Source of the DNA: an uncultured Nitrososphaerales archaeon
Lineage (GTDB): Archaea; Thermoproteota; Nitrososphaeria; Nitrososphaerales; Nitrososphaeraceae
Assembly: GCA_963709405.1 (NCBI GenBank)
Contig: CAVPXM010000053.1
Span: 96,001-160,000, forward strand
Length of the DNA stretch: 64,000 nt
Reading direction: 5' to 3'
Below the pieces are notes generated by a model. It did not search any database, was not told the origin of the DNA, and saw nothing but the letters and a program-made list of their open reading frames with translations. Positions 1 to 64,000 of the stretch are shown piece after piece (position 1 is the first letter of the stretch; every line of letters starts with the position of its first letter). Position numbers and translations under genes: made by a program.

Positions 1-1349
1 CGATAATTTCCGATCAGATTTATAATCTTTTTATATTCTTCCTTTAAAGTAATTAATGTTTCCGCTAGATTGTCTGCTATCAGTATATGCCACTCATTAC
101 CTATATCCATAACTCTACGTGCCAGAATGATGCCTGGTCCCCAATAATTCTGATTATTTTTTATATCATTCACTGTAAACACAGGTCCAGTACTCAGACC
201 AATGCGTACGATGATAAAGTCTTCGCTATTTTTTTCATAGTTGTACCTATGCAGCTCACGATGAAGCTGGATACTCAGGTGCAATGGCAATTCTGGATTG
301 AATGGAAAGCCTATCACCATCCCGTCACCAGTTGGCAGAATAATTTTCTTATCATCTACCTTAAAAGCATCACACGAAAGGATAAGACTATTTAGTGTCT
401 CTATTTTTTCTCTTTGTTTATTGACAGATAATAACGGGTCGGAAAGCCCAACTATATCTATAAAGAAAAAATTTGCATTTATTGACTCGGTGGGAATCCC
501 TATTCCTGACAGACTAAAATCATACACCTTTACTAATTTTTTATATATTTCCAAGTGGTGACCATGAAAAGGCAGTTCCGTATATATAACCGGTGTCTCA
601 AATATAGGATCTTTACAAAGAAAACATAATGTAAAATTCGAACGCTTACTGAACGAAATGTTACCTTCGTTAGATATATTAAACTTAATCCACACAGGAT
701 CGTGATGTACCCCCTTAATAGAGAGCATCCTCATTCTTCGGACTAGAGCATCTCCGTTATCCTCTAGCTTCATCTCTAATATTCCGTCAAAAATAGAGCT
801 TATGCGATTAGTTTCATATTCATTCGATGATGGTGTAGTTAGTGTGAAAATTGCACATACATTATACGATTTTAAAATAAAGTAGAGCTTTGTAATAAAG
901 GCCTCGATAGCTTTTTCTCCAAATAATGCCAGCATGTGTGTCAGTGAATCACAGATAAATCGAATGTTTTTTGGAGTTTTGGAATCCGTGAAAGCAGAGG
1001 TATTAATTAATTGTCCTCTTTTACCAATCCCCACGTTATCAAGAACTTTAGTCACTTCACTCAGCGTAAAAGATAATTTCTTACTCTCTTCCACATCACT
1101 AAGATAAGGATTAATAAAAGTGGAATATTTGTTGATAATCGACTCTTCAAAATTAGAGAACAAATTTTTGTATTGATCAAGAGTCAAATTAGAACTCAAG
1201 TATATACAATACTCACTACGTGATAAACCCTCAAGCATGAATTCCCTGCAATAAATGCTCTTTCCTGCTCCTGAAGACCCAGTTAACAATAGGACGCTAT
1301 CAGAGATACTCTCCTTGCCTACCAAGTGACTTATGCCGGGGATTTGCAT
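1..1349 (-). CDS. KaiC/RAD55-like ATPase fused to CxxC..HxxH linker and class III nucleotide cyclase domain (3' end outside window)
   Basis: Hand translation from ATG at 1349 is open to base 1 and is missing from the ORF track. It shows Walker A GSSGAGKS, Walker B RFICDS, RRMRMLSIKG, linker CFLC...FHGHH, then FFFIDIVGLS, ILPTGDGM, RIGLSTGPV and NYWGPGIILARRVMD. Confidence 0.88.
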   Translation of the reverse strand, partial: MQIPGISHLVGKESISDSVLLLTGSSGAGKSIYCREFMLEGLSRSEYCIYLSSNLTLDQYKNLFSNFEESIINKYSTFINPYLSDVEESKKLSFTLSEVTKVLDNVGIGKRGQLINTSAFTDSKTPKNIRFICDSLTHMLALFGEKAIEAFITKLYFILKSYNVCAIFTLTTPSSNEYETNRISSIFDGILEMKLEDNGDALVRRMRMLSIKGVHHDPVWIKFNISNEGNISFSKRSNFTLCFLCKDPIFETPVIYTELPFHGHHLEIYKKLVKVYDFSLSGIGIPTESINANFFFIDIVGLSDPLLSVNKQREKIETLNSLILSCDAFKVDDKKIILPTGDGMVIGFPFNPELPLHLSIQLHRELHRYNYEKNSEDFIIVRIGLSTGPVFTVNDIKNNQNYWGPGIILARRVMDIGNEWHILIADNLAETLITLKEEYKKIINLIGNY

Positions 1350-1526
1350 CTCATTGTTAGGGAAAGTAGCCAAATCTATTACTTATGTCTTATTAACAGA
1401 AAATGCATTTATACATCATACTAAAGGATTCGTCAGAGACAATGATTACTCGAATTTTGTAAGTTTATGGGTTAGTGACAAACATCCACATAAAAAAATC
1501 CATCTTCAAGTGAACAAAAATTAGAA

Positions 1527-1688
1527 TCATGGTAAAGAGTCGCCTAGTCCAGGTTTTTCCTTTTCCAATTTCGCGATGTTTCTCGACATGTATTCCATAG
1601 TTCCAGGAATATGACATTTGCAAATGCAATCATTACAGTCTATATGACTACCTCTTTTACAATAGTCAGATAGTCCATTACTCACCAT
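1527..1688 (-). CDS. Small Cys/His-rich putative metal-binding protein (53 aa)
   Basis: MVSNGLSDYCKRGSHIDCNDCICKCHIPGTMEYMSRNIAKLEKEKPGLGDSLP*; below the ORF-track cutoff. Confidence 0.6.
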   Translation of the reverse strand: MVSNGLSDYCKRGSHIDCNDCICKCHIPGTMEYMSRNIAKLEKEKPGLGDSLP

Positions 1689-2010
1689 AAATTAACAATT
1701 CAAATGATAAAGACTTATTTTAGTCTTGCTGTAGCATATTTGGTATTAACCTAATCCACGAATATCAGTCAAAAATGCAATGTAACGAATTACCGAGTAC
1801 CAATCAATACTATCCCCACCACGAGCATAATTACCGTTTTTTAAGTCGAATAAGACTAATCATCACGGTAGAATTAACGAAGCCATAAATACGCAATTGC
1901 CAATTTGAGCATTCGCTGGCGTATCTTGAGGCAGATATCTTTTAAAGCTGCATTATTGACCAGATACATTTTTAACTTGATCGAAAAGTATAATGGATGG
2001 TGTTTAAGAC

Positions 2011-2319
2011 TTAGGCAAAAGAAAAGTACTAACTGAATCTCATCTTAAAGAACTAGTGAAGCCTCAGACTGGTGAATTGCTGGGGCGTGTCATAAAGTTA
2101 GTTGGTGGAGACAATGTCATAGTAAAATGCACAGATGGTAAAGTCAGGACTTGTCGTATCAGAGGAAAAATCAAGAGAAGAATGTGGATACGTGATCACG
2201 ATTTGGTATTAATTGCTCCATGGGATTTCCAGGCAGATAAGGCCGATATTATTTGGAGATATATTATGGCTCACGCAGATAAACTTGAACAAGAGGGCTA
2301 TCTTGCTGGATTAAAATAG
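2011..2319 (+). CDS. eif1a: Translation initiation factor aIF-1A
   Basis: GRVIKLVGG...CRIRGKIKRRMWIR..DLVLIAPWDFQ..KADIIWRY is diagnostic. The frame extends upstream of GTG 2056 to TTA-GGC-AAA-AGA-AAA (xGKRK) at 2011, with an in-frame stop at 2005. Confidence 0.95.
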   Translation, partial: LGKRKVLTESHLKELVKPQTGELLGRVIKLVGGDNVIVKCTDGKVRTCRIRGKIKRRMWIRDHDLVLIAPWDFQADKADIIWRYIMAHADKLEQEGYLAGLK

Positions 2320-2798
2320 ACCATGCAAAATATACTCGAATTATCTACATAATAGATAATGTTCAGTTATGATTTATCAAAGTAATAATCGAGATATGTT
2401 ACTTAAGAGTAAGTTTCGAACGGTTTGGGTATGAATACGATTGCATATTAGCATAAATTTCTAACTTAACTCATATGTTGAATTGAATCACTGAACGACG
2501 ATTAGTTGATAGTTGATCAAGTCAAAATCTTTGAATTGTTATCTGCATCTAATGTTAGACAAGAGCTTTGAGATTGTGCTATAGGCGATGAAAAAGGATT
2601 ACGTGTTTAAATTAAGCCAGTAATATACTTCCGATCTCTACTCAAAGGATAAACCTGAATTGCTGTGTGCTAACTTCATAATCAGAGGTACCAAAATTTT
2701 GTAATTCATTCATTCAAAATATTATGGTATTTTTGGACAATCTACCATTGGATCAAAATACAATTGAGTCGATATATTGTATCTTCGGTAAATCAAAC

Positions 2799-2972
2799 TC
2801 AAAGTTCATCAATTGGATATTTGGATAAACATGCGGCACATTCGTAGATCTCCTTCCCAACCGGCCCCGATACGTTGAATTTGACAACGGTAGTACATTT
2901 AGGACATCTCCCCTGAACACTACGACTCTTTGTCTGCGGCCTTAAAAGTTTCCGTCTTCTTCTTCCTCCCAT
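2799..2972 (-). CDS. Basic N-terminus Zn-ribbon microprotein (57 aa), Elf1-like
   Basis: MGGRRRRKLLRPQTKSRSVQGRCPKC...YECAACLSKYPIDEL*, with two CxxC pairs. Confidence 0.75.
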   Translation of the reverse strand: MGGRRRRKLLRPQTKSRSVQGRCPKCTTVVKFNVSGPVGKEIYECAACLSKYPIDEL

Positions 2973-3358
2973 TATTTATATCGTAAATGTTGACACGCAT
3001 TGGACATTTTTACCTATCTAAGTACGTTTAGGCTCCTTTCTTGATGTTATAGATTGTCTCATTAATGACTGTCGGTTTTAACTTGATGAGCTGAATTTGA
3101 TTGCCACTATTAGGTTAAATGTATCCACTTATTGGTCCCGATACATCATATCCGTGGTTCATATCTATACTACAGAGTCACTGATATTATTAATATCTGT
3201 TCAAGATATCTCATAGACCTGGTTCATGATTATCTCCGCAAGTTGAGAGCGGACAAGACAATGCCTCATATTCACTACAAAAGCGATCCTCGATTAATAT
3301 TCAATATTAGTACGATTTAGAATTAATTATATTTTAGGTCATTATACCGGCAGCAAAA

Positions 3359-4000
3359 CTATCGAGATACAAGTTTGATATTGTGCAGATACAGAGGGAG
3401 GTCACTGACAAACGAAATAAAATTACGAATAGGTACGACTGGGATTTGTTCTATTATTTTTATGGTCATCGGATAAAGAGTCAATATTACTGGAATTGCT
3501 CCAGAAATGTTTTCTCTATTAGACAAAAATATAGAAGCCCTATGAATTTGCTTCTTTGCATATAATGATATTGATTTTAAATCATTTCGTCGCCAATGCT
3601 TACAATCAATTAAAACGGCGAGTTTGGAAACGAGGTCAGTTCCGACGACATCAATCTCGATCCTACGAGGTTCATTAAAGCGTAAATTAGACTCAGTTAC
3701 ATACCCTGACAAATTAAGAATTTCAGAAGCGAACATCTCAAAATCCCTCCAAGATAATAATTTCGATATAAATTCAACATCGTTCCCATTTTTTAATGCA
3801 AGAACTGCAAGTTTGATTCTATCCGAATTAGAGAATAAATAGCGGTCTTGAAAGGCATAGCCTATCCCATTATCAAACAAATATTCTATGACTTGTTTAC
3901 ATGTTGATTGACTGACCATACCCAATCTAGTTTGAAAATCTCTCGAACTGATCTCTGGTAAGATTGCAGGTATCGCTTTAACTAATAATAAAGGATCCAC
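3359..4000 (-). CDS. Mrr-like PD-(D/E)xK restriction-endonuclease-fold protein
   Basis: LSWRDFE, EIDVVG and IDCKHW motifs. Confidence 0.75.
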   Translation of the reverse strand: MDPLLLVKAIPAILPEISSRDFQTRLGMVSQSTCKQVIEYLFDNGIGYAFQDRYLFSNSDRIKLAVLALKNGNDVEFISKLLSWRDFEMFASEILNLSGYVTESNLRFNEPRRIEIDVVGTDLVSKLAVLIDCKHWRRNDLKSISLYAKKQIHRASIFLSNRENISGAIPVILTLYPMTIKIIEQIPVVPIRNFISFVSDLPLYLHNIKLVSR

Positions 4001-4654
4001 GTTATGAGATCGATGTTCAAATATTTGAATTAGGCTGGAATAGTTTGTGATCCTTTCTTGGTTATTTGCTTGGTTTTAGTAACTAATATTGTTTCCAGCA
4101 CAATAGGCTGATACATTTAAGAGTGTTCGGATCTGTCAGACTCAAATTGTTAATCTAATGCAATGGTGGGTAAGAATTCGTAATAAGGTTGAGTTAGTGA
4201 CGATGAAGATCGTCATGTGGAAAGAGCTGCCTTTGATTCAGAAACGGACGATTTTTGGCGGTTATTTGACATGCGAGAGGGCATTTGAAATTTGCCACGA
4301 GATGTTTTAAATCAGAAGGTATGTTATGTCATAATTAGTAAGTCTCGTTTTTTTGGATGAATCGAGTCATCTTTAAGGCAATGTTTCTTATTGCATATCG
4401 TTTCTTAAGCAAGAATGGTCATGATTGATTCAATTCCTGAAGAATATAATATAATAAACTAGTCAGTTAGTAAAAATCAGAATCAAAAATCTTTGATAGC
4501 ATTCCGGTCGAATCATAACATTGCATTGCAATAAATTGCCGCGATCGTTTCGAGATATAGACCTTGGAAAGATCATGTTGTCAGGTTAGAATCACTTCCT
4601 TATCACAATATTTTTTAGGAAGAGCGAGCATCTATATCTACAGACTTTCTTAGA

Positions 4655-4906
4655 TTGTCTGCAATTAACAATAAAAAAGACAGAAAAGGAACGGAGGTAG
4701 ATAAGGTTAACTGCAACATTTGCGATGTGCAGTTGGAGATCTTAGACTTAGAACATCATTTAGCTTCCCCATTACATTTAGGAAACCGAGATCATTTAGA
4801 CACAAAATTCGATAGTATCACAAGTTCAACAGCTCCAATACAACAATCTGTCTTAGGTAAGTGGTTACAATCGATATCGAAAAAGGAATCTGAATCAAAA
4901 ATATAG
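4655..4906 (+). CDS. Small C2H2 (U1-type-like) zinc-finger protein
   Basis: CNIC-x9-HHLASPLH pattern. Confidence 0.6.
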   Translation: MSAINNKKDRKGTEVDKVNCNICDVQLEILDLEHHLASPLHLGNRDHLDTKFDSITSSTAPIQQSVLGKWLQSISKKESESKI

Positions 4907-5015
4907 ATGTCTCGATTTCAAATATCCAGTTCGTTCAATATCAGTCCCATTGTTCAAAATATATCATTACTAATACCTCGGAAATCATTTTTTATCTTGT
5001 TTATTAAGTAGGTAG

Positions 5016-5276
5016 TTACTGCGCAAAGTTAGGAGCTGTCTGTGAACGTATATCAATGTAAATCTCCAAATAGACCATTCCCTTCAAGGTGGTTAGGTAT
5101 GTTTTATCGGCAGGCTTGTAGGAGATCAATTCATAATCTAGTAAAGTATGGAGATACTTTTTTAGATCGGCCGTTGATAGTGACGTTCTGGAAATCATTG
5201 CCGATGAATCAATTCCTACGCTAGCTGCTTCTAAAATCAACTCCACTATGTCGCTAGGGTTTCCAAATGGCATCAC
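5016..5276 (-). CDS. Winged helix-turn-helix protein (HTH_45-like)
   Basis: DIVELILE...LKKYLHTLLDYELI..YLTTLKGMVYL pattern. Confidence 0.75.
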   Translation of the reverse strand: MMPFGNPSDIVELILEAASVGIDSSAMISRTSLSTADLKKYLHTLLDYELISYKPADKTYLTTLKGMVYLEIYIDIRSQTAPNFAQ

Positions 5277-5753
5277 GAATTCAAATACTAAATCTAGACA
5301 TGATATTTATGAAAAGCTCTTACAAATTCTTATTCTAATGTCAGATTCTATCAAGCATTACTCTTGTCCTACTAGTTCATGAATAACATTTTGACGGTAT
5401 ATTTCGAGGATTTAATAGTCACAGTCTGAGACATAGTGTAATCCAACTAGAATTTGATCTGATCAAGGTAGTTCGGGCCAGGCAAAATTGTGTTCGCATA
5501 TATTGGAACCAGTCTGAACTCAGACTATAATTGGCAATCCCAATTATAGTAGTGATCTATAAAAAATAATACACACATATTTTACTAAACACAGATACAT
5601 GTGTTTATTTTGTTAGTTCCTTCGATACTTGTCTATCCAGTAAAAGAAGCTTAATAAACTCATGGATTTATCTAACTCCAATTATGTCAGAGGTATTCCC
5701 CATGTACAATTAACTCAAATCCACTAATAATATATCAACAGAATAACACAGTA

Positions 5754-6911
5754 TTGATATCTAAAAGCAGACGATCCTTATTTACTCTAGCCTTGTTATT
5801 ACTGGCTGTATTTATATGTAGCTTTTTAGCATATAATAATGTACTAGCAGACGACAACAAGAAAATTTCAATACAATGTGCTGCTAGTGAACCATGTTTG
5901 AATGGAATCTGTATAGGTAACTCATGTCTACCCATGAAGCATTATGAATATGGGAGTTATGCATTGCCTAATATTAAAAAATCGAGTGATATCGTAGATG
6001 CTTCGAAAGATATTGAACATGTTAGATCTACCGTGAACTCTTCTAGTATGTATCAGGATACAAATCATGACGATATATGTACTAAATCTCCTATCTTAAC
6101 AATAACTGATAATGCAGGCGAAAAAAGCAGTGTGAATACTGATATCACAAAGATAATGGACGAAAATTTGAACACCAAATGGTCATTGAAAGGAGCCGGA
6201 TCATATCTTCAAATGGATTTAGGTCAAATTAAGAAGATTTGTAGCATAGATATTAGTTGGTACAAGGGAGATAAGGGAACATATCACTTTGTGATATCTA
6301 CGTCGCTAGATGGCGTTGCATTCACGAACATTTTGAAAGGCACAAGCGACGGTACTAGCATATCACCAGAAAAATACCCGATCGTAAAAGATATACAAGG
6401 CAGATATATCAGACTCGCTGCTTCAAGGAACTCGGATATGTCTGGTGTGTCTGAGGTCGGAATATATACATCAAGTGCTAAAAGCATTAATTTATCAACG
6501 ACTCAATCATATCAACATATGGTAAGCTTAGGCAATCCGTTACAAGTAACTAATAGGTCCCAACAGATCTCGCCTAGTCAGTATATAAAGCTCATATCTC
6601 CATTGTTAGAAACGAATCACTCACCAGTAGTTAGCGATAAGAATGTTGAGGTTACATCATCAGTATCAGCTCTTCAAATTAGCTTGGCAGGAAAGGACAT
6701 AGACAAGACAGACATCATAAAATTCTCAATAGTAGACTTACCGAGCCACGGGATTTTGAAACAAGGGTCAACCCCAAATAGTGTAACATATACTCCAATG
6801 GCTGGCTTCACAGGCATGGATAGTTTCACATATGATGCAATCGACAACCACGGTGGGGAAAGTGTAAAAGGCAGAGTTAACATTTTAATAAGCGATAAGT
6901 ATCCGTTATAG
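5754..6911 (+). CDS. Secreted discoidin (F5/8 type C) + Big_9 Ig-like domain protein
   Basis: Signal peptide; DENLNTKWS..LQMDLG..ISWYKG..GRYIRL discoidin core; NHSPV..GKDID..LPSHG..YTPMAGFTGMDSFTY Big_9 repeat. Confidence 0.8.
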   Translation: MISKSRRSLFTLALLLLAVFICSFLAYNNVLADDNKKISIQCAASEPCLNGICIGNSCLPMKHYEYGSYALPNIKKSSDIVDASKDIEHVRSTVNSSSMYQDTNHDDICTKSPILTITDNAGEKSSVNTDITKIMDENLNTKWSLKGAGSYLQMDLGQIKKICSIDISWYKGDKGTYHFVISTSLDGVAFTNILKGTSDGTSISPEKYPIVKDIQGRYIRLAASRNSDMSGVSEVGIYTSSAKSINLSTTQSYQHMVSLGNPLQVTNRSQQISPSQYIKLISPLLETNHSPVVSDKNVEVTSSVSALQISLAGKDIDKTDIIKFSIVDLPSHGILKQGSTPNSVTYTPMAGFTGMDSFTYDAIDNHGGESVKGRVNILISDKYPL

Positions 6912-7681
6912 AAATTATGTTACTTTTAGCATCATATACGGTCACTCGATAAAACAGCTCAATTCGTAGAGAAGTTATAGACCTGGCCTACTAAAGGATC
7001 ATACAGGTAGATATTCGTAATCTGATAAATTCTTCAACTTACAAATATGTACCAGAGATAAGTGTTGGGTATTGGAGATTTAAGAACAAATTCAAAAAAA
7101 ATTTTACTCGCAATTTTGTCTACCATAATGAATGAAAAATCATGCTAAAATATTATATCTCATTATCCGGAGAATACAGTTGAACATTCAGATTTACTAT
7201 GTGTATGACAATCCTAAATAAATGCCAAGTACAAAAATACTTCCATATCGTAGCTTAAATTTGGGTAAAACTAATTAACTCTATAACAATCAAGAGTAAC
7301 CATGGACGTATTAATTTTAGTTTGTTAATTCTTAAGCTTTTTAACATAAGCAGCACAAAACTCTATTCATATATATCCCGAAGATTAATTCTAGAAATAC
7401 TTGATATTGAATTCATAATAGTATCTACCTCAGGCTATCGCTCAAGATGTCTCGTTCAGGATGATATTACACCAAAAGGCATCTTTCTTGTTGGTATGGT
7501 TGCACAGACAAGTGCAAGATCATTCGCATGGTATCATTATATTTCCAGAATGATAATATTAAAACACCAAAAAAATGTATTTGACAGTGAAATATCCCAA
7601 TTTGATCACGATCAATGCATTAGATAACTTTGTTAAACAGTATCTAAATAAGGAGGGTGCAGTAAATATGATGTACTACTA

Positions 7682-8122
7682 ATGAAAGAGGGGGATTATG
7701 AAGATGAGGATGATAATGTTGAGGATACGGATTTACCTAACGTATCTTTATCTCGTCAGCATGTGCTCTCTGTATTAGATAGTTTCATAGAGCAAATCTT
7801 GCATATAAGAAGAACTTTGCTCGGTGTATCTATTTCTTCTTTAATATTAGCTCCACTTGCAATAGGTCTCTCGGTATTCTTATTACGACATCCTTCTTTT
7901 TTTGTAATTTTAGAGATAGAGAACGAATTTGGTCTAATACTCAGCATATTGCTCGGATCAGTCATTGTTATTTCGTCTTTATGGCTGATCGCAGGCATTA
8001 GACAGTATCGGTCGGTAGGTTCTTGGAACAAGAAATACGCAGCATATCAACAGGATAAGCAAGAACTCGACAAGAAGATTGCCTCGCAGTTTATTTTAGA
8101 CAAGAATGATAACAAGTCGTAA
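7682..8122 (+). CDS. Hypothetical membrane protein (2 TM)
   Basis: Two hydrophobic segments, an acidic N-terminus and an upstream GGAGG. Confidence 0.75.
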   Translation: MKEGDYEDEDDNVEDTDLPNVSLSRQHVLSVLDSFIEQILHIRRTLLGVSISSLILAPLAIGLSVFLLRHPSFFVILEIENEFGLILSILLGSVIVISSLWLIAGIRQYRSVGSWNKKYAAYQQDKQELDKKIASQFILDKNDNKS

Positions 8123-8262
8123 TTTCGAGGTGAATATTGTATAGCTCTTACTCACCAATTCAAAAAGCTGTCGAAATTATATTGAAAACAATTAGGATGA
8201 GTTTTCTGTTTGTTTCTTATTTTTTCTCGTTGATGGAAATACTTGTCTTTGGTTCTTTATCA

Positions 8263-8559
8263 CTAGTCCTTTCTTCTAGGGAACATTTTTTCATATGGTT
8301 CCAATATCGTTCTAGAAAATTCAATTCCCTTCTCAGTGGGCTTATAAATAGTAATTAGTCGTTTATTGGACCTGATTTCCCTCTTAATAATCAATCCATT
8401 TAGCATCAGGTCATCAAGAATGAATTTATGCTTTGTAAGGTTTAATCCACAAAAACTAATCAGTGCAGTCTGGTTCATTTCACCATATTCCACAAGTTTT
8501 AGTATCAAGTCTTTGACAATGTATATCCTGTCTCTATATGACGATTGGGAACCAGCCAT
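8263..8559 (-). CDS. Winged helix-turn-helix protein (HTH_45-like)
   Basis: YRDRIYIVKDLI..MNQTALISFCGLN..YKPTEKG. Confidence 0.8.
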   Translation of the reverse strand: MAGSQSSYRDRIYIVKDLILKLVEYGEMNQTALISFCGLNLTKHKFILDDLMLNGLIIKREIRSNKRLITIYKPTEKGIEFSRTILEPYEKMFPRRKD

Positions 8560-8877
8560 CGGAAATTAACTTACTCTCTTAGTTATCAGCTGATAGTTTT
8601 GTATGTCATAATAATAACCTAACTCCATGAATAACCGAAAAATGTAGTCCATCATTGTTTTATAGGAGTCATTCCCAAGAATCAGGAATACCCAAGAGAA
8701 GCGATCATAGCTTAGGTATTTGAAGATAATCTTAGTTCTTGGTTCATATCTTTGAAAAACGTCTCATTTGAACCTAATGATTTAGATGATTATAATGACT
8801 GAAAGTTCCGTTTGAAATTATTTCGTATTCGGTGGATCTTCTCCTATCAGGGGCTTAATGAGTAGCTGTAACCTTGG

Positions 8878-9750
8878 TCAGCCTAGACATTCACAAAAAT
8901 CGACAATTTCATTAACTGTGCGTGTTGGGCTTGGCGAAAAGATAGTGATAGGGTCTCGAAACCATCTATTTGCTGCGAGATAAAAGCTATGTAACAGTAC
9001 CGTTATCGATTTCTCTGGTTCTGCTACCTATAGCTTCAGGTGTTTTTATATGAAATGATGAGAAATGACATTTTTGGTGTATTCCGATTTTTAATTGCTT
9101 TTTGTCAAGTCTAAAAAAGAATAACTCCTACGTTTTCTCATCAAATTTATAATATCAGGATACTTGCCCAAGTGTTGACGAAAGTCTTTCATTAAATCAG
9201 CTAATTCTTTTGGATCTGTGGGTATATCCAGTTTTTTGTTAACTATGGCTTAGTTTGTTCTCTTCCAGCAACTCTTCTTTCTCTATCTCCAAATCGACTA
9301 CCTTTTGTACTATTTCGTTCAATATTTCCTTTTTTTGTGAAACATATTCAGGTAAACCGTCGATAGTGACGTCCAGATTATTGGAAATATCAGATACATT
9401 ACTTATAAGATTAATAAATTCGTGGACTTTCAGACTACGCTTGAAACAATGGACCTCAATTTTTTCGATAAATGATTCTATTTGTTCTTCATTTAAGCTG
9501 TTATCTTCCGATATCTTTCAAAGCCTGATTGAAGAGGCTAGAAAATTTAGATCTAAACCTTTATTTTTAATTATGAAAGCAACTTGTCTTAATAAATCAA
9601 AATCCTGATCGTTCTGTTTGCATTCTTTAATTATCGAACTCACCGTCCCTGCCCCTATCTCTACTTCCCTAGCGATTTGATCTCTGGAATGACCCTTAAG
9701 CCAACGTCTAATGACTTCCTTTCTTATCGAAAGAGGTGTTTGGCACCCAT
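8878..9750 (-). pseudogene. Degraded N-terminal HTH + coiled-coil protein
   Basis: Reconstructed MGAK/PLSIRKEVIRRWLKGHSRDQIAREVEIGAGTVSSIIKEC... with a frameshift near 9740, an in-frame TGA near 9518 and further stops. GGAG and TTATAAA lie upstream. The 3' limit is approximate. Confidence 0.75.
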
Positions 9751-9867
9751 ACTCCTATCCCCAGGTAATTTACAAAATTCCAGTTTATAATAGATTGAAA
9801 ATTTCTGTTGTAAATGAATGGATTTTGCACCCACCCATTTTACGAGTAAACGGTCATCTGAAGATAA

Positions 9868-9944
9868 TTTGACGAGCAAATGACGAAAATCCGACGCCTA
9901 CCTGACGGTAATTCGACAATATTTTGACGGTAAAATGACGATAC
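9868..9944. repeat. Array of seven 11-bp phased GAC(G) repeats
   Basis: GAC at 9871, 9882, 9893, 9904, 9915, 9926 and 9937, an exact 11-bp period. Confidence 0.85.
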
Positions 9945-10275
9945 TAAAAAAGCTTTGACCGTATAGATGGTTTCTACACAGCCTAATGATATATTAATTC
10001 TAATATACATACCTTAAATTATTCATGTTACATCAGGTTTAGTTGTGGTGATATCACTAAATTTACTACTCTAGTATTTTCATATAGATGCTAAAAGCAG
10101 AGCCTACAAAATTAGGGCTTATTTTATCAACACAATATTCCGATGTCTCATAACAAGGTAATGCAATTCATCTAACGAGCCGATTTGAGATAGAGAAAAT
10201 TGTAAGAGACTAGTTCTTACGCTTCACACGATATAAACAGTAGTGACGCTCGAGATAAATATTGACTCAAATGAT

Positions 10276-10819
10276 TTAAGATGACTTATTAGATAATGCT
10301 GACTTTAGCCAATGAATACCAGACGTTGTAATTGTATAAATGATGGTGTCGATTCCATCTTTTGCGCTATTGCGAAGTCACATATCCTGACTTTACCAAC
10401 TCAGATAGCCGTGAGCTTACAGATTTCGGGTTAAGTGCGGTGGCGAGTTGAATCTGAGATAAACTCATTCCATCGATTTCAGTTTTCCCTAGTTCTTTTA
10501 CAATTTTTGACGCCACCAATTGTAGTGCGACCATTTGTTTATCAGAAATCTTTTTTATCCCTATTTCTTTTGGATCAAAGATTATTCTTGGTCCCTCAGC
10601 TGTAACCTTGATAAAAGGGGCAAAGGACTCTACTAATTCTACAGCTGAATAGTTTAGAGAGATTCTTCTTGCAAGGTCTAATGTAGGAACCTGCTTTGAT
10701 ATAAATGCAATAACAGACTCCAAGATCGAACGTGCAGATCCATTAAACTGTACTTTTACGTCTCCAACTGCTATTGATACACTAACGTTTGTAGTGTCAA
10801 TGTCATGATCATTTGACAT
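10276..10819 (-). CDS. Conserved protein with C-terminal winged HTH (apparent +1 frameshift near 10378)
   Basis: The ORF ends SRLSELVKSGYV. The wing continuation LRNSAKDGIDTIIYTITTSGIHWLK is in another frame and stops at 10276. Confidence 0.7.
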
Positions 10820-11634
10820 CTCTATTACTCCAAAAAGTATTAGATGATAGAAAGAGGGGATTCAAATTCGCCAAATTTAGGTGTTCCAACTGACATATGC
10901 TATTTCTTAATGACACATGGCTAACTAAATGAAGTATAAATCCACGATTAAGTTTCATATGATGTACGAAACTAATTGCCGTAAGTGTATCGATATCAAC
11001 GCAAAACACATTATCCATATGGCTTTATGGTTTATATAATTAGATAACGTGTTTATAAAGATAATTTTGATTATTCAAGCATCAGTGAGGATCAAATCTG
11101 AGCTCGTTCGTAAGAAGTAATTTAGAAGAGGTAACGTAATAAAGTATTCTGGTATTCTGGTATTTAAGATCACTCCGGATATGTTGAATATCGGGCCAGA
11201 TTCTGGAAAAGAGCCAGTCCATCTCTCGAATTTGACGTTTAATGTTCATTAAAGGACATCCTCTAGACGATGCTGAACTCCGACTCGCTCGGATACTTCA
11301 CTCCGTTGGGTTACATTATCGTTAGATAAATTTTTGGAACAGAACATGCTTAGGTTAACGTCATTTCTCGCTATACGCCGCGGGATAATGGGTATTTCAG
11401 GTGCGAGTTTTTTTATTCAACACCATCCATTTTACCCACCCCCATAGTTTCATTTATCATTTGTTGATGACTGAGGGTCTTTATTATCTTCTATAAATTG
11501 CGTTCTTTTTGCAAGAATACTTAACAATTCTTAATCTTTTGAATCAACAATCATGATAAATTGATAAGAAATTATTACTATAAAAATAGTCAAGGTAATT
11601 ATTATATAGTATATTTGCATACTTTGAACTTAGG

Positions 11635-11865
11635 ATGAAGTCTAGCATTGAGGACTTGGAAATAGCGTCTGGTTTGAAGAAAATGTTAATAGATGCTGGA
11701 TTCACTGCTGACTCTATCCTTCATTACGACATAAACGAAATATCTACTATTTTGGGGATAGAGATTTATGTCGCCAAAATTATCTTTGATGCCGCAAAGA
11801 AATTTGATCAAGCAAGACCCAGAGGCAGCTTTGTTAAGGATTCCGTTGGCGCTGCATTGGAGTAG
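11635..11865 (+). CDS. Small helix-hairpin-helix-like protein
   Basis: IEDLEIASGLKKMLIDAGF..EISTILGIEIYVAKII resembles the RadA N-terminal HhH domain. Confidence 0.6.
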   Translation: MKSSIEDLEIASGLKKMLIDAGFTADSILHYDINEISTILGIEIYVAKIIFDAAKKFDQARPRGSFVKDSVGAALE

Positions 11866-12350
11866 TACAAAGATAAATATCGGGATCAGATTACGGTCAT
11901 TCCCATTGAGATGTTAATTCTTATAATTTCCCTTAGTCACTATTCGGAAGCAATAGTTTAGAAATGATCATTTCCAGTACAGTAATATCCCTTTCTTATT
12001 AGTTGCTTTTCACAAAATATTCAAACCAGTCTGGTTATTATCGTCTACAACGTCGCAAATATGCCACACAATACACATATCAATGCCTAATCTAGAAGCT
12101 AAATGTAGTCTCGAATCAATCTGTAAGGCATGGAGCAACTTTGTGTTTTTGACAGGTAAAAGGTTCAGTTTGAGGTCGGAGCATGTCTATAATGTTAAAT
12201 GCACATCATTCCATGATTGCGATTACTTGCTTTGGTCTTAAGATTTCCACACCCCGGTACGCATGTTATTATGTACAATTTAGAAGTAAATTAAAGGTCG
12301 ATCAAGAGGTATCAAAAGAGATAAGTATCAAAGAGTATTTTGTAGACTTA

Positions 12351-13034
12351 TTGGATAGCAAGGGGTATTACGCAATTTTCGGAGTATCTGAACATGCTAA
12401 TTATCAAGAGATAAAAAAAGCATACAGACACCTTGCTAGGAAATATCACCCAGATAGGAATACTTCTGGTATATCTGATGAAATGATCAAGATGATAAAC
12501 GCTGCGTTTGAGATTCTCTCAGATAAGGATAAACGGCACACATATGACAATGACGAGTATCACGATGTGGTTTCTGGATCGGCCAATCAAGGATCAGATC
12601 ATGATGTACACGACGAGAAAGTAAACAGTGCAGGTTATCACAATAGTAAAACCTACAATACCACTGGTTTTAATGCTCAGAATTTTGTAGGTAGTAGTGG
12701 CTTTGCGGATTACAACGATTCGAACGAAAGGAGTAACTATACGCAATTTGCAGAGTTCGGCCCGGACTCGACTACGATTTCAGGCCTGCTTGATATCCCG
12801 AAGGGTCGATTCCATCTAGTTGTTGAACCGTCTCTTTGTATGGCCTTTGGGAGTTGCGAAACTCTAGCACCTAAAGTATTTGTAGTAGAAAAAAACAAGA
12901 GGATAAATCCAAAGGCTATAGTTGCGTCAGAAGTTGATGGAACTTATGATGAAATACTTTCTGCCGCACAAACGTGCCCCACAAAGGCAATCAAAATTAT
13001 AGACAGATACACAGGGGAACAAATTTATCCATAG
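12351..13034 (+). CDS. DnaJ-ferredoxin (DnaJ-Fer) fusion protein
   Basis: J-domain YYAIFGV..IKKAYR..YHPD; C-terminal ferredoxin CMAFGSC..AAQTCPTKAI. TTG 12351 is preferred over the track start at 12183. Confidence 0.9.
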   Translation: MDSKGYYAIFGVSEHANYQEIKKAYRHLARKYHPDRNTSGISDEMIKMINAAFEILSDKDKRHTYDNDEYHDVVSGSANQGSDHDVHDEKVNSAGYHNSKTYNTTGFNAQNFVGSSGFADYNDSNERSNYTQFAEFGPDSTTISGLLDIPKGRFHLVVEPSLCMAFGSCETLAPKVFVVEKNKRINPKAIVASEVDGTYDEILSAAQTCPTKAIKIIDRYTGEQIYP

Positions 13035-13883
13035 TTGACGACAATCTACTCTCACGATTTACCTCATTAATACCTGGCAAAACATCTTGCTCATGATTAG
13101 TTGAAAATTCAACTTTTGAAAATACACGTTCCAGTTAAATCTTTTGAATAGACCAGAGGATTTTTGGTCTCGGTTCTCTACACTGAAACACCAATGAGAA
13201 AGAAACTGTAAAACATCATAAAAAAGGTTCTCTGATTGAAGATCGTAATATATTCCCAATTGTAAACAATGAGTACAATTAATATGCAAGAGTGGATACG
13301 TCGACAATAGGGAATTAATGAACTGCTGTGATGAAAATCTTGGTCAAAGGTAGTTGCAACAGCTTATTGCACGAATATGTGATTATCAAAACATGGAGTT
13401 GTTTACATTAGTAGAGGACCAACTCAAGATAATTGAATCTGTAATTAATCTCGTGTTTAAAACAAGTCCACAATAACACCTTCGGTCTATAAGTTCATTG
13501 GTTTGCAATCTTGAAAATCATTTGACTAGGAGTGATAGACGAAAATGAGTATTATAAACGAGACAGGATATAATATTAGAAGAGTAATTTAGTTGCCTGA
13601 AAACATATTTGCATAAAGAAAATAACAATACATATGAGCATAATACATTGATTCCACGCTTCATGGCAAGATGCACTAGTTGACTTGAATTCATCGAATC
13701 AGTAGAGCGTTGCCTAGTAATAATTTTTAAAGGAACAAGAATTTTTGATATAACTCGGGTATCGAAACTACAGCTAAATTGTACTATTCTCCATTTACTA
13801 GTATTGATTGGCCAACATTTTTCCTACAAAAGGGTTTGTAGAAACAAGGAATCATATTGTGATGTACAAATTACTAAGTGCGC

Positions 13884-15686
13884 TCAAGCCATCTTTTTTA
13901 ACGACTGAATTCTTTCTGAAACCAAATCGAACCCCTGTTGCCAGAATCCACCTGAAGTGATATCAATATCGGCTTCCTTTAACAAATCCTCGGGTTTCCG
14001 TGAACCTCCAGCAGATAGTATCGTAAAATATTTTTGGATAAAGTCTTTACCTTCTTTCATATACTGGCTGTAGAGAGACAACGCTAATAGATTACCAAAT
14101 GAATAGGCGTAGCAATAAAATGGAGTATGATAAAAATGTGGTATGAACAACCACTCCCATCTGAAATCTGCAGAAATATTTACTGAATGGCCGAACTGTT
14201 GCGCTAAATTGTTTAGATAGATTTCAGAAATACCGTCAGCAGGCATATTATCCTCTGCGATAGCTTTGTGTGCATCAATTTCAAAAATGGTGAAATAAGC
14301 CTGTCTCATTATTGTAGCATAGAAATCATCAATCTGCTGAGCAAGGAATGATTTACGTTCTTCCCCCTTCAGTCCAATGGATAGACCATCAATCAAGAGC
14401 ATCTCGGCGAACACTGATGCAGTTTCTGCTAATGGAAGAGGAGCATGAGCCACAAAATAAGGGTTAGATGAGGCGGAGATACTGTGAATAGCATGACCCA
14501 ATTCATGAGACATCGTAGATACATCCCTACGCTTACCATCGAAATTGAGTAACACATATGGAGTTATTTTCGGTGAGATCGTTGAACAAAAAGCTCCGCT
14601 CTGTTTATTTTTCCTAATCCCATAATCGATATGCTTTTCGGAAAAGAGTCTTTCCGCAGACTCCCTGAACTCTGGTGTAAATTCTTCGAATGTCTTTAGT
14701 ACGAGAGATTTAGCTCGACTAAACGTAATTCTTTTTTGATTGGATTCATTTAGCGATATTGGGGCATAAATATGGTATCTATGGAGCTTCCTTACACCGA
14801 GGATCCTAGCTTTTTCTTTGAAATAGATATGAAAGATCGAGGCATTACGTTTACACGCATCTAGTAAAGTCTGTACGGTCGAATCTTCTATATTATTGAA
14901 AGTATTTCGGACTGATATAGCTGATTTGAATCCTCTCATATTCACGTATTCATCGCGCCATTGGATCACTCTGTTAAGATAAATTTCTGACAATGTCCCA
15001 CTATTTTTTTTATACACCTGTAATAGTGACCTATATGCAGCTTCCCTTTCTTCAGGTTTCGAACTTCTTATCATTGAAAGTAATTTTTCTTTATTGAAAA
15101 ATATCTTTTTGGTAATTCTTTTGTTCTTTTTGATAGTAACTATAAATTCTAATCCGTTCGAAAATCTATCATAGATCTTTACTAGTGCATTGGTTCCAGT
15201 AACCTCCAAAGTATTAATAATTTTCTCTTCTGGTTCAGTCAATGTGTACTTTGAGAGCAACCTCTTATGCTTAAGGAATTCTTTGTACACATACGGTACT
15301 GAATCAATTAGTCTGAGGGCATCATCTTCTTTCAATAACTTTTTAAACCAAATGTCAAAAAATAGAAGCCTATTAGAAAGAGTGGATGAAAGAGCATCCA
15401 TTTTTGTCACAAGAGCAGCGGATTCATTTGAAGAAGTATCTGATGCATATAACAAGTGGTAATATCCCCCGGCAGTACTCACCCTTTCAGATATATTTTC
15501 AATTGAAAGTAGTAGATTTCTAAAGTCCGCTGCAGAGATAGTGTCGGCGAGGATTTGCTGTTTAGCTTCGACATCTTTTACACTCCTTTCAACGGATCGC
15601 AAAAATTTTTCGAATCCTTGCTTGTACGAGTTCTCAAGATCTCCGAGGTCCCAAGAAGCAACCTTAGGTTTAACTCTAGCAGGCAT
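13884..15686 (-). CDS. pepF: Oligoendopeptidase F (M3B)
   Basis: WDL N-terminus, KQSGAFC, HELGHAIH, AETASVFAE and PHFY..FYCYAYSFG. Confidence 0.93.
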   Translation of the reverse strand: MPARVKPKVASWDLGDLENSYKQGFEKFLRSVERSVKDVEAKQQILADTISAADFRNLLLSIENISERVSTAGGYYHLLYASDTSSNESAALVTKMDALSSTLSNRLLFFDIWFKKLLKEDDALRLIDSVPYVYKEFLKHKRLLSKYTLTEPEEKIINTLEVTGTNALVKIYDRFSNGLEFIVTIKKNKRITKKIFFNKEKLLSMIRSSKPEEREAAYRSLLQVYKKNSGTLSEIYLNRVIQWRDEYVNMRGFKSAISVRNTFNNIEDSTVQTLLDACKRNASIFHIYFKEKARILGVRKLHRYHIYAPISLNESNQKRITFSRAKSLVLKTFEEFTPEFRESAERLFSEKHIDYGIRKNKQSGAFCSTISPKITPYVLLNFDGKRRDVSTMSHELGHAIHSISASSNPYFVAHAPLPLAETASVFAEMLLIDGLSIGLKGEERKSFLAQQIDDFYATIMRQAYFTIFEIDAHKAIAEDNMPADGISEIYLNNLAQQFGHSVNISADFRWEWLFIPHFYHTPFYCYAYSFGNLLALSLYSQYMKEGKDFIQKYFTILSAGGSRKPEDLLKEADIDITSGGFWQQGFDLVSERIQSLKKMA

Positions 15687-15924
15687 ATATTAAAAGACTG
15701 GTATTTTGCAGCTATCTGGTCTCATATATACGATTCAGATATTTAGAGACTTTTGATGTATTGCAAAATTGTAGGTCAGCCACATTCATGATCGTCTAAG
15801 AGAAGCATTTGACCACTAACTATTAATTTAGACTTCAGTGTAGATGATGGAGCATTTTATTTATGGTTCTCATCATTCTACCCAAGAATTTTGCTTTGAT
15901 GATATTAAAAATAAGTGGCGTGCC

Positions 15925-16718
15925 TCATTGGATTCGTTCGGACCGATTGAATAAAGGAGGAAAGGCGCAAGTTCTAGGAGCATAAGCATTTGATAAGCAA
16001 TAGTACCATATTTCTCTGACAACTTTTGTAATTTTGGTATAGTCATCACTATCTTCAGAATTTTTTACAATTGCTTCTTGATCGGCTATTTGCTTCTTTA
16101 TATCTTGAAGTCTTGCCTTTTCTTTGTCACATTCTGATCTAATATTCTTGTATTCTAGTCTAATGGGCTCTATTCTTTTGGACATGTCAATTATCTGATC
16201 ATTTAAATTCTGAAACTGGTCGGCTGACACTCTTAATTTAAACTCCAATGCATTATTCTCGTGTTGTAGATGTTCATACTCACATTGAACTAATGGCAAA
16301 TGATTGTTGGCGATGATAAGAAGGTTAATGACTTGTTGTACACCCATATTCGCAGACTTCGATGCTCTGTATAGATTCTAGAAAGTGACCTATGTTGTCT
16401 CCAAGCTCTTGATGTATGATTAACCGCATTATGTTGTATCAATCTTAGGTATTCCGTATGGTATTGGATTACCTGCATCTGTGCAATGTTTAATGTGATG
16501 GCAACGTCTATTGGTTGTTTACCCTGCCGAAATAGCTCATAAGCTTGCACAGATAAGGATTTATGTTCTTGCCTCTCTTTTTCTCTAATTGCCCTGTTTA
16601 TAATATCTCCAATATCTCGAGGAGATTTTCTTGCTATTTTGGCTACTTCACGAATTGTCTTATTCTGGTTGAAGTACAAATCTAAGACAAGTTCTTCCTT
16701 TTCCTTTCGAGTTAACAC
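15925..16718 (-). pseudogene. Frameshifted HTH + coiled-coil protein
   Basis: MLTRKEKEELVLDLY..KTIREVAKIARKSPRDIGDII HTH, a second HTH-like segment (AYELFRQGKQPIDVAITL), at least two frameshifts near 16380-16420, then a coiled-coil ORF at 15925-16347. Confidence 0.75.
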
Positions 16719-16793
16719 TCCTTTTGGTTTTTGTGTCTATATCTTTCATATCTAGAGAATTTATAAGAATCTGGTTTAAAATAAAAAAGGCCA

Positions 16794-16866
16794 TTGTTAT
16801 CACTTTGTATCTTTTGTTACCATTGGATTATCACCAATTACCACCTTGTTACAGTCTATTTCCAGC
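16794..16866. repeat. Helically phased TTAYCA-like repeat array
   Basis: Units at 16797, 16807, 16817, 16828, 16838, 16849 and 16859 (ttatca, gtatct, ttacca, ttatca, ttacca, ttacag, tttcca). Confidence 0.7.
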
Positions 16867-17187
16867 AGCGTCATCTGACACCGTCTGTTATCAAGTCAAT
16901 TTAGGTGAACTCAAAATATAGATAGGTGAGTAGCCATAAGGATAGATGGAGAATAAGGGAAATTCATTAAGTAGGTTAACAAGATATACTATTCCGGTTA
17001 GTGCTCTCAATAACCAAAGCATTAGAAGAGTAATAATAAAGAGAATTTGTTGTGTGTTTATAGATAAATAACATAAGTAGACACACAGTATGTCTACTAC
17101 TATCTTCACCATCTTTACTTTTGTTCATTCTGACAGGAGGAAATTCATCTGACCCTCTTCGGATTTGTAGCAATACCCTATCTAGCA

Positions 17188-17403
17188 CTATAATTCATAT
17201 TTGTTGTTTGCCACAGATCGCGCATTAGCTACCGCAATTGTTACATCCGTTTCGATTTCAATTATGCGAGCTGGATTTCCACAAGCTGTATGTCCTGAAG
17301 GATATTTCACATTGGTTATCTTAGATTGCTTGTCCAGTGGATGAATTTGGCCAAATAGATCATCAAGATAATAATATGGTCTGACATACAAACACATTAT
17401 CAT
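17188..17403 (-). CDS. Hypothetical small protein
   Basis: 71-aa ORF with protein-like composition and no recognised motif. Confidence 0.3.
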   Translation of the reverse strand: MIMCLYVRPYYYLDDLFGQIHPLDKQSKITNVKYPSGHTACGNPARIIEIETDVTIAVANARSVANNKYEL

Positions 17404-17849
17404 TAGATAGAGAGTGCTATTTCATGAAAATGGAATTTTGCTCACTTACTGGTACCACTATGAGGCTGATGTTAATGGCCTTGCAGTAAAAGATGAAAAA
17501 AAATGCCCAGATTTGCCGTCATTCATAGTTGGGTCTAGATAAATTAACTTCAACCTTCACTGACAATTATATTTTGAGTAGTAAGTGCATTTTCTTTCTG
17601 ATAATCGTGCTTTCAGATGATCTAGATAATAAGGCCTCTGCCTTCAGTGGCTAACTCAGCTTTTGATCAAAAAGAACGTCATGAACATGACCATGTTCAC
17701 GATTCTGATCGGTGCAGTAATCATCTGCTCTCCCATCTATCAAGGATGTAGGTGATAATTTTCGCTATTCTTATGGTTATTTTTTTGAATGTCCCGGCAA
17801 ATACGGTATAGATTTCAAGGATCTGGATATATAGTGTAGATATTCTTAT

Positions 17850-19283
17850 TTACATGACATCAACATCATGAGGTTGACTTTCCAGAAAACCAGCAGAAGA
17901 TATCTTTACAAAATTGGCGTTATTCTGCATATCCAAAATCGTTCTAGCACCGCAATAACTTAACCCCGATCTTAAACCACCCACCAGTTGTCTAATTATA
18001 TCGACTACACTGCCCTTGTAAGGGACCATAGCCTCGACCCCTTCCGGAACATAATCGTTAAGATCGTCTGAATCAATTATTTCATGGCCTTCTTCCCTAA
18101 ATTTTCTTCCAAGCGAAGCATAGAAGGAAGCCATACCTCTATACATCTTGAATTTTTTACCGTTCTTGACCAAGGTCTTACCCGGGCTCTCGTCGGTACC
18201 ACCGAATAAGCTTCCAACCATAACCGATGATGAACCTGCAGCAATAGCTTTTGTTGCATCACCAGAGGTCCTGATTCCTCCATCCGAGATTAACGGAACA
18301 TCATGATCCTTTGCAATTTTTACACTATCCATAACTGCGGTTAACTGAGGAACACCAGATCCGGTTACAACTCTCGTGATACATATTGAACCCGATCCAA
18401 CTCCGATTTTTACGGCATCTACACCAACAGATATTAAATCTTTTGTGCCCTCTCCCGTAGCGACATTTCCAGCAATTAATTCGCAGTTTGGAAATGCCTT
18501 TTTTATAGTTCGAACAGTGTTAATTGCATTGTCACTATGACCATGTGCAATATCTACTACAATCGAGTCCGCGCCGCTTTCTAAGAGTGCTTCTGTACGT
18601 TCCAGATAATCACCCTTTACACCAACAGCGGCTCCAACTAGCAATCTTCCTTTTTTGTCCTTTGAAGCAAGAGGATATTCCTCCATTTTCAATATATCTT
18701 TGCTTGTAATTAATCCAATAATGTGCCTGTTGTCATTAATTACTGGCAGCTTCTCAATCCTATGCTGATGAAGCATCTCTTTTGCTCTTTCGATGGTAAT
18801 TCCCTCCTGGGCTGTTATGACATCCTTGCTCATAAGCTCTGACACTTTTGTGTCTAAACTGTCTAGGAACGTAATATCGCGTCTTGTTATGATCCCAGTC
18901 AACTTGTCGCGATCTTCGACCAACAACCCGGAAACCCCGAAATGAGTCATAGCCATTCTTGCTTCTTTTGCAGTCATATCTGGTTTTATGGTATAAGGTT
19001 GTTCGATAATGACTGACTCTGAACGCTTTACCCTAAGCACCTCATCAACTTGATCTTGGATGCTCATAAATCTATGAACAATTCCTATACCTCCCTCTCT
19101 TGCTAAAGCAATAGCCATACCTGATTCGGTGACAGTATCCATATTCGCGCTTACAAAAGGTATGTTTAGTGTTATATTCCGTGAAAGTTTAGTCTTCAGA
19201 TTAGTTTCAGATCTTGAGATTATATGCGATCGTTTAGGAATTAAAAGTACGTCGTCAAACGTTAAACCCTCTTTAAGAGTCAA
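17850..19283 (-). CDS. guaB: IMP dehydrogenase with CBS pair
   Basis: LTFDDVLL, SANMDTVTE, DIAHGHS, catalytic GVGSGSICITR and YRGMAS. Confidence 0.97.
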   Translation of the reverse strand: MTLKEGLTFDDVLLIPKRSHIISRSETNLKTKLSRNITLNIPFVSANMDTVTESGMAIALAREGGIGIVHRFMSIQDQVDEVLRVKRSESVIIEQPYTIKPDMTAKEARMAMTHFGVSGLLVEDRDKLTGIITRRDITFLDSLDTKVSELMSKDVITAQEGITIERAKEMLHQHRIEKLPVINDNRHIIGLITSKDILKMEEYPLASKDKKGRLLVGAAVGVKGDYLERTEALLESGADSIVVDIAHGHSDNAINTVRTIKKAFPNCELIAGNVATGEGTKDLISVGVDAVKIGVGSGSICITRVVTGSGVPQLTAVMDSVKIAKDHDVPLISDGGIRTSGDATKAIAAGSSSVMVGSLFGGTDESPGKTLVKNGKKFKMYRGMASFYASLGRKFREEGHEIIDSDDLNDYVPEGVEAMVPYKGSVVDIIRQLVGGLRSGLSYCGARTILDMQNNANFVKISSAGFLESQPHDVDVM

Positions 19284-19570
19284 AATCCCCTTGCTAACTA
19301 GTCACTTTGTGGCGTTATAAGCGTTTTCCCCTTAAATGATCTAATCTTTAGAAGATTGCACGCTCTAGGATCAATATCAATAGACCTACGACTGATATTG
19401 TTCCTCATCCACTATATTATCATAAGGTTAACATCTTTTGATAGTTCTATATCCTTTTTCCTAGGAATTTTTTTCAGATACTACTCATTTTGAATTTTAC
19501 CGAAATCACCAACAAATTAAAATAATATCTTCAATCACACATAAAACTAGATAGGATTAGTCGGCTCTGA

Positions 19571-20245
19571 ATGAAAGTAGGAAAAAATAGTATTGCAATA
19601 TTTGACACCTTTAAGACAAAAAGAAACAAGTTTACAGGAGAAGCCAGAAGACAACGTGGGATAATTGCTCATCTTGCCATGGAACAAAGCCCAGAGTTGC
19701 GTACAAGAACTTCAATAGCACATTTTATAGCGAAGAAACATGGAATATTGTGGCAAAATATTTATTCTGGAATATTTAGAGATTTGGACGAGGTACTTAT
19801 ACCCTCAGGAGTAGTAAAAGAAGGAGGAAGACTACCTTTGCGACGTGGTCCAAGAGCACTTCAGCTGGAGGGAGTGCCGTTTTACGAGCTCACCGAATCT
19901 GGATTGATTGTTGCATCATCAATTGAGGAGATAGATGACAGAATGAGGCTACTGAAAAGCTATATTTCATCTAGGCATTCCAATAATAAAGACGAGAGCA
20001 TGATGTTCGAAGGTTTACTCCTACTAATAGATATCGCTCCCTTATTTATATCAAAAATCATTAATGAATATATTTATGCCTATACAACAGGCTTGATTCA
20101 AAACATAACACCAATTGATATGAAAAAATTTCAAAATGTTGTATCTAATAAAATTTCTGTAGAAAGAGAATTGCTTGAGGCAATCGTTAATTCTCGCCCA
20201 GAACAGAGGGATGTTATCATGAATTTCTTTAAAGTCATCAAGTGA
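19571..20245 (+). CDS. Conserved hypothetical protein (winged-helix-like N-terminus)
   Basis: 224-aa ORF; TRTSIAH..IYSGIFRDL..YELTESG. Confidence 0.75.
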   Translation: MKVGKNSIAIFDTFKTKRNKFTGEARRQRGIIAHLAMEQSPELRTRTSIAHFIAKKHGILWQNIYSGIFRDLDEVLIPSGVVKEGGRLPLRRGPRALQLEGVPFYELTESGLIVASSIEEIDDRMRLLKSYISSRHSNNKDESMMFEGLLLLIDIAPLFISKIINEYIYAYTTGLIQNITPIDMKKFQNVVSNKISVERELLEAIVNSRPEQRDVIMNFFKVIK

Positions 20246-20682
20246 GATATCGCCTCGATTCATATTTAAAAGTAGGACATCGATATCTCTTGAAGACCAT
20301 TCTTAATTCTCCCAACGCCTTATCTTCTTTCCGTTGCATGAATGACTTGTGAACCGCTAAGACAATTCCATGGGAGACATCTTCTGCTTTCGAGAGTTAC
20401 ACCTAAGTCGTCCATACGAACTAGCATTACATCTAGTAGCTGAGAGATAGCTATTACACTTATCTTTCATTTTATTTGTCTAAAATGCAATCGGGCCTAC
20501 AGGATATTGATATCATAAGAATTGATCGATTCGGTAAAAATTACTAGGCTCGACAAAATTTGTACTTTAGGAATATCAGTTGGACCTATAACCCATTTCG
20601 ATAATCTTTATTTGAATACACGATTCATTGCTCGATCTGAATTGACATATATGGAAAATAATGTGATTGCGACGACATTGGT

Positions 20683-20916
20683 CTATCGAGATCTTATCGC
20701 ATAATTTACTTCAAACATTGTAATTATATCCTTCAAGGCTTCATTGGAGGAAAAACTACAAATTGTGACCCAATTTCTCCGTATTTTTGCGCTTATTTGA
20801 CAGACTCCGCCAGAGGTATCAGGAATTATTTCTACCGTGACATCGTATGTATGTCTTAATTCAGCCTCTAGTTTATTTACAATCAGTCGTGTACCTGATA
20901 TTAGTATTTTATGCAT
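20683..20916 (-). CDS. Small hypothetical protein
   Basis: 77-aa ATG ORF with alpha/beta-like pattern and an upstream GGAG-like tract. Confidence 0.6.
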   Translation of the reverse strand: MHKILISGTRLIVNKLEAELRHTYDVTVEIIPDTSGGVCQISAKIRRNWVTICSFSSNEALKDIITMFEVNYAIRSR

Positions 20917-21420
20917 ATGCGCCTTACACTGGAGCTCTATCTAAAAAGGGATAAAAACTATGTCTAGACATCTTAAACGCATAGCCATTGTTTGTATCCG
21001 AACAGCTTCAATAGACAGAGTCTTAAATAAATCTCGCGTTTCAGTTCTTCCCTGTATTCATTGTTTCATTTGAATAGCATTCCATTAGACTAGCCGACTC
21101 GTTTTTATCGAGCCCACAATATCTGCAGATAAAAAATTGAGTGTGAACAAACGAGTTTAAATCCCACGCACCAAAGAGCATACCCGGGGTTCATGGGTAC
21201 ACTTCATTAAGGAGTATATTATTATCTAAGATGTTACATCAGAGAGAGTAATCACTAATTAGTAAAAAGCATCTCCAGTAGTTGTTGTTATGTTATTGTT
21301 TACGATTTTTACAATCCTATGGAACACAAACGTCATACAAGAATTTTTTTTACCATTAGGCGCTCGAGATTGTTTTGGAACATATATTAGATACAATGAT
21401 TTGTCATTACTAATCCTTCA

Positions 21421-24400
21421 TTGGTGCATATCAAGAAATTAGAGATATATGGTTTTAAGTCGTTTGGTTTAAAGAATACATCATTAAACTTTGGCAAAGG
21501 ACTCGTTGCAGTCACAGGTCCTAATGGATCCGGGAAGAGTAATATCATGGACGCGATATTATTCGCAATGGGCGAAAACAGTCCGAAAGCAATGCGTGTC
21601 GACAGATTCCAATCATTATTTCACGATAACCAGAGTACTTCTTCAGGATTAATCCGTGTCAGTCTAAGTTTTGATAATACAGACCGTGGAATTCCTGTAG
21701 ATTTCGATTCCGTAACCCTGACCAGAGAAATGGAAGGACGCACTGGTGATAGCCAGTACTATCTCAACGGTAAAAAAGTAACTAAATTCACGATCACCGA
21801 ACTACTTGAAATTGTGATGGGAGCCTCAAATAAGCTTAACATCGTTCAGCAGGGAATGATAACCCGTATTTCCGAGTTAAACCTGGACGAACGCAGAAAA
21901 ATTATAGAAGATATAGTTGGACTTTCATATTTCGATGAAAAAAAGACTGAGGCTGTTAAACATCTCGAGGAAGCTGATCGTCGTTTAGAGGTGGCGTTTG
22001 CAAAGATCGGCGAAATCAGGAAGCGAATCGACGAGCTGGAAGCAGAAAGAAATGATCAGCTAAGATATGGTCAACTTGAAAAAGAAATAACAAAATTTAA
22101 AGCAGTCAAACTTTCTAATACTTTAAGATCAATTCGCGATAGAACAGAAGCACGCAAAAAAGTGTTGGATTCTACCAAGGTACATATTTCAGAATTATCG
22201 TTGAAGTTAGAAGAGGTCCAGTCAAAAATAGAGAAGATAAACACTGAAAAAATACGGTTTATTCAAGATGTAGATGCCGCAAATAAAGTAAAGGCAAAAA
22301 TTGGAAGCAGACTGGCAAGTATCGTATACGAAGCTGAGCGAAAGAAGGCATTACTAAAGGAGACTGAACAGAGAATCAATTATCTAGATAAACGGATACC
22401 ATTACTCAAAACAGAGAAACATAGTTATGATGAAAAAATTGTAAAAGGAAAGTCGGATTTGCACCAAATTAATCTTGTAATGAATGATAAGAGAGAATCA
22501 CTTTCTAAACTAAGATCCGAACTAGAGAAGGTTAACTCTAAAATTGATGAGATCACTTCCATGGCGAACGCAGTTAGGGATTCTACCTCTAAATTAGAAT
22601 CAAAATATAAAAAATTACAAAATATTAAAAATAATATAGAAGTATCAAGAACAAGGATAGAAGAAAAAACAAGGCTAAACCAAGAAAGAGGCAAGGAATA
22701 TATCGAAAAAATTAGCCTCTTGGCTGAGAGGATTCAAAAGGATAAGACTTCTCTGAATATATGCGTAGAGGTAAGAGACTCAGAAATGGCAAATCTAGAT
22801 TCTATGTTCACATTGCAAAAGGACCTAGAAAAGTTAGAAATTTCTTATGAAGATGGGCTATCAAAATCTGGGGAAGTTCTTTCCAGAGCAAAAAATACAA
22901 CTTCAAGATATGAGGCAAAGACAACTATTGCAAAAGATGTTATGAACGAAGATTTTGCTGTCGCAGAATTGATGCCTAAATATGATCAATTTGGAATAAA
23001 GGGATTAGTACACGAAGTATTGAATTGGGATAGAGCTTATGAAAGAGCAGTATTGGCTGCTGGTTCAGATTGGATGAAGGCCTTTGTAGTAGATAGTGTA
23101 AGATCTATGATTTCTATAGTCCAATACGCCAAGTCAAGACAACTACCTCGCCTTAGAATTATTCCTCTAAGTGTACTCAACCATACCCAGAAGAATATAA
23201 TAAGCAAGAAAGATCGGCGGGACATTACAGGGATCATTGGAAATCTTTCGGATTTCATAAAGTCGGATTATTCGAAACTCGTACGGTTTATTTTTGGTAG
23301 CACTTTCCTTGTCAGAACTCCTTCCCTTGCTTATTTGCTAGCGAAACGAGGATATAGAGTTGTCTCTATCTCTGGTGAGCTTTTCGAGTCGGATGTAACT
23401 TCCATGTCCGTGGACTTCGGGTCCAAAATATCTGATCTAACTGAAGCAATCTTGCTCGGCGATTCCATAGGTATAATGAGGCGGCAACTCACCTCCCTAG
23501 ACGATTTGATAAGAAAGAAAACAATAGACCATGATAGTATAGCATCGAAGCTACGGGAACTGGAACCATCAGTGATAAGAGGTGAAGCAAAGATAGGAAA
23601 CGTCAATAATGAACTAGCTTACCTACAAAATTCCGTAGCTGACACAGAAGCATCACTTAGCCAACTTAATGCAAACTATGGAATAATTCTGTCTGAAAAT
23701 AATCAATTAACTTACGAACTTGAGAAATACCAGACCAGATTGGCTATATTGACATCAACCATGGATAGAATAACACAGCAATTAAAAATTAACGAAGATA
23801 GTGTTTATAAAAATGAGCTCGTGGAAGTAGGCAGTAGGAAGACTCAGATTATAAAACTAATCGAAAATTTTGATTTTGAGTTGCGTGAACTAATTACAAG
23901 TTCCACATCTTCAAAAATTGATCTTGATAATTACGTGGAGCGAGCTAATTCAGGTGATGAGGAGATGCGTCAATTAGAAAGCGAAGTTCATGAAAAAAAT
24001 GGGCAACTCCTTGGACTTCGGAAAATCGTACAATCCGTCGAGAGCGAAATCCAAACATGCAGGGATCAAGAACAGCAAACGATAGACGCATCTGGAGCAT
24101 CGTATACCATCCTCCAAGAATATGAGGCACAGATAAGACTTTTAATGGAAGATGAGAAAAAACTCTCAAAAGAAATCAATGCTCTAGAAAGAGATTTTGT
24201 CGTTAATCAAAAGGACGTTTCAAATCTTAATAATGAAGAATTGGAACACTATAATGAACTTAATGATTTAGGATATAAGAATCTACTAGATTCATTTGAT
24301 GTAGACGTTGCGATTAAAGAGCTAAATATTGAGTATGAGAAAATACGAAACACAATAAATTTGCGTGCCGTCGAAAGTTATGGACAGGTAGTAGATGGCT

Positions 24401-24975
24401 ACAGGGGGATGTCAACTAGAAGAAATGAATTGGAAACTGAACGTAATTCCATTATTAGTTTCATAGAAGAAACGGTCAAAGAAAAAAAGGAAGTTTTCAT
24501 GGATGCGTTTACGAAGGTTGATGATAATATAAGAAAAACGTTTTCAGAAATAACTGGTGGCTCAGCCAGGCTTGAATTGGAAGATGCAGATGATATATCC
24601 AGTGGCATCCTGTTGATGGTTCAGTTTCCTGGTAAAAACGCACGTGAATCTACGTCCTTATCTGGTGGAGAAAAGACTATGGCCGCGACTATATTCCTGC
24701 TAGCCCTCCAGTCGCTTAGACCGTCTCCATTCTACATAATGGACGAGGTAGATGCGCACCTCGATGCGGAAAATACCGATAGACTATCCAAAGTATTAGT
24801 ACAGAGATCAAAGGATAGCCAAATAATTATGGTCACATTGAAGGATTCGATCGTTGCTGAAGCGAGCCTGGTTTATGGGGTCTATCCCAAGGGTGGTGTA
24901 TCACAAGTCATAAAGTACAATCAACAAAATAAACTACCCATAACAGAAATAAGATCCAACATAACTAAGGCCTAA
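21421..24975 (+). CDS. smc: Chromosome segregation protein SMC
   Basis: GFKSF, Walker A GPNGSGKSN, hinge (GIKGLVHEVL..SISGELFE), LSGGEK and MDEVDAHLD; 1184 aa. Confidence 0.97.
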   Translation: MVHIKKLEIYGFKSFGLKNTSLNFGKGLVAVTGPNGSGKSNIMDAILFAMGENSPKAMRVDRFQSLFHDNQSTSSGLIRVSLSFDNTDRGIPVDFDSVTLTREMEGRTGDSQYYLNGKKVTKFTITELLEIVMGASNKLNIVQQGMITRISELNLDERRKIIEDIVGLSYFDEKKTEAVKHLEEADRRLEVAFAKIGEIRKRIDELEAERNDQLRYGQLEKEITKFKAVKLSNTLRSIRDRTEARKKVLDSTKVHISELSLKLEEVQSKIEKINTEKIRFIQDVDAANKVKAKIGSRLASIVYEAERKKALLKETEQRINYLDKRIPLLKTEKHSYDEKIVKGKSDLHQINLVMNDKRESLSKLRSELEKVNSKIDEITSMANAVRDSTSKLESKYKKLQNIKNNIEVSRTRIEEKTRLNQERGKEYIEKISLLAERIQKDKTSLNICVEVRDSEMANLDSMFTLQKDLEKLEISYEDGLSKSGEVLSRAKNTTSRYEAKTTIAKDVMNEDFAVAELMPKYDQFGIKGLVHEVLNWDRAYERAVLAAGSDWMKAFVVDSVRSMISIVQYAKSRQLPRLRIIPLSVLNHTQKNIISKKDRRDITGIIGNLSDFIKSDYSKLVRFIFGSTFLVRTPSLAYLLAKRGYRVVSISGELFESDVTSMSVDFGSKISDLTEAILLGDSIGIMRRQLTSLDDLIRKKTIDHDSIASKLRELEPSVIRGEAKIGNVNNELAYLQNSVADTEASLSQLNANYGIILSENNQLTYELEKYQTRLAILTSTMDRITQQLKINEDSVYKNELVEVGSRKTQIIKLIENFDFELRELITSSTSSKIDLDNYVERANSGDEEMRQLESEVHEKNGQLLGLRKIVQSVESEIQTCRDQEQQTIDASGASYTILQEYEAQIRLLMEDEKKLSKEINALERDFVVNQKDVSNLNNEELEHYNELNDLGYKNLLDSFDVDVAIKELNIEYEKIRNTINLRAVESYGQVVDGYRGMSTRRNELETERNSIISFIEETVKEKKEVFMDAFTKVDDNIRKTFSEITGGSARLELEDADDISSGILLMVQFPGKNARESTSLSGGEKTMAATIFLLALQSLRPSPFYIMDEVDAHLDAENTDRLSKVLVQRSKDSQIIMVTLKDSIVAEASLVYGVYPKGGVSQVIKYNQQNKLPITEIRSNITKA

Positions 24976-25502
24976 ATTTGCTTTCTAATATCTTGTTAAT
25001 TCACTTCATTATTTGTGATAAAATTCAACATAGTCATTGAATAGAGTTGGATGGATAAGATCTATTAGTACGATTGGTACGATTTGGCTTTTCCAGATAT
25101 GTGAAATTTGAGCAGATAAATGCCGTCCCTAACAACACGATCCTTAGTCTTACTGAATCATGATTTTCATTTGCCTTTGTTCAATGGTCCTACTAAAAAC
25201 ACATAATGCTCCTCGAGATGAATTTCTATCATAACCAGTAAAGGAATAATCAGCACAACTTAAGTTGGTCATGGTAGATTGCAAGATAAGATTATAACTT
25301 TAATCCAATTCAGTTAGACAATTATCATCCCACTAGCGACAAGATAATTCTAAAGCTTCTGGCGGCTCATTTTGTTAGGAAGATAGTTAATCTATTCTAA
25401 GGTTTGGAGAAAGCTGTTCAACATCGTAAAGGGAAATCCGATTCAGGAGTATTCGAGCTTTTGTCATCATATAAATAATGTAAGTAATAGTATGAGCTTA
25501 GA

Positions 25503-25629
25503 GCGGGGGTCGCCAAGCCCGGTCAACGGCGTGAGACAATTCTTACTTATGCACGGAGCTCAGAGGTTATTAATTGACTGGGATACCTCATCCCTTAGGG
25601 GTTCGTGGGTTCGAATCCCACCTCCCGCA
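25503..25629 (+). tRNA. tRNA-Leu(CAG) with two BHB introns (30/31: 25536-25557; 37/38: 25565-25584)
   Basis: Acceptor GCGGGGG/CTCCCGC, T arm GTGGG-TTCGAAT-CCCAC and long variable arm. Splicing both introns restores TGAGG-CT-CAG-AA-CCTCA. BHB central helices are CGTG/CACG and CTCA/TGGG. Confidence 0.9.
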
Positions 25630-25827
25630 ACTTCTTGTTATTGATTGAATTTTTATGACATAATCATCTCATATTACGATGAGCTAAATACCATTTGGAG
25701 TTTGTGCTTGTAGGGAAGAAATTGTCGGTTGGCTGGCAGTGGATCAGTATCAAAGTATATGATCTTTTCTATCTTGAATGAGATCGATAGGTTAACAAAC
25801 TTCTTTAGCCTACAAGTTACTGCACAT

Positions 25828-26649
25828 TTGATTCAGAAGGTTATCTTTACCGATATAGATGGTACCATAGTAGACATTGAGACCGGAGGATATGGAGAAA
25901 CTCCTAAATTGATCCGATCGTTAGTGAGAAGTGGAATCCCTGTTATCCTGTGCTCTGCAAAAACACTGACCGAACAAATTCAGGTCAGAAAATATATTGG
26001 ATTGGACGATCCATTCATCGTCGAGAATGGCGGCGCCATAATAATTAGAAGAGACTATTTTGATCTTTCATATATCATTGATAAATATAATGTCAAGGTC
26101 CATGGAGAAGATCATATTATTGAGCTTGGGAAACCAGCCAAGCAAATTAGAGGAATACTCAATGATATCAGGAAGAAATTTAAGATAGATTTTAAAGGTG
26201 TCGGAGACACATCGATTGAAGAACTAAGCAATATTACGAAGCTGAGTGCTGAGCAGGCGATAGGAATGGCTAATAGGGAATATGGTGAAACTATCCTACA
26301 GATAAAGAAACAAGATTTGGCTAGGTTTACTAGGTTATGCCTAAAGATGGGCCTAAATCTAATACATGGTGGAAGGTTTTTTGATGTAACAATGGGAAAT
26401 GATAAGGGAAAAGCTGTTGAAATATTAATCAATCTTTTTAAGAAAAAGTACGATTACGACGTAACCTTTTTTGGCATAGGCGATAGCGAAAACGACGCAT
26501 CAATGCTAGAACTTGTGGGCCATCCAATATTGGTTCAAAGACAAGACGGTTCTTGGTCTAACATCAGAGGTAAAGAAATTCTTAGAATTCCTGGGATAGG
26601 TCCAAGGGGATGGGCTCTCGCGTATGATATAATTTCTGGAGAATCTTAA
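25828..26649 (+). CDS. mpgP: Mannosyl-3-phosphoglycerate phosphatase-like HAD-IIB hydrolase
   Basis: IFTDIDGT, CSAKT, ENGG, REYGE, GGRFF, DKGKA, GDSEND and GPRGW. TTG 25828 is the preferred start. Confidence 0.82.
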   Translation: MIQKVIFTDIDGTIVDIETGGYGETPKLIRSLVRSGIPVILCSAKTLTEQIQVRKYIGLDDPFIVENGGAIIIRRDYFDLSYIIDKYNVKVHGEDHIIELGKPAKQIRGILNDIRKKFKIDFKGVGDTSIEELSNITKLSAEQAIGMANREYGETILQIKKQDLARFTRLCLKMGLNLIHGGRFFDVTMGNDKGKAVEILINLFKKKYDYDVTFFGIGDSENDASMLELVGHPILVQRQDGSWSNIRGKEILRIPGIGPRGWALAYDIISGES

Positions 26650-26850
26650 TAGATCATTTCAGAATACCGATTTTATATAGTGAAAAGCTTTTGGTGTCAG
26701 TCGGGATCTAAATAACCATTCATTATTCGAATTAGAGCGAATAATTTGACACATATTCAAGGCATTTTAAATTATTATTACTTTATATCGCCATTTCTCC
26801 TTAACGTAGGAAGATATAAAGATATATTATCGCCTTAAGGATTTGGTTTC

Positions 26851-26974
26851 AGCGGGGTGGGGAAGCCAGTTCAATAAACTGAGGCTAGGTTATCCCGGCG
26901 GGCTCATAACCCGCAGAGCGGTTACCGCAATTGCATATCGCATGCGGCTGCAGGTTCAAATCAACCCCCCGCTA
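26851..26974 (+). tRNA. Initiator tRNA-Met(CAT) with two non-canonical BHB introns (18/19: 26870-26888; 52/53: 26924-26953)
   Basis: A1-U72 pair and GCGGG-CT-CAT-AA-CCCGC with the three G-C pairs of initiators. Removing the inserts restores the D loop AGCCAG|GTTA and the T arm GGTT|G-TTCAAAT-CAACC. BHB helices are AGCC/GGCT and GCGG/CTGC. Confidence 0.9.
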
Positions 26975-27139
26975 ATTAACGTATTCATCATATGAAATAT
27001 TCTAAAAAGCCTATGAAAACATTTTGATTGAAGATTTACAAAGATTTATGATTTATGATTCGTAATAATATTCTGTTATTGCGTCGATTTGCGGCATCAT
27101 ATTGATTAATCGTGTCCGAATGATAATAATGAAGCACAT

Positions 27140-27556
27140 TTATTCATACAATTCGGATAATAGTCCCTCCTTTAATATCGTCTTTCTTAACTCCTTTGCT
27201 AAGTCAGTAACGGTAACAATTCCTACAATTCTTCCACTTTCAATTACGGGCAATCGTCGGATCTTGTGATTGACCATTCTTTGTACCGCAACCTCAATTG
27301 GAGTATTGGGAGTTGCATATGTTCGAATTTTCGACATGATGTCAACTATATTAACTTTAGATGGTTGTAAATCCCTGCAGCAAATTTTGCTGACAATATC
27401 TCTTTCCGTAATGATGCCTATAGGCTCCTGATTGTTCTCTACGATTAATGAACTAATACCATGATCACTCATCAGCTTGACTGCATCTAAACCAGTTTTT
27501 TCTTGTTTTATAGTTACTATTTTTTTAGTCATTATATTTTGGATAATTTTTGACAC
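27140..27556 (-). CDS. CBS-pair protein
   Basis: IMTK..ISSLIV..GIITERDI and IRRLPV..GIVTVTDL. Confidence 0.9.
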   Translation of the reverse strand: MSKIIQNIMTKKIVTIKQEKTGLDAVKLMSDHGISSLIVENNQEPIGIITERDIVSKICCRDLQPSKVNIVDIMSKIRTYATPNTPIEVAVQRMVNHKIRRLPVIESGRIVGIVTVTDLAKELRKTILKEGLLSELYE

Positions 27557-28117
27557 ATATTCATGTAGGCTCTTTGGGATAAAAATATTAATTCTATATT
27601 TACTCGCTTTAACGAGAGCACGGCATGGGGTTTGCCAATAATGAATTTTCCCGAGGTACAGCTCCTGATCGGAGAGAGATATTTCTACCTAACTACTGAA
27701 AAAGCTGTTGTGTATCTGTTTTGCAAAGCCCCACCTGTCGCCGCCTCACAATTCGAATTCGGATTTCGGATTTCAAATTATCATGAAAATCCTCACATTT
27801 AGTCGTTTTAATATTTTTGTCTTGTCATTTTGAAATTTGAATATAATAATAACTAAGATTTTTATGCATTGAATAGAAAAATTATTCAACTACTCTTCAG
27901 ATTGAATCAATCAAATCGCAGGTTAACTACCACGAGACTGTCTAGACTATCTTTGTTGAAGTTACGGTGTGATCTTGTGGGAAACGTCATCATATTTGGT
28001 TAAGAGTGTTCTCATTTTGTCACTAAATATTCTCCTAACACAATAAAATAAGTGTGTGCTCGCAAACAAACCTAGCTCCTTGTACTACTACCAGTAGATT
28101 AGGGTGCACTCGTACTC

Positions 28118-28438
28118 CTAGAAGTTGTACTGGTGTGATGTGCCGATACCCTTTGCCTGATCATAGCAATCTCGGATTATTCTTGCGTTCAAGCCAATAG
28201 ATTGCTTACTTGCAGTTGATACACTGGTAACGAAATTTTTGAGGTCCTTTTTACTAAGTGCGTTGGGGTCAGAACTGCTACTAGAACTATTCTTACTACT
28301 GCCACCCTTACTATTGTCACTACTCCTGTCATTGCTGCCATTGGTAGTGCCACTACTGGCAGCCATTGCCGACTTCACAAAAGAGGCTGCTGTGACAATG
28401 GACAAGCCTATACCCACTACAGCCAGGAGAGATAACAT
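28118..28438 (-). CDS. Secreted Ser/Asn-rich low-complexity protein
   Basis: Signal peptide followed by a poly-Ser linker and a short helical domain. Confidence 0.55.
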   Translation of the reverse strand: MLSLLAVVGIGLSIVTAASFVKSAMAASSGTTNGSNDRSSDNSKGGSSKNSSSSSSDPNALSKKDLKNFVTSVSTASKQSIGLNARIIRDCYDQAKGIGTSHQYNF

Positions 28439-29083
28439 TGGGCCTTAGACATATAAGTTGGGGATAGTAATAATTCTATTAATCATTACTTAACATCGTT
28501 AAAGCACAGAAAATTTCATCTCAACATACTTTTTATCTAACAAGATGCATTATCTAACAAGATACATATTCCCCATGCCGTAAAGAAAGTTGCAGAATAT
28601 GTATGTATGTCAGTTGTTTTAAAGCATAATCTGGAAAAAATGACAGAGTGCGTATTGTGATAGGCATGGAGGGATCGTATTATTCTTTTCATAAATATCC
28701 AATATCATAACAGAGAAGAGTTAGTATCATATTTAATTATGAGTTTATCAGATATAATAATAGTATGGGTTTTGCAGCCTCCTCTTCTGATAAGCCGTCT
28801 AAACAAGAACGTTGCAGTCTTTGCGGAAGAGTTTTTAATAATGCTGAGGACTTGAACGCACATAAACAACTGGATCACAGCGAACACAGCCATGAGCCTG
28901 CCGGGGTAAGCTAGACGATCACGGGCTATCACCGTATTTCTTTTGGCCGAAGATATTGAATGTCAGTTGTATGATTCTAAGGCATCAATTAAAATCCTTT
29001 AACGCCCAAGAATTTATTGATTCAAGGTCAATTTATTCAACGCACATGATGAATAGTAAGAACACCCAAAAATGCCAAAGCAT

Positions 29084-29839
29084 CTATCGGCTATACTTTT
29101 TTAATGCTTCGATTACCCATTCAACTTCTTCCTTAGTCTTTACAAGGCGACCGATCTTCATGCAATCCCGAATGTCTTTTGATCTCATTTTATGCCATAC
29201 TGCATTTGCGACCGTAGTCGCTATTTCACTAGAAATACCAGAGTTAACGAGCAAATGAGTGGCGACCTTTTGAAAATCTTCGAATTTATATTGTTTAAAA
29301 TGTAGCACAACAAACCGTGACAGTAATGGGGTTAACATCCTTTCGGTTCCATTACTAGTTGCAAAGACCCACGTTTTGAGTTGAGTTTTGCGGACCTTTT
29401 GAAATTTTGTTTCAGCAATAATTCCAGTTTCCATCAAACTTAAAAGCGCAGTTTGATCTCTTATTGGCATATGCTCGATTTCATCGACAATTAAATATCG
29501 AGGACGTGCTTCAAACAAATAGTCCATCATTCCTGATTTTGTACTTTGACTTCCAATCGTAAAGTGTGAACGTTCAAGTTTAATGCATTCTAACATAAAG
29601 AGAGTTTTCGCCGATGCTGGTGGGCCCACCAATAATATATGTACCGGTACTTCCGAAAATAATGATAATTTGAATAATCTCTTTACGTCATTATAGCCTA
29701 TAATATTATCAAACAGTTCCGCGATAATTCCGTTAGGATCATCAGTAGCAGAGATATTAACCGCAGTACCAGTGGATTTATGATTAGTGGCCTCATCCAT
29801 TTGAGGCCATAAATCATCAACATTATCTCCATTCAACAT
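29084..29839 (-). CDS. Stand-alone AAA+ ATPase (MCM/RuvB-like core)
   Basis: IIGYNDVK, HILLVGPPASAKT, LIVDEIEHM, LLSLMETG, ATSN and LLSRF. Confidence 0.85.
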   Translation of the reverse strand: MLNGDNVDDLWPQMDEATNHKSTGTAVNISATDDPNGIIAELFDNIIGYNDVKRLFKLSLFSEVPVHILLVGPPASAKTLFMLECIKLERSHFTIGSQSTKSGMMDYLFEARPRYLIVDEIEHMPIRDQTALLSLMETGIIAETKFQKVRKTQLKTWVFATSNGTERMLTPLLSRFVVLHFKQYKFEDFQKVATHLLVNSGISSEIATTVANAVWHKMRSKDIRDCMKIGRLVKTKEEVEWVIEALKKYSR

Positions 29840-29984
29840 GGTTCAGTACTAATTACGGCTATTATAGGTGTTACTGACTGATGCTCTCGTGTGGTCCATC
29901 ATACTGGATATTATTTTCGAACAACGAAACGATTTCACAAATTGATTCTTAATTTTTCATCTTTACAGGTTATGAACCGATCTT

Positions 29985-30512
29985 TCATGTTTTTCCGATA
30001 GCCAAAGTAATATTTTCCCTATCTCTAAACACATGATTTCTAAAATCATCCGGTGGCGTTATTGCCTTTCCATCCACAATAACCTGCACGGCCTTATTAT
30101 TCAAATTCAATCCCCATATACTTAAGAATTGACCCAATGTATAGTTTCGATTAACGGTAGATTCTACGTGGATGGTCCCGCTTCTATCGTGAGTATGTAT
30201 TGGGGCAATTTCCGGAGTACTATATTTATCTAGGGAATGATCCTTATAAAGTGATGAATTGATGCCAATGCCTTGTGGGACATTGGTTGGTTTCCCATCA
30301 ATTGTCATATTAAGATGAGGATGAATATGATATACAATCTTAGCGCCCAAACCATGTTCTTGAGCCTGAGTCGCAATAATTAATCCCAAAACAATTACTG
30401 CAGTACCAATAGGAATTCCAATGATCTTCAAGTATCTATTTCTCTTACGCCGATTGATTGAGATGTAACTGTCATCTCTTTTCTTATTATTATTATGGTT
30501 CTTGTGGCTCAT
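29985..30512 (-). CDS. Membrane-anchored His-motif protein
   Basis: One TM, then HIHPHL, PQGIGI, IHTHDRSGTIHVES and YTLGQFLSIWG. Confidence 0.75.
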   Translation of the reverse strand: MSHKNHNNNKKRDDSYISINRRKRNRYLKIIGIPIGTAVIVLGLIIATQAQEHGLGAKIVYHIHPHLNMTIDGKPTNVPQGIGINSSLYKDHSLDKYSTPEIAPIHTHDRSGTIHVESTVNRNYTLGQFLSIWGLNLNNKAVQVIVDGKAITPPDDFRNHVFRDRENITLAIGKT

Positions 30513-30957
30513 CAGTGCAAAATCGTATGTTATTACAGCCTATTATAGCTTATCTCGCTGTCAAGTTCAGGGATTTGTGAAATAATGAAGACTCTTATCA
30601 CATTCTAAATATCAAAAGTAAAGAAATGCTACTAGGCGTTAAAATCAAGAAAAGGTCCCTCGAGATGGAAACTCAAATCTTCCGAATATCTTTGATCTGT
30701 TGAGTTGAGTTTACATGATTTGTTTTTGATATAGTGTGTTTGTTTGACCTTGTGTATAAACGATAGTTATCTTGATATCAAATTAGATATTACTGTAGAT
30801 ATCAACAATATTGACCTTATCCAACTTTGATAGATACCTTAGAGGCTATCGTGAATTAGCGACTGCTGAAAGTAGCATCTCAAGCAAATAATTTATGTAC
30901 GTATACGCAACATAAGGCCAATGTAAATTATCCTCTCTAAGTCACAATAAAACAACC

Positions 30958-31933
30958 TCACCACCCCAAAACCCTAGCAGACTCTTTGGCAGCATCATCT
31001 AGTGCTTGTTTTGGTTGTTTGACATAAACCTCTTCAATTGCCTCTCTTATGTGTTCTGCTATTTGTGGATACTCAGCTGCAAACTGGTCTGCTCTTACCA
31101 ATCGAAAGTTGGCCATTGTTGGCGTGGAAAAACACCTGGTACCCAGGACCCACTTTGCAGCACAACAAGCTTCCTAACAGCAAACAATTTGTCTGGATTA
31201 CTTTTCAGCGGTTTTATACCTGCATCGATCTGTTCTTTGATAAATTCAAGTGCTTTCATACCTGCTGAGCTATTATATGCAGGAAACCAGTAACTGCCCT
31301 TTACTGGGTGTCCATTTTTCATCACAAGTATGTCACCTCCGAGCATCCATAGATAAGGATACCAGATATCCGGAGAATAGTTTAAACCAACAAGGGCAGC
31401 ACCCGAAATTCCCATCGGTCCTAGAGCATAATTAATTTTCCTTGCGGACGCCATATACCCATCTTTCCAAAGAATTCGGATCAACACTTACATACCATAC
31501 ACTTTACCTCTATACACCCCTCCATCAAAATTCGTTTGATACCAATCAGAAGATCTACCCCAAATCTTTACATAATCTGTAAGATCTGTTAGAAAACCTC
31601 TTTGAGCAAAATCTCCAAGCCAGATTTGGTCGACAGAGATTAGATCAATAGCACTTTTGTTACCTAACGGTCCTGGTCTGATTGTAAGGGGTTGTGGTAT
31701 AACTTATTTGAATATTTAGATCAGGATGCCTTGCTTGCAATTCCTGTATCGCAGGTTGCAAGAGACCATCCCATTTTATGACGTTGCCTAGATTTATCAA
31801 CCATGGCTGTAATTACAACTTGTTTTTTCTGTTGAGCTAAAACCAAGTCGGTACGTGCGCTAGCAGAAAGAGATATTATACTCATGATTAATCCTACAAC
31901 AAAGATGCCGCTAACAGTTGAGAATCTAGCCAT
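30958..31933 (-). pseudogene. Extracellular (sugar-type) solute-binding protein pseudogene
   Basis: Signal peptide, then ELQARHPDLNIQI, DLISVDQIWLGDFAQRGFLTDLT, WYPYLWMLGGDI, QSGSWVP and ALDDAAKESARVLGW* spread over several frames with stops and deletions. Confidence 0.8.
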
Positions 31934-32426
31934 GAGCGAGCGTAAACGGCATTTCCCTATTAATCCTTGCTTCTTATCAGGACGATAAATCCATAAATTA
32001 CCAGTACAAGGGCTTATATTTTGAATTTTTTCCCATTTAGGTAGATGACAAAATGAATAATGAATGAATCTTTAACCTATCTTTATATCTAGGGAAATGG
32101 GATTATGTCTCAAACTTTGTAATTCAAAGGCTGAATTCTTCAAAAGATGCACGAAAGATAGATCGACAGCTTATTTTGTATAGGGTGTTAGTTTGTGGTC
32201 TTGCTTTCATCGAATTAAAGTAATGATTTTTAAATGTAGTATGTAGGATACAGGAGTGAGGTGATTTGTATTATTTTTGAACGGTGAGATAGCAAAACGA
32301 ATATTCTGGAGTAGTATTGTAAACATATAGATTGGTCTCTAGTTTGAAGTTAATATGCTCCCTAACGAAAACCTTATAGTAATACCAGGTTAGCTGATAT
32401 ATACAAATGAGAAGGAGGTTGTAGAG

Positions 32427-34226
32427 ATGGACTTGCTTTCCAAAAGAATAAAGGAAATCGGTGTCATTTCTATAATTCTGATTATTGCATTTTCTCTCGG
32501 TTTATTATTCTACATTCAAAGAATTACCGAAAGCGACATCAAATCTAATTTACTTTTGCAGCAAAAACAGCGTCAGATAGGATCTACATTTGATATTTCA
32601 CTACATGCCGGTTCAGACCTGGATTTAGTTGTTGGAATGCTTGATGGATTGGCCAACTCTTTTTATCTACAACGAGGGGATCTTTCTGGTGACAATGCTA
32701 CGAAACTAGTAGGAGAAAAATATACCCAATTTAACAAGGTCATAAATAGACTATTTCTTTTGGACAAAAATAATATTGTGAAACTTAGCTTTTCTCCCCC
32801 CGGGTCAGAGGGGGCCCTTTTAGGTGCGGATTATTCACTAAGGGATTGGGTGGCAGAAACAAGGACTAATCTAAAGCCCGTATTTTCCAATGGCTTTGAG
32901 AGAGAGGGAATGTACACGATTTTTATATCCTATCCAATAATTAGCAGGGAGAATGGACAATTGCTTGGGATAATTGCAACCTCGATACCTACAGTCCCAT
33001 TTTTTGCTCATTACGGAAATGTGGAGCGTATCGACACGCCGTTCTTGGTTGCGTTCGACACAAACGGTACTATGTTGGCAAATGGTGCTAGTCAGACATT
33101 GGTAGGCCAAAATTTTTTTGGGAACTATACCCAACAGTTTATCAACCATAATTTGATCCTAAATAACCAAACCCGTGCATTGTTAGCTGGTAATCCTGGT
33201 TCTGCAGTCTATGATTATGGGAGAGGCGAACGGTTGACTACTGGCTCGCCTATTTTTGTGAACGGTAAGCCCACATACTTCATCCAAGTAGTAACGCCAA
33301 CTTCACAAATCTACTCCACCGTAAAGGGGTTGCTTTCGACCGAAGATGCGAAGATGTTCACACTTCTTGCAAGTACCTTTGCAGCGATATCTGTGCTAAT
33401 AATATTTCTTATCAAATGGACTGGCATATTAGATACAGAGGTGAAAAGAAGAACTAAAGAGTTGGATGAATCAAATAGACAACTTGCATTAGCCAACGAG
33501 AAACTTAAACTCCGTGATAAAATGCAGGAAGAATTTATCAATATCGCTGCTCACGAACTAAGGACTCCTATCCAACCAATCATCGGCTTGTCCGAGGTTC
33601 TACGTTATAAAAAGCCGCAAGGGCAGTTACAATACGATCAGATGTTAGACGTAATAATCAGAAACGCAAAAAGATTGCGAAACCTATCAGAGGATATCTT
33701 GGACGTTACAAGAATTGAGAGTCATTCACTGTTAATTAAAAAAGAGAAATTCGATCTAAATCAGCTGATACTGAATGCTGTCACAGATTGCAAGAATTAT
33801 GTTACAAACAAAAATAAAGACAATAATATAAAAATAGAACCAGTCTTTAATGGAAAAGCAGATATCTATGTAGAAGCAGATAAGAACAGAATTAATCAGG
33901 TGGTTTCAAACCTCTTAGTCAATGCTATTAAATTTACTAAAGAAGGAACTATATCTATTACAACAGAAAAGAAAGAAGGTAACTGCCATGACCATAATAG
34001 CCGTGAGGTTGTGGTTGTCTCCATAAAGGATAGTGGTACTGGAATAGTTCCGGAGGTATTGCCTAAGCTTTTTACAAAGTTTACTTCAAACTCACAAGGA
34101 GGGACTGGATTGGGTTTATTTATATCAAGGAATATTATCGAAGCTCATGGGGGTAGAATATGGGCAGATAATAATAAAGATGGTAATGGTGCTACATTTA
34201 GCTTCTGTTTACCAACGACCGAATAG
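32427..34226 (+). CDS. Membrane sensor histidine kinase (Cache-like sensor, HisKA, HATPase_c)
   Basis: Two TMs, DYSLRDW Cache-like motif, AAHELRTP, NLLVNAIKFT, DSGTGI and GTGLGL. Confidence 0.95.
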   Translation: MDLLSKRIKEIGVISIILIIAFSLGLLFYIQRITESDIKSNLLLQQKQRQIGSTFDISLHAGSDLDLVVGMLDGLANSFYLQRGDLSGDNATKLVGEKYTQFNKVINRLFLLDKNNIVKLSFSPPGSEGALLGADYSLRDWVAETRTNLKPVFSNGFEREGMYTIFISYPIISRENGQLLGIIATSIPTVPFFAHYGNVERIDTPFLVAFDTNGTMLANGASQTLVGQNFFGNYTQQFINHNLILNNQTRALLAGNPGSAVYDYGRGERLTTGSPIFVNGKPTYFIQVVTPTSQIYSTVKGLLSTEDAKMFTLLASTFAAISVLIIFLIKWTGILDTEVKRRTKELDESNRQLALANEKLKLRDKMQEEFINIAAHELRTPIQPIIGLSEVLRYKKPQGQLQYDQMLDVIIRNAKRLRNLSEDILDVTRIESHSLLIKKEKFDLNQLILNAVTDCKNYVTNKNKDNNIKIEPVFNGKADIYVEADKNRINQVVSNLLVNAIKFTKEGTISITTEKKEGNCHDHNSREVVVVSIKDSGTGIVPEVLPKLFTKFTSNSQGGTGLGLFISRNIIEAHGGRIWADNNKDGNGATFSFCLPTTE

Positions 34227-34784
34227 GATAAAATAACATCAATTATAGTAAATATTGACTCTCTAAGAAGGTCATGTTTATCGGCGAGATGTAAGATTCA
34301 AGGGTTATAGGCAAAAAAAATAGCTCTGGTATACTTGGCCTGTATATATAAAAAAGGCTGGCCATCGCATTATTCGTACGATATCCAGATAAAGTCAATA
34401 AAGCATTACATACATTTCTTTTGCCATGACAAACCCTGGTTGACTGATATTTATCGGTGGACGTAAGATTATACTCCCTTTTTATAGACAAGACTATCTT
34501 TTTATCTATTTTGCCTTTATGAGTAGTAGTATTAATATGTCTTCGTAACTGATCTCGTAATTAGGAGATAGGCTACGGATACTGGCACAATATCGTTCCA
34601 TAGGATCTTCTCTCTTTACTTTTCGTCATTTGGACGATACTAACTACTACTGCTTTGCCTTCTATCATCACTATAGCTCTAGAGTACAACTTCAAAAATC
34701 TCTCAGATTTCATGTTCTTCTTATTAGTATCATCTCGCACAGTCTTTACGATAGGCTAGAATTTAATGAATTTAATTACTCCTT

Positions 34785-35160
34785 TTAATTATGTTTGAAT
34801 AGTTGTCCTGTGTATCTGTTTAATAGTACACCAACAAGTGAGATAAATCCAAATTCATTTACAAGGATACCTAAAGTTCCAGGATTAGGCTTTTCTATGG
34901 TGATTTCTTGCAGTAACACCAGCATTGCTACACCTCCACCTATTCCATGTTTACTGCTACTGCTACTACTCTGACTACTGCCGCTACCATTTAACCGATT
35001 ATTCGCTGCGGGTTGACCATCCTGTGCCATTCTGAATATTCAGCTTGTCCCTTCAAGTGTATCTCCATTTTTCACATCCTGAGCTTGATCCGCATGCCCT
35101 CCCCAACGTAACTAATGACTGTATTCAAATTATTGCCAGGACCAACTCATGACCTTACCA
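34785..35160 (-). pseudogene. Probable remnant of a secreted protein gene
   Basis: Protein-like frame (GHADQAQDVKNGDTLEGTS*...Ser-rich linker..EITIEKPNPGTLGILVNEFGF) interrupted by a stop, with no clear start. Confidence 0.35.
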
Positions 35161-35308
35161 CCATTATAATTATTATTTTTTCTAGTAGTAAAGGAAGAAC
35201 CGAAGTATTCCAAAAGCAATCTACGATATATAATTTTGACTGTTACCTGGGGTCAATTGTCGATTGTGTGGGTTGCTCCCATTGTCGGCTTGAAATAGCA
35301 ACAGTTCA

Positions 35309-35749
35309 TCAAATCTTGAGTTTATGCGCGACTAGAAAAGTCATTAACATCATTGCAAATAGGAGGACCCCAGAAGATAAATGAACAGCAACCAATAACG
35401 GTTCCAACTTTAAGTTAACGATTAACATACCCAAGACAATCTGAATCAAAATCAAAATAACAGATGCAATGGAGGTGTTTCTTGCGGATTTAACCTTTTT
35501 ATTCGCGTAAGTAGCAGTGAAAATCACGCTGGCTGCTGTTATGACAACAAGCATCCTGTGGAAATGTTCGAAAAAATATTTTTCTGGTGGAAAGCTAAAT
35601 CCATTTGGGCATAATGGCCAACCAGGGCAGGATAATCCCTGATGAGAAGCAGCAATATATACTCCAAATAGCATAATGACATAAATTAAACTCAGAGAAA
35701 TAAACGATAAAGCCAGCATATTTTTGTGAATGGTATCTTGCCTGGCCAT
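35309..35749 (-). CDS. ctaA: COX15/CtaA-family heme A synthase (short 4-TM form)
   Basis: GLSCPGWPLC, FEHFHR, QIVLG and VAVHL. Confidence 0.85.
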   Translation of the reverse strand: MARQDTIHKNMLALSFISLSLIYVIMLFGVYIAASHQGLSCPGWPLCPNGFSFPPEKYFFEHFHRMLVVITAASVIFTATYANKKVKSARNTSIASVILILIQIVLGMLIVNLKLEPLLVAVHLSSGVLLFAMMLMTFLVAHKLKI

Positions 35750-35936
35750 GAAGTAAGTCCCAATTAGCTGATTATTAATCTTAGTTTAATGGATTTCCGT
35801 GTTCAAAATTTGGTAGAATGTAAGTTGTTACGTTCTATCCTGACTTCACATGCTTGTTTAATGATGTAATTTTAGATTAGTTTAATATACCAAAATGAAT
35901 ACATAGAATTTACTCAGGTATAGGGTTAATGGTGGG

Positions 35937-36320
35937 ATGAATACTAACATAATTGCAATTGTCGCCATATCATTTATGTCAGTTGGGATAATATGGGCAG
36001 TTGGCAATCTGACCCATACCACTATTGAATCAAAAGTTAAAACTGCAAATGGCGTATTACTGATAGCGCAAGATAATCGCTTTAACGTGACTAATCCCAC
36101 AATCTATGCAAGCACAAACCTTCCAAAAAAACTAATCATACTAAACAAAGATTTCGTTAGACATGATTTCATTGTTGATGGTTTAGGCATTAATACATCT
36201 TACCTGTCTGCCGATCAGTCTTTTATAACCGCCATTGCCACAAAAAAAGCAGGAATATATGAATATTATTGCTCTTTGCATCCAGAAACTATGAGAGGGA
36301 AAATAGTAGTAAAGTCATAG
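35937..36320 (+). CDS. Membrane-anchored cupredoxin (type 1 copper)
   Basis: N-terminal TM; RHDF and YYCSLHPETM supply H, C, H and M ligands. Confidence 0.9.
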   Translation: MNTNIIAIVAISFMSVGIIWAVGNLTHTTIESKVKTANGVLLIAQDNRFNVTNPTIYASTNLPKKLIILNKDFVRHDFIVDGLGINTSYLSADQSFITAIATKKAGIYEYYCSLHPETMRGKIVVKS

Positions 36321-36470
36321 ATAGAGGATTATGAATATAAACGCATACATACCTCAATCGACAGTCATAATCATTTGAGATACATATTAGCCTACATTTT
36401 ACTTTTATTTGAAGTTCATAGCCCAAAAATTATGACAAAGCGCAATATACCCAATATTTTCTAATTCTTT

Positions 36471-38999
36471 TTGGTGCAAATATATAATGTTGTCCTGTGT
36501 AACAAGTTAAGCATATTAATGAATTTAGGAAATGGGAGATCTTTTGTTTTAAGGATGGTTCTTATGTCATTCTCCCAAGTTCTAGCTGAAATTGTCAGAC
36601 GTAAAAAGGATCCTGGTAACCGTGACTGTGATTCATATGAGCATTCGCGATCTAGTGGTTATTCATTCAGCTTAACATATAACGATCTCGCCAGATGGTT
36701 ATTCATAACACTAGCTTTTATGGGTATTCTGGCTACCGGTTGGTTTGGGATACCACTTGCACCAAGATATCTAGCACTCCATCAGGTCGATATACAAGCT
36801 GAAATATTCACGTTATTTAGTGCATTAGGCACTATCTGGGGCGTAATGGCGTATCGTGAGTTGACAAGATCAGGCGTGCTCATCGTGGAAGTAAGAGACC
36901 TTGCACGCAATCTCGATCCACTTATGGGGAATTACGATTATCGATCTTATAATCCTGAAACTAAGGAGTACGAAAATGGCTATCTTCCACTTGGTCCAAT
37001 AGACTTTTGGGATAAAGAAACCCAAGTGCCGACGTGGCTAGATAAAGGCAAATATTGGCATGTCTTACTTGGCCTTCAAACTGGGACTAAGGAAATTATT
37101 CTTCAGGTTGTACGGGATACCGATCTGCCATTTGCAGTGGACAGAAGAAACGTCGCTGTTACCTATAAAGAGACGATATCACAAGATGGATCCCAACGCA
37201 AGACAAATAAACGTTACAGATACAGGGTAAAAATACCGCAGTGGTTAGTCATGAATACTGACCGAGTCAGGTTGATGGATCGCCAAAAAGGAGTACAAGT
37301 TGACGATGCCAAGATTGGTACGCTTATAGCAGAGCTTAACAGGAAACTTGTTCTGGCCTCGGAGGAAATTGTAGAGAGGGAAAGAGCAAGAATCAAATAT
37401 CCATGGAAATTAACGACGCTAGGTATTTATATAAATAAGAGCCTCCCTATTCGACTAATTTACAATGAAATCATTAGACATCTACCTGGTGCAAAAAAGA
37501 GATCTATTGCATATACGAATGAGAACCTTGCCAATATAAAAGACGACGAGCTAATTTCTGCCATAGTTCAGGCTGCCATGCAGAGAGGAATATCTGATGA
37601 CAAGATTTTTAGAATTAGAGCACTCGTGCGATTCCTTCAAAAATCATACACGTCCCAAGGAATTGGTGAAGGATCGAGTGAATATCATAATTTCCATCAT
37701 ACCCTCGAAGTCTCTTATTTAAGCCTACAAATGCTACCGCGAGAATTTCGCAACTATAGGTTTAATTCGACTGATTATGAGTTGCTTCTGATAGCTGGTC
37801 TTTTACATGATTATGACCCAGCTCAGCTAGAGTCCGATCGTAACCCTGGTACTAGTCCCAAAGGACCCAATGTTGTAAGAACTATAAATGAGATACAACG
37901 GACTGGGATTCATGATGCATATTTTACGATGAGTGGGTATGAATTTGAAAATTACTTTAGAGAATATAAATCAGCACTCTTGCCTCCAATAGAATTTGCG
38001 ACAACTCATCCTGAGTATATTATGCCGCAAAACAGAGGAGTAAACGAAAGTAAAATTATTGAAGCATTGATCTGGAGAACTGATTTCCCATATTTTAAGC
38101 AAGAGCTGGCTCAGAAGAGATTTTCTGAACATATATCTGATCTTGAAAAGACTGGTTCCGATTCAAGTAAGATAAAGATAATTGGCGAGATACTGTGGCT
38201 AGCTGATTTATCTGTTACCTATATGGGTTCAGATCCAATTAGGGCTTGGGTCAGAGTCACCAACCTATATGAAGAACTATATCTTCCAAAAGTTGAAGCT
38301 GTGTCAAGAACCGATGAGTTTTTTTCAGATTTTGCCGAGACCGATCTCTTTAAGGAGCTAATCCGTATCCGACATTTTCCGGATATCTTTAGACAAAGAT
38401 GGAACCTTATATACCAATTTTTTCATGAGGGCAATCCGTCAACACAACTGAACAGAACTATTAACAAGGCACGAGGACTATACCTTAAAGTTAATATAGA
38501 AATAGAAATGCGGAGCGGGGATATCTTGGAAGAAATCGCAGTAAATAATTGGGCAGAGTATTTTATCGGCATCGGGAAAGACCAGACAGAGGTCTCTAGG
38601 GCAAAGTCAAGGTTTGCCGATTTAGATCCACCTAATGCTTCATCATTTTGGGGAGACACTCATAAGTTAATCCCAAACATTGCAAATAGATCTGTTGACA
38701 ATTTTTTTCTTGTTTTACCTGAAAAAGATCTCTCCAAATCTATGAATAGCGAAAAATCAGGAATGACATCCCTATTGTCGCACATGTCAGCTAAATTAAG
38801 AGCAAGGGGATCTCTTCAGGTTCTAACAGACATCGAAGAATCTAGTAAATGCTTCACCGACCTCATATCAATTTGTGCAAACTCAGGCTTCCATATAGAT
38901 TCTGGCAGACTCCGCAAAGAATATTTTCCAACGAAAATAGGCGAACCATATTTTATTGTTGGTCGTAAAGTTCAGACTTTAGTTTTCAATTTAGATTAA
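36471..38999 (+). CDS. Large membrane-anchored HD-domain phosphohydrolase (class I PDE-like motifs); true start probably 36555 or 36564
   Basis: Two N-terminal TMs; EYHNFHHTLEV, GLLHDYDP, LIWRTD and LWLADL. Confidence 0.8.
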   Translation: MVQIYNVVLCNKLSILMNLGNGRSFVLRMVLMSFSQVLAEIVRRKKDPGNRDCDSYEHSRSSGYSFSLTYNDLARWLFITLAFMGILATGWFGIPLAPRYLALHQVDIQAEIFTLFSALGTIWGVMAYRELTRSGVLIVEVRDLARNLDPLMGNYDYRSYNPETKEYENGYLPLGPIDFWDKETQVPTWLDKGKYWHVLLGLQTGTKEIILQVVRDTDLPFAVDRRNVAVTYKETISQDGSQRKTNKRYRYRVKIPQWLVMNTDRVRLMDRQKGVQVDDAKIGTLIAELNRKLVLASEEIVERERARIKYPWKLTTLGIYINKSLPIRLIYNEIIRHLPGAKKRSIAYTNENLANIKDDELISAIVQAAMQRGISDDKIFRIRALVRFLQKSYTSQGIGEGSSEYHNFHHTLEVSYLSLQMLPREFRNYRFNSTDYELLLIAGLLHDYDPAQLESDRNPGTSPKGPNVVRTINEIQRTGIHDAYFTMSGYEFENYFREYKSALLPPIEFATTHPEYIMPQNRGVNESKIIEALIWRTDFPYFKQELAQKRFSEHISDLEKTGSDSSKIKIIGEILWLADLSVTYMGSDPIRAWVRVTNLYEELYLPKVEAVSRTDEFFSDFAETDLFKELIRIRHFPDIFRQRWNLIYQFFHEGNPSTQLNRTINKARGLYLKVNIEIEMRSGDILEEIAVNNWAEYFIGIGKDQTEVSRAKSRFADLDPPNASSFWGDTHKLIPNIANRSVDNFFLVLPEKDLSKSMNSEKSGMTSLLSHMSAKLRARGSLQVLTDIEESSKCFTDLISICANSGFHIDSGRLRKEYFPTKIGEPYFIVGRKVQTLVFNLD

Positions 39000-39177
39000 C
39001 CCAATAATGGAGGATCTATTTCGACAGCTATCGACTGAGTATAGACAAAGATGAGGAATTGTTGGAAACGTTCTACATCGTAATATATTAATCGTCGCCA
39101 TTAAAAGTAATGTCATGTGTGCATGAAACATTTGTTGGCAAAAGAAAGACACTACTCCTGACCTTATCAGACAGGAT

Positions 39178-39594
39178 TTACTGGAGTAATTTTTCCAAAA
39201 CTTCCTCCAGTTTTGGAACAGTTTTGTAATTTTTTAAATCATGTGGCAACACCCATATGTATTCATCGTGTTCCCAATCCAGCTTGATTGACTGCGTACT
39301 TGATTGAAACAAGTATGGATGCACAATCCAGATAATATTAGGAAGCTGGGCATCTGTGGCCTCCAATGGGTCTGCACTTCTAAGAAGAGTGACCTGACTT
39401 TCTGTAAGGCCACTTTCCTCTCGTATTTCCTTCAGAGCCTGAGCTAATGGGTCTTCATTCTCTAGATAGCCACTTATTCCAGCCCACATTCCTTTCATTG
39501 TTCTAACCCTAGAGCTGCGTTTAAGAAGCAATATCCTTCCTCCATGTTCCAGAAAGACTGTGACAACTCTGATTCTAATATCGCTGACAGTCAC
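39178..39594 (-). CDS. NUDIX hydrolase
   Basis: Nudix box GYLENEDPLAQALKEIREESGL and WEHDEYIW. Confidence 0.92.
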   Translation of the reverse strand: MTVSDIRIRVVTVFLEHGGRILLLKRSSRVRTMKGMWAGISGYLENEDPLAQALKEIREESGLTESQVTLLRSADPLEATDAQLPNIIWIVHPYLFQSSTQSIKLDWEHDEYIWVLPHDLKNYKTVPKLEEVLEKLLQ

Positions 39595-39708
39595 AACTCA
39601 TTTTAATTGGAAGATAGTATTAGATTTTTATATCGAGCTCTTATTCGTACTTCAAGTCTTATCTTGAACAATTTGAATAGGCTACGATTTCGAGCCAATC
39701 AACATCGA

Positions 39709-40530
39709 TCACAAAGACAGTATATCAAGACCGTAACGCTCTATCAAATGCACTATTCTAGTCCTTTCCTTACCTAAACCCTTCTTGTCAACTACAATAT
39801 GAGTTACCTTTTCGATGCTCTTCGAGGACATTTGTTCTAACATGTAATGGTCGACAAGAGTTAGGTTATGCTTAGCAGCTATGGTAGCAAGACCATATTC
39901 TGATTCCAGCAACAACTTATTAAATTTAGCTGGATAGTGTGACCCACCAAGCCCGATACCTACTTTATCACAACTCCTGAATCCTGTCGCAATCACCTCC
40001 AATATTGCGTCGCACAGAATTGAAGCTGCGTTAGTATCAGCCCACTGATTGGCCGTCGAACCTATCTCCACAAATAGAATTGGACTCTGTAATGATGTTG
40101 GTCCGTGATGTGTGGCTTCAATACTTATTTCGTAATCTGGCACTAATGATTTCTTACTGTTAATTCGATGAATGAGATTTTTCTGTAAGGATGGAAAAGT
40201 TAATCCAAGTTCTCTTGGGTTACCTCCAAAATGGTTATCTGAAAAATTACCTGTAGAGTGACAAGTTAATGCTGGAATTTTCTTGGCCGATTCGTGTTTG
40301 GACAGAAAGATTAATGCCTTTGATCTTTGAACACGTACGTCAAGAGTATCTAAGGAAAGAAGTTCGAGATTGGATACATAAAGTCTGGCATTTTTATGGA
40401 TTTTAGATTCAAAGATATTAGACCCGTGCTCGAGAGCTTCAAACCCCTTATTATTTATTAGATAGTTTGACATAGTCGTACTCGCCAAATCTTTTTTCGA
40501 AGCTATAAGGGTATAAGATTCTTCTTTCAT
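39709..40530 (-). CDS. dtdA: D-aminoacyl-tRNA deacylase (DTD2 type)
   Basis: FLSKHES, TCHSTGN, EATHHGP, FVEIGS and GGSHY. Confidence 0.93.
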   Translation of the reverse strand: MKEESYTLIASKKDLASTTMSNYLINNKGFEALEHGSNIFESKIHKNARLYVSNLELLSLDTLDVRVQRSKALIFLSKHESAKKIPALTCHSTGNFSDNHFGGNPRELGLTFPSLQKNLIHRINSKKSLVPDYEISIEATHHGPTSLQSPILFVEIGSTANQWADTNAASILCDAILEVIATGFRSCDKVGIGLGGSHYPAKFNKLLLESEYGLATIAAKHNLTLVDHYMLEQMSSKSIEKVTHIVVDKKGLGKERTRIVHLIERYGLDILSL

Positions 40531-41249
40531 GAATGTTGTTTATGTTAGCAGAAAGTCGCTTATTTTTATGTTTGATAGACTTTGATGGGCTAGGAGCGGA
40601 GGTTTTCGAAATGTACTCCACAATTCCAGATAACATATTCGTACAGTTTAATTTCTGTATATGTTAATTTATGAATGTGGATTGATTTTAAAACAGTTAC
40701 ATGACCAGACCTAGTTTTTTGTTTCTCTGATGAATACTGTTATATTTTAACATCTGGAGACATCGATAATGGTGTAGGACTTGTCTTGGCTCCATATTTT
40801 CCTTGATCCTTCCGATCAATATAGTCCATCGTTAGCTAATCGTAGATCAAGCGTTGTCAAGTCTGCTGCTCTTCACGATACTTTATTACATTTTATTGTG
40901 AATCGAGTAATCTGTTAGTCTTTCTATTCCTTTGTATCTAGATGTATATTATGTCCTTTATTTTCTACAGATCATTCCTTCAAACATTAGATACTGAATA
41001 TAACCGGTATAGTCTTTTACGTATTTGCTTAAACTTCGTGATTGCTGTATGACGACACATTACCAAGTCTAACCAACTTTAGTACGCGATATTGTCATCT
41101 GTATTCGTAAAATATAGCCTCTAATAATGAGCCATATATCTGAGACTATCATTGAAGATAGTGCAGAGCATATGACTATTTGATTCAAAATTGCGTATTA
41201 GTATTGCACAAGTTAAGTAAATTTATAAATTGCATTAGATTATCGATTA

Positions 41250-41924
41250 ATGAAAATAAGAAATATGAACAATTATCTTGAAAAAAGTAAACATTCTGAT
41301 GATGACACTTTTGATGATTTATCTGAGGTAGGAGATAATGATACGGAGAACTTGGAAAGAATTGAGGGTACAGAAATAGCTGAACATCTTGACGAGGGGT
41401 CGCACTCATCCACATCTCGGGACGAAATATCTTCTATCGAGAGTGCAAATACCGTTTTACCAGAAGAGAAGTTAAAGACTATAGAATCTAAATTTTTTGC
41501 AATTAGAACCACAGGTGGACAGGAGCGAGTGGTAGCAAATATTCTACAAAATAAGATCAATGCTAAGAAACTTGGAATCTATTCTATACTTGTACTAGAC
41601 AGCTTTAAGGGTTACATAATAATCGAGGCACCAGACTCGATGGTCGCCTTTGAAGCATTGTCGGGGGTTAGGCACGTAAGAGGACAGATTCGTGGAGAAT
41701 TGCCATTCAAAGATATCGAAGGTTATATTGTCAAGAAACCTGTAGTAGCCGAACTGAGCGTAGATGACACCGTGGAAGTTATCGGAGGTCCTTTCAAATC
41801 AATGAAGGCCAAGATAACAAGAGTCGACTATGAGAAACAAGAGGCAACTGTAGTACTGCTCGATTCACCTTACCAGATACCGGTTACCGTAGATGCAAAT
41901 TATTTGAAAAAGGCGTTACACTAG
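41250..41924 (+). CDS. spt5: Transcription elongation factor Spt5 with acidic N-terminal extension
   Basis: NGN (FAIRTTGGQE..KGYIIIEA) and KOW (VEVIGGPFK) domains. Confidence 0.95.
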   Translation: MKIRNMNNYLEKSKHSDDDTFDDLSEVGDNDTENLERIEGTEIAEHLDEGSHSSTSRDEISSIESANTVLPEEKLKTIESKFFAIRTTGGQERVVANILQNKINAKKLGIYSILVLDSFKGYIIIEAPDSMVAFEALSGVRHVRGQIRGELPFKDIEGYIVKKPVVAELSVDDTVEVIGGPFKSMKAKITRVDYEKQEATVVLLDSPYQIPVTVDANYLKKALH

Positions 41925-42102
41925 CGATATTTGCATGTTCATTTATAGAGGAAAGGAATCGAAACGTTATATTCTAGATTTAATACTCGCATTCAGTCCA
42001 AATATAGTAGTTTAGAAACTATCTATTGTACTGTTCATATTATGAATTCTATGCTCACTGCTTCTGTGACTCACAATACAACTGTATCATAATATATGGA
42101 AG

Positions 42103-42303
42103 ATGGCTGGCAGGAACGCTAGAAAAGTATCCGGGAGTTGGTGCCATAAAGAGTTGAATAGAAGAGATAAGAAAAGACTATTGATATATACCGGAATTGC
42201 GCTAATTGCTAGTGGCACTATCTTAATGATCCTGCTATACACCCTGGTATACTGGCATACTACGAAGACTATGCACGAGAATATCAATACTAGGCAGCGG
42301 TAA
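42103..42303 (+). CDS. Small single-TM protein
   Basis: Basic stretch followed by one hydrophobic helix; the start may be a downstream TTG. Confidence 0.45.
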   Translation: MAGRNARKVSGSWCHKELNRRDKKRLLIYTGIALIASGTILMILLYTLVYWHTTKTMHENINTRQR

Positions 42304-42522
42304 GGCATTGGTGGAAATATTCATTAGATCGACTGGGGGTAATTATTTACTCAGCCCCTATTATAACGATAGATAGAAGTAAGTATTTCACCTTGTAAAA
42401 TGTGACATATTAATAATTCTATCAGAAAAAAGTACACATTGGGATCTGGAATCTCCACCCGGATGGTGTCTTTATTGTTCCATTTTATTGAGTTGTTATT
42501 ATACATGCGTCCATACTCTTCC

Positions 42523-43089
42523 CTACAATTTGCTTTCCATCTGGCTAAGCGAACTGACCCTAATAGGCCAATTGAAACCAACATTCCATGGTTGATTGAA
42601 TAGGATCCCCGTTTTTGGTGGGGTAATATCGATCAAGTTTACCGGTGCATCGTCTACTAGAATGTCAAATTGATAATTTGCTTTTGGTGTTCCATCATAT
42701 ACGAATATAAGATCGTCAGAAAAGATGTCATGGTAATCGAGCCAGTTTGCAACATACGATACGGTGGGTCGTTCCCTTTTTGTAAGAATTGAAATCCTAT
42801 AGCCTTTTTTGTGAATTCGGTTAACAATATCTGCCAAGTTAGGCTCAGATGGAGGAATATCCTTCCATAGGCGAGTCCAAACATATATAAAAATGTTAGA
42901 GATTTCCGCAGCAGTTATCGGCAGAATCTTTGTAATATCCCAGGATGTTATTTCATCCTTGGTTATCCTAGTTTTGTTGATCCTACTAAATACTGCCGTC
43001 CATAATTTCATTGTGTCTGCCAAGACCGAGTCTAGGTCAATTGCGAGTGTTCTAGTCACATCGATTTCAGACGAGTATAAGGGATACAT
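42523..43089 (-). CDS. 5'(3')-deoxyribonucleotidase-like HAD hydrolase (NT5C family)
   Basis: AIDLDSVLAD, ILTKR, ILVDDAP and FNQPWN. Confidence 0.85.
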   Translation of the reverse strand: MYPLYSSEIDVTRTLAIDLDSVLADTMKLWTAVFSRINKTRITKDEITSWDITKILPITAAEISNIFIYVWTRLWKDIPPSEPNLADIVNRIHKKGYRISILTKRERPTVSYVANWLDYHDIFSDDLIFVYDGTPKANYQFDILVDDAPVNLIDITPPKTGILFNQPWNVGFNWPIRVSSLSQMESKL

Positions 43090-43371
43090 ATTTGTAATGA
43101 CACTCTGGTTAGGCTATGAATTCAATTCAATTTAGTAGATCTCCATTAATCAGACAAAAGTGGATGGACTGTTCATGTAAACTGATGAGTTGGCTTTGCA
43201 GAATCGATCTTAGCAGACTAGCAAATCTATCTCATGCATCATTAGATATCAATCTATTAATCAATTTATCGAAATACTAATAGTCTTGGTCTTGATATCA
43301 AGCAAAAAATTCTAGTTAATATGATCTTTACCAAAGACATTTATATCTAGCTACAGGCTCCGTGGTAAATT

Positions 43372-43853
43372 ATGGCTGAAAAGAAATCTGTGAATGCACT
43401 AGTTAGTGGCGGAGAGGCAAGCGCTGGACCACCACTTGGTCCGGCGTTAGGCCCAATTGGAGTGAATGTATTACAAGTTGTAAACGCGATTAATGAGAAG
43501 ACCAAGGATTTTCCTGGCATGAAAGTCCCTGTGAAGGTAGAAGTTGATTCAGACACCAAACAATTTACTGTTGAAGTAGGAGTTCCACCTACAGCGAGCT
43601 TTAATACTAAAAGAGGCAGGAATAACTAAAGGTTCTGGTACTACAGGGTACAGCCAGTGCAGGAAAGATCACAATGAATAGCATAGTCAAAATTGCGAAG
43701 ATGAAGATCGATAATTCCTATGCCAGCAGCATCAAAAGTGCCGCGAAAGAAGTCATAGGCTCATGTCTAAGTATCGGAATCTTAATCGATGACAAGACGC
43801 CAAAGGAAACCTACATCGAAATTAAAAACGGTATGTATAAAGAACTCCTTTAA
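43372..43853 (+). CDS. rpl11: 50S ribosomal protein L11 (two apparent +1 insertions near 43596 and 43647)
   Basis: [13 protein letters not shown]; the continuation [14 protein letters not shown] and [22 protein letters not shown] lies in shifted frames, ending TAA at 43853. Confidence 0.92.
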
Positions 43854-44036
43854 GTGGTCGGATACTTCGCTATATTGGTAATGATTCAAAACTCTCGCTG
43901 GTCGTAATCATTAATTATGTTCTGATCATTTGGAATATTTTAAGATTCTAGATCCCGTTTTTGGCAATCAATATAGTAAATTTAAAATATCCCGAAGCAT
44001 GCCATCTATTCTATTAATTTTAGGTGAATATGTGAA

Positions 44037-45683
44037 ATGTCAAATCAGAATGTGTCTGGTGGAGTACCAGTATTAATACTCAAAGAGGGTTCAACTCAAA
44101 CCAAGGGTAAAGACGCACAGAAAAATAACATAACAGCCGCCAAACTGATCGCTGAAGTAGTACGATCTAGTTTGGGTCCAAGAGGAATGGACAAGATGTT
44201 GGTAGATTCTTTAGGAGACGTAACTGTTACAAATGACGGTGCGACCATCCTGAAAGAAATCGATGTTCAACATCCGGCGGCGAAGATGATGGTCGAAGTC
44301 GCCAAATCTGTAGACAATGAGGTAGGGGATGGTACGACTTCTGCAGTAGTTCTAGCCGGGGCGCTTTTAGAGAAAGCAGAACAATTAATCGCAAAGGATG
44401 TACACCCAACAATCATTGTAGATGGTTATAGAAAAAGCGCAGCCAAGGTTATTGAAATTCTTAATAATATGGCGCAGAAAGTCAGCAATAATGACAAGGA
44501 ACAACTAACGAAAATTGCTAGAACATCTATGCAAACAAAACTGGTATCGAAGGATTCTGAAGTGCTTTCAGAATTAGTTGTTAATGCGATCCTACAAGTT
44601 TCTGAAGAGTCTGACTCAGGTTTTAAAGTCGATATTGACGATATCAAAGTAGAAAAGAAGGCTGGTGGATCCCTTCGAGATACAAAGATGATCAAGGGCA
44701 TTGTCCTTGACAAAGAAGTAGTTCACGGAGGAATGCCAAAAAGGATAGAAAAGGCAAAAATTGCATTAATCAATTCTGCTCTAGAAATTGAGAAGACTGA
44801 ATTTGATGCCAAGATTAACATCAGTTCGCCAAATCAAATGAATATGTTTTTGGAAGAAGAGAACAAGATGCTAAAGACTATGGTAGATAAAATCATCAAT
44901 GCTGGAGCCAATGTGGTCGTTTGTCAGAAAGGCATAGATGATATCGCTCAACATTATCTTGCAAAGGCAAACATATTGACTGTGCGCAGAGTGAAGGAAA
45001 GCGATATGACCAAACTATCAAGAGCAACAGGGGCTCAAATAATCACTAATCTTGATGATCTTGCGGCCAAAGATCTAGGGCTTGCCGATCTTGCAGAAGA
45101 GCGCAAGGTTGAAACTGACAAGTGGGTCTTCATAGAAGGCGCCAAACATCCAAAAGCTGTGACAATATTAATCAGAGGCGGGTCACAAAGAGTAGTCGAT
45201 GAAGCAGATCGATCGATTCACGACGCATTGATGGTTACAAAAGATGTAATCGAAAAACCACTAGTACTTGCTGGGGGTGGGGCTCCAGAAGCATACGCTG
45301 CATCAAAAATACGTGATTGGGTAAGTACCCTTTCTGGCAGGGAACAATTAGCAGCCGAGAAATATGCTGAGGCACTGGAAGTTATTCCACTCACTTTAGC
45401 TCAAAATGCAGGTATGGATCCTATAGATGCGATGACAGATTTGCGTGCAAAGCAAAGTAAGGGATCTAAATGGACTGGAATCGATGTGAGAACCGCAAAG
45501 ATTGCCGACATATCAAAGCTTGAGGTTTTAGAGCCACTTAGCGTCAAAGAACAGATAATCAAATCTGCTACTGAGGCTGCCTGTATGCTTTTAAGAATAG
45601 ACGACGTTATAGCATCGAGCAAATCTGCAGGCGGCCCTCCAGGTGGGGGTGGGATGCCTCCGGGTGGAATGGGCGAATATTGA
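44037..45683 (+). CDS. ths: Thermosome (group II chaperonin) subunit
   Basis: [22 protein letters not shown] and GGM tail; GGTGA SD at about 44023. Confidence 0.97.
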
Positions 45684-45761
45684 AATTAACCTTTCTTGCA
45701 CAAACAACGAAAGCGACTATCTTTCTTTCCTGTTATCTCAACTTAATTGTTCTTAACTAGT

Positions 45762-46806
45762 TGTTGTACTTCCTAACATAGGTGACAATTTAGCTTACAG
45801 ACATGGGTTACACTTCTGCTGTCAGGAAGTGAATCCATATAGAAATCAGAACAAGGTTTAATCTAATACATGAGAAAGAATGGACTGGCGATACAGTATC
45901 TAATATTTGTAAAAGATACGGTACATCCAGAAAGACTTACTACAAGTGGAATAACAGATACAAACAGAAAGGGATAGAAGGACTTCTAGATAACTCTAAA
46001 AGACCTCATAATACTCCATGTAGAAAGGTAACATCAGAAATAGAAGAGACAATACTTGATCTACGACTAACCAAAAGGTTTGGATGTAGCAGGATCAAGT
46101 TTAGATTAAGAAAGGTTGTTGGAATCTCGTTAAGCACCAGAACTATCTACAAGATACTAAAGCGACATGGTCTTAACGTCCTCAAATGTCAAGCTAAAAT
46201 AAGAAGATACAAACGGTTCGCAATGAGGCATCCAAATGAGATGGTACAGATGGATATCCTTGGCCCTTTCTATCTGAGTAATTCTAGTCAAAGGAATTAT
46301 TACATCATCAGCTGTCTGGATGATTGTTCAAGAAAAGTAGCAAGCAGATGGTCTAAAAGAAAGAGGTCAGTAGATGTTCTCAATGTACTAGAGGACTGGA
46401 TAATCATTAATGGCAAGCCTGAAAAGGTAATGCATGACAATGGAAAGCAGTTTACATCCAAAATGTTCAGACATTTCCTCGTACACAATCAGATAAAGGA
46501 TAAGCAAATACCAAATTCATTCTTACCCACAGCTACAAGGGAAAATAGAAGCATATAACAAGATAGTGAAAAATGAGTTTCTAGCAATAGAAGAAGATAT
46601 ACCAAACATAGATGATGGTAAGCTAAGATATGACATGTTTATAAAAGCGTACAATGAAACGAGAGAACATGGAGGAATAAATGGTCTTACTCCATCAGAG
46701 ATGTTTCTACAAAGATTAATTACATCCACCATAAGTATAAGATCTAAGCAGCAAAGTGTAACCCATGTAGGTACTTAAAATGTAACCTATCTGTGCAAGT
46801 ACAACA
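45762..46806 (+). mobile_element. IS481-family insertion sequence (about 1045 bp)
   Basis: Ends TGTTGTACTT...AAGTACAACA with about 60-bp imperfect TIRs that contain repeated AT(A/G)GGT(G/T)ACA. Flanks ACTAGT/ATTAGT form a 6-bp TSD with one mismatch. Confidence 0.92.
45829..46778 (+). pseudogene. IS481 DDE transposase, frameshifted
   Basis: HTH (ICKRYGTSRKTYYKW), VQMDILGP, LDDCSR, HDNGKQF, then QGKIEA..KNEF..YNETREHGG after a shift near 46520; another shift lies near 45839. Confidence 0.88.
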
Positions 46807-46992
46807 ATTAGTAAACAAATTTCTGCCAAGCAATTACAAGTGCGCCATTCATCTTATTATCGGATGGCACGCCAAAAACAACCAATGCATTTTTTGGGCA
46901 GTTATTTCATTTGTACAAAGGAATTAAGATGTATAATTTACATTCTTCAAAAGAGTTTAATACTTCCAAGATAATGTAAATGGTATCTCATA

Positions 46993-47265
46993 ATGCCAAC
47001 TGCATATGTCTTGATTAATTGCGACCTTGGATCTGAAGAAGAAATACTTAAGGAGTTAAAAAAGCTGCCTGAAATTATTGAGGTAAGTGGGGTATATGGA
47101 GTGTATGATATAATTTTAAAAATTAGATCTGATACAATGGATAAATTAAGGGAAACAATTACATGGCATGTTAGAAGGATTGATAAAGTAAGATCGACTC
47201 TAACAATGATAGTAATAGAAGGCCAGGGAGATAAAGGGCAAAAACAAATGCATGACGTATCTTAA
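46993..47265 (+). CDS. Lrp/AsnC ligand-binding (RAM) domain protein
   Basis: AYVLINC..GVYGVYDIILKI..VRRIDKVRSTLTMIV. Confidence 0.92.
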   Translation: MPTAYVLINCDLGSEEEILKELKKLPEIIEVSGVYGVYDIILKIRSDTMDKLRETITWHVRRIDKVRSTLTMIVIEGQGDKGQKQMHDVS

Positions 47266-47764
47266 ACTTTACCGCATCGTTCTGATAATTGGACAGACAG
47301 TTCATCTGTGATTTCGTCAGTTATTTAACTGCCGTCGCTTTGTTTCGGATCAACGACCACACGGAAGAAATTCTAAAAAGTCAAGCTGAATAGCGAGGCG
47401 GCTTCAGCAATATTCATGTTACAAACTCCTCCGAATATGTATGATAGAGATTTTGACAGGCACTCATAATAGTCGTGAACAATTCTTTGACCTGATTCAT
47501 ACTACTTGTCACATGTGATCAGGATGTGAGTTATTTAGCTTTGGGAAATAATTACGCGGCGCCTAATCGAATGGTTAGAATCCAATCTCGTTTGATATTG
47601 TTGTGGGGTGTTTCCCAGTGAATCAATAACGCTAGGAATCAATTGCATCAAGCTGTTTACGTTTTTAAAGACAGTTACAAGGCAGGACTAGTCTATCATT
47701 GAAAATGACCAGTCTGGGTAGTATTTGGGACCCGAATAGATGAGATAGCATAATGATCAATAGC

Positions 47765-48175
47765 TCAAACCTTTATATCGACTAAACGGAATCCCAAAAG
47801 CATCGCAATCCCTATGGTCGCAAAACCAGCTATTAGTAGACCCCCTTGATTTTTTGGATTGATAGAATTCCCAGCTTTATACAGCAGGAATGCGCCCGCC
47901 ATTCCAATAAATAAGATCATTGTTGTCACAATTGTTTCTCCTATTGTCTGAATTGATCTTGAAGGAATGATAAATGTCCTTGTACTCCTGGCTGTGCCTT
48001 CAATTATTGAGTTAAATAGTCCAGAACCTAATGCGAAAAAGAGAACAAGATAAACAATAGTAACTATCAGGAGGATCTTTTGAATACTAAGTATCATTTT
48101 TATCCTAACCTGGATATGCGGTGTATAAATATCTTTGCCGATTGGATGCTGTTCACCTATTGAATCTTTCGCCAT
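47765..48175 (-). CDS. Membrane protein, possibly OST3/OST6 TM-domain-like
   Basis: Three TMs with GSGLFNSI..FIIPSRSIQTIGETIV. Confidence 0.65.
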   Translation of the reverse strand: MAKDSIGEQHPIGKDIYTPHIQVRIKMILSIQKILLIVTIVYLVLFFALGSGLFNSIIEGTARSTRTFIIPSRSIQTIGETIVTTMILFIGMAGAFLLYKAGNSINPKNQGGLLIAGFATIGIAMLLGFRLVDIKV

Positions 48176-49070
48176 CTATCACTCTTCTATCTAATAATTG
48201 GAACAGCATATTGCTGTCACTGATAAATTTTAGATCCAATGTTGCTTGCTTAGAGATGTACTAATGCAAGTCAAGACTAGCTTCTAATCATAGTAACGTT
48301 TAGTATTCTAGAGAAGGGATCTAACTCTTTACGATCTATAAATGAGTATATTATAAAGTCATTGCTTGGTTGAATACAATAGGTATATTTCCAAAAGTAT
48401 AGAAACTTGAAAATTAGACCTTGATATAAGGATAGATTCAATCTCAGATTAATTGGTAGTGCCTAACTAGTTTCAACATTCTTGGTGTCTATGGTGCGAT
48501 GAGTTATAATAAGAGTATCAATCGATGTTTATGCAAACTTACAGTACATATTGATTACTGATAACAGTCGATCAGTTTCTAATTTAGTACATATTTATAA
48601 TACAGACATAATCAAATTTTACACCTGCACAGCCTGAACTGGTGAGAGTAAGGATCGAATGTTACGATTTATCATTATATCCTCCCTACTACTACGCTTA
48701 GAATGATGGACGATCATGAAAAATGATGGATCATTATCGAGTATATCATAGACAGTTAGAACGTGCATGTCATCTATAAAGATAGGAATCAAATATGATA
48801 TGTACAAAAATTCTTGTATATAATGACAGCCAGGATATCTAGTGATGACTCCTTGACAAGGGTAAGTATTAATTCTTGAATAAACTAGTAATACGTGAAA
48901 AGTGATGTAAGAAATGATCAGACAAATTATTTCCAGATTATTTTTAGTTCCTAAGCTTATCAATTAGCTTTTAAATTTTTACAATGCAGCAAGTTATAAT
49001 TATATGATTAGTAATATGTCCAATTCATTTATACAGAAACTCTTTTGTAGAGCAGGCTACAATATCTTAA

Positions 49071-49718
49071 TTGGTGTCGTATCCAAAGGACGTATTTTCT
49101 AGGATGTTTGCTGGAACGCATGATAATAAGGGCACCCAGCATTTACTCTATCCTAAAGATGAAGAAGAAACGAAGGTGGATATCGAAGAAGTTGACGAGG
49201 CATTACGAACTAATATTTTTAACGTGATGTTGGGAAGGAGATCCCAAAGAAAATTTGATGAAACCAGACTAGTCGAAGATTCAAAAGTCGAGATGATTTT
49301 CGCAGCTGCTGATACTGCTCCTACGGCGGGAGGATTCCAAGGATTTGAAGTCTTTAATGTAAAGAAACCGGACGTCAAAGTCAAGCTTGTTGATGCTGCC
49401 AATAAGCAGCCTTATGTCAATGCTCCAGTTGTTCTTGTATTTTGCATGAACCCAGACAGAGTAAAGATGAACTTTCCCCCCGATATTCTTAAAAAATTTT
49501 CATTACAAGACGCTACGTTAGCTGCAGCATATGCACAGCTGGCAGCACATGCACTTGGTTTAAGCTCCATCTGGATAGGTTTGATTGATGAAACTAAAGT
49601 TATGACAGCTCTTGGGACCAAATATACACCTTCATCGATCCTGTGTCTAGGATATCCTCAGAAGATTTTACAACCTAAACCCAAAAGAAGTCTCATTGGC
49701 CTAATTCATGAGATTTGA
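49071..49718 (+). CDS. Nitroreductase family protein
   Basis: RRSQRKF, APTAGGFQ, QDATLAA and LGLSSIWIG. Confidence 0.92.
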   Translation: MVSYPKDVFSRMFAGTHDNKGTQHLLYPKDEEETKVDIEEVDEALRTNIFNVMLGRRSQRKFDETRLVEDSKVEMIFAAADTAPTAGGFQGFEVFNVKKPDVKVKLVDAANKQPYVNAPVVLVFCMNPDRVKMNFPPDILKKFSLQDATLAAAYAQLAAHALGLSSIWIGLIDETKVMTALGTKYTPSSILCLGYPQKILQPKPKRSLIGLIHEI

Positions 49719-50606
49719 TCTCTAATATTATAACACCAATGATTCTTTGCTAGTGAAGAACCTAACGATAGCTTGCTACTCGTGTGTCTAATCTGTTAGC
49801 TTGCAGTATGGAGCGATAATCGATTGGAAGTAGTTTTCCATAAGTAAAACTATTGCGAGACAATTGGCGAAATAATTTAGAACCGTGTTCAAATCATTAT
49901 AATTAGTTAAAATCCTGATAGGCTAATAGTTTCTTTTGGATAACACAATTTCAGGAGCTTAATCATAGGCATTTAGTTTATTAAATCGGATCTTAATCCT
50001 TCGTGTTTTGTGGATATTTTATCCAAATTTTGAAGCAGTTAATATTTTGAGACAGACTGGTCGTGCTGTAAGCAATTCGCGAAGTTTCACTAATCTAAGG
50101 TAATCATACCATAGGATTAGATTTCAAATAAAAGTTCCTTCTTTATAGGTCATCAGAAGGCGGTAAGAGTCGGTTGATCTTTCACTTTGATTAAGTACCC
50201 ATTACAGGACCGTTCAACAGTTTTTTTCCATTTTCATGAAATGTGCCTGCGGATAAACAATTCTTGTGAAGTCTTGTTCCCCTAGCAAGATTCTTTTTTT
50301 GGGTACACCATCGTCTGACGATGTTCACAAAGGTTCTTCAGGTATTGTTAGTCCTATCATCCATCCATTTATAATGGTAGGCTACTTTTTTGATTAGTTA
50401 CATCTTGCCGCTTGTCTCTCTACGTATATTGGACAAAATCAAGCATGGAATACCGCTGTGAATGTATGACCATTCATTCTTTCTCGGTCCTTAGTGTGGA
50501 TTGATCATGCTCAGGTTGTCTCGTATTCGTAGGCTTATCATCATGTAAGTAGAATTCAATAATACGTGTAAGGATATATATACAAAATCTGCTACAAGGT
50601 AGTAAT

Positions 50607-50813
50607 ATGTTAAGCAACAACAATGATTTTTGTGAAGTCAATGGTTGTAGCTCCCTAGCAGAAGGGTTCAAAATCTCGGTGAGGGGATTAAATGGAGGAT
50701 TTCATGATATGAAGCTTTGCATTGAGCACAAGCAGTTATTTATTGATGAACTAGTTAAATGGATAATGACTGAAGGTGCCAACATGTACAAAAGCAAAGT
50801 AGTTATGGAATAA
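50607..50813 (+). CDS. Small putative zinc-binding protein
   Basis: CEVNGC...LCIEH pattern. Confidence 0.55.
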   Translation: MLSNNNDFCEVNGCSSLAEGFKISVRGLNGGFHDMKLCIEHKQLFIDELVKWIMTEGANMYKSKVVME

Positions 50814-51626
50814 GCATAGCAGTATGTATCCGAGACATGGGTTCAAAAATGGGTTCAAGAATCGCACTTACAAGAAAACTCAAAGCAGAACGAGATTTTT
50901 CACACGACTAATTGCTGTTTCTAATTTTATTAGATATTGAGATAAAATAGTCTTAGCTCCATTTTACTAACTCATGCTCCTCTATCAATTGTATTGTGAT
51001 GCGGGTTTCATTTCATGTAATTCGATTAATAGAAAAACGAATCAATTGATTTAAATCCGTTCCATGAGTTTGGGATCAGCTCATAAACGTACCCCCAGTC
51101 TCGTAGGATGAGCTTGATTCGTGAGCATTAATTGGTTTGGCGCTCACATGTTTCTTTCCAAAGAGTAAATTAACTTAAGATAGATCGATTATCGATCTGC
51201 TAATTTCGTAGTATTAGATTTTTCAGTAGACAAACAGCTTGCTAACCTCGATCTTCGTAAATAGCAGGATGACTGTCTTAATCCATCATCTCTTAAGAAA
51301 ATACACATACTGCAAGTTCATTTGCCTACAGTCTCTGTTTCAAGAACCATTAAATCCCTGAATAGGACTGTTGCAATAACTGTTAATTATAGGATTAATC
51401 TATTACAATTGTTCCATTTCTGTTCTTCTAAATATAAGAAAGAGGATTTGGAGTGTTGCTCTTTGCTCTTTTTTGACTTTCGACTTGGATTAGCTCGATT
51501 TTACGCAAAATCTTTTTTTTATATGTCAATATCGCAAATATATGTAATATCTCATCAATAGGTTTATTTTTTGTTTATCATCTGAGTAATGATTTAAATC
51601 ACCCAGTGACTATTAAATTTCAGATA

Positions 51627-51755
51627 ATGGGTAAAGAGGCAGAAAGAGATGAAATTAAAGACGAAACCCACACATTAGAAGACGAAGAACAAGAAGAACA
51701 AGATGAATTAGATGATGACGACGAGGAAGAATCTAGCGGTCGAGGTGAGGAATAA
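51627..51755 (+). CDS. Highly acidic microprotein (42 aa)
   Basis: MGKEAERDEIKDETHTLEDEEQEEQDELDDDDEEESSGRGEE*; TTTAAAT lies about 30 bp upstream. Confidence 0.6.
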   Translation: MGKEAERDEIKDETHTLEDEEQEEQDELDDDDEEESSGRGEE

Positions 51756-52122
51756 CTGGCTAGCTTATTTCAAAATTATTGGCTGTGAATTATTAATGGA
51801 GTTAGATAGAACCTTGCTTTTGCTAATATATCGCGAGCTACTACATTAGTTGGTAACTAGCAGCAAGCGAAGTTGCTTAGGTTCGGTTAAATACGCTTTG
51901 GTATGAATGCGATAACAATTCGTGTGTTAGAAATCTTATGCGATTCTGTAATTAATCTACCTCATACAAATTAATATGTGTAGTTTTTGTCTCGGATAGA
52001 CATTGAATCTATCAGTTGATCATCGCTCAAACCCCTGTAGTAAAAATAAGTACTTTATATGATGTCATACCTAATCTGAAGTCCCGAACTGCTAACGAAC
52101 TCAGAAAGATGTCTCCAAATCA

Positions 52123-52416
52123 ATGAATTCGCTAAACCTTAATTTACCAGCTATGCAAGATAAATATTCTGGCTGCATAAAATTCCAATCTATGAGACCA
52201 GTGAGCCATGTAAGTAATGCATTTTTGATTGTCGGAGTGATTACACTGGTTTTAGGAACCATATTTCTGCTACAAAGTAATTCCATTGTTGGTCCATCCT
52301 CTTCATTTATGTATCGCAATCCAGAGTGGTCAGCAAATGGGTATGTTATAATCGGAGCAGGGGCCATCGTCACAGCAATTGGTCTGATCAAGAAGTACAT
52401 CAAGGTATACCGATAA
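52123..52416 (+). CDS. Small 2-TM membrane protein
   Basis: TM-LQSNSIVGPSSSFMYRNPEW-TM; the start is probably the later ATG. Confidence 0.65.
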   Translation: MNSLNLNLPAMQDKYSGCIKFQSMRPVSHVSNAFLIVGVITLVLGTIFLLQSNSIVGPSSSFMYRNPEWSANGYVIIGAGAIVTAIGLIKKYIKVYR

Positions 52417-52745
52417 ATGCAAAGTTACTAGAATTTCACTGATCAATCTAAAGAATACTATCCTCGCAATAGTGCTATTTTGAATTATTCTGCTATACAT
52501 AATGAGGGATAAATGTAACCTGATGGTAGTTAATTCTCTTATGTAATTTTGATAATTCGATAGGAAATCTTAATTGCTAGTTTATAACTTATAAAGACGG
52601 CATGATATGAGTTTTCGAACTGAGATTCTATTTCAATGATCCCTTATCAGTGTTTCACACAATGCCGTCCAGAAGACACACGAACATATCCGGACACAAA
52701 AATGAGGCATATCCCTTGATATATAGGAATCCCGATTTAGGAGCT

Positions 52746-52765
52746 TGTCAAATAATTATTTGACA
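52746..52765. promoter_or_regulatory. 20-bp perfect palindrome, candidate operator
   Basis: TGTCAAATAATTATTTGACA in an intergenic region. Confidence 0.45.
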
Positions 52766-52937
52766 GCCTCAAATCTATAGCAGGAGATCATAGAATGGGT
52801 AATAGTGTAGGTCCTTAATCGCCAATCCTAGAGGCTGTGAGAATAGAATAATAATGATGACATTACTAGCATTGATATCCTTGAAACTCAATTTGACGGT
52901 AAACTTAGGAAACGGCTACATCTATGGAACTGCTTAT

Positions 52938-53210
52938 ATGGGTTCAAAGTCGTTTAAGATAAACATTCAAGAATCATTAGAAAACAAGCTGATTCTTCCA
53001 AATGAATTACAAATAGAATCGAGACAGGGCTCTGTCTTATTTGAGACTGAAAAAAGAAAAGAAGTTACAGTGAAATGCGAGATCGTAGACGAACCTACTG
53101 ATATGATTTTACTGTACACCGACATACAGACACTAATGAACTTGACGAAAGATTTTCCTACTACCATGAATGTAAGCGGAGCTGAATTAACGGGAGACAT
53201 CAAAACCTAA
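52938..53210 (+). CDS. Hypothetical protein
   Basis: MGSKSFKINIQESLENK...; ATG 52938 is preferred over 52854. Confidence 0.6.
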   Translation: MGSKSFKINIQESLENKLILPNELQIESRQGSVLFETEKRKEVTVKCEIVDEPTDMILLYTDIQTLMNLTKDFPTTMNVSGAELTGDIKT

Positions 53211-53327
53211 GAGAATGAGCCGAACATCTTTCGGCTAGACCGGTCTATGATAATATCACGCTTTTCCTGTTCTCTTTCTGATCCTATTACAGCTAATCTG
53301 TTATATAATATACCTTACAAATAATTC

Positions 53328-53549
53328 CTAGTTCAGGTATAACGAAAAACTACATTGTTCACATAAGTAGCATAATCTGTCAAATTCAGAGGATAAAGTC
53401 ATTATGTCGTAACAACGCGGGCATTCAATTTCATGTTCTAATTCATCACTCTTGTCCACTTTTTTGTCAGTGTTACTACCGATATCGATATCAATGACCT
53501 CTTGCTGGTGCAATGTATCTGACTTAGCTTTTGATACTAGATGTATCAC
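53328..53549 (-). CDS. Small zinc-ribbon protein
   Basis: ECPRC..YLCEQC. Confidence 0.7.
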   Translation of the reverse strand: MIHLVSKAKSDTLHQQEVIDIDIGSNTDKKVDKSDELEHEIECPRCYDIMTLSSEFDRLCYLCEQCSFSLYLN

Positions 53550-53876
53550 TATACCATTTTTCTACGAGGTTGCTATTATAGGCTAGAACACTCCATATGG
53601 GGGGAGGGGTACCTAGGAATCTGGACTATCGAAGAGACAATGGCAGTAATGAAAGGCATAACGTAGGTGTCAGCTTATGGACGGGTATAATATGAACTAG
53701 GCTAGTCTATCCTCACTAGAGAATGTGTATCGATTTATTCCCAACGGAGTTGATCATGGGTTGGGTTGTTTAGGTAAGATCGAGTGTTACCTAGATCTGG
53801 TATGTCTACGATCTAATTCTCTTAATGAGCATTTGCCAACAAAGCCATTGACGTGAGGGGTACATATACTTAGGCC

Positions 53877-55040
53877 CTAGTATAACCAATTCTTTACTCT
53901 CGTCTCTTCAAATTCGAGTTTTTTTATATATGATTCCTCTGATGGTGATTGAAGTCTTGAATTCGGATCTTCATTGTACAAATCTACTTCAAGATATCCT
54001 GCCTTGTTATCACCTATCTCCATAAAGCAAAAGCCCTTTCCATCAAACTTAGCATTTGTTTTAGTATTTGTAATTTGATCAACGATTTCTTGAGACACCA
54101 CCATTGCCTCAGCTTCTGCAAATATGCCAGCTTTTGGAATAGTGACAATGCCTCCAAGGTTGATTTCTGTTACATCACCTACTGCAAAAACATTGTCATG
54201 ATTGGTCTTTAGAGTAAATTTATCAACCTTAACCCAATTCCGGCTTTCGGTAATTCCGGATTTACGAAGTACAGCTGGCATTTTATGTGGTGGAATTCCT
54301 ATTAGTATATCAAACCTTACTCTGTTCCCGTTTTCAAATTCTACCATATCTTTGCTCATAACTCTACTAATTTTGTGGAGTGGATGAATGTTGATATTAC
54401 GCTTATTGAGTAAGCTTATTACCTGTTGGCTAACCACGGGCCCCGCCACAGGTAATGCAAGAGCAGATGGGACGAAGAGATCTATTTCAATATGATCTCT
54501 TTTCCCATTCTTAACTACTAAATCATTAATAAGCATTGAAGCTTCATACGGTGCAGGAGGGCATTTGTAAGGGATATCTGCAATACAGATTGCTATTCTC
54601 CCTTTATTCAACGACAGAATTCTCTCTCGTAAATTTGCAACTTGTTCAGCATCATACAAATTAAACCCTCCATTTTGAATGAAGCCGTTGATTCTATCTG
54701 GGGCAAGTTCTGAGCCGAGAGATATTATCAGATAGTCATATTCAAATTTGTCCTTAGATTTAGTCATGACACTATTTTTAGTAAGTTCAATTTCTATGAT
54801 TTCATCGTTTATGAATTCAATTCCTTTATTTGCTAAGTTCATTAATGGAATACGTGAATCCTCTAATTTTCTAGTGCCGCGCAAAATCCATAAATTCACA
54901 AGACCCATCATAAAAAATTCGTTTTTATCAATAATTGTGATCCGATGAATATCCGACAAGTTTTTACGCAAGATATTGGCTGAGGTCAATCCCCCAAAAC
55001 CTGCCCCGAGAATCAATATGCGTTTTGCTTGTCTTATCAA
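53877..55040 (-). CDS. Sulfide:quinone oxidoreductase-like FAD-dependent oxidoreductase
   Basis: GAGFGG, YDYLIISLG, YKCPPAPYE, FAVGDV, PKAG and GFCFME. Confidence 0.85.
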   Translation of the reverse strand: MIRQAKRILILGAGFGGLTSANILRKNLSDIHRITIIDKNEFFMMGLVNLWILRGTRKLEDSRIPLMNLANKGIEFINDEIIEIELTKNSVMTKSKDKFEYDYLIISLGSELAPDRINGFIQNGGFNLYDAEQVANLRERILSLNKGRIAICIADIPYKCPPAPYEASMLINDLVVKNGKRDHIEIDLFVPSALALPVAGPVVSQQVISLLNKRNINIHPLHKISRVMSKDMVEFENGNRVRFDILIGIPPHKMPAVLRKSGITESRNWVKVDKFTLKTNHDNVFAVGDVTEINLGGIVTIPKAGIFAEAEAMVVSQEIVDQITNTKTNAKFDGKGFCFMEIGDNKAGYLEVDLYNEDPNSRLQSPSEESYIKKLEFEETRVKNWLY

Positions 55041-55449
55041 ACATATCTAGATCTCAGTTTCGTGGTAAAAAAGCTTTATCTTGATGAGTGGTTCTAATTA
55101 CGTTTAGCTTACCTAGATGCATTTTTATAATCGAATACCGATCGTCTTTAATTGAAATAACTCACATTCATTTTAAGAATTTCTTAATGGTGGTCTAAAT
55201 TGAGCCAATAGAGTGTATTTGCGACCGCAATTAGATTACACTAATAGGGATTGCTAATACATCTTCAACAGATGAACACTTGCCTCAGCGTGGAGTGTAT
55301 AAATGCGATATAAAGATGTTGTATATATTAGTTTTATGGTACGCCAGATCTGCTCTATCACCTTGTATAAAAAATCTTGACCACGAACTCAAACATTTTT
55401 TCTTCATGTATATATAGTCATAATTACAAGTCTATAGTATAAAACGTAA

Positions 55450-55791
55450 ATGTATAGAGATAAGAAAGATATGAAGGCCCTGTCCTCGATGGGGGAAACA
55501 ACGACAAATAATAAAAGCAATAACGCTGAGGCATATAATGTTAATCAGGATAACGCCATTTCAGATGATAATTGGTCTAGCATATATGACTCAAAAGTTC
55601 TCGCAAAGACCAAAGAAGGCATGTTATGTGGTAATGTCGTAGCTGAGTATAATGATAATATAGTATTGATAGATTTTGCCGCATCAAACCTACAGGAGTA
55701 TCTTGTTCCAAAGTCAACAATCGAGCGATATGATGGCAAGTATTTGTATTTGACTATTCCGCATGATGTACTAACCTCATATGGATATTAA
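55450..55791 (+). CDS. Hypothetical small beta-barrel (PRC-like) protein
   Basis: KVLAKTKEG..GNVV..EYLVPKSTIERYDGKYLYL. Confidence 0.65.
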   Translation: MYRDKKDMKALSSMGETTTNNKSNNAEAYNVNQDNAISDDNWSSIYDSKVLAKTKEGMLCGNVVAEYNDNIVLIDFAASNLQEYLVPKSTIERYDGKYLYLTIPHDVLTSYGY

Positions 55792-56118
55792 TCTCGAATG
55801 ATATAAGATACTCGTTAGATATATATGGACAAGTTAAGCTTTTCATTATGCAACCGAGTTTTTATTTGAGTATTGAATCTATCTTTGAGATGGTTCTGGG
55901 TGTAAGTGCGTCGCGTTATGATTAACTGTCCATTCTTCACTACAAAGTAATTTTAAAGTGGAATAAGCAGCTTATCTCGGCTTAGGGATATAACGATGTC
56001 TCGATGATTAGCATATTTGTTAAGACATTCGTACAATATAGTGATAAAACACAAAGATCGTATCTAATAAAAACTAGTCATCATTAGTAGTCCAAGGGAC
56101 TTGCTTAAAACTCTAATA

Positions 56119-56268
56119 ATGTATGGCCTGGAAAGGGAGATTGAAGTATGCGATGAATGCGAACAAGATTTCCTATTGATGGATCGTAGATGTAATTGCG
56201 GCAAAAGATTGTGCACCTCGTGTTACAAATGGCATAGAGAGAGTAGTGGAGTATTTGGAATGTCGTAA
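56119..56268 (+). CDS. Cys-rich B-box/AN1-like zinc-finger microprotein (49 aa)
   Basis: MYGLEREIEVCDECEQDFLLMDRRCNCGKRLCTSCYKWHRESSGVFGMS*. Confidence 0.65.
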   Translation: MYGLEREIEVCDECEQDFLLMDRRCNCGKRLCTSCYKWHRESSGVFGMS

Positions 56269-56404
56269 GTAAATCAAAACTGACTGGAGATCAAATGCAA
56301 AATCTACTCAATCTATTTATATTTGGTTAGGCGAGGAGATTGAAAATATTACTAATGTCCGGCATAATAACCTTATAAGATATCAGCCATCTTCCTAACA
56401 ATAT

Positions 56405-56923
56405 ATGGAACAAGCACTTAAGGAAAAGAGGAAGTCCAGAGCGATACTACTTGCCACCATTTTTGGTTTATCGATAATTCTGTGGACTCAGCCCGAATAT
56501 CATGCAGCTAGGGCTCAAAATAATTACCCATTATTAATTCATGGTGGTGGCAGGGGTACAATTGTCTGTGTCGATGGATCTTCTGTGCAATCTGATATTT
56601 CATTTATAATAGCCTCGCATAAAAATCAAGGCAACGTGACTGGTAATTGGACTATTAATGATTTTAGCGATCCATATGTATCTGGTTCCGTTGTTACCGG
56701 GGGTCCAATATATAGCGGCAGCGCAAACTTACTACAGTATAACGCAACTGGAGAAACCCATAATACCAAGGAGAAAATAAGACTCTGCAATCCTGCCCTC
56801 TTTGCTCCCATATCTATAGTTGGACAGTGTGGGCATAACGTCATCATTGATGTGGGATTGAAAACAGATGAACTCTTCGATATTGTGAACCCATTCTATG
56901 GAGATGTCGTTTGCCAGCGCTAG
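56405..56923 (+). CDS. Secreted hypothetical protein
   Basis: Signal peptide ending AARA; beta-rich with 4 Cys. Confidence 0.75.
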   Translation: MEQALKEKRKSRAILLATIFGLSIILWTQPEYHAARAQNNYPLLIHGGGRGTIVCVDGSSVQSDISFIIASHKNQGNVTGNWTINDFSDPYVSGSVVTGGPIYSGSANLLQYNATGETHNTKEKIRLCNPALFAPISIVGQCGHNVIIDVGLKTDELFDIVNPFYGDVVCQR

Positions 56924-57170
56924 TGCTAAAAGTTAATGTTTTGAAGTATGCTAAACTTCCAATTTGCGCTAATTAAGAATTTGGAAGCATATGGCAGTAG
57001 AAGACACTGACAGGAAATTTGTCGAATTGAAAATAGATAGAGATTAAGTTACCTTAGATCGGTTAGGCCATGAAACTAATCTTTGGTCTGAACAGGTAAA
57101 TAGTAGTTAGTAACCTATAATGTCTAGAGAATAATTTTTATTAGACAAAGGTCAGGTGCGTATTGGGACA

Positions 57171-58010
57171 TCACTTAGGGGCATTTGCTTCTACTGGTTT
57201 AAAATCCAGTACTCCATTAATATCTAATAAGTCAATCTCATTAGCCATCTCCTTGGCTTCGTCAGTTTCTTGATTGTATTCATCCATACATTTGTTGTAG
57301 AATTTACACCATGGGCATTTGCTACTCCTCTTCGCTTCGGCAAGTTTTGGCAATATAGAAACATCGTTTTCTTGTAGTGCTTTCAAAAACAGGTTCTTGC
57401 GCCTTACCATTTCATTCTTAAGAATTTCTCTTGAGATATCACCTTTGGGTATATATACAGACCAGCTCTCTATACCTGCTTCCTTTCCGTCGCGTGGTCT
57501 GAAGTAATAATCACCTTCCGAATCACTCCGTATCCATCTGAATTCCTTGCTGTTATATCTGATAGAAAGAATGCCTTTTTCGATACCGGTTATTACAAGA
57601 TAGTACAGTAGCTGCCTCAGATACGACCTAAACCTCTCGTCTGTTATATCTAACCTCTTTCCGCTAAGTGTATCTTTTAACTCTACTATAACGTCCTTGC
57701 CGAGCATGACATCCGGATGCGAGATTATTCCATCTGTCTCTATTTCAGGCTGCGCTACCCCGACATTCGCGAGACTGGTAATGACGAATTCGCTGGACTC
57801 TCCTCTTACAAAATGATGGACTGATTCACTAGAGATAGGATCCAATTCAGGATATTTTCGTGAATAGAACTGTTTTCTAATACAAGTAGTTGGTATAATA
57901 TCTGAAACATGCACTTTTTCATCAATTCGTCGTCTTTGTTCATACCTTAATCTCAGGTTTTCCTCAAGGAGCTCGGTGAACTCTTTATCCCTACGAATGG
58001 TTATGGTCAT
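57171..58010 (-). CDS. Solo Cas4-like RecB-family nuclease (4Fe-4S)
   Basis: VHVSD..TTCIRK, RGE, HPD, VELKD, QLLYY and CPWCKFYNKC; no cas1, cas2 or array nearby. Confidence 0.85.
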   Translation of the reverse strand: MTITIRRDKEFTELLEENLRLRYEQRRRIDEKVHVSDIIPTTCIRKQFYSRKYPELDPISSESVHHFVRGESSEFVITSLANVGVAQPEIETDGIISHPDVMLGKDVIVELKDTLSGKRLDITDERFRSYLRQLLYYLVITGIEKGILSIRYNSKEFRWIRSDSEGDYYFRPRDGKEAGIESWSVYIPKGDISREILKNEMVRRKNLFLKALQENDVSILPKLAEAKRSSKCPWCKFYNKCMDEYNQETDEAKEMANEIDLLDINGVLDFKPVEANAPK

Positions 58011-58046
58011 CTACTCAAAACTGTACCTATCCAGTTTATCTCTTAA

Positions 58047-58135
58047 CAATATCATGCCAATTCTCATCAATACTTTATTGATACTATTATAGTATCTATC
58101 ATATTATTTAATACCAATATGTATATTTTTGTATC
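58047..58135. promoter_or_regulatory. Phased RTAY motifs with two overlapping 7-bp inverted repeats upstream of the Cas4-like gene
   Basis: RTAY at about 10-bp spacing from 58049 to 58131; ATCAATA-N3-TATTGAT (58066-58082) and GATACTA-N3-TAGTATC (58080-58096). Confidence 0.4.
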
Positions 58136-58467
58136 AGCGAATGTGCCTCTACCTGATATAACCTACTATGACAGCAGGCAGACATGTTGATAGTGATTGG
58201 AATTAGCTAATCCCTAGACATTTTGGAGCCGGCCATCCATCATCTATGAAGCCCATTATTAATTCAACGCTATATCATTGACCTAGTTTGTGTACAAAAT
58301 AAGACGTTAGCAATTACCTCCTTGCCCACTGAAAAATTCTCACCTTTGGATTCCGTTAAAATATTTAATGGTCTCGATTTCGGGCCAGTATTTATCTATG
58401 AATGAATCAGTGCGTGCCGGAACAAATGTTATATTATTATTAGCATTTCGTAAAACATTATAGCTAT

Positions 58468-58785
58468 ATGCAATACCATAAGGCCGCCTTTCTTGGTTCA
58501 GAAAGGTCAAAAAAAGCCCAGATGAAATTGTTTGATTATACTGGATTCGCCATGTTAACTTACACGATTAAACATAGTAAGAATAACTTTGAGCCAGTGG
58601 GTGAAGAAATGCTTGTTGGGAAAATGGTCAGGGGTGATGAAACAATGCTATTTATATGTGACAAAGATGGTTATGCAAAAGCTCAATCGAGACCATTAGC
58701 TAACAGCAAAGGGGAAGAGATATACAAAAAAATAATAAACGATGGAATTTCCGAATTTATCGGGGATATCAAGACCGTCACTTGA
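58468..58785 (+). CDS. Conserved hypothetical protein
   Basis: 105-aa ATG ORF with upstream TATA-like sequence, convergent with pyrH. Confidence 0.75.
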   Translation: MQYHKAAFLGSERSKKAQMKLFDYTGFAMLTYTIKHSKNNFEPVGEEMLVGKMVRGDETMLFICDKDGYAKAQSRPLANSKGEEIYKKIINDGISEFIGDIKTVT

Positions 58786-59491
58786 TAACTATGATTTCAG
58801 TCCCAACATAATTCTTATTTTCTACTGCATTTTTGATATTAACAGTCTCGGATCTTAGGATTCGGGTAGGAATTTTAGAACGTTCTATGACTTTGAGTGC
58901 GACAATGTCCATCAGATCATATGTGCCAGCAATGAAACTCTCGCTCTCAAGAATCCTCATACATTCCTGAATTGTAATCTTCTTTAGAAGTCGAGCATCT
59001 TTATTAAGGTTCGGATCTGAGTCGTAGATTCCATCAACATCAGTAGCATTCAGAAATTTCGATGCCTTTACTATTTCAGCAATCAATGCGGATGTGGCGT
59101 TAGTACTCTGTCCCGGATGTAGACCACCTGTTACTACTATTCTGCCACTCTCCACTGCTATAGCAACTTCTTCTAGAGTTTTTGGGATCTTAGGATAGGC
59201 CCTTTCTTGAAGGGCAGTTTGCAACAACTTTGCGTTTAATCTCGAAACATCGATTCCCATAATATCTAAATTTGCCTCGTCTGAACCTAAGGCTCTTGCA
59301 AGATTGATATAATGCCGAGCAATTTTTCCACCTCCCGAGATAACGATTGGTTGAATCTCGTTATTAATGGATAATAACATCTCAGCATATTCTCCAATCA
59401 ATCTTTCATTAGCATCTTGACCAAATATGCTTCCACTTAGCTTAATCACTATTCTATCCTTGGATTTGGGTTTCAGAAATAGGTCATCCAT
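58778..59491 (-). CDS. pyrH: UMP kinase
   Basis: IKLSGS, SGGGKIAR, PGQSTNA and TDVDGIYDSDP. ATG 59491 overlaps the reconstructed stop of the upstream HD gene. Confidence 0.95.
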   Translation of the reverse strand: MDDLFLKPKSKDRIVIKLSGSIFGQDANERLIGEYAEMLLSINNEIQPIVISGGGKIARHYINLARALGSDEANLDIMGIDVSRLNAKLLQTALQERAYPKIPKTLEEVAIAVESGRIVVTGGLHPGQSTNATSALIAEIVKASKFLNATDVDGIYDSDPNLNKDARLLKKITIQECMRILESESFIAGTYDLMDIVALKVIERSKIPTRILRSETVNIKNAVENKNYVGTEIIVIK

Positions 59492-60735
59492 GTTTTGATC
59501 CCTCTCTTTCAATAACGCTTCTAATACACCTTTCAACTGCATTTCTGCTTTCAGCTGTTGTATACACCCTTAACATATTGAGGAAGCCTGTTATTGAATC
59601 AATAATAGGTATTTCAGATACAGGAATCTCGTAGGCCCGCTCTCTATCGGAGAGTACCTACTGAACTAATCTCCTTTTTGCTTGGGGTCAATGGTATTGA
59701 TGATGCTCTTGATGAATCTACAAAGACAGTAGCTTCGCTAACACCAGCTGTTTCTGCTATCCGTATTCCTAGTCCATTCAACGCGTCTCTATTGATTTTT
59801 TTGAACGTGGGGTCATGCTTATGATGAAATTTTTCATATACACACTTTAAGAGTTTTCTTGATCTATAGTCTCTTGCCAGCTTGGCCGCAATTTCATTCT
59901 CACCATTAAGCGTAATAATCCTTTCAAGCACGTTCTCGTCAGTCAATTCCGAGAATTTTTCTAGAGAAACATCTGTCAAATTTAGCTGTTCGTCAGCGAG
60001 AAGCATGGAATGTAATAGCATCACCTCTGCAGATCTAACTGTCTTATGAAAATAAACTGCCTTGAACATTTCATATCTGGATATTAACATCGATTCAAAG
60101 GAATATAGAGCCGATCTATCTATTGCTAAGCGCTCGTTAGTTACTACTTGAAAGGACCCAACGAGTCTATGATAGTCAATATTGCCATACTCGGCGCCAG
60201 TGAACATACCATCTCTAGGCAAATAATCCATTATATCAGCAGATAGGCTTCCCGCAATGATTTCGTCCAGAAATCTTATTTTTGACTGCCCGCATGACAG
60301 TCTTGAAACAGTGGACGAGTTATAGCCATGTCTTGAAATGATGTCACTGATTTCACTTTTCAAAATAATTTCCATTCCGATATCTTCATGATTTTTTCGA
60401 CCTTTTTCGTCCAAGACCTCCTCAAATAAATGCGAAAAAGGTCCATGACCTATATCGTGGAGTAGAGCAACCAGTCTAATCTCCTGTATTTTGTCTTCAC
60501 TATCCAGATATCCTTTTGAAAAAAGAGTTTCTCCTGCGTATCCTGCTATATGCATAGTTCCAAGAGAGTGCTCGAAGCGAGAATGTTGTGCACTTGGATA
60601 TACTAGGTGTGCTCCCGCGAGTTGTCTAATCCTTCTAAGTCGCTGAAAGAATTCGTTATCTAAGATGTCGTGCTCAAGCTCTGTAAATCGAATGTGTTTA
60701 TGTATCGGATCGGTTATTTCTCCAACAAATTTCAT
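59484..60735 (-). CDS. HD-superfamily phosphohydrolase (dGTPase/SAMHD1-like), +1 insertion near 59657
   Basis: DPIH, QRLRRIRQL, HSRFEHSLG, LLHDIGHGPFSH, DIMDYLPRD and VYFHK. The C-terminus VLSDRERAYEIP..LRVYT continues in a shifted frame to TGA 59484. Confidence 0.88.
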
Positions 60736-60746
60736 GATTATGACAA

Positions 60747-61340
60747 TTAATTGACTAATAATTTCTCTACAAGTTTTAGCACATCTTCGTGGACCTGCTC
60801 TCTGCTTCTTTCTCCATCGATTTCCTTCCAGTTGAATAGCTTTGCAAGCTCATGGTAATTCTTATGTACTCTCAACAATAATTTTTGATCTTTTTCGAAT
60901 AAATCGTGGTCGTTAACTAGCCTTTCCTCTATTATGTATGGTTTTGCTTTAAGGATTATGACTAGATCTTCCATTGGGATACCCTGATCCAAATTTAGTA
61001 ACCACCTCAAGTCTAGGCCATTTGATACACCATAAACTAGGTTAGATTGGTAATATCTGTTCATTATCAAAATGGTGCCACTCTCCATGGCGATCTCTAT
61101 TTCCTTCTTCTTTTCCCATCGATTGGCAGAAAGAAGCATATGTTTCAATTCGGTAGGATACTCACGTTTGCAGTCTAAGAATGCACGGATCTCCGAACCT
61201 ATTGGTGTATTGTAATCAGGAAAATTGAGTATTGAACAACTCTTGCCGGAACGCCTCAGGAATTCCATGAGCAGTTTAGATTGTGTTGTTTTACCTACTT
61301 TATCCGTTCCTTCAATCACTATTATCCTGCCATTTTTCAA
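60747..61340 (-). CDS. tmk: Thymidylate kinase
   Basis: IEGTDKVGKTTQ, FPDY and MNRYYQSNLVYG; TTG 61340 is the preferred start. Confidence 0.93.
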   Translation of the reverse strand: MKNGRIIVIEGTDKVGKTTQSKLLMEFLRRSGKSCSILNFPDYNTPIGSEIRAFLDCKREYPTELKHMLLSANRWEKKKEIEIAMESGTILIMNRYYQSNLVYGVSNGLDLRWLLNLDQGIPMEDLVIILKAKPYIIEERLVNDHDLFEKDQKLLLRVHKNYHELAKLFNWKEIDGERSREQVHEDVLKLVEKLLVN

Positions 61341-61577
61341 TATACAAATTCGGGAGCATGCTAGCATAAAAGGATGATGAGGATCGGCTTGATTCTAACG
61401 ATCCGATCAAATTTGTTTAAAATGTATTGTTGCTTCCGATAAAAACTAAAGAAAAAGAGACACCTTACGTAAAGGGATTTATATAGAGCTTTGCTGCTTT
61501 TGATACCTTTGATACTGTTAAGAAGATAGTATAGCAAATCAACACTTAAATCTTGATGATATCTATATTAATTAAGA

Positions 61578-61910
61578 ATGACTGAGTTATCAAACTTAAC
61601 ACTTCAGTTTGGCGTTGGAGGCTTTGAATGGGTCATTATTATTGTTATTGTTGTAGTGCTTATTTTTGGAGTAAAGAAAATTCCTGAACTTGCCAGATCT
61701 TTTGGCAAGGCATCATCTGAATATGAAAAGGCCAAGATTGAGGCAAAGAATGAGCTACAGAGAGTTAGAAATAAGAATGTGGATGTAGTAGGACGAGAAA
61801 AACTTGAATCAATAGCTGAAACTTTGGGTATAGATTATACAAACAAGAATGATGAGGAGCTTAGGGTTGCGATCGATGCTGAAATCAATAGGAGTAAGAA
61901 CCAGCCCTAA
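61578..61910 (+). CDS. tatA: Twin-arginine translocase subunit TatA/E
   Basis: EWVIIIVIVVVLIFGVKKIPELARSFGKA. Confidence 0.92.
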   Translation: MTELSNLTLQFGVGGFEWVIIIVIVVVLIFGVKKIPELARSFGKASSEYEKAKIEAKNELQRVRNKNVDVVGREKLESIAETLGIDYTNKNDEELRVAIDAEINRSKNQP

Positions 61911-62033
61911 GAAGCATAACCTTTTTTGATGCTATCAAACTCTTTTCGTTACTCAGTATATTACCATTTAGTCAATAGAATTCGACTTTTATTAGAAGAA
62001 AAAGGATAAGATTAAACAATGCTATCAAATTTG

Positions 62034-63155
62034 CTAATAATGCTTCAAGATTTTGTAAAAATTGTCCCTCTCTAGTGGTTCGTAGCCAATCTGCCTTATA
62101 GCATTTATGATTTTGGTGGATGTTAATTCTGTTGACCTGGCCCCAGTTGCGCTTACTACCTCTTCTCCAATGAGAGTGCCTCCAAAATCATCAGCGCCGT
62201 AATATAACGCGAGTTGAGCCATGCCTATTCCATTCGTCAGCCACGATGATTGTAAATGATCGATTAAGCCGTAATATGCTATCCTCGAAACCGCAATCAT
62301 CTTTAATAAATTTAGTCCACCTGATGAATAGCGTATGTGGCCTTCTGATTTCATCTCAGTCGCGTTTGGTTCAAAACTCCATGGTATAAATGCCATAAAT
62401 CCTCCTGTTTTTTCTTGTAATTTTGCAATCTTCATAATATGTCGAGCCTGTTGTTCTTCATTCTCAACAGTGCCATACATCATTGTTGCTGATGATTTCA
62501 TGCCTAGCATATGTGCTTCTTCCATTATTCTGAGCCATTCATCGCTCTTTATTTTTAGAGGGCTAATCTCTGCCTTTACGTCATCGTCAAGAATTTCTGC
62601 ACCCGCCCCTGGAAGTGTATCTAATCCTGCTTCCTTCAGTCTGGCGAGTACCTCTTTTGTACTACTTCTTTCGATTTTAGCGATCATATCTACCTCGGAT
62701 GGTGATAACCCATGAATAGCTATTTCTGAACTTTTCTTTATTGCATTAAAGACACTTTCAAAGTATTCTAATCTCAGGCTTGGATTGTGCCCCCCTTGAA
62801 TTAGCACTTGAGTAGTACCTAGCGTTTGTGCAGAAGTTAGAACTCGTTTCAGTACTTCTTCTTTGGACAAAGTATAGGCGTCTTGATGTCCAGGTGGTCT
62901 GTAAAAAGCACAAAATTTGCAATAAGTTACACAAACATTTGTATAATTTAGTATTATGTTATTAATAAAAGACGCGGTATTTCCATATAACTTTTGCCTC
63001 AACACATTTGCTACTGCTCCTAACGCAACTACATCATTAGATTTAATTAATCGTATACATTCTTTTATTCCAATATGATGACCAAGTGCATTTTCCACTA
63101 TATCGCAGATGTCAGATTTCATGATTAAATCTTGCGTGAGCCTGATATTCTTCAA
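62034..63155 (-). CDS. mqnC: Cyclic dehypoxanthine futalosine synthase (radical SAM)
   Basis: NYTNVCVTYCKFCAFYR, LIQGGHNP, PGAGAEIL, ATMMYG and AFIPWSFEP. Confidence 0.85.
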   Translation of the reverse strand: MKNIRLTQDLIMKSDICDIVENALGHHIGIKECIRLIKSNDVVALGAVANVLRQKLYGNTASFINNIILNYTNVCVTYCKFCAFYRPPGHQDAYTLSKEEVLKRVLTSAQTLGTTQVLIQGGHNPSLRLEYFESVFNAIKKSSEIAIHGLSPSEVDMIAKIERSSTKEVLARLKEAGLDTLPGAGAEILDDDVKAEISPLKIKSDEWLRIMEEAHMLGMKSSATMMYGTVENEEQQARHIMKIAKLQEKTGGFMAFIPWSFEPNATEMKSEGHIRYSSGGLNLLKMIAVSRIAYYGLIDHLQSSWLTNGIGMAQLALYYGADDFGGTLIGEEVVSATGARSTELTSTKIINAIRQIGYEPLERDNFYKILKHY

Positions 63156-63242
63156 TACTAGTACAATGCAGAACTGTTTATACTATTTAATCCTTACAAG
63201 AGGTTTGCTAAGCTTCCTAGTAACATATATTTTATATTTGGA

Positions 63243-64000
63243 ATGATAGATTATAGTTTGCTAAGTAATATTCAAGGTGCAACGAATGCGCTGGAAAAGG
63301 CCCTTGCGGGAGAAGAGTTATCGTTCGAAGATGGTTTGCAGTTAATAAAGGAAGAGAATTTGTTCTCTTTAGGTGCCGCAGCTGATAAGATCCGTAACAA
63401 CACTTGCGGAAATACGGTTACGTTTACTTCCTCGTATTACTTGAATTATACAAATGTTTGTGCTGCAAGTTGTCCACTATGTGCATTCTACCGAAAAGGT
63501 GACGAAGGTGATGCATATACTCTAACTATCGAACAGATTGTAGCAAGAGCAGGAATAGCAGTAAAGCAAATGGGAGCGACAGAACTCCATATAGTTGGCG
63601 GTTTTCATCCCAAACTAGGACTCGAATATTTCGAAACCATGATGAAAGCAATAAAGAGAAATTACCCAAATGTAACAATTAAGGCGCTAACTCCAGCGGA
63701 AATTTTTTTCATTGCAAGATTGACTAAAAACTCCATAAAGGAAGTATTACTTAGATTGCAGGATGCAGGATTAGATACACTTCCGGGCGGTGGAGCTGAA
63801 ATTTTCAGTCCAGAATCGAGAGACAAGATTGTTAGAGGAAAATGTTCAGGCGAAGAATGGCTGGATACAGCTCGCCAGGCACACGAATTAGGACTCACCA
63901 GCAACTCGACCATGCTCTTTGGCCATGTTGAGAAATTAGAAGATATTGTCGATCATATCTTGAAGATAAGAGATCTTCATAAAAAAACAAATGGCTTTAA
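63243..64000 (+). CDS. mqnE: Aminofutalosine synthase-like radical SAM enzyme (partial, runs off window)
   Basis: Open frame from ATG 63243 or TTG 63258: NYTNVCAASCPLCAF, ELHIVGGFHP, IKALTPAEI, PGGGAEIF and SNSTMLFGHVE. Confidence 0.8.
   Translation, partial: MIDYSLLSNIQGATNALEKALAGEELSFEDGLQLIKEENLFSLGAAADKIRNNTCGNTVTFTSSYYLNYTNVCAASCPLCAFYRKGDEGDAYTLTIEQIVARAGIAVKQMGATELHIVGGFHPKLGLEYFETMMKAIKRNYPNVTIKALTPAEIFFIARLTKNSIKEVLLRLQDAGLDTLPGGGAEIFSPESRDKIVRGKCSGEEWLDTARQAHELGLTSNSTMLFGHVEKLEDIVDHILKIRDLHKKTNGF

Follow-up and report, generated by a model that had tools for sequence, protein, structure and literature searches.

Two families of predicted HTH/coiled-coil genes in Nitrososphaeraceae are linked to family-specific arrays of phased direct repeats

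Results

Two decayed genes share one layout of array, TATA-like box and coding region

The 64-kb stretch of DNA that we analysed (the window) carries two decayed genes on its minus strand, each preceded by a row of short direct repeats and by AT-rich, TATA-like sequence (Table 1). An earlier note on this DNA had described two HTH/coiled-coil genes, both decayed, with this shared layout, and we found the same order of array, box and gene at both loci. Its count of about seven motifs per array was close, as we count eight plus one at gene 1 and seven plus one at gene 2. What it had called TATA boxes are present at both loci as AT-rich, TATA-like boxes, the word TATA being a reading by consensus.

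Table 1. Positions of the array, promoter-like and gene features at the two loci of the window.
Feature	Position	Strand	Details
Whole duplicated fam1 cassette	9002..9978	-	Array, promoter, gene and ~100 bp of 3' flank
Gene 1, fam1 pseudogene	9094..9750	-	ATG 9750-9748; HTH piece 9754-9521; C-terminal piece 9249-9094
TATA-like box TTATAAA	9784..9790	-	Consensus reading; kept in all four cassette copies
fam1 repeat array	9859..9960	-	8 CGTCA-like cores, 9940 to 9859, in strict 11-bp register, plus 1 core upstream
Terminator-like hairpin, then T run	9957..9983	-	Consensus match; just upstream of the gene 1 array
Gene 2, fam2 pseudogene	15876..16749	-	ATG 16749-16747; pieces 16718-16290, 16347-15925 and 16064-15876
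Two AT-rich TATA-like boxes, TTTTTTATTTTAAA and TTATAAAT	16759..16788	-	16788-16775 and 16766-16759; putative function
fam2 repeat array	16794..16892	-	7 contiguous GRTAAYA-like units (16862 to 16794) plus GATAACAG at 16892

The cores in register at gene 1 start at 9940, 9929, 9918, 9907, 9896, 9885, 9874 and 9863, in exact 11-bp steps, and the extra core, GGTCA at 9960-9956, lies 20 bp upstream of this row. A pattern of five GTCR motifs with 7-nt spacers (GTCR-N7 x5) matches the window solely at this array, where it gives three overlapping matches, and has no match in 100 dinucleotide shuffles of the window. Between the array and the ATG lies the TTATAAA box, ~70 bp from the former and ~35 bp from the latter. 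The whole cassette exists in four genomic copies with 78-93% nucleotide identity. Homology among the four ends at the cassette edges, and they display neither shared terminal inverted repeats nor common outer ends. The array is kept in all three paralogous copies, and a whole-unit change, an 11-bp loss, is seen in the C80 copy. Compared with these paralogs, gene 1 has suffered three lesions: loss of 1 nt just past the start codon, an in-frame TGA at 9520-9518 in place of the AGA of the paralogs, and a 179-bp deletion at 9250. Intact paralogs are located at G000 C80:5630-4788 (P0001) and C64:1003-1893. The hairpin upstream of the array is common only to the window copy and the C55 copy.

At gene 2, repeat units start at 16892, 16862, 16852, 16841, 16832, 16820, 16811 and 16801, in steps of 30, 10, 11, 9, 12, 9 and 10 bp. 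The two boxes follow directly downstream of the last unit and are kept in the ortholog from a sister species and in the paralogs. The coding region now reads in at least three frames; comparison with the ortholog shows a 7-bp insertion near the start, before the HTH, and a deletion of 21 bp (two units) in the array. Intact paralogs are present at G000 C61:54524-53499 (P0002) and C20:81420-80257 (P0003). In the sister species the locus is syntenic, with housekeeping flanks and 88.5% identity, and the gene is broken there too. Such relics therefore persist, and the fast turnover proposed in the earlier note is only partly right, the conserved relic of gene 2 speaking against it.

The genes belong to two dispersed multicopy families

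Sequence comparison places the two genes in separate families, fam1 and fam2, with no detectable homology beyond the HTH: hhalign gave a probability of 2.3% and aligned the HTH alone. The window's genome contains ~43 fam1 and fam2 loci, of which ~11 are full length as judged by HMM coverage. The observation made at two loci is thus real and much wider than noted there; both genes are members of dispersed multicopy families, and in each family the unit of array, promoter and gene is a conserved module.

Both families are present in ~50 of 81 Nitrososphaeraceae genomes, 27-30 of the 81 have no copy, and the number of matches per genome ranges from 0 to 25. Among 147 genomes sampled from other families of the class, none contained fam2. 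Because only about a quarter of the loci in the window's genome (~11/43) are full length and so many genomes lack any copy, any function that the cassettes have is dispensable. Database searches returned 754 fam1 cluster representatives at E <= 1e-10 and, with a word-limited search, at least 147 fam2 matches; many of the homologs lie on 1-5-kb contigs. At a fam1 locus in a closed genome (L111), soil metatranscriptome contigs from four runs cover the flanking genes and leave the cassette span, 1054-2340, uncovered, such contig gaps being uninformative either way.

Structure models suggest an HTH followed by a parallel coiled coil

AlphaFold2 models of intact paralogs reached pLDDT values of 70.8 and 77.7. 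The modelled layout comprises an N-terminal HTH, a small helical domain, a helix of 70-90 residues and a small C-terminal helical domain; the predicted HTH is of LuxR/sigma-r4-like type, and fam2 would have two HTH units. For P0001, a predicted homodimer scored an ipSAE of 0.47, compared with 0.00 for the best of three controls; as a rough guide only, since we used an alignment of our own, this mark was reached by 20 of 30 same-chain-pair structures and 1 of 23 single-chain ones. Contacts agreed to at least 85% between dimer runs, with a partner pLDDT of at least 70. Since these contacts are in register (192:192, 213:213) and show heptad spacing, they point to a parallel coiled coil. The models therefore support both the fold and a parallel homodimer.

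Neither family scored above threshold in Pfam, NCBIfam, PHROGs or PADLOC. Below the Pfam cutoff we found Sigma70_r4, GerE, HTH_23, HTH_28 and HTH_SB, so that the HTH and coiled-coil content asserted in the earlier note is borne out at the level of sub-threshold Pfam matches and of structure models of intact paralogs. Whole-model Foldseek searches of the PDB gave nothing at E <= 1e-3 for either model. The N-terminal 50-60 residues best resembled 1je8 (TM 0.61 on the target), followed by 8jzt, 4g8x and 1fse, all with E-values of at least 0.1; the other 220-330 residues were without a match. The best structural likeness of the N-terminal part is thus to the LuxR/GerE/NarL group and sigma-70 region 4, but fam1 and fam2 proteins differ from these in having no receiver or sigma domains. 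A profile search of PDB sequences produced matches at the HTH or coiled-coil level only (best 8vd6, 'CAP REPEAT', E 7e-5 over 38 residues) and no solved-structure relative of either family.

An anti-phage defence system does not fit, as the PADLOC defence models matched one protein only, at the coiled-coil level (LmuB and PbeC, E 4.5e-4 to 8e-3).

Neighbouring genes do not support a mobile-element origin

Of 42 loci, 18 have an ORF for a transposase or integrase no more than 5 kb away, compared with 1478 of 5000 random sites (30%), a mild IS excess in an IS-rich genome. Tyrosine-recombinase-like ORFs are near three loci, IS transposases near others and IS630-like genes near five. Transposases, histidine kinases and unrelated enzymes recur in the neighbourhood; we found no neighbour gene conserved across loci, and no replicase, ParA or capsid gene among the neighbours. 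These data do not support a mobile-element origin, nor the suggestion that the genes are relics of integrated elements.

A related possibility is that the cassettes once served plasmids, viruses or other integrated elements as centromere-like partition or stability modules, landed in chromosomes and are now decaying; their original job would have been to segregate an extrachromosomal replicon, as with pSK1 Par, KfrA, ParR/parC or TubR/tubC. Their architecture does fit single-protein or accessory partition factors, and a history of this kind would agree with the predominance of pseudogenes, the spread of 0 to 25 matches per genome and the many homologs on short contigs. However, the recombinase-like and IS transposase ORFs seen near some loci amount to a mild excess over random sites, and no conserved replicase, ParA or capsid gene was found nearby. 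Moreover, copies reside in the closed chromosomes of G001, G032 and G043, the gene 2 locus is syntenic between species amid housekeeping genes, the four fam1 copies cease to be homologous at the cassette edges, and PHROGs at E 1e-3 yielded nothing but one match, to the HTH of one protein. We therefore regard a plasmid or viral past as unlikely.

An insertion sequence or transposon would have a transposase catalytic domain and defined inverted-repeat ends with target duplications; the cassettes do not fit this, as P0001-P0003 lack such a domain and the four cassette copies have no outer ends in common. Iteron-type origins consist of 17-22-bp iterons beside an AT-rich unwinding element and are served by a winged-helix Rep. 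The present loci do not match this arrangement either, as the arrays have a 10-11-bp period and no Rep or winged-helix family was detected in the proteins.

Arrays are linked to the genes and follow the helical period

Upstream of the genes we find rows of 4-10 direct repeats, with the core CGTCAnAT and a period of 11.0 bp in fam1, and the core ATGRTAACAG and a period of ~10.3 bp in fam2. At least four fam2 PWM units were present at 55 of 66 loci (from the window's genome and 18 others) and in 7 of 2652 control upstream regions; because the PWM was trained on loci that it counts, 55/66 is optimistic, while the comparison with controls is fair. For fam1, at least four GTC[AG] cores in 11-bp register occurred at 24 of 37 loci and in none of 2652 control upstream regions. 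Most of the failures from the window's own genome among the 13 fam1 loci that did not pass this same-strand test show the opposite motif orientation with 9/12/13-bp steps, or have three units only. The pairing of gene and array in the earlier note is thus specific, arrays being essentially absent upstream of unrelated genes.

A motif-blind run statistic, at six or more units, was positive for 11 of 32 family loci and 13 of 2652 controls, and all 13 control positives were low-complexity sequence or coding triplet repeats; this strict version replaced one with skipped units that proved too permissive (60/1200 controls at six or more). Genome-wide, a chain scan with exact 5-mers, too strict for degenerate units, returned mostly microsatellites or coding triplet repeats along with two family arrays. 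A 6-mer scan with one mismatch was noisy at five copies, where 15 of 326 non-simple clusters lay near family loci; at seven or more copies, read without a simulated-genome baseline, its non-coding, non-triplet matches were family arrays or their relics. Regex chains of the two motifs lay near family ORFs in 10 of 17 and 5 of 13 cases, the others being relics or coding GC-rich repeats. The surroundings of four orphan arrays (C57, C68, C30:174824 and C23/C95) were examined, and every one of these borders on a family start that is truncated or broken. A weaker fifth (C30:110096) is next to a fam2 fragment.

Phasing is strict in fam1, where 120 of 131 spacings measure exactly 11 bp. In fam2, spacings peak at 10 bp (85 cases), 9 (26), 11 (23), 20 (39) and 21 (12), and then near 30, 40 and 51 bp. 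Conservation is concentrated in the cores: GTCA of the fam1 unit is kept at 0.91-1.0, compared with 0.3-0.5 at spacer positions, and G, A and A of the fam2 motif GRTAACA at 0.99-1.0. Even in other genera, upstream of relatives whose protein identity falls to ~30% and amid intergenic DNA that can no longer be aligned, the motif persists.

Near-invariant cores between free spacers, retained across genera, are a pattern that neutral repeats would lose. They argue against the view that the arrays are mere passengers of the genes, either tandem repeats without function that are prone to slippage or binding sites at the ends of a transposon that escaped recognition. Whole-unit changes in number do resemble slippage, and a transposon might be suspected from the sub-threshold likeness to transposase-type HTHs (HTH_23, HTH_28, HTH_SB) and from the IS630-like genes near five loci; but P0001-P0003 contain no DDE, rve or recombinase domain, and the four near-identical copies share neither terminal inverted repeats nor outer ends. 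This explanation is, in our opinion, highly improbable.

Repeat units vary with the putative recognition helix

In fam2, at least four canonical units were found at none of 7 loci with the helix SPN[TD]I, a class that may be a single clade, and at 54 of 58 with [SC]xRDI. S-L-RDI helices pair with GGTAATA units (0.42, compared with 0.06 in S-P-RDI; permutation p < 1e-4) and S-F-RDI helices with GGTAGCA units (0.39 compared with 0.16; permutation p 0.003), the sequences compared coming from few clades of relatives. The link between helix and motif that the earlier note had proposed to look for is hence positive but confounded by phylogeny.

These associations are relevant to a reading in which the arrays are activating or silencing sites of some other, shared host factor and co-duplicate with the genes, while the HTH/coiled-coil proteins act elsewhere. 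A single reader would account for a core motif that is near-identical in most paralogs of each family, and the tie of protein to array is one that we infer. It would account less easily for two families with two motifs and two periods (11.0 and ~10.3 bp) and no detectable homology beyond the HTH, for units that shift with recognition-helix residues, or for the near absence of arrays at unrelated genes (0 and 7 of 2652). We consider such a host factor quite improbable.

Discussion

To date, genes that follow a repeat row of their own have been described chiefly for proteins of plasmid maintenance. The published account of KfrA from plasmid RA3 describes a protein with an HTH and a long alpha-helical tail that autoregulates via five 9-bp direct repeats and oligomerises, and a KfrA family (plasmids RA3, RK2 and R751) that is defined by architecture, not sequence (PMC7783346). 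According to their models, fam1 and fam2 proteins resemble KfrA in their N-terminal HTH, long, almost all-alpha-helical coiled-coil tail and self-association; they also resemble it in having iterated direct repeats at the gene's own promoter (55/66 fam2 and 24/37 fam1 loci). In contrast to KfrA, their arrays comprise 4-10 units with a 10-11-bp period and are placed upstream of the TATA-like box, clear of the core promoter, the host is an archaeon, and the cassettes are chromosomal, mostly broken and present in dozens of copies per genome, with no KfrC, ParA or ParB partner genes nearby. Pfam scans of the window pieces and intact paralogs at E up to 0.05-0.1 detected no KfrA family, whose profile we take to be KfrA_N.

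Par of pSK1 is a staphylococcal single-protein plasmid stability factor with an HTH and a coiled coil, present in single copy. The likeness is one of architecture: an HTH and a coiled coil beside a repeat cluster upstream of the protein's own gene, with no NTPase partner. The setting differs, pSK1 being a bacterial plasmid with a single copy of the gene, and KfrA of RA3 resembles the cassettes no less closely. Direct repeats with a period of ~7-12 bp also adjoin the promoters of binder operons in the ParR/parC, TubR/tubC and omega systems, where cooperative coating doubles as autoregulation. There, however, the binder has a ribbon-helix-helix or winged-helix fold and acts together with a motor (ParM, TubZ or ParA), whereas the putative binder of the present cassettes combines an HTH with a coiled coil and has no motor gene nearby.

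By analogy with KfrA and pSK1 Par, we think it probable (about 0.6) that the modules are self-contained cis/trans cassettes in which the protein coats its own phased operator. The array would lie just upstream of an archaeal promoter of the TATA type, from which the HTH/coiled-coil gene is transcribed. Dimers would attach to the repeats along a single face of the double helix and spread over the array by cooperative polymerisation, and this coating would control the gene's own promoter as well as build a protein-coated DNA segment at its own locus. We infer that the protein binds its own array, that it does so cooperatively and that it regulates its own gene, as we infer any role in the cell. 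An array upstream of the TATA-like box would fit activation or, in fam2, occlusion of the BRE; simple promoter occlusion would not apply to fam1 arrays of the window type, since these lie ~70 bp from the box. Counting against the proposed mechanism, inverted repeats would be a more natural target for a symmetric parallel dimer than direct repeats.

A bolder proposal is that the cassettes form a lineage-specific network of dozens of self-marking loci, each protein coating its own array only. The filaments might then mark places on the chromosome, as centromere-like anchors used in segregation or in the organisation of domains, or might be heritable bistable on/off switches, and the two families would have arrived at this solution independently. 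We find this distinctly doubtful.

In agreement with the earlier note, which was aware of no prior description, a full-text literature search found none of the families or the arrays; the relevant passages of PMC4158269 and PMC6563490 mention neither. What is new relative to KfrA and pSK1 Par is the existence of two archaeal protein families that are chromosomal, present in dozens of copies and mostly decaying. Should binding of the proteins to their own arrays hold true, archaea would have a first counterpart to the coiled-coil binders of iterated operators of the KfrA/Par type, and an unusual one in being chromosomal and massively paralogous. That the arrays are nearly confined to their own genes raises the question of what purpose is served by a DNA-binding protein whose sole clustered target would be itself. 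The arrays also offer ready, predicted cognate protein/site pairs for studies of archaeal promoter control.

Nitrososphaeraceae are soil ammonia oxidisers and major agents of nitrification, and much of their genomes is 'dark matter'. Two large groups of 'hypothetical proteins' can now be treated as a defined module that is open to testing, each copy coming with its own predicted DNA target. The ESM Atlas returned only 'hypothetical protein' clusters, all from Nitrososphaerota, and some of these appear in the query lists of both fam1 and fam2, a lead, and no more, towards a superfamily.

Two decayed genes behind phased arrays

Frame readings and the positions of individual repeat units in the window (see table) bore out the earlier note's description of two decayed HTH/coiled-coil genes with phased upstream arrays. 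The AT-rich or TTATAAA boxes that it had called TATA boxes are present, although their TATA function is a reading from consensus. The gene 1 array comprises eight CGTCA-like units at steps of exactly 11 bp, with a ninth core starting at 9960, and is the sole match in the 64 kb to five successive GTCR-N7 units, a pattern found in 0 of 100 shuffles. Relative to three paralogous copies, which share 78-93% nucleotide identity across ~1.16 kb, array included, gene 1 carries a nonsense codon and has lost 179 bp by deletion and a further single nt. The gene 2 ortholog of a sister species is syntenic, 88.5% identical as far as the IMP dehydrogenase flank, and likewise full of stops; gene 2 differs from it by a 7-bp insertion near the start. 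Array size shifts by whole units, being reduced by 11 bp in a copy on contig C80 and by 21 bp, or two units, in the window, where gene 2 is compared with its sister-species ortholog. The lesions of gene 1 against its paralogs and the broken syntenic ortholog of gene 2 rule out an assembly artefact as the source of the decay.

The surroundings of gene 1 are rich in small DNA-binding genes: two small winged-helix genes flank it, at 8263-8559 (minus; HTH_45, E 3.5e-5) and 10367-10819 (minus; HTH_24, E 6e-4), and the segment 7805-8534 has a second copy, 67-72% identical, on contig C50. In the ORF at 12183-13034 (plus), a DnaJ J-domain (E 4.5e-21) is fused with a single-cluster 4Fe-4S ferredoxin domain at the C terminus (Fer4_13, E 7.9e-7), an uncommon combination.

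Table. Positions of the arrays, boxes and gene pieces in the window, and of an ORF beside another cassette (locus L111)
Feature	Position	Strand	Remark
Window	G000:C53:96001-160000		64 kb
Fam1 array cores, CGTCA-like	starts 9940, 9929, 9918, 9907, 9896, 9885, 9874, 9863		upstream of gene 1
TATA-like box TTATAAA	9790-9784		upstream of gene 1
Gene 1, HTH-like piece	9754-9521	minus	best reading frame
Gene 1, ATG	9750	minus	
Gene 1, in-frame TGA	9520-9518	minus	directly 3' of HTH-like piece
Gene 1, helical or coiled piece	9517-9242	minus	
Gene 1, C-terminal piece	9249-9094	minus	different frame
Fam2 array units, GRTAAYA-like	starts 16892, 16862, 16852, 16841, 16832, 16820, 16811, 16801		upstream of gene 2
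Two AT-rich TATA-like boxes	16788-16775, 16766-16759		between fam2 array and gene 2
Gene 2	16749-15876	minus	spread over three frames
324-aa ORF neighbouring L111 cassette	L111 (G043:C1:1340140-1343628), 2322-3296	plus	

Arrays are a hallmark of both families

Searching the 4.83-Mb, 100-contig genome with tblastn and iterated HMMs yielded 15 loci plus the window copy for the family of gene 1 (fam1) and 27 loci for that of gene 2 (fam2), with no ORF in common and with additional relics beyond these counts. About 11 of 43 loci (6 fam1, 5 fam2) are full-length by HMM coverage, the remainder being split or truncated. The array-then-gene architecture described for the two window genes held for the families at large, since phased repeats occupy the 330 bp upstream of almost all paralogs that retain an N-terminus.

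Three counts were compared with a control set, the regions upstream of 2652 other ORFs at least 150 aa long. A motif-blind count (longest run of 8-mers matching at 6 or more of 8 positions, in 9-13-bp steps, within 250 bp upstream) gave runs of at least five units at 16/32 family loci versus 62/2652 controls, and of at least six at 11/32 versus 13/2652, all 13 of these controls being AT-rich low complexity or coding triplet repeats. A fam2 PWM (consensus ATGRTAACAGAT) was refined on 66 loci, drawn from this genome and 18 others, and scored four or more units at 55/66, an optimistic figure because these loci had also served to train it; of the controls, scanned on either strand, 7/2652 reached that number, a figure unaffected by the training. 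For fam1, we counted GTC[AG] cores on the coding strand in a 10-12-bp or 21-23-bp register at 37 loci, of which 14 belong to this genome and 23 to others; 24 of the 37 had at least four, whereas no control did (0/2652, maximum 3). Arrays are therefore present at most paralogs of either family and far from equally common upstream of unrelated genes, two of the three points by which the earlier note proposed to judge its case.

Spacings in fam2 are multiples of ~10.3 bp: 10 (85 cases), 9 (26), 11 (23), 12 (11), 20 (39) and 21 (12), then ~30, 40 and 51. In fam1, 120 of 131 core spacings are exactly 11 bp. The GTC of the fam1 unit consensus, nnnCGTCAnATn, is set by the search anchor GTC[AG] itself; beyond it, the values are 0.91 for A in the fourth place of the core, 0.64 for the C that precedes GTC and 0.71 and 0.82 for the AT that follows the core, with flanking positions near 0.3-0.5. 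Thirteen of the 37 fam1 loci fail the count. Failures within the genome mostly form two subgroups, one bearing the reverse complement TTTGACG at conserved 9/13/12/9/12 steps adjoining the TATA-like box, the other three ATGACGA units only. Two closed-genome fam1 loci, L118 and L119, have a divergent helix (GSVSRI, GSVFRI), and L118 carries a GTCCA-type repeat at an 11-bp step.

A genome-wide search for orphan arrays returned mostly cassettes (array, TATA-like promoter and gene) whose gene is truncated or disrupted, as on contigs C57 (start ATGGGC, then IS genes), C68, C30 (at 174824), C23 and C95; at unrelated genes no clear array turned up. Outside the window, at C6:82659-82830, CTATCTGAC stands head to tail four times, then three more times ~60 bp on, ~200 bp upstream of a 287-aa ORF (C6:83007-83870) outside both families, which may be another repeat-fronted gene.

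Motif and recognition helix

At family level the motif follows the protein, each of the two families having its own motif and its own period. In fam2, canonical units number fewer than four at all seven loci with SPN[TD]I as the first recognition helix, while 54 of 58 loci with an [SC]xRDI helix have at least four. Among the RDI loci, L before R goes with GGTAATA (0.42 of units versus 0.06 for P; p <1e-4) and F before R with GGTAGCA (0.39 versus 0.16; p = 0.003), by label permutation among related, non-independent sequences; the L class is spread over three sequence groups, judged by eye. The covariation that the earlier note had proposed as a test is visible as unit variants shifting with helix residues, and is suggestive rather than decisive because related sequences are not independent.

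Protein models

No family of Pfam, NCBIfam, PHROGs or PADLOC matched the proteins at its cutoff; sub-threshold matches were HTH_28, HTH_23, Sigma70_r4, GerE and coiled-coil noise only. AlphaFold2, run on alignments of natural homologs, modelled an intact fam2 paralog (P0002, pLDDT 70.8) with three-helix HTH units at 13-60 and 64-102, a helical domain at 106-148, a 72-residue helix at 153-224 and more helices. An intact fam1 paralog (P0001, pLDDT 77.7) was modelled with an HTH at 7-47, helices at 51-126, a 92-residue helix at 130-221 and a small C-terminal bundle. Foldseek matched neither chain as a whole at E <=1e-3; over the N-terminal 50-60 residues the models resemble LuxR/GerE/NarL and sigma region 4 domains. 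No relative of either family emerged from profile searches against PDB sequences, and no homology between the two was detected beyond the HTH (hhalign probability 2.3%).

A two-copy prediction of P0001 passed its controls, with an ipSAE of 0.47 versus 0.00 for the best of three; the mark is reached by 20/30 proteins solved as one-chain pairs and 1/23 solved as single chains, counts that hold only roughly given our own alignment. At least 85% of contacts agreed between runs, with pLDDT of at least 70. They lie in register with heptad spacing along 130-220, as in a parallel coiled coil, leaving the HTH heads outside the interface. The model thus supports dimerisation of this fam1 protein.

A proposed protein coat on its own array

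The simplest reading is a protein that coats its own array and autoregulates. Dimerised through a parallel coiled coil, it would read one repeat with each HTH, and coating of the helically phased array would regulate the cassette's own promoter. All arrays lie entirely upstream of the TATA-like box, abutting it in fam2 and the TTTGAC subgroup of fam1 and ~70 bp away in the window's fam1 type. In archaea, a site upstream of TATA is typical more of activation or BRE interference than of promoter occlusion. Clustered targets other than the cassette seem to be absent, which suggests that the nucleoprotein complex may be the product, by analogy with the plasmid proteins pSK1 Par and KfrA. KfrA is described as autoregulating via five 9-bp direct repeats, oligomerising and contributing to plasmid maintenance (PMC7783346). 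By sequence and context, fam1 and fam2 fall outside the KfrA type and probably outside that of pSK1 Par; what they share with these proteins is a way of working. The broken state of most copies, and the third of related genomes that show none, speak against an essential role.

Full-text searches of the main texts of openly accessible literature returned no description of the families or arrays, nor did targeted passages of published surveys that deal with archaeal dark matter and with mobile elements in thaumarchaea. We regard fam1 and fam2 as two new archaeal families realising a known principle, iterated operator plus coiled-coil binder, in a new form that is chromosomal, highly paralogous and decaying.

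Genomic context and distribution

The earlier note had also considered relics of integrated elements, and had proposed a look for integrases or att sites around intact copies. Within 5 kb, transposases of the IS4/5 and IS630 types recur, as do rve integrases, a tyrosine-recombinase-like ORF, histidine kinases and various enzymes. With 229 transposase/integrase-like ORFs (matches to five representatives, E <=1e-8), the genome is IS-rich; such an ORF lies within 5 kb of 18/42 family loci, versus 1478/5000 random 1-kb sites (~30%). No conserved partner gene was found among the neighbours. In the four fam1 copies, homology runs from slightly above the array to ~100 bp beyond the stop codon, with no common outer ends seen; the duplication unit is therefore the cassette. 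From these neighbour counts and the lack of common ends, we saw no evidence that the cassette is, or sits in, a mobile element.

Among 81 sampled Nitrososphaeraceae genomes, fam2 was matched in 51 (14/18 genera) and fam1 in 54; without two unpublished genomes (G035 and G076), used in these tallies and in none of the locus analyses, the figures are 49/79 and 52/79. Individual genomes have between 0 and 25 matches, with frequent internal stops. Two genera showed no fam2 (0/7 genomes), and outside Nitrososphaeraceae it was not found in those genomes searched, which were samples (0/147 class-wide, including 0/80 in the largest sister family). Every database match is labelled 'hypothetical' or bears a coiled-coil name by chance, and the named sources are Nitrososphaeraceae; the fam1 profile matches 754 cluster representatives at E <=1e-10 and 149 at E <=1e-30.

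Among the fam1 homologs P0140, P0148, P0150-P0152 and P0154, some are named 'XRE-family HTH' by one source and one has Pfam HTH_3 (PF01381); because their N-termini still align with fam1, these labels look like annotation noise, not a domain swap. Other genomes also have the fam1 N-terminal 150-200 residues (HTH and helical domain) at the head of much longer open frames, 480-636 aa in length (G017:C204, G014:C1:740250 and G044:C66 are examples), so that larger proteins too make use of the module. Finally, soil metatranscriptome contigs from several studies cover, at >=95% identity, the 324-aa ORF and the ends of locus L111, so that the organism with locus L111 or a close relative is present in those soils.
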